Source: an uncultured virus (IMG/VR IMGVR_UViG_2061766007_000740) | Taxonomy: Duplodnaviria; Heunggongvirae; Uroviricota; Caudoviricetes | Virus record (IMG/VR): IMGVR_UViG_2061766007_000740 | Strand: one strand, 5' to 3' | DNA: 34,402 nt | Shown: positions 1 to 34,402 of the stretch, in pieces | How the letters are laid out: every line of letters starts with the position of its first letter | How positions within the stretch are numbered: the first letter of the stretch is position 1 | Notes under the pieces: model-generated | The model's database searches: none | What the model was told of the DNA's origin: nothing | What the model saw: the letters and a program-made list of their open reading frames with translations, nothing else | Program-made: the position numbers and the translations under genes

Positions 1-7
1 CCTGCCG

Positions 8-520
8 ATGATGGACTGGCTGACGGGTATTCCCACCACGCCGGTCTGTCTGGAGAAGATACAGGGCCGCGAGGCGCAGGAGAATGCCGACTTTCAGGGT
101 CTGCGCTTTGAGGACTGGCTGATTATCGAAGCCAATTACCAAGGATACCTCCGGCACAAGGAGATTTCCTTCATCAACGATATCAGCCGCATCCTGTACG
201 GCAAGCGTCTGGAGTTGAGCGCTCCGGAGGCGTACAGTGTCTTTCTCTGGGTCGCGTCGGTCAAGCAGCTGTTCGCCAACCGGTTCCCGCATTTCTTCGT
301 TCCCGCCCCTATCGATGAGAACAAACAGGAGAGCGACCGCGAGGTGTATGATAAGCTGCGTTCGGCGCGTAACTTGCAAATCCGTGCCCTCACCAAAGGC
401 GATATCACCAAGGAGAAGGAGATATACGAGATGGACTGCTGGCGTGCCCTGACCGAACTCGACGCACAGGCAGAGGAGTACAACGAACTGAAACGAATTC
501 AACAGAAAAATGGAAAATAG
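8..520 (+). CDS. Phage hypothetical protein in the morphogenesis module (probably 5'-truncated by the window edge)
   Basis: 170-aa ORF with phage-like codon usage, overlapping the next gene start; located upstream of tail-completion and terminase genes. Confidence 0.6.
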   Translation: MMDWLTGIPTTPVCLEKIQGREAQENADFQGLRFEDWLIIEANYQGYLRHKEISFINDISRILYGKRLELSAPEAYSVFLWVASVKQLFANRFPHFFVPAPIDENKQESDREVYDKLRSARNLQIRALTKGDITKEKEIYEMDCWRALTELDAQAEEYNELKRIQQKNGK

Positions 521-1071
521 AACGACCGAATGGAACCCCGTGGCTTTCTACGAGGGCCTGACCAAGCGCAACAAACTGGCGAAGGCGAAAGGTTTCGTCT
601 TCTGCAANNNNNNNNNNTCTGACCAAGCGCAACAAACTGGCGAAGGCGAAAGGTTTCGTCTTCTGCAAGGTGTCCGGACTGCAAGGCATGGTGGAAGCCG
701 TTGCCAAGATGCAGAGTACCGCCAACTTCGTGATGGTGGCCGATAACGCTGCCGGTTATACGGAACTGGACAACTCACCCCACACCCGCCGCACCAACAC
801 CGTCTTCATCGGTATGCGCCACAAGCTCGGTGACATGACCGCCCGGGCAACCTGCCTGAGCACCATCAAGGAGCTGAACCGGCAGTTCCTCTCCAAACTC
901 ATCATGGAGAAGACCCTGCTGGCGGAGAATGCGCAGTACCTCGACCCGCGGATCAACCTGCAGGAAGCACCGTCGGCACTCATCCCAGGTACTGCCGTCT
1001 GCATGTTCGAGGTAGCGGTCGATACCTACATCGATTTGAGTTATAACGAAAAAGAGTGGGACGATGATTGA
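510..1071 (+). CDS. Putative tail terminator/completion-like protein (split by N gap with duplicated flank)
   Basis: MENRTTEWNPVAFYEGLTKRNKLAK... joins ...VSGLQGMVEAV... once the ~50-bp duplication around the gap at 608-618 is removed; function inferred from size and context. Confidence 0.5.
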
Positions 1072-1342
1072 GTTAACCCAAGAGCAGCTGGAGCAGGTGG
1101 AGAAGCTGTCATCCATCTACATGAAGATTACCGATATCGCATTGGTGATAGAGGTGGATCCTCACGAACTGCGTGCCGCCATCAGCAACGAGTCGAGCGA
1201 GGTCAGCCGGCGCTACCGTCGCGGTAAAGCTACCAGCAAAGCCGAACTGCTCGCCCAGGAGATGCAGCTGGCCAAGATGGGTTCACCATTGTCCCTGGAT
1301 AAGATAAAAGATAACCTGCTCGATATGGAGGACGACGAGTAA
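1064..1342 (+). CDS. Small HTH-like protein upstream of terminase (terminase small subunit candidate)
   Basis: 92 aa, translationally coupled; ITDIALVIEVDPHELR resembles a helix-turn-helix. Confidence 0.5.
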   Translation: MIELTQEQLEQVEKLSSIYMKITDIALVIEVDPHELRAAISNESSEVSRRYRRGKATSKAELLAQEMQLAKMGSPLSLDKIKDNLLDMEDDE

Positions 1343-1343
1343 T

Positions 1344-1976
1344 ATGCCACAAGTCAAGAACATAGAACTGGCGCAGCGGGAGATGTTCACCCCTGCCGAG
1401 GAACTGCTGACGCGATACGATGCGGCGCGGGTGGACCACCTGCTCCGCCTGAGGGATATGTACAACTGGATGCTGTCCAATCCCTCCGAGCGCGACCGCA
1501 AGTTCATCGATACGTTCACCGGCAAGTACGGCATCTGCGAGACGGCTGCCTACTCGGACCTCGCCCTCATCAAGCAACTCATCCCGGCACTCGCTCCGGC
1601 GTCCCGCGAGTTCTACCGCAAGCAGGTGAGCGAGATGCTGCTGGAGACCTACAACATGGCGAAGGCACGCAAGGACACCAAGGCAATGGCAATGGCTGCC
1701 AAGGAACTGGGCAAGGTCAACCGCGTCGATATGGAGGACGAGAAGGCACTGCCCTACGACGATATCGTCATTCAGCCGTTCACCCCATCGTCCGACCCGA
1801 CCATCATCGGACTCAAGGTTATCCCGAATCTGGAGGAGGTCAAGGCACGCCTCCGCAAGCAGATGGCAATAGATAATCCGGACATCGAAGATATAGAGTT
1901 TGAACCCGCCGATTTGGAGGAAGAATCGCTCTTCCCGGAGGAAAAAGAGGAAAATGGCAAAGATATACTTCAATAA
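1344..1976 (+). CDS. Putative terminase small subunit
   Basis: 210-aa helical protein with acidic tail, directly upstream of and overlapping the terminase large subunit. Confidence 0.5.
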   Translation: MPQVKNIELAQREMFTPAEELLTRYDAARVDHLLRLRDMYNWMLSNPSERDRKFIDTFTGKYGICETAAYSDLALIKQLIPALAPASREFYRKQVSEMLLETYNMAKARKDTKAMAMAAKELGKVNRVDMEDEKALPYDDIVIQPFTPSSDPTIIGLKVIPNLEEVKARLRKQMAIDNPDIEDIEFEPADLEEESLFPEEKEENGKDILQ

Positions 1977-3558
1977 GATCCAGCAGCGCGTGATGTTCAT
2001 CGGCGCCAAGACGACGGTCGTTGTCGCCGGTCGCCGTACGGGTAAGACCTACGGCATGGGTGCGCCGTTTGCCTTCCGGAACATGCAGCGGATGCCCGGC
2101 TCTACCGGCGGCATCGTCGTGCCCACTTTCCGGCATGGTCTGACGAACACCTTGCCGGGACTGTTCAGCTGCTGGAAAGCGATGGGTCTGATTGAAGGCG
2201 TCCATTACGTGGTGGGCAAGAAACCGCCCAAAGGCTTCGGTGTGGCGAAGGTCGAACCGCAGGAGTACGAGCATGTGATATCGTTCTACAACGGAAGCCG
2301 AGCCATCCTCATCAGTCAGGACATCGCCGGTAGCTCCAACTCCCTTACGCNNNNNNNNNNCAACTTCGAGAAACTCAAGGACGAGACCCTGCCGGCTAAC
2401 GGCGGTATCCGGGCGTACTTCGGCAAGCACTCGTGCCATCACTCCATCATGATCATGTCCGATATGCCGGTCGGCAACAAAGGCAGTTGGTTCCTCAATT
2501 ACCGCGAGAAGATGAACCATGAGGTCATCGACTGCATCGAAGCGCTTGTGAATAAGGAGTACCAGCTGAAGGAGAAAGTGAAGACGCTGCGCAAAGCCGG
2601 CAAGCCGGTACCCGATTACATCAAGTACCAGCTCCGGAGCAATAACAAGGCGATTAACCAACTGCGTGCCGCTGCCGTCCTCTATGTCGAAGTCTCCACC
2701 ATCGAGAACCTGGAGGTCGTCGGAGTGAACTACATCCGCGACATGAAGCGCGACCTGCCGCCGCTCGTCTTCCAGACTTCCATCCTCTGCCAGCGCATCG
2801 GCATCCTTAAAGACGGCTTCTATAACTCCATGAAGGAGCGGCACAAGTACCACGCCGCCGACAACGATTATCTGCTGTCGCTCGGCTACGGCAAGACCGA
2901 AGCGGAGTACCAGAAACTGCTCAACAGCCAGGCAGACCGCGATGTCAATCCGGACATGCCTATCTGCATCGGCATGGACTACAACGCCAACATCAACTGG
3001 ATTGTAGCAGGACAGGAGAGCAACGGACGACTGAACGTCATCAAGTCCTTCTATGTCAAGTTCGAGCGGAAGATACCGGCGCTCATTGCCGATTTCTGCA
3101 CTTACTACCGCAACCACCGCAAGAAGCAAGTCGTCTTCTACTATGACTCCACGGCGCTCGGATCCAACTACGCCGTCAATAAGGACGACTTCAAGAAAGT
3201 CATCGAGCGGGAGTTCAAATCCCACGGCTGGGCGTGCAAGTCCGTTTATCTCGGACCGCCGATGCGCCACACCGAGAAATACCTGCTCATCAACAGGGGC
3301 TTTGCCGGACAGAACCGACTCACGCCCTACTTCAATATGGATAACAACGAGGCGTTACTCATCGCCATCCAGTCCGCCGAGGTCATGCGAGGCTCGAACG
3401 GTTTCAAGAAGTACAAGGCAGGTGAGAAACTGGCGGAGTCCGAGGAGAACCTGCTGGAGCACCGCACCGACGGTACCGACGCCTTCGATACCCTCTACAT
3501 CGGCATGAATAACAAACCCGTCAAGTTCGCCACTGTCAGCTTGCTTGGCGTAGGATAA
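1954..3558 (+). CDS. terL: Terminase large subunit
   Basis: N-terminal ATPase Walker A VAGRRTGKT; C-terminal RNaseH-like nuclease acidic motifs (IGMDYN, YYDST, TDGTDAFD); start taken at ATG 1954. Confidence 0.9.
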   Translation: MAKIYFNKIQQRVMFIGAKTTVVVAGRRTGKTYGMGAPFAFRNMQRMPGSTGGIVVPTFRHGLTNTLPGLFSCWKAMGLIEGVHYVVGKKPPKGFGVAKVEPQEYEHVISFYNGSRAILISQDIAGSSNSLTXXXXNFEKLKDETLPANGGIRAYFGKHSCHHSIMIMSDMPVGNKGSWFLNYREKMNHEVIDCIEALVNKEYQLKEKVKTLRKAGKPVPDYIKYQLRSNNKAINQLRAAAVLYVEVSTIENLEVVGVNYIRDMKRDLPPLVFQTSILCQRIGILKDGFYNSMKERHKYHAADNDYLLSLGYGKTEAEYQKLLNSQADRDVNPDMPICIGMDYNANINWIVAGQESNGRLNVIKSFYVKFERKIPALIADFCTYYRNHRKKQVVFYYDSTALGSNYAVNKDDFKKVIEREFKSHGWACKSVYLGPPMRHTEKYLLINRGFAGQNRLTPYFNMDNNEALLIAIQSAEVMRGSNGFKKYKAGEKLAESEENLLEHRTDGTDAFDTLYIGMNNKPVKFATVSLLGVG

Positions 3559-3576
3559 AGACACAATATTATAATT

Positions 3577-6500
3577 ATGAATAACGATACCACCGTAGGC
3601 CTGTACATCAACGGCAAACAGGCAGAGAAGACACTGGACATCCTTCAGGAGAAAGCCAATACCCTCGGCAAGCAGCTGGAGGAGGCTGTCCGTCGCGGCG
3701 ATAAGGCTGCGCAGAAGCAACTCAACAAATCCCTCAAGGATGTCAACCAGACCATCAAGCAGATCCAGTCCTCCACCAAGAACGTGGCGGATGTGATGGC
3801 GCGTCTCGATAAGGCGACGCCGCACGAGCNNNNNNNNNNNNNNNNNNNNNNNNNNNNNNNNNNNNNNNNTGGTACTCCGGCATGGGATGCCCATGTGCAG
3901 AAGATTCGCCAAGTCAAAGCAGAGATCGATAAGGTCAACGCCGAGATGAAGGAATCCGAATCGCTGCTCGTCCGGATGCGGAACGGTGTCCAGAACTGGG
4001 GTGCGATGGCCGCCGGTGCGGTAGCTGCTTTCTCCGGTGTCGTGATGNNNNNNNNNNNNNNNNNNNNNNNNNNNNNNNNNNNNNNNNNCATACGCCGAGA
4101 TGCAACAAGAGGAAGCGAATGTCCGCAAGTACACCGGCATGACCGAGGAGGAAGTGAACCACCTCAACGACGCCTTCAAGAAGATGGACACCCGTACCAG
4201 CCGCGAGGAACTGAACAAGCTCGCACAGGAAGCCGGTCGGCTCGGTCTGCAATCCGAGGAGGATGTGTTAGGCTTCGTCAAAGCCGCCGATAANNNNNNN
4301 NNNNNNNNNNNNNNNNNNNNNNNNNNNNNNNNNNNNNNNNNNNNCTGACGCTCTCCAAACTGACAGATATCTTCGGCGATAGGGAGCGCCTTGGCACGGA
4401 GCAATCGCTGCTGGCGGTCGGTTCGGTTATCAATGAGCTGTCGCAGAACTCCACCGCAGCGGCACCCTATCTGGCAGAGTTCGCCCAGCGTCTCGCCGGT
4501 GTTGGCGCTCAAGCCCACATGACCATTCCGGAGATTATGGGCTTCGGTGCCGTGCTCGATAGCCAAGGTCAGAAGCTGGAGATGTCCTCGACGGCGCTCT
4601 CCAAGGTTATCATGAATCTCTTTAAGGACCCGGCAAAGATAGCCAAGGCTACCGGTCTCGCCGTGGAGGAGTTCTCGGAGACCTGCAAACGCAGTACCAA
4701 CGAGGGCTTACTCATGTTGCTCGAACGCTTGCACGAACTGGGTGGTATTGACTCCCTGGCACCGGTGTTCGCTGACATGGGCGAGAACGGTGCTCGTGCT
4801 TCGGCTGTCCTCGCTGCCCTTGCCGGCAATGTGGACATGGTGCGTCAACAGCAGGAAGCCGCCAATGTCGCCTTCAACGAGGCTGTCTCCATCGATAAAG
4901 AGTTTGAGGTGCAGAATACCACCGTACAAGCCGGTCTGGAGAAAGCGCGCAAGGGCTTCACCGAGATGGCGGTCACGCTCGGCAAGGAACTCATGCCTAT
5001 CGTCTCCAAGGTGATATCCTCCACCTCGATGACCATGCGAGTGCTGCTCAAGGTCATTCAGTTCGTCAAGGAGTACCGTGCTGTCATCATCGGCGCTACT
5101 ACGGCACTCGTCGCCTATTACGCTCTGGTTAACATGAAATCGGCATGGAATACGTTCACCGGCGGTATCAAGAAAGCTACGGCAGCGGTTAAGGCGTTTA
5201 ACGCTGCGCTGAAGACACATCCATATGCCGCATTTACAGCAGCTCTATTGGGTGTGGTGGCTGTTATGGCGGCAATCATCAAGAAGCGTAGCGAGATGTC
5301 CCTGCAGGATAAGGTCGTTGCCGACGCGCAGAAGGAGATTAACAAGCAGTATGTCGAGCAGAAGTCGAAGATAGACCTGCTCAATGACACGCTGCACGAT
5401 GAGAAACTGTCGCTCGAGGCCCGAAAGAAGGCGCTGGATGAGTTGAAGTCCATCGTTCCGGACTACCACGCTTCCCTGACGAACGAAGGTAAGTTAATCA
5501 ACGACAACGCAGATGCCATCGATAACTACACCAAGAAGCTCGAAAAGCAGATCCAGATGCAAGTCTATCAGGAGAAACTGATGGAGTTGTACCAAAAGAA
5601 GATGCAGGCAGAAGATTGGCTGTCTGAGAGCGAAGCCGCATTGGAAAAGGCGCAGAACGAGGCTGCTGAACATGCCGGAGAGGTGCAGATGCGTACATCG
5701 ATGGGCGCTGCCGGTCCGACAGGTGGTTACGAGAATTCCTATTCCGTCAATGTCCGTGTCAAGACCGAGAATCTGGAAGGAGCCAAGAAGGAACTGAGTT
5801 CCATCGAGGATGCTATCACCAAGATTAAGGGTAAGATAGGCGATGGCGGTTTGCTCGAAGCACCAACCAAGACCAATACCGTCACTCCGGAGAGCGGTGC
5901 GCCCACCGGAGGCGGTGAGGAGCAAGAGCTGAAGGATAAGCTGAAGGAGTTGGCGGACATCCGGAAGACCATCATGGCGCAGGATAAGATTGCGTACCTG
6001 CAGGGTGTCACGAACTACGAGCAGTACCAACAGGCGCAGCTGGAGACCGAGATAGCCTATCAGAAGAAAGTGATGGAGGTGCACGGCAAAGGCACGACCG
6101 GCTATCTCGAAGCCGAAGCCTCGATGTTGGAGGCACAGAAGAGACTCAAAGAGCACGCCGCCGGGCAGACTATCGAAGCGGAGCAGCAACGCTACTCTGA
6201 TGAGAAGGCGGCGGCGGATCAGCGGTATGCGGACGGGAAAATTAGCGCCAAGGCGTACCAGTTGGAGATGGAGCAGATGGAACTCACCCACCTTCAGAAC
6301 CTCGTCAACATCTACGACGAGGGAAGCAAGGAGCGTCTGAAAGCGCAGGAAAAATACAACCAGACCTCGCTCAAGTATCAGCAGAAGCACGCTCAGGAAG
6401 CCAAGAAGATGCAGGATCAGCTGCAGAAGGAGTACTTCTCCAACGTCTCCGGTGTGACTAACTCCGAGGGCTACGCGGAGGAACGGATGCAGTTGGAGGT

Positions 6501-7477
6501 GGTTCGCGAGTTGATGTTAGCACAAGCCACGGCAGACCAGAAGTTGCAGATTGAGGAGGCCTACCAGCAAGCTCGGTATGAGTTGGCTAAGAAGTATCAC
6601 GATGAGGAAGGCATGTATGCCGTTGACTCTGCTCAGGCATGGAGCGATAAGGTCGCGGAGTTCTTGCAGTCAGAGGGCGCGCAGAAGTTCCAGAAGGCAT
6701 TCAGTACCATGGTAAACGGCATGGGGCAGATATTCTCCGGTCTCACTTCCCTCATTGACGCAGAAACCGACCTGCAAACCGCGCAGATTGAGAAGCGTTA
6801 CCAGAAGGAGATTGACGCAGCGGGCAACAATAAAGACCTTGTGGCTAAACTGGAAGCCGAGAAGGAGGCAGAGATTGCCAAGGTAAAGAATGAGGCTGAG
6901 GAAAAGAAATATGGTATGGAGATTGCATCGGCCATTGCACAAACGGCGGTTGCTGCNNNNNNNNNNNNNNNNNNNNNNNNNNNNNNNNNNNNNNNNNNNN
7001 NNTGCTGCAGCAATGGCAGTGGCAGCCGGAGCAATTCAGATTGCAGCGATAAAGAAACAACACGAGGCTGCGATGGCGCAGGGTTACGCTGCCGGTGGTT
7101 ATACTGCACCGGGTGGTAAGTACCAGCCTGCCGGTATCGTGCACGCCGGAGAGTGGGTAGCCTCGCAGGAACTGCTTGCGAACCCCACCGCCGCCGCTAC
7201 CATCGCCCAACTCGACCAGGCGCAGAAAACGAACACCATAGGGCAGCTATCGAAACCATCGGTATTTGAGGGTAGCAAACCCCGGTATTCAGAGGGTGCA
7301 AATACCGGTATTCGTGATACGCAAACCCCGGGGGTTAATGTCGGCGAGTCCCTCGACCGGCTTAACAAGACGCTCGATAACGGTATCTATGCGGCAACGA
7401 CCATGACCGGCGATAAGGGTATCCTGCGCCAGCAGCGTCGATATGAACAATTAATGCGTAACAAGTCGAAGAAATGA
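3577..7477 (+). CDS. Tail tape measure protein (~1300 aa; frame breaks at N gaps)
   Basis: Long Ala/Glu/Lys-rich coiled-coil ORF pieces 3577-4293, 4100-4348, 4519-7119 and 6890-7477; TP901-type core (EIMGFGAVLDS, ADMGENGARA); C-terminal GYAAGGYT...AGIVHAGEWV. Confidence 0.9.
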
Positions 7478-9330
7478 AAATCTTAGTTAATGGCAAGCAA
7501 GCGGTGATGAAAGAAGGGTCATCGTTTGAGTATCATTCCGAGAACCCGTTGTTCACGGAAGCGGAAGACTATTCGTTTGATATCGAGTTCCCGATGAAAG
7601 ACTGTCCGCAGAACATCCTTATCTTCGGTGCGCTGCACGTGAAAGGTGTGGATATCTCCACCGTCACGTACCCGTGCCGGATCCAGACGGCGTCGTTCGA
7701 TAAGACCGGCATTCTGACCATCACGGAGGTCAACGACGCTGCCGTCAAAGGTCAGTTCCTCGAAGGTATGAGCACCGACCGTTTCAGTACCGGCGGTCTG
7801 GACATGTACATCGACGAGATTGATTTCTCCCTCATCGACGGCACGAACGGCGATTCGTCCTATGTGATGAGCGATGACCACTTTGTCGATTTGCCGGTAT
7901 GGGATAAGGACGAGGATAAGCTTTTCTCTCTCTTCGCGGATTCATTGCCGGTTCTGCGGCATATCTATCTGCACGAGGTGGTCGATTGGATAGCGTTTCA
8001 GTCTGGGATGGATGTAGATTTGTCTGCTATAGAATCGAGCACAGTCTATCAGCGATTGGTGGTCTGCAATACGACGGATCATGTCAAGTATGTATCAGAT
8101 GTGTTTGATACACCGGGCGTAGTGACCGGTGGCTTCTATTTCATGGATATCGAGAAGACATTGCCGCACTGGACGGTTCGGGAATTCTTCCAGGAGTTGG
8201 CGAAGATGTTCACATGCAAGGCTGTGTTCGATGGTAGTCGGAACTCCGTTAAGTTTCTTCCTATTTCTAACCTCATCGGCAGTTCCGGCAATGTTAACAT
8301 CAATGTATTGGATGACTTCGCGGTGGAGACACAAGATAGCGAGGATAAGGTACGCAAGGCGGTTGAGTTCAAATTCCCGGACGACTGCAACCCGAACAAT
8401 GTGAACAGCTGTCCTTGGATATACGACTATATCGAGCATCTGAAGGTGGTTCAGTTGATTACACAGGAGCAATACAATCCGACATGGTTGGCGCAGCACC
8501 CCTATGCGGATAACGTCTGGTATCGCCGAAGCCGTCTCTATGAATGTGTGAGTAACATAGCCGGTGTGTATGGCATCGTTACAGAGATTACCAAGAGGGA
8601 TGATCTGACGCAGTTCGGCAACCAGTTGCACTTCATCAAGTTCGAAGTGCTCAATCAGTTCTGGAACGAGGATGGGGCAGAGGAATTGAAGATGTACCCG
8701 GCTAACTTGGAATGGAAGCGTATCTTGCGGCATCTGAACTATTGGGAAACGATTGGCAGAGACAGCTATGGAGTTCCCGGATATGTCGATACGGAAGCTA
8801 CTTTCGCTAATCCGTATAAGATGCCGGTTGTGTCGGTTGCCAAATATAGCCCTACAGAGCAACTCTTGGATAATCAATGGGTGTGGAGTGCCGGCGAATT
8901 AGTAGAGCAAGGCTCCCCAAAAGCAGAAATCAAAGGTATTGCCTTGGTAATAGTGAACGGGCAGAGCACTTCGGATGGTAGCCATCTGAACACTCGCAAG
9001 TGGGAGCCGCAGATTGGAACGGAGTATGCACAGGAAACTATTACCGCCACGGAGGGAATCGTTCCGGATTACTACCAGGGTATTCAGGAATATCAATATT
9101 CAATGACTCCGGGCATGTGGTCGGTGGTTGGATCCGCTACGCCGGAACCGCCCCAAGTGGACGAGACGAAGCTCTACAGGTACAAGTTCCTTGCGTCCTC
9201 GCTGCCATCCGCCACGGCCATCTATGTCATCAAGGGCAAACGGTATGCCTGTCTCCGTCTTACGGCACACTTCACCGTGGACGGTATGAGTGAACTTATC
9301 GAAGGCGAGTTCTACGAGATTGTCGGCTAA
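7474..9330 (+). CDS. Tail protein (hub/receptor-binding candidate)
   Basis: 618 aa, ATGA-coupled to the tape measure gene; N-terminal ENPLFTEAEDYSFDIEFP resembles Bacteroidetes siphovirus post-TMP tail proteins. Confidence 0.7.
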   Translation: MKILVNGKQAVMKEGSSFEYHSENPLFTEAEDYSFDIEFPMKDCPQNILIFGALHVKGVDISTVTYPCRIQTASFDKTGILTITEVNDAAVKGQFLEGMSTDRFSTGGLDMYIDEIDFSLIDGTNGDSSYVMSDDHFVDLPVWDKDEDKLFSLFADSLPVLRHIYLHEVVDWIAFQSGMDVDLSAIESSTVYQRLVVCNTTDHVKYVSDVFDTPGVVTGGFYFMDIEKTLPHWTVREFFQELAKMFTCKAVFDGSRNSVKFLPISNLIGSSGNVNINVLDDFAVETQDSEDKVRKAVEFKFPDDCNPNNVNSCPWIYDYIEHLKVVQLITQEQYNPTWLAQHPYADNVWYRRSRLYECVSNIAGVYGIVTEITKRDDLTQFGNQLHFIKFEVLNQFWNEDGAEELKMYPANLEWKRILRHLNYWETIGRDSYGVPGYVDTEATFANPYKMPVVSVAKYSPTEQLLDNQWVWSAGELVEQGSPKAEIKGIALVIVNGQSTSDGSHLNTRKWEPQIGTEYAQETITATEGIVPDYYQGIQEYQYSMTPGMWSVVGSATPEPPQVDETKLYRYKFLASSLPSATAIYVIKGKRYACLRLTAHFTVDGMSELIEGEFYEIVG

Positions 9331-10526
9331 TACGCACCTGCCTTATCATTGATACGCGCTATCAGACCATCGTCGATATGGTCTGCATAGCGTGTTGTCA
9401 TACTCAGGTCACTGTGACCGGCTGCGTGCATCACGTCGATATCTGCCACTCCGTCGAGCAGCAAATCATGGATACCCGTGTCCCGGAGTGAATACAACTG
9501 ATACTTTGCCGGCAGGTGCAACGCTTCCCGCATCTTCATCCATTCCTTAGCGAACATCTGACTGTTCTTGGGCCGGTCACCGTATGTCCAGGCGCGATTG
9601 CTGAACAGGTAATCGTTCGGTCCTGCCCCGGCAAGGTACTTCCGGAGCAACCGTTTCAGTCCGTCATCCATGCGTCCGAAGCGCTCCTTACCGTTCTTCG
9701 TTATCTCTCCCGGCATGACGATGCAACTGCGGTCATACCTTATATTATTAACACGTACGCGCGTAGCCTCTACCGGTCGGAGCAGCGCCGTATAGACCAA
9801 CCGGCACATGAGCTGCATCGCCGGATTGTTGGCGGCAAAGTAAGCGTCAATCTGCAAGCGGGTGCTTTCCGGAATGAGTGTGCGCGTCTTCTGCTTGGTG
9901 CGCTTCGGTTTGATGGTCTCAAACGGATTCTCCTTCGCGTAGCACTTATCGATGCACCAGCTGAAGAATGCCCGCCCGAGCTTCAGGTTACTGTTGAACG
10001 CCCGTTCGGAGATGTGTTCCGCATCCTGCGCTTTCTTCTTGCCTACGTTCTTCCGGGCACTTTGTCCGCTCCAGATCCAGTCCAGGAACTGCACGGCCAT
10101 CATCTTCGTGAATAGCGCACAGTTACACTGCGGGTAGTTCGCATCGAGCCATTCCCGGAGGCGTCCGGTGAACGACCGGTAACAGGGGAGCGAGCTGCTC
10201 GACAGCGCACTCTCTTTCTCCCGCATGTACTGGTCGATAATCTGACCTATCGGCACGTACTCGCGCGTGTTCTGCACCTCGCCCATCGGACTCCAGCCGT
10301 TGGCCAGCCGGATGTTCAGATTGCAGATCACACTCTGACAGTACGCTTTGAACTCGGTCAGGTTCTGGTAACGCTTGCGGATGCGGTTCATCTTCATCGT
10401 CCGGCGCTGCATCTCGCCGGTCAAGCCGTTCAGGAAATAATACTCGATGACATACCCGTGAGTAGTGTACCGACATAGCTTCGCCGGTACATAAGGGGTA
10501 AACTCTAACGTGTGAGACTTAGACAT
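9327..10526 (-). CDS. int: Tyrosine recombinase / phage integrase
   Basis: Catalytic motifs LLRPVE (R), TKNGKER (K), YSLRDT (H/YxxR), AGHSDLSMTTRY (H,Y); adjacent to tRNA-derived att cores. Confidence 0.95.
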   Translation of the reverse strand: MSKSHTLEFTPYVPAKLCRYTTHGYVIEYYFLNGLTGEMQRRTMKMNRIRKRYQNLTEFKAYCQSVICNLNIRLANGWSPMGEVQNTREYVPIGQIIDQYMREKESALSSSSLPCYRSFTGRLREWLDANYPQCNCALFTKMMAVQFLDWIWSGQSARKNVGKKKAQDAEHISERAFNSNLKLGRAFFSWCIDKCYAKENPFETIKPKRTKQKTRTLIPESTRLQIDAYFAANNPAMQLMCRLVYTALLRPVEATRVRVNNIRYDRSCIVMPGEITKNGKERFGRMDDGLKRLLRKYLAGAGPNDYLFSNRAWTYGDRPKNSQMFAKEWMKMREALHLPAKYQLYSLRDTGIHDLLLDGVADIDVMHAAGHSDLSMTTRYADHIDDGLIARINDKAGAY

Positions 10527-10578
10527 TTTTTTTTCTTTCCAATTCTCGCGAGAACCGGAAAGAAGCCCATCGGCACGG

Positions 10579-10694
10579 GTTTAGTATGGTAAACCACCGG
10601 GTTTGGTATGGTCGAATAAAGTTTGGTATGGTCGGAATCAAGTTTGGTATGGTGAGAAGATGAGTTTGGTATTCTCACCGCGCACTTTGGTATT
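10579..10694. repeat. Six phased (G)TTTGGTAT repeats, ~21-bp period, upstream of integrase
   Basis: Copies start at 10579, 10601, 10621, 10642, 10664 and 10685. Confidence 0.85.
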
Positions 10695-10704
10695 CTCGAC
10701 ATCC

Positions 10705-10910
10705 GTGCCGGTTTTGTGCCGATTTTTATTATTATGATTAAGGGCAGCCTTGTATTTGCTGCCCTTGTGGTGCCAACGGGAATCGAACCAGTGATCCTAA
10801 GGGTGGGCGATTCGGTTGGCAATCACATTGGCTTCCTCCCTATTCTCATAGGTTTAACAATGTTCTTGTTTTGGCAACCCGGACGACTGTGTGCCGTCCT
10901 CGTGCCGATT
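10705..10910 (-). other. attP-like site 1 (tRNA-Phe-like 3' fragment, hairpin, GTGCCG arm pairs)
   Basis: Core 10768-10794 reads TCACTGGTTCGATTCCCGTTGGCACCA on the minus strand; hairpin 10740-10766; GTGCCG pairs at 10705/10716 and 10891/10902. Confidence 0.8.
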
Positions 10911-10960
10911 GAGGATAGGTAGGATCATCCTCGGCCATCGTCACACCACTTAAAACTGCT

Positions 10961-11167
10961 GTGCCGATTTTGTGCCGATTTTTTGTCTTATAATTAAGGG
11001 CAGGCTTGTATTTGCCTGCCCTGTGGTGCCACCGAGAATCGAACTAGGGATGCTATCGGCGGCAGGTTGGGCAGTGAGACAGGATGAAACCTGCCTTATT
11101 CTCAATAGATTATAATTTCAATGTTCACGCACTCACACGGCATTTATGTGCCGTATTCGTGCCGATT
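10961..11167 (-). other. attP-like site 2 (tRNA-Phe-like 3' fragment, hairpin, GTGCCG arm pairs)
   Basis: Core 11024-11050 reads TCCCTAGTTCGATTCTCGGTGGCACCA on the minus strand; hairpin 10997-11022; GTGCCG pairs at 10961/10972 and 11148/11159. Confidence 0.8.
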
Positions 11168-11169
11168 TG

Positions 11170-11206
11170 TATAGTCCCGCGTGCATAATGTGCGCGCGGG
11201 ACTATA
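11170..11206 (-). terminator. 16-bp hairpin at the end of the repressor operon
   Basis: TATAGTCCCGCGTGCA / TGCGCGCGGGACTATA overlapping the stop of ORF 11202-11477; U-tract is weak. Confidence 0.55.
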
Positions 11207-11477
11207 GTGGGTCGTACTCTTTACCTAAATCAAGCTTAACTTGATCAATATTGACACCGTGTTTGGAGTCTGCGTAGTCGATATCGTGGAGGATGGTATA
11301 GAGAACATCTCCATACTGATTTTCAATATCGATATCGGATAGAAAGACCTGCCCATCTATTCGTGCAATGAGGCTCTGAACAAACGCTCTGCGGTCTTTT
11401 TCGGCTACGCGTTTGTTGATCATGTCCTTAATGTACTTGCAAAGTACTATTTCGTCAAGTGTCATTTCGGTAAGCAT
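11202..11477 (-). CDS. Hypothetical protein (repressor operon)
   Basis: 91 aa, AT-rich, overlaps the upstream gene. Confidence 0.6.
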   Translation of the reverse strand: MLTEMTLDEIVLCKYIKDMINKRVAEKDRRAFVQSLIARIDGQVFLSDIDIENQYGDVLYTILHDIDYADSKHGVNIDQVKLDLGKEYDPL

Positions 11478-11902
11478 AACTGTAGGAATTCGCGTGCGTT
11501 ATTCAGGTGCCGACGCTCCAGATATCCGGGGTCAGCGTAACCAGTCCGGAAGATGTACACCAGGTTCTTCGACTTGCGTGCTGCCGTCGTCTCCTCGTCG
11601 ATGGTGTATATCTCTGACTTGGCGCCGGTATCGAGGATGCCCAGCAGCGCATCGACGGATCGCAGTGCTTCCTCCGGAGAGTGTCCGAGCACGAGGGAGA
11701 ACGTCAGGGGGTTGAACTTACTGGCGCACTTCAGACTGAAGGCGTAGTAGCTTCCGTCCTGGGCGTAAAGCATTTTGACATACTGGTCGGTGATACCGCC
11801 GACATACTCGGTCTTGTACTGACCCTGCGAGACGGGTTTGATCTCTGCGTGCATGACGCTGATGAGCGACATGGCCACAAGCAATAACAGCGTTTTTTTC
11901 AT
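11462..11902 (-). CDS. Exported protein with signal peptide (lysogenic conversion / exclusion candidate)
   Basis: MKKTLLLLVAMSLISVMHA|EIK type I signal peptide; starts 3 nt after the repressor stop. Confidence 0.7.
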   Translation of the reverse strand: MKKTLLLLVAMSLISVMHAEIKPVSQGQYKTEYVGGITDQYVKMLYAQDGSYYAFSLKCASKFNPLTFSLVLGHSPEEALRSVDALLGILDTGAKSEIYTIDEETTAARKSKNLVYIFRTGYADPGYLERRHLNNAREFLQLCLPK

Positions 11903-11905
11903 AGG

Positions 11906-12238
11906 CTATTCTTTTTTGGGTTTCGATTTGGCTTCGGCTTTGTAGCGCCGGAGGAGTTCGGTGAGGTTCTCAATCATCTCATCTTTCTTCCGGCACTCCT
12001 CGCAATCGGGGTTGACACTGTCCTGCGGGATGTACTTTTCGGGGTAGGTAACGACATCCACAACGGGGATATTAAATTTTTCACAGATTTGTGAAATGGT
12101 ACTGAACTTCAATTCGACCGTTCGGTTGAACCAGTTACTAACGGCAGCATCGGTAACACCCATCGCCTGAGCGACGTTTTTGTGCAAAATACCTCTTTCG
12201 TTGAGGACTGCACCCAGATTTTTTTGTAAGTCAATCAT
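11906..12238 (-). CDS. XRE-family HTH repressor (CI-like)
   Basis: LNERGILHKNVAQAMGVTDAAVSNWFN is a classic XRE HTH; divergent from a Cro-like gene. Confidence 0.85.
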   Translation of the reverse strand: MIDLQKNLGAVLNERGILHKNVAQAMGVTDAAVSNWFNRTVELKFSTISQICEKFNIPVVDVVTYPEKYIPQDSVNPDCEECRKKDEMIENLTELLRRYKAEAKSKPKKE

Positions 12239-12367
12239 AGTACAAAATTAGTAATTTTTTTGTTAATAATATGTTTATAAGTTTGAAGAAAATTTCACTT
12301 ATTCACACATAATTTACACGGGTTTGTTAAATAAAATGCAAAAAAATTAACTTTTTTGTGAAAAAAA

Positions 12368-12399
12368 TTTGGTCAATTCAAAAAAATGTAGTACCTTTG
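12368..12399 (+). promoter_or_regulatory. Bacteroidetes primary-sigma promoter (lytic, rightward)
   Basis: TTTG (12368) - 20 nt - TACCTTTG (12392). Confidence 0.8.
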
Positions 12400-12425
12400 C
12401 GCCGTGAAAGTTAATTTTGCGGTTG

Positions 12426-12457
12426 CAAAGTTACTTATAATTAAACAAAGTAACAAA
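12426..12457 (-). promoter_or_regulatory. Bacteroidetes primary-sigma promoter (repressor, leftward)
   Basis: Minus strand TTTG (12457-12454) - 20 nt - TAACTTTG (12433-12426). Confidence 0.7.
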
Positions 12458-12472
12458 TAAAATCAAGATAAA

Positions 12473-12676
12473 ATGACAAAATTTGAAGAATTTTTCGGAA
12501 ATGTGCGGGATAAGCACACTGAATCGATGCGAAATGACATTATGACGGAGTGTGGTATCTCGGCTCAGTCGTTCCGAAACTGGAGGAAGGGCAAGTTTAA
12601 GCCGGACGTTCAATGGTGGAGCAAGATCAACTCCATCGCAGAGAAGTACGGATATCCGAAACCTTATACGTTGTAA
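12473..12676 (+). CDS. Cro-like HTH protein
   Basis: 67 aa, IMTECGISAQSFRNWRKGKFKP HTH; divergent from the repressor. Confidence 0.8.
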   Translation: MTKFEEFFGNVRDKHTESMRNDIMTECGISAQSFRNWRKGKFKPDVQWWSKINSIAEKYGYPKPYTL

Positions 12677-12739
12677 TTACTGCCTCACGGAATTGGGGCA
12701 AGAATAAATAAATTATTAATGTCTAAAAACTAAAAGATT

Positions 12740-12943
12740 ATGTGGTACGAAGTAGAAGTATCAAGTCAGATCACTGTCGCAGTAGAAGCGGACAGCGAAG
12801 ACCAGGCTAAAGAGTTAGCCAAAGAGGAGGCTTCCGGATTGGATGCCCAGAGTTTATTTACCGAAGAGTTCCGTCTGGAGATTGAGTCCTGTTCGGAAAT
12901 CGACGAGGATCATGTGGACTATTGTGACATCGTAGCAGATTAA
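12740..12943 (+). CDS. Small acidic protein (DpnD/PcfM-like)
   Basis: YEVEV...VAVEADSEDQAKELA pattern; AT-rich leader. Confidence 0.55.
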   Translation: MWYEVEVSSQITVAVEADSEDQAKELAKEEASGLDAQSLFTEEFRLEIESCSEIDEDHVDYCDIVAD

Positions 12944-12955
12944 GGGGGGCTGACC

Positions 12956-13210
12956 ATGGATGAAAAGAAAGTAACTGAGGTCATGAATGTGGTTGTTGAA
13001 GCGTTCATGTCCGTTGTGAATGAGTATGGTCTGAGTCCGCAGGAAGCTATCACGCTTATTACGGCTGGCACTACCGCTTTTGTGATTGACTCTTGCAAGA
13101 AGTTTTTCTCGAACCCGGGGAAGGCAATTCTTGGCAATTGTACAGAGATGTGTTGCGCTTTTATGGATGCTATCCAAAAGATAGACGATGAGAAAGGAGG
13201 CGCAAAATGA
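12956..13210 (+). CDS. Hypothetical early protein
   Basis: 84 aa in a tightly packed operon. Confidence 0.6.
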   Translation: MDEKKVTEVMNVVVEAFMSVVNEYGLSPQEAITLITAGTTAFVIDSCKKFFSNPGKAILGNCTEMCCAFMDAIQKIDDEKGGAK

Positions 13211-13350
13211 AAGCGATAGTGTATAAGTTCTGCGGGAAGACGATCCTACAGGTCGGCGCTATTCCTAATGTCATTGCAGACCGGATGACCGTTCTCCATG
13301 AGTTGGATATCGATGCTATTCATGTCGAACTGAATAAAGTGGAGGAATAG
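13207..13350 (+). CDS. Small hypothetical protein, 47 aa (not in ORF track)
   Basis: ATGA overlap; MKAIVYKFCGKTILQVG...NKVEE* exactly fills the gap between neighbours. Confidence 0.6.
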   Translation: MKAIVYKFCGKTILQVGAIPNVIADRMTVLHELDIDAIHVELNKVEE

Positions 13351-13352
13351 TT

Positions 13353-13589
13353 ATGACGGATAAGCAGATTGATAAAGTCAACCGCCTGCAGCACCTCATC
13401 TTCGATTTCGGTAGTAAGTTGGAAGACTTCGACAATACCGAACATATGGAGATAATGGGTTATGGTTTGATAGCAGCTTTTGCGAACTACTTTTTGGATG
13501 GTGCTCCGGTGGAGGCGAACCAAGTAGCTGTTCTCAAAGTTAAGGAACTGATGAATAATATATATGACGAAGTGATGAAGGAGGATTAG
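13353..13589 (+). CDS. Hypothetical early protein
   Basis: 78 aa, operon packing. Confidence 0.6.
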   Translation: MTDKQIDKVNRLQHLIFDFGSKLEDFDNTEHMEIMGYGLIAAFANYFLDGAPVEANQVAVLKVKELMNNIYDEVMKED

Positions 13590-13592
13590 GTT

Positions 13593-13739
13593 ATGGCAGC
13601 AACGATTGAGGAAGTGCAGGAGCAGATGTCGAAGATGGCACGCTCCACCAACGCCACAAAGGTTTCCATCGGTTGGGAAGCTACGGAAGGCGGTTACTTT
13701 GAAGTAGTGTATTACATTAAAAAACCACACAACAAATGA
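13593..13739 (+). CDS. Small hypothetical protein, 48 aa (not in ORF track)
   Basis: MAATIEEVQEQMSKMARS...KKPHNK*; ATGA overlap with the next gene. Confidence 0.6.
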   Translation: MAATIEEVQEQMSKMARSTNATKVSIGWEATEGGYFEVVYYIKKPHNK

Positions 13740-13972
13740 CCGAGGAAGCGCAGAAAGAGGTAGTGCTGCGGGCGGTGGAGGCAGCGATGCTGATACGGAG
13801 GGACGGACACCGTTATCCGGAGTGCGTGACACTCGATGAGGTAGCTGCTATCATTCCCGAAGTGAACCGCTCCGCCATCGTCCGGCATTTGAACCAGTTG
13901 GCCGCAGAGGATGAACTAACCATCCGACCGGCTCTTAACCAACCAACTTATTACAGATATGACTATACATGA
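13736..13972 (+). CDS. Putative winged-helix DNA-binding protein
   Basis: TLDEVAAIIPEVNRSAIVRHLNQLAAEDEL plus a short beta wing. Confidence 0.5.
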   Translation: MTEEAQKEVVLRAVEAAMLIRRDGHRYPECVTLDEVAAIIPEVNRSAIVRHLNQLAAEDELTIRPALNQPTYYRYDYT

Positions 13973-14192
13973 ATTTACAGTAGGCAATAGCCGAATAGTG
14001 GTGGATATCGCCAAAATCACAATGCTAACTTATAACGGGCCGACTCCTGTCTTTCCTAACGGGGTGACGATTATCACCCTCACGGACGGCAAGATGTACC
14101 GCTTCGAAGGAGCCAATAACGATGTTCTCTATCGGGAGATCCTGGATAAGATGTCTCCGGATAACGGCACAACCAACTTATTACGGACATGA
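13959..14192 (+). CDS. Hypothetical protein
   Basis: 77 aa, overlaps both neighbours. Confidence 0.55.
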   Translation: MTIHEFTVGNSRIVVDIAKITMLTYNGPTPVFPNGVTIITLTDGKMYRFEGANNDVLYREILDKMSPDNGTTNLLRT

Positions 14193-14704
14193 GTAAGTAT
14201 CGTATCATACCGTTCACAGCGGAGTGGCGGCAGAAGGGGCACAGCATCGCCGAGTACACGATGGAGCCTTGCCCCTACCGCCAGACCTGCGACCACGGCG
14301 TTATCGGTCTCGGTTCGCATAAATGCCAGAAGTGCCCGCATTGTGTCAAGCGTGACTTGGAGGCACGGACGGTGGAGTGCAGCTTCGATATCCTCGACCT
14401 CTCGCTCACCTACCATTGGTACGACGAGATAGCGTCCGGTCGCAAGACGGAGGAGTACCGCGAGCTGACCTACTACTGGTACAAGCGGCTGCTGGATCCG
14501 GATGCGCATGAGATGCTGAACCGGCTGGAGGACGCCAGGTGTTTCCGCAAGTACGATGCCGTACGGTTCCATCGCGGTCAGGGCGGCAAGCAGACGATGC
14601 TCTTTGAGTGCAAGGAGATACATATCGGATACGGAGCGCCGTGGCTCGGAGCACCGGAGGACCGGAAAGTATTTATCATCCCATTGGGACACCGATTAAA
14701 TTGA
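14189..14704 (+). CDS. ASCH/PUA-like domain protein with N-terminal Cys cluster
   Basis: LSLTYHWYDEIASGRKTEEYRELTYYW matches the ASCH GxKxxExR motif; CPY..C..KCQKCPHC at the N-terminus. Confidence 0.75.
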   Translation: MSKYRIIPFTAEWRQKGHSIAEYTMEPCPYRQTCDHGVIGLGSHKCQKCPHCVKRDLEARTVECSFDILDLSLTYHWYDEIASGRKTEEYRELTYYWYKRLLDPDAHEMLNRLEDARCFRKYDAVRFHRGQGGKQTMLFECKEIHIGYGAPWLGAPEDRKVFIIPLGHRLN

Positions 14705-14714
14705 TCTTTGAATA

Positions 14715-15431
14715 ATGTTAAGTGAAGTATATTATGGTGATTGCTTGGAGTACATGAGGACGATACCGGATAAGCACGTTGCGCTGGCCTTGGTAGACCC
14801 TCCGTACTTCAGCGGTCCGGAACGCAGAGGGTATTACGGTAGCGAGATCTCTACCACCAAGATCCAGCGGCGACACTATCCCAAGTCGGAGAAGTGGTCG
14901 GTTCCGGGCAAAGAGTTCTTTGATGAATTGATGCGTGTCAGTCGCAAGTATGTGGTCTTCGGCTGCAACTATTTCGACTATCACTTCCATTCCGGAAGAA
15001 TCGTTTGGGATAAGTGCAACGGCCAGAGCACCTTCAGCGACTGCGAGTTAGCAGCAACCAACCTGTTCGACCATGTGCGGATGTTCAAGTACATGTGGAA
15101 CGGGATGATGCAAGGCTCGTCTATCGAACACGGCGATGTGATGCAGGGTAACAAGTCCAAGAATGAATTCCGCATCCATCCCACGCAGAAGCCTGTCGCC
15201 TTGTACGGCTGGATCTTGAAGCAATATGCTCCGGACGGGTTGGTGCTCGATACTCATCTTGGCAGCGGTAGTAGTCGCATAGCCGCCTACAAGTTAGGCT
15301 TCGACTTTATCGGCTGCGAGTGGGATAAGCAGTACTTCGACGCGCAGGAGATGCGGTTTCAGAAGGAGTGCCTTGGTACGGTAGTCCTTCAGGACGGAAA
15401 GAAATTGAGACAAGGAAACTTGTTCGAGTGA
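14715..15431 (+). CDS. N6-adenine/N4-cytosine DNA methyltransferase (beta class, orphan)
   Basis: DPPY catalytic motif precedes HPTQKPVALY and the SAM-binding VLDTHLGSGSS. Confidence 0.92.
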   Translation: MLSEVYYGDCLEYMRTIPDKHVALALVDPPYFSGPERRGYYGSEISTTKIQRRHYPKSEKWSVPGKEFFDELMRVSRKYVVFGCNYFDYHFHSGRIVWDKCNGQSTFSDCELAATNLFDHVRMFKYMWNGMMQGSSIEHGDVMQGNKSKNEFRIHPTQKPVALYGWILKQYAPDGLVLDTHLGSGSSRIAAYKLGFDFIGCEWDKQYFDAQEMRFQKECLGTVVLQDGKKLRQGNLFE

Positions 15432-15444
15432 TCATTGAATAACT

Positions 15445-15779
15445 GATTAGCAGGTTAGGGGCTGAGTAAGGAAGCCCTGATAAGCAGAAGACAGGCGGTT
15501 GGCTCCGTATTAAGTTCGGAGAGTGCACGGTCTCGTGTGGTCACTATAATGAAGGCACAGCAATGTGCGTATAAGCGACGAAGGCCACAGACGAGGAATA
15601 AGACAGTGAATGAGGCTGCATGAATGTCTCGCACTATGCATGGTTCGTGGAGGAGATAATAACCCGCACACGACTCCCCCTTGCATAGGGTTCTGAAAAG
15701 TTTGCCCTCGCTCCTCGTTACCGCGCATCTGGCTACCCGCCGCCTGTGCCATCTTAAACTTAGGACTCGCCTGCTAATC
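15445..15779 (+). ncRNA. Predicted large structured RNA, copy A (~335 nt)
   Basis: Nested stems GATTAGCAGG/CCTGCTAATC, ACAGGCGG/CCGCCTGT, GTGCACGGT/ACCGCGCAT, TGTGGTC/GGCCACA, ACGAGGA/TCCTCGT, CTATGCA/TGCATAG and a GCAA tetraloop. Confidence 0.75.
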
Positions 15780-15867
15780 TTTACTAAAATGGAGTTGCTA
15801 CCATTCAAAGAGCAAAGTGATCTTTTATATAAACCTCATTTACTACAACAATTTATTAACTAATCAG

Positions 15868-16222
15868 GGTGCTAAGGACACCATTAAAAACAGTTTTATG
15901 AAGACTAATTTTATGACATCGCGAGCTAATAACTCGCAAGTAATTAACCGTAGCTATTGGAATTGTTTGCAGTAAAGCAGACGGTTCCATGGTTACGATT
16001 ATTGTTAAACGGTCGGGAATGCTATGATTCCAGCAATGGATGAGAGCGTCCGGGAACGGGTGATGGAGTAAAGGCATGTCGGCTACGAGATTGTCGGATA
16101 GATAATGGAGAGTTGAGTCGGAGAAGGTTAGGCACCGTCGTGGTGATGTTGCGAGCGTTCGCGTAAATGGGGGTAATTTTGAACATCAAGGCATGTGGGG
16201 ATTGGTTTCCCCCATGCTGACT
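15868..16222 (+). ncRNA. Predicted structured RNA C
   Basis: 21-bp G-U-rich hairpin at 15949-15997, several short hairpins, and a closing stem AGTCGG/CTGACT. Confidence 0.55.
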
Positions 16223-16245
16223 AAAGTAATCTAATTTTGAGAATT

Positions 16246-16479
16246 ATGAAAGAAGTATTAATCCGTAAGGCTTGGGTAGCAAGAGATGATGGTTACGAAG
16301 GCGAGGATGGCGACTTATGTCTATTCTGTAACAAGCCAAAGAAGACAACCATCGGAGGTCTCGGATGTTGGTTAGACATGTATCACGAACCGGAGTATTT
16401 GGATAGTAAGTTGTTCCCACAAATCAAGTGGGAGGACGAAGAGCCTACCGAGGTAGAAGTGTTAGTAAGGTTATGTTAG
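16246..16479 (+). CDS. Hypothetical phage protein (xWVARD type)
   Basis: MKEVLIRKAWVARDDG...FPQIKWEDEEPTEV, 77 aa. Confidence 0.7.
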   Translation: MKEVLIRKAWVARDDGYEGEDGDLCLFCNKPKKTTIGGLGCWLDMYHEPEYLDSKLFPQIKWEDEEPTEVEVLVRLC

Positions 16480-16640
16480 AAGACGATATCAAAGCTCTGA
16501 AGGAGTTTGCAGAGTGGAATAGGAAAGGAGCAGCGGCTGCAAAGCTGATGTTCGAGACAGGGGGTAGAGTGATATTAGACCCCGACGATCTGGAGATAGA
16601 TAAGAACGCGGAGATATTGTTCTTAAGAAGTGATCATTGA
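16473..16640 (+). CDS. Small hypothetical protein, 55 aa
   Basis: MLEDDIKALKEFAEW..., start overlaps the previous stop. Confidence 0.5.
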   Translation: MLEDDIKALKEFAEWNRKGAAAAKLMFETGGRVILDPDDLEIDKNAEILFLRSDH

Positions 16641-16643
16641 CAT

Positions 16644-17211
16644 ACAGAGGTTAGGCTCCGAGTAAGGAGGAGCAAGATATAAGGCTGCCGGTGGTTGTGC
16701 CTCGAGTAAGGAGAGGCAGATATGAGGAAGCACGCGGATAAAACAGAGTGAACGTGGCTCTACGTAATACGACCAACACGACCGCGTGTCGTATTGAAAT
16801 GTGGGACCGCCACCGGATGGGTGCTAACAGCCATGGTTGGATTANNNNNNNNNNAATAAAACAGAGTGAACGTGGCTCTATGTAATATCGGCAACACGAC
16901 CGCGTGTCGTACTGAAATGTGGGACCGCCACCGGATGGGTGCTAACAGCCATGGTTGGATTANNNNNNNNNNGGAGAAAAGGTATACTTTTCCCTATAGA
17001 AAAGGTATACTTTTCCCTATAGANNNNNNNNNNAAGCCCTGCGCCATGGTTCGCGTCCGCCCATCGGAGAGGCTACGGAATATCCCCCTGAGAAAAGGTA
17101 TACTTTTCCCTATAGAAAAGGTATACTTTTCCCTATAGAAAAGGTATACTTTTCCTCGGGGGTAGCAAAAAAGGGTCTCTCAGCAGCCGAAAGGCCCGGA
17201 CTCGCCTCTGT
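16644..17211 (+). ncRNA. Predicted large structured RNA, copy B (interrupted by N gaps and variant duplication)
   Basis: Stems ACAGAGG/CCTCTGT, GGCTGC/GCAGCC, CCGGTGGT/GCCACCGG, CACGCGG/CCGCGTG, GATGGG/CCCATC, GAGAGGC/GTCTCTC; two GAGTAAGGA-loop hairpins. Confidence 0.7.
17084..17172. repeat. 23-bp tandem palindromic repeat (AGAAAAGGTATACTTTTCCCTAT) x~3 within CCCCC/GGGGG ends
   Basis: Seen directly; a further fragment lies between gaps at 16973-17023. Confidence 0.9.
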
Positions 17212-17397
17212 TAACTTACACCGGTTACCATGGCCGGTGAGAGCAAAAGGATAAATTACGTTTTCATGGTTAAGGTATTAGTCAAGGGTGTTCAGCCTGT
17301 GAAGGTCGGAGCCCGCCCGGGGGAGCGTGGGTGACACCACCATCCCTCACCAACAATTAACAAGATTGTCTAACTTAAAAACGAAAGGAAAATTGTT

Positions 17398-17551
17398 ATG
17401 ATTACTGAAGAGAACTGCAATGAAGCAGTATTCGAAGCAACGAAGTACGTCTCGCAGAAGCTGGGAGACAAAGTAATGGAAGCGCTTGAAGCGGACGATA
17501 AGTCGCTGGAGGTGTTCCTGATCGGAATGGCGAACTATCTCTGCTTATCGG
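17398..17551 (+). CDS. Hypothetical protein, partial (ends in N gap)
   Basis: A-rich Bacteroidetes-type leader, then MITEENCNEAVFEATKYVSQKLG... Confidence 0.55.
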
Positions 17552-17773
17552 NNNNNNNNNNAACGTCGGACTCGCCTCTGTTAACCAAAGTTCACGGAAT
17601 TGTGAACTTAATTGCAAGTAGATTGCAGATATTTTTTCATGGTATTAGACTGAAGGGCTGGCAGTCCGCGAGGATAGCCACCCGAAACGGGGTAGGTTCA
17701 GCTGACCCTGACCTACTTCACAAAAGTGTGAAATTAGTAATTTATTAACGTCTTAAACTAAAAGCAAAAGCGT

Positions 17774-18175
17774 ATGGTAAAGAAGAAATCAGACATCCGA
17801 CCGCTCACTCACAAGGAGGAGCAGGTCATTAAGAAACAGATTGAGAAAGCCGCTGCGTTCACCCCTGCCGAGGTGCGTGACGCGATAGAGGCGCAACCGC
17901 TGGGTGCGATGGCAATGACCGTCGCCGTGAATCTGAACTACGACCACTTCGTTGAGGTGTTCGAGGAAAAGATGGTAGCGATGATCAAGAGCCTCAAGAA
18001 GCCGGAAGAGTTGGAGGCATGGCGGCAAAGTTACCGCACGGCGATGGAGAACAGCTTCCAGCGCGAAATGGCGGTGTACTGGTACACGATGGGCGCGACG
18101 CACCACGACGAGATCGTGCAGAGCGTCATCAATCTGAAGGAAAACGAGACCAACGAGGGAACGGTTGGGCAGTGA
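17774..18175 (+). CDS. Hypothetical protein
   Basis: 133 aa, A-rich leader, phage codon usage. Confidence 0.7.
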   Translation: MVKKKSDIRPLTHKEEQVIKKQIEKAAAFTPAEVRDAIEAQPLGAMAMTVAVNLNYDHFVEVFEEKMVAMIKSLKKPEELEAWRQSYRTAMENSFQREMAVYWYTMGATHHDEIVQSVINLKENETNEGTVGQ

Positions 18176-18227
18176 TTACAGAACCGGGGGCGGACACCCT
18201 CTCCGTCCCCACATTTATCAGTCTAAT

Positions 18228-18554
18228 ATGTTAGGAAAAATAGAATTACTGTGCGTCGCAAAGTTGGATACTTTCGACGGTCGTACATACGAGGCACATG
18301 TTCGCTGCCTCAATCGTGAAGATGGCAAAGCCTTGGTGGCACTCATGGAGAACAGGTCGTCGATCAACGGCTTTGAGGTGAAGGGCTACCAGTGGAAGGT
18401 GACCGCCCGCATCGAGGAAGTGCCGGGAGAAGATGGAGTGCAGAAGGAGTATGTGATGAGCTCAGATATATACATCTCGTTCCGGGCGTCGGATGATGAC
18501 GATTCGACCAACATGACCAATCTTCTATGGGATATTGACTCTGTAATCAGATGA
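18228..18554 (+). CDS. Hypothetical protein
   Basis: MLGKIELLCVAKLD..., ends 4 nt before the primase start. Confidence 0.6.
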   Translation: MLGKIELLCVAKLDTFDGRTYEAHVRCLNREDGKALVALMENRSSINGFEVKGYQWKVTARIEEVPGEDGVQKEYVMSSDIYISFRASDDDDSTNMTNLLWDIDSVIR

Positions 18555-18558
18555 TGCC

Positions 18559-21153
18559 ATGGACGAGGAGAAAAAGAGTTATCTGCAAGAGCGGGTGTTT
18601 GACCTGTGCGGTCTGACCCGCGAGCAGGTGTCGCTTCCATTGAAGTGGCATAACAAGCCGGCAGAGTGGCACGACCCGGACGACTTCGACGAGAAGATCG
18701 GCATGGGCCGCCTCTACCTCGCCGACAACGGGGAAGGCACGATGGTGCCACAGTTCCCCCTGTTCCAGTCCGATAAGGATGACAACATCCGGATGTACCC
18801 TTACACCCTGGACGGCAAGCTCATCAGTTACCTGCGGGACAAACAGCCGAAGTACGCCGACGGTGAGGTAGAGGATTTCTACTTCATCACGCGTCTCAGT
18901 CCGGCGAACTGGGCAGAAGCCAAGAAGTCCGACTCGCAAGCCGGCAAGTACCGTTACCCGGGCGGCGAGACGAAGAAAGGTACATACCCGTTCTTCCCGC
19001 CGGAGCTGTACCGCAAGTATCTAAAGGGCGAGCATATCGAGACAGTCATCCTGACGGAAGGCTATATGAAAGCGATGTGCGCTTCGGTGCACGGCATGGC
19101 TGTCATCGGTCTCGGTTCGGTCACGCTCTATAAGGACGGCAAGACCAAGCAACTGTACCCCGATATCGTGCGGTTCCTCAATACCGTCAAGCCGGATAAC
19201 ATCATCATCCTGTACGACGGCGACTGCACCAACCCGTGGCGTACCGGCAGCAAAGAGACATGGCGCGAGACGCCGGACCTCTCCAAGCGTCCGCAGTCGT
19301 TCATGTCCTCGCTGCTCCGCCTCAAGGACTTGCTGCTGGAGTTCAAGAACGCCCAGGGCAATCCCTGCGAGCTGTTCTTTGCCTATGTCAATAAGATGCA
19401 GGACGACGAGGAGATAGAGGACGAGCGTACCGGCGAGAAGATCATCGTCAATAACAGTCCCAAGGGCCTCGACGACCTGATTGTCGATGAGCACTACAAG
19501 ACGGAGGTCGAAGCTATTGCCGACGACCTCAACCATCCGGGCCGCACAGGTATCTATTTCGTCAAGAAGAACCTGCGTACCTGCAACGACGGTAACATCC
19601 GCACCATCTTCCATCTGGAGTCGCCGGAAGCGTTCTACAAGGAGTGGGAGCCGCAGATCAAGAACCACGAGTTCCGCTACAAGGGCGCTACCTACCGTTA
19701 TCTGGAGAGTGAGAAGAAACTGGTGCAGCTGCTGGACCAATCGCTCAAGGACTATGTCGCCATCGGCTCGGAGATAGTGCTGGTGACGGAGAAGCCCATC
19801 CCCGGAGCCAAGTCAGGCACGGTGCAGGACTTCTACACCATCGCCGATAAGGTCATCAATGCGCAATGCGGCAAAGGCACCTCGGAGAAGCTGTACAAGT
19901 ACAAGCATTTCATCTCGACCACCGTAGAACCCGACCATATCAATTTCAGCCGCGAGATAATCAACAGCATGGGTTACCGGTTCTACAACATCTATTCGCC
20001 GCTGCCGTCCAAACCGGTGCAGGGCAAGTGGCCGCACATCGAGAAGCTGCTGCGTCAGATCACGAAAGAGTATCCGGAGGACACCTTCCATTACTACGAG
20101 ATGCTGCTGGACTGGATTACCATCGCGTACTTCTATCCTCGCGAGTTCCTGCCAATCATCATGCTCGTCAGCCGTGACCGCGCTACCGGTAAGACTTCCT
20201 TCCTCAACCTGCTCAAGGCGATCTTCGGCAACAATACCGTCATCGGCGATAACAACCTGCTCGATACGAACTTCAACTCGATGCTTGCCGGCAAACTGAT
20301 TGTCGGCATCGATGAGTCGTGCCTGGGCGAGAATAAGGCGGTCGGCGAGAAGCTCAAGTACTTATCGACCACCCGCACCATCCTCGTCGAGCGCAAGGGT
20401 AAGGATAAGCAGGAGGTGCCGTCGTTCCTCAAGTTCGTGTTGTGCTCGAACGAGGTGCGCAAGGCCGTGTTCATCGCCAAGGATGAGATACGCTTCTGGG
20501 TGATGCGTCTGACACCATGGCCGGATGACGGCGAGCGTATCGAGGGCGACGACGAGACCAAGAACTACTCGGAGTTCATCGAGGAGGAAGTACCGGCATT
20601 CCTGTACTTCCTGCAGAAGCGGTTCAACAGCAAGCAGATGTTCGTCCCGCAACGGGAGAATAACAGCCGCATGTGGTTCGACCCCAAACGCATCTACAAC
20701 GACGACCTCGCGACGATGATGGCCGGTACCGCGTCCAACTTCGAAGGCTCGCTCATGTCCTTCCTCGAAGAGATGTTCAAGGACACCGGCGCGATGACGC
20801 TGGAGTTCGATACCGATTATATTCAGAAGTATGTGCCGGACGCAGCGCGTAAGGACCAGCAGTATATCCGCAATCTGCTCTCCGACATGCCTGGCGTGAC
20901 CAAGTCTAAGGACAGCCACAAGGTGCGCTTCGCTATGCGTATCACCGAGGAGGATAAGCGCAACGGAGCCAAGGAGGATGTCGGCACCGTCTATTGGGCA
21001 CGGGAGAGCAAGCAATGCCGTCCGTTCGTCTTTAATGCGGAGTACTTCGTCTCACCGGCTGATCTGAACGAGATGAAGCAACGCAAGGTCAAGACTGACT
21101 CTGCCGCCGCGCAGTCCGGTCAGAAGGATACACAATCAGATTTACCTTTCTAA
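18559..21153 (+). CDS. Toprim primase fused to SF3-like helicase
   Basis: Toprim ILTEGYMKA, LYDGD, PKGLDD; helicase Walker A SRDRATGKTS, Walker B IVGIDE, motif C FVLCSN; C-terminal DLPF. Confidence 0.88.
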   Translation: MDEEKKSYLQERVFDLCGLTREQVSLPLKWHNKPAEWHDPDDFDEKIGMGRLYLADNGEGTMVPQFPLFQSDKDDNIRMYPYTLDGKLISYLRDKQPKYADGEVEDFYFITRLSPANWAEAKKSDSQAGKYRYPGGETKKGTYPFFPPELYRKYLKGEHIETVILTEGYMKAMCASVHGMAVIGLGSVTLYKDGKTKQLYPDIVRFLNTVKPDNIIILYDGDCTNPWRTGSKETWRETPDLSKRPQSFMSSLLRLKDLLLEFKNAQGNPCELFFAYVNKMQDDEEIEDERTGEKIIVNNSPKGLDDLIVDEHYKTEVEAIADDLNHPGRTGIYFVKKNLRTCNDGNIRTIFHLESPEAFYKEWEPQIKNHEFRYKGATYRYLESEKKLVQLLDQSLKDYVAIGSEIVLVTEKPIPGAKSGTVQDFYTIADKVINAQCGKGTSEKLYKYKHFISTTVEPDHINFSREIINSMGYRFYNIYSPLPSKPVQGKWPHIEKLLRQITKEYPEDTFHYYEMLLDWITIAYFYPREFLPIIMLVSRDRATGKTSFLNLLKAIFGNNTVIGDNNLLDTNFNSMLAGKLIVGIDESCLGENKAVGEKLKYLSTTRTILVERKGKDKQEVPSFLKFVLCSNEVRKAVFIAKDEIRFWVMRLTPWPDDGERIEGDDETKNYSEFIEEEVPAFLYFLQKRFNSKQMFVPQRENNSRMWFDPKRIYNDDLATMMAGTASNFEGSLMSFLEEMFKDTGAMTLEFDTDYIQKYVPDAARKDQQYIRNLLSDMPGVTKSKDSHKVRFAMRITEEDKRNGAKEDVGTVYWARESKQCRPFVFNAEYFVSPADLNEMKQRKVKTDSAAAQSGQKDTQSDLPF

Positions 21154-21155
21154 TT

Positions 21156-21910
21156 ATGGATGTAGTTTATGTAATAGGCACTGGCAGCAAGTGGGATAAC
21201 AATGAGCTGCGCTACTCGTTGAGGAGTATAGAGAAGTTCGCTTCCGGTCTCGGCGAGGTGTATATCGTAGGCGACGGACTGCCGGAGTTCATCAATCCGG
21301 AAACAGTTCAGTTCCTCCGGTGTTATGATCTTCCGGGCTACTCTCCTGCTCGGAACGTATATCGCAAACTGAAGGCATTGTTCAGTGCAACGGATATCGA
21401 GCAGTTCCTGCTATCGAGTGATGATCATTTCTTCATTAAGCGAGTTGACTTCAATAATTGGCCGATACACTGGAAAGGCGACTCTATGCCAAAGAAAGGC
21501 AGTACCGGAGTAGGCGATAGCGGTACACGCAGACGATGGTCGATACTCGTCAGTTCATGGCTGTCGTTGGTCTTGATTTGAAGTATTACGAGGGACATAC
21601 TAATAAGTTGTACACGCGATGGGCATGGGATTACTTGCAGAAGCAAGGCATAGATTCATGGATGCATACGCGGTCGACTTATGGTCTCAGTCTTAACTCT
21701 CCTATGGCAGCGACGATAATGCAGTTCAGTCCGTACAGGGCGAGTTGTTATAGGAAGGATGTGAAGTTACATCACCTTAATACCGAAGCTGACTGGGGAT
21801 TACTGCAAGGCGCAGAATCATTCTCTATCTATGACTCAGCGATAGATACCGGAGTAGCCGGATTCTTGCAGGTAATGTTCCCAGAACCGAGCCGATTCGA
21901 AAAAATATAG
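21156..21910 (+). pseudogene. Stealth-family-like sugar-1-phosphate transferase, frameshifted near 21519
   Basis: MDVVY (CR1-like), NNELRYSLRSIEKF...VYIVGDGLPEFI and FLLSSDDHFF (CR2-like); continues in another frame to FPEPSRFEKI (CR4-like). Confidence 0.7.
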
Positions 21911-21958
21911 CTTATCATCGCAGTTTGTTGATAAGTTAGTTAAGTCTATTGTGTTCCG

Positions 21959-21995
21959 GTGGGACAGTCGCACTCGCGGCTGTCCCACTTTTTTT
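21959..21995 (+). terminator. Intrinsic terminator
   Basis: GTGGGACAGTCGC-ACTC-GCGGCTGTCCCAC followed by T7. Confidence 0.9.
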
Positions 21996-22005
21996 GTACC
22001 TAAAC

Positions 22006-22056
22006 CATCCTAAAAACATCCTATCGACATCCTAAAAACATCCTATTTGCATCCTA
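22006..22056. repeat. Five CATCCTA repeats at an exact 11-bp period
   Basis: Starts at 22006, 22017, 22028, 22039 and 22050. Confidence 0.9.
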
Positions 22057-22110
22057 TTCGGTCGTTCTACGTACGCACGCGAGGGGGTGCGTTTTTCCTC
22101 TTTCTGTATA

Positions 22111-22143
22111 GTTGCCGGTCGTGGAGGTAGTGTTGTACCTTTG
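22111..22143 (+). promoter_or_regulatory. Promoter of the head operon
   Basis: GTTG - 21 nt - TACCTTTG; non-consensus -33 and G-rich spacer. Confidence 0.6.
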
Positions 22144-22168
22144 CAGCCGGAAATTAAAAATGTGCGTT

Positions 22169-23254
22169 ATGGCAAAGAAATTTGACTTGAAATTGAAAGG
22201 TTACGTAGGCGGTTGGGATTTCGATACCGACTATGTTGACTATGTCCTGGATAAAGCAGGCGACAAAGAGGTGACCGTCCTCATCGACTCGCTCGGCGGC
22301 TCGGTAGCTACCGCNNNNNNNNNNNNNNNNNNNNNNNNNNNTGTGCATGTCTTCTATCGCGGCATGAACGCCAGCGCTGCAACTATCTCCTCGATGGGCG
22401 CGAAGCATATCTCCATTGAGAAGAGCGCGATGTATCTTGTGCATAAGTGCTCGCAGGCTGTGCTCGAATGGGCGCTGCTCAATGCCGACCAACTGAAGGC
22501 GAAGGCAAAGGAGTACGAGAAGACCGCTTCCAGTCTGGAGAAGATTGATCTTACCGTCGCTACGATGTATGCTGACCGCTGCAAGAAGCCGGTGAAGGAC
22601 ATGCTTGACCTCATGGCCGAGAACAAATGGCTTACCGCTCAGGAAGCGCTCGACTGGGGCTTCGTGGACGAGGTCATCGACAGCACCGAGGATGTCAAGC
22701 TCACACAGTCCGTGGCTAACGCGATGGCTGCCGCCGGTATTCCTCTTCCGGATAACATGCCGGTCGAGGCGGACGGTCTGATTGCCCAAGTGGAGGCGAT
22801 GTTTAAGAAATGGTTCGGCAAGAAGGAGGCTGCTACCGCGCAGGCTGTAGCGGAGCCGGATGCCAAGCCCGATAACTCAATTCAATCAACTGTTATGAAA
22901 AAAGTATTTCTGATGGTAGCAGCTGTATTGGCTGCTGCAAACCTCAAGGCTCTGGATGAGCCGAAAGAGGACGGCAGTTATGCTTTGGATGAATCTCAGG
23001 TGCAGGCTCTCGAGGACGCTTTGGCTCAGGCTAAGGCAGACAAAGAGGCTGCAGANNNNNNNNNNNNNNNNNNNNNNNNNNNNNNNNNNNNGGCAGCAGC
23101 CGAAGCCCGTATCGCGGAGCTTGAGTCTCGTCCGGCTGCCACGGCAAAACCGGTAGTGGAAACGGGTGAGCAGAGTCCTGCCAACGAGGAGCAATCTCCT
23201 GCAGAGGCATTGGCAGCCACGCTCGCCAACGCTCGCCAAATGCTGGGAAAGTAA
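22169..23254 (+). CDS. ClpP-type prohead protease with scaffold-like C-terminus
   Basis: IDSLGGSV, ASAAT (Ser), YLVHK (His), WLTAQEALDWGFVDEV; Ala/Glu-rich tail; directly upstream of capsid gene. Confidence 0.9.
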   Translation: MAKKFDLKLKGYVGGWDFDTDYVDYVLDKAGDKEVTVLIDSLGGSVATXXXXXXXXXXVHVFYRGMNASAATISSMGAKHISIEKSAMYLVHKCSQAVLEWALLNADQLKAKAKEYEKTASSLEKIDLTVATMYADRCKKPVKDMLDLMAENKWLTAQEALDWGFVDEVIDSTEDVKLTQSVANAMAAAGIPLPDNMPVEADGLIAQVEAMFKKWFGKKEAATAQAVAEPDAKPDNSIQSTVMKKVFLMVAAVLAAANLKALDEPKEDGSYALDESQVQALEDALAQAKADKEAAXXXXXXXXXXXXXAAAEARIAELESRPAATAKPVVETGEQSPANEEQSPAEALAATLANARQMLGK

Positions 23255-23286
23255 ACTAATTATTAACCTCTTAAAATTACACACAC

Positions 23287-24396
23287 ATGTCTGTAGGTAA
23301 AATTACTGGAGAGCAGCTTCAAGCGTATCAAGAGGCTGCGACCAAATGGCGCAAGGAATTCCTTGCATTGCCCGTTACCGGCTTGGAGGAGATTCTCCCG
23401 TATGTAAGCGTCCGCTATNNNNNNNNNNCGGATCACTGTCGCTCGATGCGCAGTTCCGTCCGTACAAGCACGACATCAAGTCGGGTAAAGACGCTGCGCT
23501 TGCGTTCCGCGAGCTGGAGACCTTCATGGGTGCAGTGGACTATGAGTTCGAGCCGAACTCTGTCGCTACCATGGTTATCGGTCAGAAGGCTGCGACCAAG
23601 GGCGAAGCGATGAAGAACGCAGAGATCGTCAAGGCTGTCCTCGTCGAAATCTGTAAGAAGTTGAGCGAGAACCTCAACGCAGTTCTGTGGAGCGCTGTCC
23701 GCAAAGCGAACGGTACGACCACGGCTGACCTGTTCAACGGATGGGACACCATCACGGCTAAGGAGATCACCGCCGGCAACATTGCCGAGGGTAAAGGTAA
23801 CTACACCGTCCTCGATAAAGCTATCGACGAGACCAACGCTGTAGATGTTCTGAAGGGCATCTATCGCAAGGCGAACCGCGAGCTCCGTCGTCAGAAGACG
23901 ATCATGTTCGTAACCCAGGACATNNNNNNNNNNTAACCGCGAGCTCCGTCGTCAGAAGACGATCATGTTCGTAACCCAGGACATCCTGGACGCTTACGAG
24001 GATGCTTACTTCGCTACTCACGCGGCAACGCCGTGGGTAAAAGGATTCGAGCAGCATATCCTCGAAGGTTCGAACGGTCGCTGCGAACTCGTAGCGCTGT
24101 CGAGCAAGGAGGGTACCTCGTACATCCACCTGACTACCAAGGAGAACATGCTGATTGGTGTGGACCTCATGTCCGACACCGAGAGCGTGACCATCGAGCA
24201 TTTCAGCGCCTTCACGCTGGAGTATGTTGCAACGATGTTCTTCGGAGTAGAGTTCGAGTCCATCGATCCTCGCCGTCTGCTCGTTGCAGCGCTTGCTGAA
24301 GGAAGCGGCTCGGGTTCCGGCAGTGGTAGCGGTTCCGGTTCGGGCAGCGGCNNNNNNNNNNTCCGGACACTGTTCCGGAGGGGTGCTAATGTGTAA
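23287..24396 (+). CDS. Major capsid protein (gaps; exact 3' end uncertain)
   Basis: ~340 aa after the protease, from pieces 23287-23418, 23429-23923 and 23965-24351; DLFNGWDTI motif; GS-repeat tail. Confidence 0.75.
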
Positions 24397-24416
24397 CCTC
24401 TTAATTCATTGAGAAT

Positions 24417-25013
24417 ATGCCTAAGAATAATTGTTCCCCCGTTGAGGGTTCGTTGCACTGGTGCGAGGGCAAACCCGTCCTCCCCGGCATCCGTCGCCGT
24501 ATCTACTACACGGCGAAGTCGAACATTGCTGTCTGGCCGCTTCTGCCGGTAGATGCGAACGGTCGTCCGACCTCTGCCGTGCTGCAGGGTTCGTTCCAGA
24601 TGGCAGCGGACAAGGTATTCCACTACATCGATGTTCTCGTTGACAAATCCGGATTGACTTCGGAGGCCCAGGGTGAGAAGCCGAGCCAGACGCAGCTCAA
24701 CAAGATTACCGCCGTTCACCCGGCAGTAGATGAGCAAGCGTCCCTCGCGGCAGCTTACTTCAACAACAACGACATCGTTGCGCTCGTTCAGGATATGGAC
24801 GGTAAGTTCCGCATGGTGGGTAACGAGAAGTGGCAAGGTAACGCTACCGTTGCGCAAGACAACGGCCAGGGCGCAACCGGAACGGCTTCCACCACCGTCA
24901 ACATCGAGCATACCGACCTCATCCCCGCTCCGTTCTACGAGGGCGAGATTGTCACCGAGGACGGTGTCATCAACGAGCAAGGCAGTGGTAGCGGTAGCGG
25001 CAGCGGCAACTGA
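24417..25013 (+). CDS. Major tail (tube) protein
   Basis: 198 aa, beta-rich, ALVQDMDGKFRMVGN motif, follows capsid gene; ends GSGSGSGSGN. Confidence 0.7.
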   Translation: MPKNNCSPVEGSLHWCEGKPVLPGIRRRIYYTAKSNIAVWPLLPVDANGRPTSAVLQGSFQMAADKVFHYIDVLVDKSGLTSEAQGEKPSQTQLNKITAVHPAVDEQASLAAAYFNNNDIVALVQDMDGKFRMVGNEKWQGNATVAQDNGQGATGTASTTVNIEHTDLIPAPFYEGEIVTEDGVINEQGSGSGSGSGN

Positions 25014-25745
25014 TGACGCTCTCCGTTGACATACCTGTGTCGTCTTCCGTGTCGGAGGTCCTCGATTCCGTACCCATCCGGGAAGGAGGATTCTCCGACA
25101 TCTTGCATTCTATTGGGGATGCCAAGCCGGTGAAGGACTTGTTTGCGGAAGCCGGGCCGCGCAAAGCCTGGCACGCAGAGCACGCCGATGTGTTGGCACG
25201 ATGCGACCTGAGTGAGCAGCATGTTCACCTCTTCCCCAAGGTAGGCCTGCGTATCATTGCCGTCTGGAAGCGTACCGTCAAGGGTCCGACCCTTGCGGAC
25301 ATCAAAGCGGACGACGGCATGGTGCCGGTCTTCAGCAACTCCCTCGCGCCGGTCATCCGGAGTGTGCTGGGCGAAAACCTCTCTTCCGGAGGGTTCGCCG
25401 TCATCACCACTCCGCGCCGGAGGCACAAGGAACGCAACTTCGCCTGTATGGTGGCAGCGTCCCTGGCGCAGAACCTCGGCATACCGTACCGCGAGGATGT
25501 GGCCATCGCCCGGACNNNNNNNNNNCGCGCAGAACCTCGGCATACCGTACCGCGAGGATGTGGCCATCGCCCGGACCAAGCAGCGCATCGGCGTGGACTT
25601 CGAGCCGGGCAACATACCGCCGGAGACGAATCTGATCTGCTTTGATGATTTCGTCACCACCGGCAGCACCCTCGGAGCGATGAACCGCCTACTCGCTCCC
25701 ATGGGCAAGAATATCTTTTATATCGTAGGCGTAGACAACCAATAA
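25013..25745 (+). CDS. Type I phosphoribosyltransferase-like (ComF-like) protein (gap duplication)
   Basis: PRPP-binding loop ICFDDFVTTGSTL; ITTPRRRHKERNF resembles ComF. Confidence 0.75.
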
Positions 25746-25748
25746 GCT

Positions 25749-25864
25749 AACCCCTATGGGTTGGATACATAAACCCCCCGGGGGGTAAGGTATACTTTTC
25801 CCTATAGAAAAGGTATACTTTTCCCTATAGAAAAGGTATACTTTTCCTCGGGGGTAGCAAAAAA
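25749..25864. repeat. Second locus of the 23-bp palindromic repeat element
   Basis: 25787-25864 is identical to 17095-17172 (78 bp). Confidence 0.9.
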
Positions 25865-25874
25865 AAGAGTTATT

Positions 25875-26405
25875 ATGGACGAAAAATTAACCAAAGAGCT
25901 TCAGCAATGGCTCAATACCGATGCTGAGCAGAGAGACATCGCGACCGGCGTCCGGCTGGTGCGCGTATTGGTACGCAACCAGATACTGGCCAACGGCTTC
26001 GAGCGCCTTCCCAAGAAGTACATGAAGACNNNNNNNNNNNNNNNNNNNNNNNNNNNNNNNNNNNNNNNNNNNNNNNNNNNNNNNNNNNNNNNNNNNNNNN
26101 NNNNNNNNNNNNNNNNNNNNNNNNNNNNNNNNNNNNNNNNNNNGGATTTCAAACTCGGTAAGCGCCCGGACCACAACCGTCTGCCGGAGGAGATTCAGGC
26201 GCTCTATTCCGAGAACCTCTCCATCATGCAGAACATGCGAGCCTGCCATGCGCAGCTCATCCTCCTCTCCCTGCCGGAGAATCAGTCTTCCTGTCCGGAT
26301 GGCGACCGCTATCCGTTCGTAAAGGAACTGATTGATCTGGACCAACGCTACCACGCCAACTGGCAGAAGTACGACTCCTATCCGCCGGTGGATGACGAGC
26401 AATAA
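25875..26405 (+). CDS. Conserved phage hypothetical protein (internal gap)
   Basis: GKRPDHNRLPEEIQALY...NWQKYDSY; phage codon usage. Confidence 0.65.
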   Translation: MDEKLTKELQQWLNTDAEQRDIATGVRLVRVLVRNQILANGFERLPKKYMKXXXXXXXXXXXXXXXXXXXXXXXXXXXXXXXXXXXXXXXDFKLGKRPDHNRLPEEIQALYSENLSIMQNMRACHAQLILLSLPENQSSCPDGDRYPFVKELIDLDQRYHANWQKYDSYPPVDDEQ

Positions 26406-26922
26406 GGCAGTTGACAGCGTCCTTTTCCCGTTATCCCAAGTGCCCCTGCAAGCGTATCTGACCAATACGCTGCAGGTGGCCGACGTGGTGGAATGGGCGA
26501 TGGCTCAGATGCCCGGCAAGGTGCACCTGCGGCAGACCTCGTTCTCGATATCCGAGGAGTTCGTCCGTCGGTTGTGGCACATGCAGCGCTCCGGCAAGGT
26601 GAGTGAGGTCGAGTTAGTCCTGGATCACAAAGCCACCAACAAGACGCTCCGTCTGTGGCCGTTCCTCGTTCAGACTATCAACCGGCTCTATCTGGCCGAC
26701 AATCATTCCAAACTCATCCTGTTGGAGTCCGATACCGCCGGAGAGGTGACGCAGGTCGCCATCATCACCAGTCAGAACCTGACGCGAGGCAACCGGCACG
26801 AGTCCGCTATCATCACTACCGATATCGGCGTCTTCCGGAAGCTCGAAGCTTCGTTCCTCGATATACGCGACCACCACGCCGTTCCGCTCCGGGAATTGTT
26901 TAACATCAAAATGCAATCCTAA
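26392..26922 (+). CDS. Phospholipase D-like (HxK) domain protein
   Basis: NHSKLILLE ... ITSQNLTRGNRHES corresponds to HxK(x4)D/E plus (G)SxN. Confidence 0.75.
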   Translation: MTSNKAVDSVLFPLSQVPLQAYLTNTLQVADVVEWAMAQMPGKVHLRQTSFSISEEFVRRLWHMQRSGKVSEVELVLDHKATNKTLRLWPFLVQTINRLYLADNHSKLILLESDTAGEVTQVAIITSQNLTRGNRHESAIITTDIGVFRKLEASFLDIRDHHAVPLRELFNIKMQS

Positions 26923-27155
26923 TGGCTCAGCGAATCCATATCACTACCCTGCGCGAAATGCTCAAGCGCCCCGACCCCGTGGACTTGGTCGTCGTTACCA
27001 AGGAAGGCCGGGTGCTCGCGCTCAATAACTGCGTCGGACTCAAGTTCGACCTGTACAAAGGCACACGCCGGATCAAGATGCTCGACTCCGGACAGATTAG
27101 AACAGTGCGCGATATCCTCATCCTCTCCGTCAATGGCTGTGAGGTGATGATATAG
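26922..27155 (+). CDS. Small conserved phage protein
   Basis: 77 aa, TAATG coupling. Confidence 0.65.
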   Translation: MAQRIHITTLREMLKRPDPVDLVVVTKEGRVLALNNCVGLKFDLYKGTRRIKMLDSGQIRTVRDILILSVNGCEVMI

Positions 27156-27212
27156 CCGTGTGTTTTTCGTCCCCGTAAATTATGTATTAACTTTGCAACA
27201 AATTTATAAGCT

Positions 27213-28151
27213 ATGATATTTCTGTCAGGTGTAAATAATTTTCTTCGTGAGTCGGTTTCCGGACAGGAATCCGGATGCGACCACATCGTCTTGCAAATCA
27301 AGCAAGGCTCTACGAAGATATTCGAGGCTACCAGTCGGAAGATTGGTTCCTATTATGAGTTCCCCGGAATGGACGAACTGATAAAAGCACACATGCTTCA
27401 GAACAATCTTTCCGTCTTCTCTGCATCTGCGGTGTATTTCCCGTGTGACGCTTCCGGTAGTCAGGTCGGTACCTACACCAAGGCTTTAGCCGTCATCTAT
27501 ACCGGTGCGGAACTCCGCAAGCCGGGCACGCTTACCGCCGATGTCTTTGCTTCCGTCTATTTCCTGACACATTATAAGTCCGCCTGGACTACTCCGAGCG
27601 ATTCATACCAGCTCAATTACTATGCGGCATCCGATGAGAATTACACCATCGTCCGCACCTTCAAGGATGGCACAACGGCTACGNNNNNNNNNNNNNNNNN
27701 NNNNNNNNNNNNNNNNNNNNNNNNNNNNNNNNNNNNNNGACTGCGTGAGTGCCGTTGTCACGATGGGTAGCCGTACCTTCACGCTCTATTTCCTGGACAT
27801 AGATATCGCAGAGCGCTTCCAGTTCCGGAATGCGTTCAATGCGCTGGAGAGTGTCGTCTTTCCGGCGGCCACCACCGAGGTACCCAAGACAGAGTACGAG
27901 ACCGCCCAGCAGGAGAATGTGTTGCAGTGCTATGATATCGAGGAGCAGCTGGAGGTCAAGATCCAGACACCGCCGATTCCGGAGTTCATGCGTCAGACGC
28001 TGCTCGATATGTGCCGGTCACATTATGTCGAGCGCTTTGATTCGTATCGTGCCGGTAGCACTACCTATCAGGTGTACAGTCCCGTAATCATCAAGGAGTA
28101 CAAGTTCGATAAGACCAATGAGCCTAACAAGCCGCTCGTCCTCGAACTTAC
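27213..28151 (+). CDS. Putative structural/tail protein (gaps; 3' end lost in N run)
   Basis: Pieces 27213-27683 and 27739-28151; FQFRNAFNALESVVF motif; TAACTTTG -7 box at 27188. Confidence 0.55.
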
Positions 28152-28189
28152 NNNNNNNNNNNNNGCAATAGCGCAATCGAATTCGGTTA

Positions 28190-28660
28190 ATGGCAGAGGT
28201 TCATACCATAGAAGAAAGGCAGAAGTACGTCGAGGCGTGGAACACCACCATGACGCAAATCTGGCAGGAGCGCATCATCAAGCTCGGTGTGTTCGAAGCA
28301 CCCCGGCGCAAGCAGCGTCAAGGGCAGCCCCACCTGCTCGATAGCCTTATGTACTTCCCCGTGAAGCACGATGACATGTACATGGAACTCGCGCTTCATT
28401 TTACCTTTCCGGAATACGGTCTGTTCCAGGACCGCGGTACCGGGCGAGAAAAGTGGCTTGGTAATCCGGGCGACATAGGCGAAACCACCAAGTCCGGACG
28501 AGCACGCAAGTTCCGTGAGGTCCGTCCCTGGTTCTCCATCAAGTACTACGCCTCTATTATGAACATGAAGGACTTTATGGCTCGCTCGATACGCGACCAG
28601 TTCGTCGGTATGCTATCCACAACTTTCGATAATCTCAATCTCAAAATGGCTAAGGTATGA
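28190..28660 (+). CDS. Putative neck/tail-completion protein
   Basis: 156 aa; FPEYGLFQDRGTG and RPWFS resemble HK97 gp10-like proteins. Confidence 0.55.
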   Translation: MAEVHTIEERQKYVEAWNTTMTQIWQERIIKLGVFEAPRRKQRQGQPHLLDSLMYFPVKHDDMYMELALHFTFPEYGLFQDRGTGREKWLGNPGDIGETTKSGRARKFREVRPWFSIKYYASIMNMKDFMARSIRDQFVGMLSTTFDNLNLKMAKV

Positions 28661-28950
28661 AAAAGGTAATTATTGATTGGAGCAGCTTCCCGTGGCACAG
28701 CCTCGTGTTCGTGCTCACTACCGCCGCAATGATTGGTCTCGGCGTGGCAGGGTTCGTAGTACCGCCGCTCGGCGTTATAGACCCGTCCGTGTTCAAGTAC
28801 GGCAGTCTCTTGTGTGTGCCACTCGTGGTGTCCCAAATAAGACCCGTTCTGCAAGAGGCACACTATTTCAAGGCTTCTATCGGCAATGCTTCGGTGGAGG
28901 CTGGCAATGGTAAGCACCAACCCGCGTCCGACCCGCCCCCGAACGAGTAA
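28657..28950 (+). CDS. Holin-like membrane protein
   Basis: 97 aa, two hydrophobic segments around VPPLGVIDPSV. Confidence 0.55.
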   Translation: MKKVIIDWSSFPWHSLVFVLTTAAMIGLGVAGFVVPPLGVIDPSVFKYGSLLCVPLVVSQIRPVLQEAHYFKASIGNASVEAGNGKHQPASDPPPNE

Positions 28951-29113
28951 AGAAAAACCCGCTGCCTGCGGTTATAGGCAACCCGTAGTTCTGTTTTGTA
29001 TGGTTTATGGTGAGTTGGGGAGTTTTGAAGTTTGTACCCGACTCGGAGTAAGGGAGTAGTCGCGAGACTGCCCCCTTATTCTATGCCCTAACTCATAGCC
29101 CATAGACCTGCCA

Positions 29114-29173
29114 ATAGTAAACCCCATAGTAAACTTATAGTAAACTTATAGTAAACTTATAGTAAACTTATAG
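29114..29173. repeat. 11-bp tandem repeat ATAGTAAACTT (~5 copies)
   Basis: ATAG starts at 29114, 29126, 29137, 29148, 29159 and 29170. Confidence 0.9.
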
Positions 29174-29524
29174 ACCTCTCCCGAACTCATAGCCTATCAA
29201 GCGAACTCAATCGTCTCGTCGAGACCTCGTCGTTCATCAGCGTGAACCTCTCTCGATGTCAACTCTCTCTTTCCGTCCGAACCTCTCTGCATATTCCGCT
29301 CAAACGAAACGCGCTCGGTTCGTCCAATCCGCAGGCAGTGCGGGGGCTCGATGGAGGCAAACAAGGGGAATTTTTTCACAAATTCCCCCTGTGACCCCCT
29401 GATTTTTCTGACTTCTCAAAATGGAAAGTGTGGAAGAAATTATATTTTTCTATCGTACGTTCCGGTTCAGAAATGCCAATTTTCGGTAAAATCAGCAAGT
29501 TAAGTGTATTTTTTTGCCCGAAAA

Positions 29525-29556
29525 TTTGCACAGTTCAAAAAAAAGCAGTACCTTTG
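29525..29556 (+). promoter_or_regulatory. Bacteroidetes promoter
   Basis: TTTG - 20 nt - TACCTTTG. Confidence 0.8.
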
Positions 29557-29647
29557 CACCGTCTAAGTTAAAATAAAGCAGGGCGACTGAGAGAAGTTGC
29601 CGCAAGCGAGCGGTATTTTTTATGCTCAGTCTATACCAAAATTGTAG

Positions 29648-29729
29648 TATCGGTTACTCCCGTGAGTTGTACTGTAATGGTCGCTCAAGCCTTGCTTTTA
29701 GGACTTAGACAACGGGGCGGTAACCGGTA
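29648..29729 (+). ncRNA. c4/CI-like antisense RNA with flanking target boxes
   Basis: Stem TATCGGTTAC/GTAACCGGTA plus CCCGT/ACGGG; internal GCCTTGCTTTT and CTTAGAC complementary to upstream AAAGCAGGGC and GTCTAAG and to downstream AAAAGC and GTCTAA. Confidence 0.65.
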
Positions 29730-29755
29730 TTTTTATAGTCTAAATACTAAAAGCT

Positions 29756-29935
29756 ATGTGTCAAATTAGTAAGAACGTCAGTGTCGACGAGTTGAAAAAG
29801 CAGTTATTCCGGATTGCCAATGGTCTGAAGGCAGAAGCCGGGAAGGTTCAAGCAACAATGGTGCTGGACGAGAACTACACCTCAATGACTGCGGTGATGG
29901 GTAATCAAGTCCTCTGTATTAACTTCATGAATTAA
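29756..29935 (+). CDS. Small hypothetical protein, 59 aa (not in ORF track)
   Basis: MCQISKNVSVDELKKQLF...INFMN* directly after the antisense target boxes. Confidence 0.65.
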   Translation: MCQISKNVSVDELKKQLFRIANGLKAEAGKVQATMVLDENYTSMTAVMGNQVLCINFMN

Positions 29936-29947
29936 GAGGACGCAGCT

Positions 29948-30154
29948 ATGATCCAAGTATCTATGCCGGACGAACTGACCAATGCAGCCGTCCATCGGAT
30001 GTTGTCTTCCATCGCTCGCTCGGTGACTCTGAACGATAAGCCGGCGGAAATCACTTGTGTCCAGGAACCCAGAGGTGGTATGCGTCTGAGCGCTGCCTTC
30101 GATACCTATTCCGGAGAGCGTTATCGCTTGCAGCTGGAGTTGGCTCCGGTGTGA
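29948..30154 (+). CDS. Hypothetical protein
   Basis: 68 aa, second gene of the same operon. Confidence 0.55.
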   Translation: MIQVSMPDELTNAAVHRMLSSIARSVTLNDKPAEITCVQEPRGGMRLSAAFDTYSGERYRLQLELAPV

Positions 30155-30367
30155 TCCGACCGATGGTAATTTCCGGCGACGGCTCNNNNNNNNNNNNNNN
30201 NNNNNNNNNNNNNNNNNNNNNNNNNNNNNNNNNNNNCTATCCCCATCATAAGAAGTAGGAGGAGGGTTAAAACTCGCCGATTTTTGAAAAATCCGTTTCT
30301 AAAGTGGGCAAACTGCTCTAAAATGCGACAAATCAGCAAGTTAGCGCGAAACATTATGCACCGATTT

Positions 30368-30436
30368 TGTTTCATTTTGTTTCTTTAGCGTGCAAAGTGT
30401 TTCACAATGTTTCGATATTGTTTCAATAAATGTTTC
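30368..30436. repeat. Six TGTTTC repeats phased at ~10 bp
   Basis: Starts at 30368, 30378, 30398, 30408, 30419 and 30431; inverted GAAACA at 30474. Confidence 0.75.
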
Positions 30437-30544
30437 TATCTAAGTAACTATAAATAAGAAAGTTAGACACAAAGAAACAAGATTTTTCGCAAAACCGGCT
30501 TTCTAGAATTTTTTCTCCTTCTTACAGGGAAAATGCGGGCGAAA

Positions 30545-30576
30545 CTTGCAAATGTCAAAAAAAAGTCGTACCTTTG
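30545..30576 (+). promoter_or_regulatory. Bacteroidetes promoter
   Basis: CTTG - 20 nt - TACCTTTG. Confidence 0.7.
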
Positions 30577-30636
30577 CACCCGATTCTGAATCACTGCCCA
30601 ATCTTAAAGATAGTACATTTTTAAGAATTGGCGGTT

Positions 30637-30909
30637 ATGAGTGTTTCTGAAGGTCATCTTTCTGAATACAATGCGCTTCCGGCTTCTTCCCGGAGGTGGG
30701 TTCTTCGTATGCTCAGGTCTTGGGCAGGTTGGTCACGTACTACGGTGTACCGGAAGCTGGAGTGTGGAACGCTCTGCCGGTTAGAAAGTTTGCTCTTGAG
30801 CAGCTGTCTGGAGGCTGCTCATCATCCTCAGTCGGACGGTCAGCAGCTGGTGATCCGCTTCGATTGGTCGGATGGAGAGGGCAAAATGGACGCTCGGAGG
30901 GGTAATTAA
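30637..30909 (+). CDS. Hypothetical, possible HTH protein
   Basis: LRSWAGWSRTTVYRKL; downstream of a promoter. Confidence 0.45.
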   Translation: MSVSEGHLSEYNALPASSRRWVLRMLRSWAGWSRTTVYRKLECGTLCRLESLLLSSCLEAAHHPQSDGQQLVIRFDWSDGEGKMDARRGN

Positions 30910-30959
30910 GACATCTTTCCGGATGAGCCGAAAATGAGTTCATATTGGAACAGTAAATT

Positions 30960-30991
30960 TTTGGTCATGTCCAAGAAAAGCAGTAACTTTG
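30960..30991 (+). promoter_or_regulatory. Bacteroidetes promoter
   Basis: TTTG - 20 nt - TAACTTTG. Confidence 0.75.
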
Positions 30992-31009
30992 CAAACTATT
31001 TATAAGGCT

Positions 31010-31568
31010 ATGGAAAAACGGCAAGACAAATATTACTTATACCTTCGGTGGCCGCGCTATTTGGCGCAGTGGTTTGCTCATGAGATGTACCGGTTAAGGA
31101 ACTACGAGAGTGAGACGCTTCCGCCGTTCCGGTACGACTGTGATGTCGAACCGATGGAACTGGATGTCGTCGAGACGCGTCGTGGATCCATCGAGCGTAT
31201 CATCATCGAGCAGTGTCTGGCNNNNNNNNNNNNNNNNNNNCATCCCCAAGGACGCAACCATCTGCATCCTTATTCCGGAGTTTCTCGGCAAGCCGACGCA
31301 GTATTACAACTACTTACCACCCTCAGGAGAGTCGCTGCTGGAGATAACAGTACGCAATCACTTCCGGATGGAACTGGTGAAGTACATGAACAAGGTCATC
31401 TTCAACTGCCGGACGGAGCGAGGCGGATATGCGCCTAATAAGGAGAAGTTCATCGAGACCTTCATGGAGATCAACGGAATCGACTATGAACACAAGCACA
31501 CCATCGCTGAGTTGTGGCGGAAGCTCTATAAACAGGAGAATCGAAAGATAAACAGCAATAAGAAATGA
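31010..31568 (+). CDS. Conserved phage hypothetical protein (frame break at gap)
   Basis: MEKRQDKYYLYLRWPRYLAQWF... joins ...IPKDATICILIP...; ATGA-coupled to the next gene. Confidence 0.6.
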
Positions 31569-32187
31569 GAATACCAGGTATTAGGAACATCGGATATTGC
31601 CCTGCCGCCAGTGTTCCGGCAGATTTCGAGATTCAGGGCATGGCAGGTCTGCCGGTGAACATCGCCGGTCTGACGTTCACTGCGCTCTATGTGTTGGACG
31701 ACGGTCAGTTGGTGATCAGCGACAGCAACGAGCACAACGGCGGCAATCAGAAGGTGACGCTCACGTTCACCTGCCTCTCGGAGTTCAAGCCGGGGCGGTA
31801 CGTGTTCCTTGTGCAGACGGTTGCCGGAGCTAAGTGGCTCATCGGCGGCAANNNNNNNNNNGACTTCTTCGGCATCGTCAAGGACGGGGACACGGTGAAG
31901 GTCGTGACGGAGGATGGCGGGGANNNNNNNNNNCGGCTAATGGTCTGAAGGTGACGGTCGAGTTATCGGCTCCGGTAGCTGCGCAGCGTGTCATCGGTCA
32001 GGAGTCCATCTATACCGCCGAGGGTTACGTTACCTTCGAAGACTGGCGTCAGATTGCCGAAGCTACTTACGCTCATATCGTTCACAGGCACGATACCGAT
32101 GAACTCGATGATGAGAATTTCGAGAAGACACAAGATCAAGTTAACCAAGACCTGTACGACCTCGGAGCGGCAGGCATCGTATTATAA
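31565..32187 (+). CDS. Putative structural protein (gaps plus a misplaced 62-nt fragment)
   Basis: MRIPGIRNIGYC...YVFLVQTVAGAKWLIG joins ...ANGLKVTVELSAP... Confidence 0.5.
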
Positions 32188-32189
32188 GT

Positions 32190-33001
32190 ATGAAAGAGAT
32201 TATTTATCATGTAACAGCGTCCACTCCGGGCAGGGTGATATCCATCGCCGTGGACGAGGTGCTTACCAAGGACAATATCCTCGGTATCATCAACAAGACG
32301 ACCGGCAAGGTCTTATACACGCCGCTCAAGTATCCGTTGCTCACGTTCGGTCTGAGTGCCGGCACGTTGACGCTCACCTTGGACAGCAGCATCCCTTCCA
32401 TCAGCGTCGGCGACCATCTGCTCATCAAGGTCTATACGGATGCCAACGATGCGATGGGTGGTATGATAGCTCACGACTGCGGTCGGGCTATCATCACCTG
32501 CGACTATAATCCGTATGTCACCGGATCAGACGGTATGCTTATCTCCGGTTTGTCGGTGAACATGCCGGATGGCTTCGGTGTCGGTTCGGTGGTCAAGGCT
32601 GAGTCGCTGATTGCCGGTTGTAAGGTACCCCAGTCCGTCTCGTCGCCGTCGCTCTCCTATAACGGATCAGGTTACTACGTGAGCGGAGTGACGGAGTGGA
32701 TCACGCTGGAGAAAGGCAAGGCGTACCGTTGCACCGGCAAGGTGGCTATGGGTTCGTCCAGCAGTTACGTCTATACCTATGAGGAAATAGGCACAGCCGG
32801 TGCTTCCGGTAGGGAGATAAAGGATGAGGTGGATGACATCAAGACCTTCTTCGGCATCGTCAAGGACGGCGACACGGTGAAGGTCGTGACGGAGGACGGT
32901 GGGGAAGAGGTCGTCGAACCCGTCGGGCTCATGGACGAGGACGATGTGTACGACTATCTGGAGGATATAGCCGTGCTCATGGGCGGTATCACGGCTCAGC
33001 A
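32190..33001 (+). CDS. Putative tail fibre/structural protein (3' end lost in gap)
   Basis: At least 270 aa, beta-rich Ser/Gly/Thr composition. Confidence 0.45.
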
Positions 33002-33141
33002 NNNNNNNNNNTTTAAGAAAACTATTTGACAACTTTTTGTTCAAGGTGCAAGCGACGTGGCTGTTTCAGTACATCAACCTGAAAATCCAAGAGCCGCTCG
33101 CAGAAGTGGACGAGAAAGTCGCAGAAGCGGTNNNNNNNNNN

Positions 33142-33515
33142 AATATATCTACGAATGGCTCGTAGGGTTGAATATCGGCCCGGTATATCAGGACAGGATG
33201 TTACTGGACGACAAGACAAAACTACGAAAAGAGCGTACTTATATAGTGATGGACTTCCCGGATGGGATAGCGGATCAAGGTCCTTGGTTTCGCGCAATAT
33301 GCGTAGTATGCATAGGGTGCAAAGACCAAAAGAACTTTATCCCGGACTTAGACACGCTGGATAAGGTGTGTGCGACGTTCCAAGAGTCGTTTCCTTATAA
33401 CGACGACAAGAACAACGTCAGCCTTATAGATGTGCAGTTTGAGGACGACTACCCGGATGGCTCAGGAAATCACGAATATCGTTATTCCTTTGATGTATTC
33501 GCATCGAAAGGGTAA
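33142..33515 (+). CDS. Tail terminator-like protein, partial (second phage fragment)
   Basis: IYEWLVGLNIGPVYQDR...YIVMDFPDGI; lies upstream of a tail-tube-like gene. Confidence 0.45.
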
Positions 33516-33553
33516 CAACAAACCTATTGTTTAACCACAAAAATGTTGAAATT

Positions 33554-34120
33554 ATGGCAAGACCAGCTAATTTGACATCAGGTAAGGCAGTTGCCGACAT
33601 CGCTGAGATCTATTTTCTCAAACACGAGAACGGCAAAGAGCCTGTCATATTGAACGAATTGGAAAGTTCCAATTGGTTCCCGGTATTGACGTTGAAAGAC
33701 TCGGTTGAAGTAGACCAAGCCGATCCGACGCTGAACAAGATCAATGTTGATCAGTTCGACGCTGCTATCGGTACTACTGTTGACCCGGGCGACTTCAATT
33801 TCTCGGCATATCTTCCTTCTCTGAAAGAGGATGCGCTGACGAAATGGTTTGGCAACGGTGTTGTACAGACCAACAAGTCTATCAACGGCCGCAAGCTCGT
33901 TGGTTTGAACCTCGAGAGCAAGTTGTATGACGTTTCGGTTCTCATCGTAACGGACACCAATGACTCCATCCTCTTGACGCATGTACAAGTGTCTCTTTCC
34001 TTCACGAAACAAGACAAAGTGTTCATGTTCAAGATTAACGGACAGGTTCTCGCGGCTGCCAACCCGGACAACGAGATGTTCTACATTGCTCACGATCTCG
34101 ACGAGTCGTCCAGCAACTAA
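33554..34120 (+). CDS. Major tail protein (second phage fragment)
   Basis: 188 aa, acidic and beta-rich (TLKDSVEVDQADP, PGDFNFSAYLPS); followed by a terminator. Confidence 0.6.
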   Translation: MARPANLTSGKAVADIAEIYFLKHENGKEPVILNELESSNWFPVLTLKDSVEVDQADPTLNKINVDQFDAAIGTTVDPGDFNFSAYLPSLKEDALTKWFGNGVVQTNKSINGRKLVGLNLESKLYDVSVLIVTDTNDSILLTHVQVSLSFTKQDKVFMFKINGQVLAAANPDNEMFYIAHDLDESSSN

Positions 34121-34135
34121 ATCTCGCATGATAGT

Positions 34136-34173
34136 ATAGGGGTGAACTGAGTAGCCCCTATTCTATTTTTTTT
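34136..34173 (+). terminator. Intrinsic terminator
   Basis: ATAGGGG...CCCCTAT followed by a T-tract. Confidence 0.65.
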
Positions 34174-34201
34174 CTAACAAATCANNNNNNNNNNNNNNNN
34201 N

Positions 34202-34402
34202 AAAAGAAGCATCTTTAGAGACAAAAGAAGAACTCACTTCTTTGCTGAACGAAGATAAGACAGAGATACGTCTGTCAACAGGAAAGACGGTCCGTATCGG
34301 TTATCTCAAAGGCATCACACAGGACAAGATAGATGACATCATTATCAAGTATGAGTCCTTCAAGAAGACGCTTGGCGATACCGATAAAGACACCAACAAG
34401 GG
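34202..34402 (+). CDS. Partial ORF, tail assembly chaperone candidate
   Basis: Open frame KEASLETKEELTSLLNEDKTEIRLSTGKTVRIGYLKG... after the major tail gene; runs off the window. Confidence 0.4.

What the first reader, a model, noticed from the sequence alone, without database searches (positions are those of the whole stretch)
10705..11167. Two complete attP sites in tandem, matched to two different tRNA-Phe-like alleles
Seen: a 256-bp-period unit occurs twice. Each unit has a GTGCCG pair (11 bp apart), a hairpin, a tRNA 3' fragment 63 bp after the first arm site, and a second GTGCCG pair 123-124 bp after the core start. The T-arms covary (ACTGG-TTCGATT-CCCGT vs CCTAG-TTCGATT-CTCGG: two compensatory changes, same T.C mismatch) and both end TGGCACCA. 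The hairpins also keep their pairing (AAGGGCAGC/GCTGCCCTT vs AGGGCAGGC/GCCTGCCCT), while spacer DNA has diverged. There are no N gaps here. Known: tyrosine integrases use tRNA 3' ends as att cores with flanking arm repeats; TGGCACCA fits Bacteroidetes tRNA-Phe from memory. Inference: a single integrase is supplied with two maintained attP alleles, letting the phage lysogenize hosts with different tRNA-Phe sequences, i.e. a host-range device at the integration step.
Basis: partly seen in the sequence, partly recalled or inferred. Interest (0 to 1): 0.85.

Follow-up and report, generated by a model that had tools for sequence, protein, structure and literature searches.

The report
Phage with two tandem attachment sites
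A temperate phage of cattle-rumen Bacteroidales carries two complete integration sites side by side, each copying the end of a different natural version of its hosts' phenylalanine tRNA gene, which probably lets one phage settle in two groups of host species.

Summary
Window 10705-11167 is a 256-bp unit present twice. Each unit has two GTGCCG pairs, a stable stem-loop and, on the minus strand, the last 27 nt of a tRNA-Phe(GAA) gene. Both sides are phage DNA: integrase 9327-10526(-), repressor, tape measure, head protease. The window is therefore the excised (attP) form.

Both cores match real genes. In 151 genomes of the nearest host genus, 27 carry the core-1 allele, 23 the core-2 allele and 35 a third.

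A two-unit prophage in genome G001 sits in a core-1-type tRNA-Phe, with unit 2 carried inside next to attR. Relatives integrated through core 2 also exist: the G480 prophage attR and three attL contigs.

Single-unit relatives exist for each core, with integrases 78-87% identical.

The tandem occurs in four independent assemblies and in contigs of four runs. Between the window and a relative with 81% integrase identity, the arms, core and a 13-nt box of unit 2 are 91-100% identical. The spacers are 37-39% identical.

Use of core 2 by a two-unit phage was not seen.

Verdict: a real, phage-borne tandem attP, most likely dual-specificity (about 0.6). It is a new variant of the tRNA-targeting tyrosine-integrase attP.

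The parts
9327..10526 (-). Tyrosine integrase, 399 aa
   Evidence: Pfam Phage_integrase E 8e-16. PHROG integrase E 1e-25. Relatives 78-99% identical sit next to tRNA-Phe cores.
10533..10564 (.). Perfect-spaced 16-nt palindrome just upstream of the integrase start codon. It is conserved in all Phe-clade relatives. Possible operator or translational hairpin for int.
   Evidence: I3, 88% complementary, no gap. The same sequence block is seen in L038, L017, L016 and G001.
10579..10703 (.). Variable iteron cassette, about 7 copies of a 12-mer with period about 21, between the integrase-proximal arm pair and the int promoter region
   Evidence: It is absent from L038, whose integrase is 99% identical. 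It is skipped in contigs of runs X3 and X4 (joints of 130-139 bp). Other iterons replace it in L017/G001 and in L016.
10705..10721 (+). Arm pair A1 (integrase-proximal arm-type sites of unit 1)
   Evidence: Conserved 18/19 against L017. It lies beside attL in the G001 lysogen.
10737..10767 (-). Stem-loop 1, directly after the tRNA 3' end. It replaces the host terminator in attL.
   Evidence: Folds at -15.9 kcal/mol, z -5.0. It follows the rebuilt tRNA-Phe in G001 attL. It has no T-run.
10767..10796 (-). Core 1: tRNA-Phe positions 47-73 plus up to 3 nt, about 30 nt identical to attB of allele-1 hosts
   Evidence: Present at attL and attR of the G001 prophage. Allele 1 is found in 27 of 86 genus genomes that gave a match.
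10891..10907 (+). Arm pair A2 (distal arm-type sites of unit 1), followed by a short palindrome
   Evidence: Conserved 27/29 against L017. Orthologous to the distal pair of the single-unit phage L016.
10908..10960 (.). Linker joining unit 1 to unit 2. The 28 nt next to arm B1 are conserved. An inverted copy of the 13-nt box abuts arm A2.
   Evidence: 27/28 identical to L017 for the left part and 14/24 for the rest. An IMG/VR scan for the conserved part found only the L017 contig.
10961..10977 (+). Arm pair B1 (proximal arm-type sites of unit 2)
   Evidence: 19/19 identical to L017.
10993..11023 (-). Stem-loop 2, after core 2
   Evidence: Folds at -19.1 kcal/mol, z -5.2. A like stem-loop follows full allele-2 tRNA-Phe genes in attL contigs L040, L049 and L050, and in the scar L035.
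11023..11050 (-). Core 2: tRNA-Phe positions 47-73 plus 1 nt, 28 nt identical to allele-2 host genes
   Evidence: Exact in full tRNA-Phe genes of G289, G024, G338 and G332. Allele 2 is in 23 of 86 genus genomes that gave a match. 28/28 conserved in L017. At attR of the G480 prophage.
11148..11164 (+). Arm pair B2 (distal arm-type sites of unit 2), followed by a short palindrome
   Evidence: 29/32 against L017. Same block as the distal pair of the single-unit core-2 phages L041 and L048, and as the G480 attR.
11170..11206 (.). 16-nt-arm palindrome at the end of the last rightward gene block. It marks the boundary of the integration module.
   Evidence: I2, 94% complementary. Conserved in L038, L041, L048 and G480, and in G002, which has a different integration module.

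Best explanation
The window is the excised genome of a temperate tailed phage of rumen Bacteroidales. Upstream of its tyrosine integrase gene it carries two complete attP sites in tandem.

Each unit has the build of the single attP found in close relatives: a distal pair of GTGCCG arm-type sites, about 110 nt of spacer with a conserved 13-nt box, a core, a stem-loop, and a proximal pair of arm sites. The core copies positions 47-73 of the host's single-copy tRNA-Phe(GAA) gene.

The two cores copy two natural alleles of that gene, which differ only in the T-stem. Both alleles occur in different species of one host genus.

Proposed working:
- The integrase binds the arm pairs through its N-terminal part and recombines whichever core is identical to the tRNA-Phe gene of the infected cell.
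- Integration through core 1 leaves unit 2 inside the prophage next to attR. This state was seen.
- Integration through core 2 would leave unit 1 inside, next to attL and int. This state was not seen.
- The phage-borne core plus stem-loop rebuilds the 3' part of the tRNA gene with a matching T-stem.
- Strand exchange is most likely in the 7-nt T-loop, which both alleles share. A mismatched core would then give a tRNA with only two good T-stem pairs, which is why a matched core is needed for each allele.

The tandem most likely arose by illegitimate or unequal recombination between a core-1 phage and a core-2 phage, and has been kept.

Shown: the structure, the allele matches, use of core 1 by a two-unit phage, use of core 2 by relatives, and the conservation footprint.
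Inferred: use of core 2 by the two-unit phage, arm binding by the integrase, the crossover position, and the origin.
For: Phage identity and attP form. Integrase, cI-type HTH repressor, tape measure, head protease and primase are present, with phage genes on both sides of the units.

Core 1 in use. In G001 a full tRNA-Phe(GAA) is followed by stem-loop 1, an arm pair and an integrase (85% identical at protein level; the gene 80% at DNA level). On another contig the prophage end carries unit 2, arm pair A2, core 1 and then a host terminator.

Core 2 is a real allele. It is exact in 4 full tRNA-Phe genes with native terminators. Manual tally, which examined 151 genomes of which 86 gave a match: 27 allele 1, 23 allele 2, 35 a third allele, 1 variant. 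Positions 1-48 are identical between alleles.

Core 2 in use by relatives.
- G480:C15 holds a prophage collinear with the window. Its attR is a unit-2-type arm plus core 2 plus a host terminator.
- L040, L049 and L050 are attL junctions of an allele-2 tRNA-Phe with integrases 78% identical.
- L041 and L048 are single-unit core-2 attPs, and L016 is a single-unit core-1 attP.
- L035 is an attL scar.

One integrase type for both cores. The Phe clade is one supported group (100/100) in which the att types are interspersed. Only 5 positions separate core-2-only integrases from the others, four of them in the first 38 residues.

Maintenance. For window against L017, unit 2 arms are 29/32 and 19/19 identical, the box 13/13, the core 28/28 and the stem-loop 23/27, while the spacers are 10/27 and 17/44. 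Unit 1 shows the same pattern.

Arm sites co-vary with the integrase. The G002 module has another integrase (30% identity), another tRNA core and another arm motif in the same layout. The 62-65% identity relatives keep the arm motif but carry other tRNA cores.

Both host alleles occur in the probable source sample. Run X1 has host-terminator sequence joined to both cores, at depth 79 and 193 against 10-14 for the phage.

Precedent. For mycobacteriophage Ms6, changing the attP core retargets the same integrase to another tRNA-Ala gene, one mismatch blocks integration, and the T-loop is the likely exchange site (PMC1762012, abstract and section headings read).
Against: No two-unit phage was found integrated through core 2.
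- The genome-contig scan for core 2 joined to stem-loop 2 gave only G001 (internal copy) and the scar L035.
- IMG/VR gave only L017.
- The G480 prophage lacks its attL end, and no integrase was found in that 86%-complete genome with this query.

The spacers are so unlike (26-48% identity) that they may have been swapped rather than diverged. The footprint could then partly reflect mosaic recombination at conserved blocks rather than purifying selection.

Single-unit variants occur beside two-unit ones (L016; L041/L048; the joint 10574 to 10958 in run X5). The tandem is therefore easily lost or not needed.

The stem-loops lack a T-run, so their role as terminators is inferred.

Arm binding and the crossover position are untested.
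Confidence: 0.6

Rival explanations
1. Unit 2 is a passenger relic. The tandem arose when a core-1 phage and a core-2 phage recombined. Only the integrase-proximal unit 1 is used, and unit 2 is carried along and will decay or be deleted.
For: The only two-unit prophage seen used core 1. Single-unit forms of either type are common among relatives (among 8 Phe-clade metagenome loci there is 1 two-unit attP and 3 single-unit attPs, plus 4 attL ends that cannot show a distal unit). Run X5 holds a variant joined from the int promoter region straight to unit 2. The flank upstream of unit 2 matches core-2-only phages, while the int end matches core-1 types. That fits a recombinant origin.
Against: A relic should decay like the spacers. 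Instead core 2 is 28/28, arm B1 19/19 and the box 13/13 identical between phages whose spacers are 37-39% identical and whose integrases are 81% identical. The tandem persists, in the same order, in lineages spread across the integrase clade.
Confidence: 0.28
2. It is a seam between two mobile elements stacked at one tRNA gene (tandem accretion). Unit 2 would be the stump of a second element in the host chromosome.
For: tRNA 3' fragments next to integrase genes are often such seams. Earlier notes of this scan on other genomes reached that verdict.
Against: The window has phage genes on both sides and no host DNA. In the G001 lysogen unit 2 lies on the phage side of attR, not the host side. The two cores are different alleles, whereas stacked elements share one core. 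There is no cargo between the units, only 256 bp.
Confidence: 0.04
3. It is an assembly chimera of two phage strains, one with each core.
For: Both single-unit types exist in rumen metagenomes. Assemblers break at the shared cores (unitigs ending at the cores).
Against: The same order and spacing occur in the window, L038, L017 and G001:C24. Contigs of run X3 (805 nt) and run X5 (623 nt), from other studies, run through both cores.
Confidence: 0.02

Closest known systems
Mycobacteriophage Ms6 attP/tRNA-Ala system with engineered cores (PMC1762012; abstract and section headings read)
   Same: A tyrosine integrase targets the T-loop to 3' end of a tRNA gene. Full core identity is needed. Changing the attP core retargets the same integrase to another tRNA allele or gene.
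   Different: There the second core was made in the laboratory and sat on a separate vector. Here two natural cores sit in tandem on one wild phage genome, each with its own arm sites and stem-loop.
Lambda/L5-type attP of heterobivalent tyrosine integrases (recalled, not taken from a call)
   Same: A core flanked on both sides by repeated arm-type sites. The integrase gene lies next to attP. The tRNA 3' end is rebuilt after integration, as for L5.
   Different: Those phages have one core per genome. Here the whole attP is present twice with different cores. Arm binding by this integrase is untested.
Tandem accretion of elements at tRNA genes (CIME/ICE arrays, stacked islands and satellites). 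Recalled, and noted in earlier findings of this scan.
   Same: Several tRNA 3' fragments in a row next to an integrase gene.
   Different: Those arrays are chromosomal, share one core and separate whole elements. Here the array is on the phage, travels with it, has two different alleles and holds no cargo.
Bacteroides mobilizable element NBU2, which uses two tRNA-Ser genes (recalled, not checked here)
   Same: A Bacteroidota tyrosine integrase with more than one tRNA target.
   Different: There one attP serves two identical attB sites in one genome. Here two attPs serve two alleles found in different host species.

Membership tests
attP of a tRNA-targeting tyrosine integrase (lambda/L5 type) | Adjacent gene encodes a tyrosine recombinase | tested here: met
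   PF00589 E 8e-16. PHROG integrase. R, K, H/R and Y motif columns are invariant in 6 aligned relatives (assignment of catalytic roles is from recall).
attP of a tRNA-targeting tyrosine integrase (lambda/L5 type) | Core identical to the attB inside a host gene | tested here: met
   Core 1 matches the G001 tRNA-Phe over about 30 nt. Core 2 matches 4 full tRNA-Phe genes over 28 nt.
attP of a tRNA-targeting tyrosine integrase (lambda/L5 type) | attL and attR junctions in lysogens | tested here: met
   Core 1: G001 attL and attR. Core 2: G480 attR and attL in L040, L049 and L050. These are relatives, not the two-unit phage itself.
attP of a tRNA-targeting tyrosine integrase (lambda/L5 type) | Repeated arm-type sites on both sides of the core, bound by the integrase N-terminal domain | tested here: inconclusive
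   The sites are present (4 pairs against 0.01 expected). They are conserved and change together with the integrase module in G002. Binding cannot be tested here. The first 90 residues match no Pfam family.
T-loop sublocation class of tRNA integration sites (Williams 2002; recalled, seen only as a title cited in the listing) | Identity block runs from the 5' T-stem to the tRNA 3' end, with crossover in the 7-nt T-loop | tested here: inconclusive
   The identity block spans tRNA positions 47-73, so that part is met. The crossover position is not testable with these tools.
Tandem accretion of elements at one tRNA gene | Repeated copies of the same core bound separate elements in a chromosome | tested here: not met
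   The cores differ. The units are 256 bp apart without cargo. The array is phage-borne in both the excised and the integrated state.
Dual-specificity (two-allele) attP array | Each unit recombines with its own attB allele in the same phage | not testable with these tools
   Only core 1 use was seen for a two-unit phage. No attL through core 2 that carries unit 1 was found.

The most novel reading that the evidence does not exclude
A wild phage keeps an array of allele-specific attP cassettes served by one integrase. It can therefore lysogenize host species whose single-copy tRNA-Phe genes differ in the T-stem, rebuilding a matched tRNA in each. Lysogenic host range would then be set by a swappable 256-bp cassette rather than by the integrase. 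Cassettes for further alleles, such as the third allele of this genus, could be gained the same way.
Probability: 0.5. Interest if true: 0.78.

Novelty: new variant of a known kind. Interest (0 to 1): 0.68.

Why it matters
Integration-site specificity is usually treated as one integrase, one attP, one attB. Here natural variation shows the core, not the integrase, tracking host tRNA alleles, and one phage lineage carrying two cores at once.

If both work, this is a simple natural way to widen lysogenic host range across species in a dense community such as the rumen. It also marks which host groups exchange this phage.

It offers a ready-made pair of orthogonal attP/attB sites for one Bacteroidales integrase, useful for genetic tools in gut and rumen Bacteroidota.

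It bears on host prediction from att sites as well: a phage may point to more than one host allele.

Tried and rejected
- The window's own assembly is not held, so its own host context could not be read.
- The phage collection of GenBank records has no match to 9327-11500.
- Rfam gave only three chance-level matches, none of them to the units.
- The consensus terminator scan does not call the two stem-loops.
- Second tRNA-Phe copies in G435, G271 and G411 are contig-end duplicates or second loci with native terminators, not prophage ends. The weak integrase relatives in G271 and G435 (35-45% identity) were not followed.
- An IMG/VR scan for the conserved linker found only the L017 contig.
- An IMG/VR scan with the 91-aa ORF next to the units gave only 16-residue chance hits.
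80 loci of at least 108 were read, and they held no hybrid core and no further tandem of different cores.
- Of the 41 metagenome integrase loci, only the 14 with at least 62% identity were examined. The 27 more distant ones were left out.
- Literature searches (passages read) found only engineered double-attP constructs and unrelated uses of the words. No natural tandem attP turned up in the library searched, which lacks most subscription journals.
- The scan's own notes hold nothing on this genome.
Their positions rest instead.
- Runs are held as contigs only, so read-level junction counts could not be made.

Full report
**What is there**

Window 10705-11167 holds a 256-bp unit twice. Positions 10705-10815 and 10961-11071 are 80% identical.

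Each unit starts with a pair of GTGCCG sites spaced 11 bp start to start, and has a second pair 186-187 bp further on. The four pairs (10705, 10891, 10961, 11148) all lie on one strand. They are far beyond chance: 4 found, 0.01 expected, and 0 of 100 shuffles reached 4.

Between the pairs of each unit, reading the minus strand, lie the last 27 nt of a tRNA and then a GC-rich stem-loop. The stem-loops fold at -15.9 and -19.1 kcal/mol, z about -5. ARAGORN calls no tRNA in the window because only 3' parts are present.

**Context**

- Integrase: the ORF 9327-10526 on the minus strand is a tyrosine integrase. Its start codon lies about 180 bp from unit 1.
- Other side of the units: two small ORFs and a cI-type HTH repressor (11906-12238).
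- Phage genes elsewhere in the window: tape measure, head maturation protease, primase and a DNA methylase.
- Form: phage DNA lies on both sides, so the window shows the excised, attP form of a temperate phage.
- Host and habitat: the window's own assembly is not held. The nearest genome, G001, is an uncultured Bacteroidales MAG (title seen). Public runs that hold the stretch are mostly labelled bovine gut or gut metagenomes.

**Core 1 is a working att core**

G001 holds a related prophage whose integrase is 85% identical at protein level.

- One contig has a full tRNA-Phe(GAA). Its 3' end equals core 1, and it is followed by stem-loop 1, an arm pair and the integrase. This is attL.
- Another contig has the other prophage end: unit 2 complete, then arm pair A2, the unit-1 spacer, core 1 and a host terminator. 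This is attR.

So a two-unit phage integrated through core 1 and carries unit 2 along inside the prophage. The identity between attP and attB spans tRNA positions 47-73 plus up to three bases.

**Core 2 is a real allele of the same gene**

- Among 401 genomes of the host family, the 25-nt core-2 pattern is exact in 5. Those are G001's internal copy and four genomes of the same genus. It has one mismatch in 6 genomes of other genera.
- All 10 of the non-G001 places are full tRNA-Phe(GAA) genes. They have native terminators and no prophage.
- A degenerate pattern run over 151 genomes of the genus matched in 86. By my manual tally of the table, 27 carry the core-1 allele, 23 the core-2 allele, 35 a third allele and 1 a variant.
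- The other 65 genomes gave no match. Many are incomplete.
- The alleles differ only in the T-stem, and positions 1-48 are identical.
- Where found, the gene is single-copy in 81 of 86 genomes. The extra copies are explained by prophages or contig ends.

**Core 2 is used by relatives**

- G480:C15 holds a prophage collinear with the window over window 11022-34402 and 1-6596.
- Its end is a unit-2-type arm (arm pair, short palindrome, conserved block, box), followed by core 2 and the host's own terminator. This is an attR at core 2.
- Its attL end is cut off by the contig start, and the same genome also holds the empty site.
- Metagenome contigs L040, L049 and L050 are attL junctions: allele-2 tRNA-Phe, a stem-loop, an arm pair, then an integrase 78% identical, 149 nt from the T-loop.
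- L041 and L048 are single-unit core-2 attPs. L016 is a single-unit core-1 attP, and L051 is an attL at core 1.
- L035 is a full allele-2 tRNA followed by a stem-loop and a degenerate arm pair, then host genes. It is a scar of an old integration.

**One integrase type serves both cores**

- The 11 Phe-targeting integrases form one supported clade (100/100). Inside it, two-unit, core-1 and core-2 types are interspersed and unresolved.
- Only 5 alignment positions separate the four core-2-only integrases from the six others. Four of the five lie in the first 38 residues, next to the att DNA, which suggests linkage rather than specificity.
- More distant relatives (62-65% identity) keep the same arm motif and layout but carry other tRNA cores.
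- G002 has the same phage backbone with a 30%-identical integrase. It has another tRNA core and another arm motif in the same layout.
- The arm motif thus changes with the integrase. That fits arm-type binding sites.

**The tandem is real and recurrent**

- Core 2 is distal and core 1 is next to int in the window, in L038 (integrase 99% identical), in the G001 prophage and in L017 (81%).
- Logan contigs of run X3 (805 nt) and run X5 (623 nt), from other studies, run through both cores.
- Runs X1 (the probable source) and X4 have unitigs reaching exactly from core to core.
- In X1 both cores also join host terminators, and core 1 joins the tRNA body. Depth there is 79 and 193 against 10-14 for the phage.
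- Hosts of both alleles therefore live in the sample that probably gave the window.

**Is unit 2 maintained?**

Identity between the window and L017, by part:

| Part | Unit 2 | Unit 1 |
|---|---|---|
| Distal arm pair plus palindrome | 29/32 | 27/29 |
| Proximal arm pair | 19/19 | 18/19 |
| 13-nt box | 13/13 | 9/13 |
| Core | 28/28 | 28/28 |
| Stem-loop | 23/27 | 27/27 |
| Spacers | 10/27 and 17/44 | 14/29 and 11/43 |

A relic would be expected to decay like its spacers.

The caveat is that spacers this unlike may have been replaced by recombination rather than worn down. The footprint is therefore good evidence, not proof.

**How it most likely works**

By analogy with the single-unit relatives, the integrase is taken to assemble on the arm pairs of the unit whose core matches the cell's tRNA-Phe gene.

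- The phage core plus stem-loop then replaces the gene's 3' part and its terminator.
- The two alleles share the 9 nt around the T-loop and the 9 nt of the acceptor end. They differ at four T-stem positions.
- If exchange is in the T-loop, a wrong core would leave a T-stem with only two Watson-Crick pairs in a single-copy gene. T-loop exchange is what the abstract of PMC1762012 suggests for Ms6.
- In that study one mismatch in the 26-nt core blocked integration, and changing the core retargeted the same integrase.
- A matched core per allele is therefore needed, and carrying two gives access to both host groups: 50 of the 86 typed genomes, instead of 27 or 23.
- No hybrid core was seen among the 92 places, or among the 80 IMG/VR loci read of at least 108.

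**Origin**

- Unit 1 and the int end resemble core-1 phages such as L016.
- The flank and distal arm pair of unit 2 are the same block as in the core-2 phages L041 and L048. Its spacer resembles the G480 attR.
- A 28-nt linker block is shared by the window and L017.
- This fits one illegitimate or unequal crossover between a core-2 phage and a core-1 phage, followed by spread.
- Loss by recombination between the repeated arms would give back single-unit forms. Run X5 holds such a variant.

**What is missing**

No two-unit phage was seen integrated through core 2. Arm binding, the crossover point and the terminator role of the stem-loops (which have no T-run) are all inferred.

**Novelty**

Searches of the paper library for natural tandem, dual, second, duplicated or multiple attP found only engineered constructs. 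The library lacks most subscription journals.

The parts are classic. A phage-borne tandem of complete attPs with different tRNA alleles is a new variant of a known kind.

**Scores**

- Interest: 0.68.
- Confidence in the dual-specificity reading: 0.6.
- Confidence in the relic reading: 0.28.

Noticed in passing
window 10579-10703: A cassette of about 7 short iterons (period about 21) lies between arm pair A1 and the int promoter region, and it is hypervariable. It is absent in L038 although the integrase is 99% identical. Contigs of runs X3 and X4 skip it. Unrelated iterons replace it in L017/G001 (4 copies of an 8-mer) and in L016 (two other repeat sets). Its function is unknown. It may hold binding sites for a regulator or an excision factor.
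   Followed up: partly
window 10533-10564: A 16-nt-arm palindrome with no spacer sits directly upstream of the integrase start codon. It is conserved in all Phe-clade relatives read. It may control int expression.
   Followed up: no
window 16975-17023, 17091-17155, 25787-25847: A 23-bp unit is repeated in tandem, 100% identical, at three places (2.1, 2.8 and 2.7 copies). Perfect copies 9 kb apart suggest a regulatory or binding motif.
   Followed up: no
window 29114-29173 and 22002-22045: There are 11-bp tandem repeats, 5.4 copies at 93% match and 4 copies at 78% match.
   Followed up: no
L002 (G002:C1:17940-21156): A phage sharing 39% of the window's words has the same backbone and the same boundary palindrome but a wholly different integration module. 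Its integrase is 30% identical, and it has another tRNA core, another arm motif and a canonical terminator after the core. This is module swapping at a fixed boundary.
   Followed up: partly
L006 (G024:C17) and L005 (G289:C13), about 60-130 nt downstream of tRNA-Phe: A conserved short block follows the native terminator in both genomes. In L006 a second copy of the last 20 nt of the tRNA follows about 100 nt downstream. This looks like the scar of another small element at the same gene.
   Followed up: no
L035 (ONQO01000038.1), reverse strand about 2450-2600: A full allele-2 tRNA-Phe is followed by a phage-type stem-loop and a degenerate arm pair, then host genes. The host keeps the phage-supplied tRNA end after losing the prophage.
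   Followed up: partly
window 12361-12403, 29521-29560, 30542-30592: Short stretches match the promoter region upstream of a host tRNA-Phe gene at 84-91% identity. They are probably phage promoters of the host's own type.
   Followed up: no
window 10908-10925 and 10840-10852: An inverted copy of the 13-nt box abuts arm pair A2 in the linker. Copies of the box therefore flank that arm pair as an inverted repeat about 70 bp apart. The repeat is perfect in L038.
   Followed up: no

What the first reader, a model, noticed from the sequence alone, without database searches (positions are those of the whole stretch)
15427..17215. A family of large multi-stem non-coding RNAs, two diverged copies in the early operon
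Seen: A (15445-15779) and B (16644-17211) are dissimilar overall but share an architecture. Both have an upstream AGTGATCATTGA; a closing stem ending GG followed by TTAGG; a hairpin with loop GAGTAAGGA (once in A, twice in B, three different stems); a second long-range stem; an internal AGT-GAAYGWG-GCT hairpin after ACGMGG-A(A)TAA; and GGACTCG immediately before the 3' strand of the closing stem (GATTAGCAGG/CCTGCTAATC vs ACAGAGG/CCTCTGT). Loop GAGT could pseudoknot with ACTC of GGACTCG. A has at least eight nested helices. Inference: conserved loops on covarying stems indicate a functional RNA, such as a ribozyme, put-like antiterminator, protein sponge or GOLLD/ROOL-like large phage RNA. I do not recognise it as a named family.
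Basis: partly seen in the sequence, partly recalled or inferred. Interest (0 to 1): 0.85.

Follow-up and report, generated by a model that had tools for sequence, protein, structure and literature searches.

The report
Nested loop-displaying phage RNA family
Two non-coding stretches among the early genes of a cattle-gut phage are built from one small RNA fold, used singly, in rows and nested inside itself, which no RNA catalogue holds and whose job is still unknown.

Summary
They are composites of one smaller unit. It has a 7-10 bp closing stem ending GG, a 4-nt linker, a 5-bp hairpin with a 9-nt loop NANUAAGNN, a variable interior, and then A(C/A)(U/C)CG before the 3' strand. The window holds four units, two nested in A and two in B.

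Related viral and metagenome contigs and two prophage-bearing genomes carry the unit alone (64-100 nt), in tandem rows, or nested up to 381 nt. At least 18 different closing stems stay complementary. No Rfam family matches.

In three metatranscriptome runs, contigs on B, and in two of them on A, are deeper than those on neighbouring genes. This is a weak hint.

Corrections:
- Window 16845-17033 of B is a scaffolding artefact.
- The upstream GATCWTTGA is a general module junction.
- The proposed GAGU:ACUC pseudoknot is not supported. ACUCG pairs with the linker instead.

Function is unknown. My best guess is a stable loop-displaying scaffold or decoy RNA.

The parts
15427..15438 (+). Junction motif AGTGATCATTGA. 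It holds the stop codon of the methylase ORF (14715-15431) and puts stops in several frames. It is a module boundary, not part of the fold.
   Evidence: Exact repeat D12. GATCWTTGA occurs 3 times on the + strand and 0 times on the - strand of the window, at 14703, 15430 and 16632. In relatives the upstream genes differ but the motif stays.
15445..15779 (+). Element A (335 nt): an outer unit enclosing an inner unit.
   Evidence: There are 12 distinct A-type relatives of 199-362 nt.
15445..15458 (+). A outer unit, 5' strand of closing stem P1 (15445-15454) plus linker UUAG (15455-15458).
   Evidence: It pairs with 15765-15779 (I11). The linker pairing is inferred from covariation across units.
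15459..15477 (+). A outer hairpin P2: GGGCU / AGCCC with loop GAGUAAGGA (15464-15472).
15491..15747 (+). A inner unit: P1b 15491-15498 / 15740-15747, linker UUGG 15499-15502 pairing into ACCCG 15735-15739, and hairpin 15503-15521 with loop UAUUAAGUU.
   Evidence: Model R1 hit at 15489-15749, 30.8 bits, E 2e-4; this unit was not in the seed. Unit table.
15604..15618 (+). Small hairpin CAGU-GAAUGAG-GCUG after GGAAUAAGA, a sub-module shared with B and many relatives.
   Evidence: The same sub-module with other stems (AGCG/CGCU, AGAG/CUCU) appears.
15765..15779 (+). A outer unit, 3' motif ACUCG (15765-15769) plus the 3' strand of P1 (15770-15779).
15786..16236 (+). Module C: a further ORF-poor stretch with its own long-range stem (15818-15843 / 16163-16188) and a hairpin with loop CUAAGGA. 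Its 5' half is conserved in two relatives.
   Evidence: I1; 3-way alignment. Not analysed further.
16629..16640 (+). Second copy of the junction motif. It holds the stop codon of ORF 16428-16640.
16644..17211 (+). Element B as printed (568 nt including gaps). The true length is about 380 nt plus an unknown number of tip hairpins.
   Evidence: There are 11 other distinct B-type relatives of 167-381 nt.
16644..16673 (+). B outer unit: P1 5' strand ACAGAGG (16644-16650), linker UUAG (16651-16654), and hairpin GCUCC / GGAGC with loop GAGUAAGGA (16655-16673).
   Evidence: RNAalifold on 11 B-type relatives predicts P1, the U-G, A-U and G-C extension pairs and P2.
16683..16688 (+). 5' strand of second long-range stem GGCUGC, pairing with GCAGCC at 17183-17188.
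   Evidence: Read. RNAalifold did not pair these two strands: it paired columns 44-46 of this 5' stretch with 113-115, and a different 5' stretch (116-120) with the 3' strand at 392-396, in an alignment that misaligns short and long forms. The stem therefore rests on reading alone.
16688..16816 (+). B inner unit: CCGGUGG / CCACCGG, linker UUGU pairing into GACCG (16805-16809), and hairpin 16699-16717 with loop GAGUAAGGA.
   Evidence: R1 hit at 16685-16819, 73.3 bits; this unit was in the seed..
16845..17033 (.). Assembly artefact: three runs of 10 N, a second strain variant of 16738-16844, and a loose piece of the hairpin repeat.
   Evidence: searches (D2, 95%; L113), 40, and 41 (loose ends at 16844; X1 records 7 and 8).
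17084..17173 (+). Tip cassette: CCCCC...GGGGG enclosing at least three 23-nt hairpin repeats (GAAAAGGUAUACUUUUC), followed by an A run. This is the hypervariable part of B.
   Evidence: Relatives carry other hairpins or other repeats at the same tip.
17183..17211 (+). B 3' end: GCAGCC, CGAAAGGCCCGG, ACUCG (17200-17204), and P1 3' strand CCUCUGU (17205-17211).
17212..17397 (+). Module C': a non-coding stretch after B, partly conserved in relatives.
   Evidence: Not analysed further.

Best explanation
A and B are RNA-level elements read on the + strand with the early operon. They are built from one recurring three-way-junction unit. The parts of the unit are: a closing helix P1 that ends G-G/C-C; a 4-position extension (U-G, a pyrimidine-C or A-C mismatch, then two Watson-Crick pairs) formed by the linker UU(A/G)(G/U) and the 3' motif A(C/A)(U/C)CG; a 5-bp hairpin P2 that displays a 9-nt loop NANUAAGNN; and a free interior that can hold a plain hairpin, conserved sub-modules, hypervariable repeats or another whole unit. 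The phage lineage uses the unit singly, in tandem rows and nested. The window has two units in A and two in B. Shown here: the fold, its covariation, its strand, its absence from Rfam, and its restriction to phages and prophages. Inferred: the units accumulate as stable RNAs cut out of or outlasting the early transcript, and act in trans as scaffolds that present several UAAG-bearing loops and junction strands to a partner. That partner would be a host or phage RNA-binding protein or nuclease, so the RNA would work as a sponge or decoy. The variable interior and tip would carry lineage-specific cargo. My odds: real structured family 0.9; acts as RNA on the + strand 0.8; trans-acting loop-display scaffold or decoy 0.35-0.4.
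For: Shared motifs sit at the stated coordinates. Pattern scans specified only linker and loop letters, with the stems left as N. They found family members in 9 of 32 matches, 12 of 35, 21 of 36 metagenome matches, 7 of 7 and 9 of 97. Of 92 candidate NANTAAGNN hairpins, 49 have a 3' partner that meets the full grammar. The rate is 4.9% after shuffling the downstream DNA and 10.6% with other candidates' downstream DNA. There are 13 different P1 heptamers in 28 distinct units, one more in L168 and four in G427. On 14 short units, 90.5% of cells pair against 60.4% in shuffles (0 of 500 shuffles reach it), and 15 of 18 pairs change on both sides. Slid controls pair at 35-51%. RNAalifold on 11 B-type sequences finds P1, the extension and P2 by itself. 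For the strand: the U-G at the first extension pair is present in 13 of 14 units and other G-U pairs occur, and all R1 hits have one orientation, the same as the flanking genes. R1 hits fall only in family loci: 35 hits over 89 loci, and 7 hits over 77 loci, most of which are chance matches to the loop pattern. Loops swap on one scaffold (GAGUAAGGA, GAAUAAGGA, UAUUAAGAC), keeping U-A-A-G. TAAG is the most enriched 4-mer: 58 seen against 15.5 expected in 4,082 nt, and it is present in 18 of 18 elements. No ORF is conserved. Element lengths differ by non-multiples of 3, near-identical copies differ by 1 nt, and the open frame changes. Pfam finds nothing in 6 overlapping ORFs. For RNA abundance: in X12 the contig on B has depth 101 against 8 and 27 for gene contigs. 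In X17 the contig on B has 461 and the one on A has 75, against 3-16 for gene contigs. In X16 a short A contig has 106 and the B bins have 13-20, against 3-5. The DNA run X1 is flat at 9-20. tRNA genes lie next to units in two unrelated contigs.
Against: The folding energy of A is not unusual (z -1.72; 4 of 100 shuffles fold as well). The units used for the pair counts were picked by a grammar that demands pairing, so the high paired percentages are partly built in. The independent support is the null rates, the N-stem scans. RNA evidence comes from contigs only. Contigs give no strand, no ends and one depth figure per contig. Conserved elements also sum depth over several related phages, and DNA carry-over in RNA libraries is possible. 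One X12 contig (601 nt) joins 255 nt of an upstream gene to B, so B is at least partly co-transcribed or is DNA. No promoter-like or terminator-like site stands out on the + strand (7 and 4 sites against 9.1 and 5.8 expected). No partner protein was found: neighbouring proteins have no informative Pfam, PHROG, NCBIfam or PADLOC match apart from the methylase and the primase. The family is narrow. It is mostly one phage group from gut metagenomes of ruminants, plus a few distant minimal units.
Confidence: 0.5

Rival explanations
1. The units are cis-acting parts of the polycistronic early mRNA. They could be processive antitermination signals of the put/nut kind, barriers to exonucleases, or processing and insulation elements between gene cassettes. 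They would not be free RNAs.
For: The units lie inside an operon of co-oriented genes with no promoter or terminator signal around them. An RNA-library contig joins an upstream gene to B. Several diverged copies lie along one operon. The units sit at cassette boundaries beside the junction motif.
Against: A lies about 3 kb and B about 4.2 kb from the divergent promoter region, after about ten genes, not just behind a promoter. Units occur in tandem rows of three or four with no genes between them, and right after tRNA genes. One minimal unit is followed by a T run. Contigs on B and A are several-fold deeper than those on flanking genes in RNA libraries (weak).
Confidence: 0.25
2. The units are self-processing RNAs, either ribozymes or substrates of cellular cutting and joining. 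P1 would bring the ends together so that the RNA is released, and perhaps circularised.
For: One metatranscriptome contig (X17 record 25, 387 nt, depth 461) is circularly permuted. About 144 nt ending in the 3' end of a B element run straight into window 16642, two bases before P1 (tables 7 and 8). Its length fits a circle of about 357 nt plus an assembler overlap of 30. That overlap size is my assumption. The closing stem is the right geometry for end joining.
Against: Tandem units with 0-7 nt between them exist in DNA, so a B-B tandem explains the contig as well. No known ribozyme family matches. No sequence is conserved at the unit borders beyond P1. Contigs cannot show joints made in RNA only.
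Confidence: 0.08
3. The conserved pairing serves DNA, not RNA. It would be a single-strand initiation or origin region for the neighbouring primase-helicase, with the tip repeats acting as iterons, or a set of recombination hot spots for module exchange.
For: B lies 1.3 kb upstream of a primase/helicase gene (DUF3854 + DUF5906). The tip carries 22-23-nt tandem repeats that differ between phages. Truncated units lie at module joints (L067, L127). G-T wobble is also possible in single-stranded DNA.
Against: Spacing between the half-sites of the tip hairpins varies (5, 8 and 11-12 nt in G002), which fits hairpins and not a dimer site. Units occur far from replication genes and next to tRNAs. The same tip cassette also lies in the late region at 25784-25846. 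L077 has an 88% identical primase but no B-type unit in the 7 kb upstream. RNA-library depth is raised.
Confidence: 0.07
4. The units are small selfish mobile elements (MITE-like, or inserted at the RNA level) that insert into each other, which would explain the nesting.
For: There is nesting, truncated copies, variable positions between phages, and a possible short repeat (TAATC) at the two ends of module C in the window.
Against: The terminal stems differ in sequence between units while staying complementary (13 or more versions). That is selection for pairing, not for a transposase site. No transposase or related gene is nearby. No unit was found outside phage or prophage context in 151 genomes searched with R1.
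Confidence: 0.04

Closest known systems
ROOL and GOLLD RNAs (large ornate bacterial and phage RNAs; Weinberg et al. 2017, PMC5737381, passages read)
   Same: They are non-coding, multi-junction and of unknown function. ROOL was first seen in cow rumen data. Both are often in prophages and near tRNAs. Here the element is in a temperate phage (integrase and repressor), runs labelled bovine or goat gut hold it, and tRNAs lie beside units in two relatives.
   Different: There is no match to any Rfam model even at E<=10. Sizes are 64-381 nt against about 581 nt for ROOL. The element is built from a repeated, nestable unit rather than one fixed architecture. No pseudoknot is supported.
HK022 put RNAs / lambda nut sites (cis-acting antitermination RNAs of phage early operons; recalled, no call)
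   Same: Diverged copies of a folded RNA lie within the early transcription units of a temperate phage.
   Different: The units lie kilobases from the promoter region, occur in tandem rows and next to tRNAs, and vary greatly in size. Action on RNA polymerase cannot be tested here.
CsrB/RsmZ-type sponge RNAs (recalled, no call)
   Same: Many short hairpins display one short motif. Here UAAG is 3.7-fold enriched.
   Different: The GGA that defines CsrA sites is dispensable. GAGUAAGGA and UAUUAAGAC loops replace each other on the same scaffold. The host-like genome is Bacteroidota-like. Whether it has CsrA was not tested.
Stable small RNAs of phage tRNA clusters, such as T4 species 1 and 2 RNAs (recalled, no call)
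   Same: They are tRNA-sized folded RNAs of unknown role, encoded beside phage tRNA genes and closed by a terminal stem.
   Different: The units are not called as tRNAs.
ToxI-type antitoxin repeat arrays and phage pseudo-ToxI decoys (recalled, no call)
   Same: The tip of B carries tandem RNA-hairpin repeats whose number and type change between close relatives.
   Different: The repeats are 23 nt and embedded in a larger fold. No toxin gene follows, and no PADLOC model matches 17 of 18 neighbouring proteins; the one match is the methylase.

Membership tests
Any Rfam 15 family (4227 models, which I take to include ROOL, GOLLD, tRNA and the small self-cleaving ribozymes) | Scores at or above the family's gathering threshold in cmscan. 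| tested here: not met
   0 matches in the whole window at gathering. The 10 matches at E<=10 in 15300-17450 are all eukaryotic miRNA, snoRNA or lncRNA models at 23.3 bits or less, far below their thresholds. In 10 relatives' loci (15,406 nt) only 2 tRNAs and 1 weak miRNA hit were found.
ROOL / GOLLD | Genomic context: prophages, often next to tRNAs (PMC5737381). | tested here: met
   Integrase and HTH repressor in the window. tRNA-Val lies beside units in L047/L125 and a tRNA lies directly upstream of the unit in L131. The window itself has no tRNA.
ROOL | [quoted passage not shown] | tested here: not met
   Units are 64-139 nt alone and composites are 167-381 nt. The one proposed pseudoknot fails in 6 of 28 units.
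tRNA / tRNA-like | Cloverleaf recognised by ARAGORN or the Rfam tRNA model. | tested here: not met
   No unit is called. Only true neighbouring tRNAs are found.
CsrB/RsmZ-type sponge | Repeated GGA-bearing hairpin loops. | tested here: not met
   12 of 28 distinct units have GGA in the loop and 16 of 28 do not. Both loop kinds occur on the same scaffold.
Type III toxin-antitoxin (ToxI-like array), for the tip of B | A tandem RNA repeat array directly upstream of an endoribonuclease toxin gene. | tested here: not met
   Repeats are present, but the next ORFs have no PADLOC, Pfam or PHROG match to a toxin.
put/nut-type antitermination RNA | Acts in cis on RNA polymerase just downstream of an early promoter. 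| not testable with these tools
   Only position can be read. A is about 3 kb and B about 4.2 kb downstream of the repressor/early divergent region at 12238-12473.
MITE / IS-derived element | Terminal inverted repeats conserved in sequence, plus target-site duplications. | tested here: not met
   The terminal stems differ in sequence with compensatory changes: 13 heptamers, and 5 of 7 P1 pairs change on both sides.
Self-cleaving ribozyme | Site-specific self-scission. | not testable with these tools
   No model match. Activity needs a bench test.

The most novel reading that the evidence does not exclude
The unit is a recursive RNA building block that this phage lineage multiplies into arrays of very stable, possibly circular, RNAs. 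In this reading their 5-bp stems and U-AAG-purine loops imitate a host RNA stem-loop, for instance an anticodon arm, and soak up a host RNA-targeting defence nuclease or RNA-binding protein. The hypervariable tips would carry further decoys. That would make it an RNA-only anti-defence island beside the phage's orphan methylase and tRNA genes.
Probability: 0.15. Interest if true: 0.9.

Novelty: new variant of a known kind. Interest (0 to 1): 0.72.

Why it matters
Phage-borne ornate RNAs such as GOLLD and ROOL are among the least understood large RNAs. This family shares their setting: a temperate phage, tRNA neighbours and a ruminant gut origin. It differs in being built from a small unit that can be studied alone at 64-100 nt. 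That size is convenient for structure probing, pull-downs and crystallography or cryo-EM. The unit is self-similar: it nests inside itself, its loops can be swapped and its tip is hypervariable. Such modular growth is unusual for natural RNAs and offers a natural example of it. If the loops turn out to be decoys or sponge sites, it would add an RNA-only layer to phage counter-defence in Bacteroidota-like hosts, where few RNA regulators are known.

Tried and rejected
- **Folding energy as evidence.** The z-scores of -1.72 and -1.51 are not significant.
- **BLAST against 50,697 phage records.** No match.
- **BLAST of 15420-17400 against 401 genomes of the family of G001.** Six genomes have a match. 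Only G001 matches over element parts; the other five are 25-39-nt matches.
- **Genome contigs pattern scan.** Six stretches, and 0 of 6 have a paired hairpin, so these are chance.
- **Pattern for GGTTAGG with a UAUUAAGAC loop.** 0 hits.
- **Minimal-unit pattern.** It found only the contig of L036.
- **GAGU:ACUC pseudoknot.** Three units keep ACUCG with a UAUUAAGAC loop (L002, L123, L131). Three units have a GAGUAAGGA or GAAUAAGGA loop with (A/G)ACCG. So it fails in 6 of 28 units.
- **Loop-to-junction pairing in window A (UAAGUU with AACUUA).** L103 has the same loop but lacks the complement.
- **Reverse complements of the loops elsewhere in the window.** 0 hits.
- **Promoter and terminator scan.** At or below shuffle level.
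- **Coding.** Stop-free minus-strand frames exist (for example 107 of 111 codons in A). But the frame differs between variants, 1-nt indels separate near-identical copies, and Pfam finds nothing.
- **Tip repeat ATTGTTTGCTAATA as a copy of a host repeat or CRISPR repeat.** Matches in 401 genomes are at control level. The excess in G245 is a dispersed one-mismatch repeat, not an array.
- **Papers.** A search for the four loop strings gave 515 papers; the 15 listed were primers and unrelated (listing only). The supplements of PMC10690425 had 0 occurrences in the 6 files searched; files 1, 2 and 4 were not searchable, so that candidate list may still hold the motif.
- **Earlier findings of this scan.** None for this genome or by sequence. 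The word search returned eight unrelated findings.
- **Stretches of the window without cover in RNA contigs.** These are not used as evidence.
- **L168.** Only 18.6 bits with R1 (E 0.12), so it is a doubtful member.


Full report
**Setting**

The window is a temperate phage or prophage. A tyrosine integrase lies at 9327-10526 on the minus strand, and an HTH repressor at 11906-12238 on the minus strand. A plus-strand operon of small genes starts near 12473. It is followed by an N6/N4 DNA methylase (14715-15431), a primase-helicase (DUF3854 + DUF5906, 18559-21153) and a ClpP-like protease.

The nearest genome held (G001, which shares 39% of sampled words) has six SusD hits and no Spo0A_C hit. 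The host is therefore Bacteroidota-like. Besides the possible source sample, 13 run rows from 10 studies hold 35-44% of the sampled words of 14700-16840. These runs are labelled bovine, goat or other gut metagenome. I laid only X1, X12, X16 and X17.

**The observation**

- the 12-mer AGTGATCATTGA, twice
- GGACTCGCCT, twice
- three GGUU(A/G)(G/U)G-hairpin-GAGUAAGGA modules on different stems
- the 10-bp closing stem of A
- the second long-range stems
- the AGUGAAYGNGGCU hairpins

No plus-strand ORF of 60 aa or more lies inside A or B, apart from a 60-aa TTG frame (15681-15863) and a frame that runs across the N gaps. Folding energy alone does not single A out (z -1.72 and -1.51).

**B as printed is partly an artefact**

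B holds three runs of ten N, at 16845-16854, 16963-16972 and 17024-17033. Between them lie a 95% identical second copy of a 117-nt segment and a loose piece of a 23-nt hairpin repeat.

The metagenome contig L113 is nearly identical to B at its 5' end and lacks the gaps. It reads GGATTA directly into AAGCCCTGCGCC and is 358 nt long. The same continuation is seen as loose ends in runs X1 and X17, and X1 carries two variants of 16707-16824. So 16845-17033 is a scaffolded strain bubble plus a collapsed repeat. The true B is about 380 nt plus an unknown number of tip hairpins.

**Relatives**

The phage record collection gave no BLAST match. The nearest genome G001 and virus record G002 carry homologues: an A-type and a B-type element in G002, and a 167-nt B-type element in G001.

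I then scanned public collections with patterns that fix only the linker and loop letters and leave the stems as N. Family members were:
- 9 of 32 matches
- 12 of 35 matches
- 21 of 36 metagenome matches
- 7 of 7 matches
- 9 of 97 matches
- 0 of 6 in the species-representative genomes

This gave 12 distinct A-type elements (199-362 nt) and 12 distinct B-type elements (167-381 nt, plus the gapped window copy). Further types also appeared:
- a 64-nt minimal unit, followed by a T run, in a GC-rich viral contig (L036)
- minimal units in L126 and L131
- a D type of 86-96 nt (L047, L066, L127)
- rows of three or four units in G403 and G427

**The unit**

Comparing all of these shows that A and B are composites of one unit. 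The unit has these parts, in order:
- P1, of 7-10 bp, whose last two pairs are G-C in all 14 aligned units. In the TACGGAG-type units, which were not in that alignment, the second-to-last P1 pair is A-U.
- a 4-nt linker: UUAG, UUGU, UUGG, UCGG, UAGG, UAGU, UAAG or CAAG
- a 5-bp hairpin P2 with a 9-nt loop
- a free interior
- a 5-nt motif: ACUCG, GCUCG, (A/G)ACCG, (A/C)CCCG or ACCCA
- the 3' strand of P1

The loop is GAGUAAGGA in 11 of 28 distinct units, GAAUAAGGA in 1, UAUUAAGAC in 13, UAUUAAGUU in 2 and UAUUAAGAU in 1.

The linker pairs with the 3' motif. Position 1 forms U-G, C-G or U-A. Position 2 always faces a C. Positions 3 and 4 form A-U/G-C, G-C/U-A, G-C/G-C or G-U/G-C. RNAalifold, run on 11 B-type sequences without any input from me, predicts this same extension together with P1 and P2.

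The window holds four units: A outer, A inner (15491-15747), B outer and B inner (16688-16816).

**Statistics and their limits**

Of 92 candidate NANTAAGNN hairpins in all fetched DNA, 49 have a 3' partner that meets the whole grammar. The rate is 4.9% (453 of 9,200) after shuffling the downstream sequence. It is 10.6% (850 of 7,994) when another candidate's downstream DNA is used.

The 28 distinct real units use 13 different P1 heptamers. L168 adds one and G427 adds four.

On an alignment of 14 short units:
- 90.5% of cells pair, against 60.4% in shuffles (0 of 500 shuffles reach it)
- 15 of 18 pairs change on both sides
- P1 is 96.9% paired, the extension 100% and P2 98.6%
- sliding the partner by 1-3 columns gives 35-51%

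These units were chosen by a grammar that requires pairing, so the percentages are partly built in. The independent evidence is the N-stem scans, the null rates.

A covariance model of the unit (R1) finds the A inner unit, which was not in its seed, at 30.8 bits. It gives 35 hits over 89 loci, all in family loci and all on one strand. It gives 7 hits over 77 further loci, none in the loci that merely contain the loop pattern by chance.

**Strand and coding**

Several G-U pairs would be A-C mismatches on the other strand. The most notable is the U-G at the first extension pair, present in 13 of 14 units. All model hits share the orientation of the flanking genes, in the window and in G404 and G407.

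Minus-strand stop-free frames exist, but their frame changes between variants. Near-identical copies differ by single-base indels, and element lengths differ by non-multiples of three. Pfam finds nothing in six overlapping ORFs.

**What is not part of the fold**

GATCWTTGA occurs three times on the plus strand, at 14703, 15430 and 16632. Two of these copies flank the methylase gene. In DNA run X1, one contig joins 14715 directly to the start of A, which is a variant without the methylase (table 7).

In relatives the genes upstream of the motif differ completely. The motif also follows a tRNA-like sequence. It provides the stop codon of whichever ORF comes before it. I read it as a module junction used in cassette exchange.

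The GAGU:ACUC pseudoknot fails in 6 of 28 units.

**Known families**

No Rfam model matches at gathering level in the window. Nothing credible appears at E<=10 in 15300-17450, or at E<=1 in ten relatives' loci, apart from two genuine tRNAs. ARAGORN calls no unit.

ROOL and GOLLD share the setting: cow rumen origin, prophages and tRNA neighbours (passages of PMC5737381 read). They share neither the model nor the architecture.

The candidate list of Fremin et al. 2023 (PMC10690425; I read the abstract and outline, and searched 6 supplementary files) showed none of the loop strings. Three of its files could not be searched.

**Expression**

Only assembled contigs of runs could be laid, so strand, ends and local depth are not visible. 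Depth also sums over related phages. With that caveat, the figures are:

| Run | Type | Contigs on B | Contigs on A | Contigs on gene stretches |
|---|---|---|---|---|
| X12 | RNA | 101 | no separate A contig (the 26.8-depth gene contig runs on into A) | 8 and 27 |
| X16 | RNA | bins of 13-20 | 106 (88-nt contig) | 3-5 |
| X17 | RNA | 461 | 75 | 3-16 |
| X1 | DNA | no contig outside 9-20 | no contig outside 9-20 | 9-20 |

This is a weak hint that the elements accumulate as RNA.

One X12 contig joins an upstream gene to B. One X17 contig is circularly permuted, with the 3' end of a B element running into the 5' start. This could mean a circular RNA. It could equally come from a tandem pair in DNA, and such pairs exist.

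**Other features bearing on function**

- TAAG is the most enriched 4-mer in 18 representative elements. It occurs 58 times against 15.5 expected and is present in all 18. About half of the occurrences lie outside the P2 loops, mostly as AUAAG in junction strands.
- Loops with and without GGA replace each other on the same scaffold. This argues against a CsrA-type site and for recognition of U-A-A-G.
- The tip of B is hypervariable. The window has 23-nt hairpin repeats, G002 has three unlike hairpins with the same stem ends, and other phages have GAUUGUUUGCUAAUA-type repeats or nothing.
- The window's tip cassette recurs in the late region at 25784-25846. In G002 it occurs only in B.
- With model R1, units were found in 2 of 151 related genomes (G001 and G427, same genus). 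So they are phage cargo, not host housekeeping RNAs.
- Neighbouring proteins gave no clue to a partner.

**Verdict**

This is a real, uncatalogued, modular family of structured RNAs in phages of ruminant-gut Bacteroidota-like hosts, with a few distant minimal members elsewhere.

The mechanism is open. I favour stable trans-acting scaffolds that display UAAG loops to a protein or nuclease, at about 0.35-0.4. The rivals are a cis role in the early transcript (0.25), self-processing or circular RNA (0.08), a DNA-level role (0.07) and selfish elements (0.04).

Noticed in passing
window 14703-15438: The orphan DNA methylase gene is a cassette flanked by two copies of the junction motif GATCWTTGA. 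A contig of DNA run X1 joins 14715 directly to the start of element A, so variants without the methylase circulate.
   Followed up: partly
window 25774-25868: A second copy of the B-tip cassette (C run, 2.7 copies of the 23-nt hairpin repeat, G run, A run) lies in the late region just upstream of ORF 25875-26405. The relative G002 has the hairpins only in B.
   Followed up: partly
window 15786-16236 and 17212-17397: Two further ORF-poor stretches (modules C and C') have their own long-range stems and a CUAAGGA-loop hairpin. The 5' half of C is conserved in G403 and L047. In relatives C sits at other positions relative to the genes.
   Followed up: partly
L132 1490-1650; L125/L047 near the tRNA-Val; L067: A hairpin with a conserved loop ending GYGACGGAUAG precedes a tRNA-Val and a tRNA-like sequence that ARAGORN does not call. 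In L067 a B-type element is cut off and joined to that tRNA-like sequence.
   Followed up: no
window 13190-13600: Three consecutive early genes carry strong Shine-Dalgarno-like GGAGG boxes 7-9 nt before the start codon, although the host-like genome is Bacteroidota-like. That such hosts rarely use these boxes is recalled, not tested.
   Followed up: no
window 10601-10672, 7260-7331, 22002-22045, 29114-29173: Other tandem repeats: 21 nt x 3.4 next to the integrase gene, 23 nt x 3.1, 11 nt x 4.0 and 11 nt x 5.4.
   Followed up: no
window 14189-14704: The 171-aa protein upstream of the methylase contains SGRKTEEYR, which fits the GxKxxExR signature I recall for ASCH (PUA-like, putative RNA-binding) domains. 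Pfam gave no hit even at E<=10, and PHROG 625 is of unknown function.
   Followed up: partly
window 16222-16245 and the 3' flank of A in L013, L025, L026 and G002: The 3' strand of A's closing stem runs into UAAUUUUGAC/GNAUUAUG, directly before the next start codon. In the window the same sequence follows module C instead, as if C had been inserted at ..TAATC.
   Followed up: no
G245 (genome of the same family): A dispersed repeat containing ATTGTTTCCTAATA occurs about 20 times across many contigs. It is unrelated to the finding.
   Followed up: no
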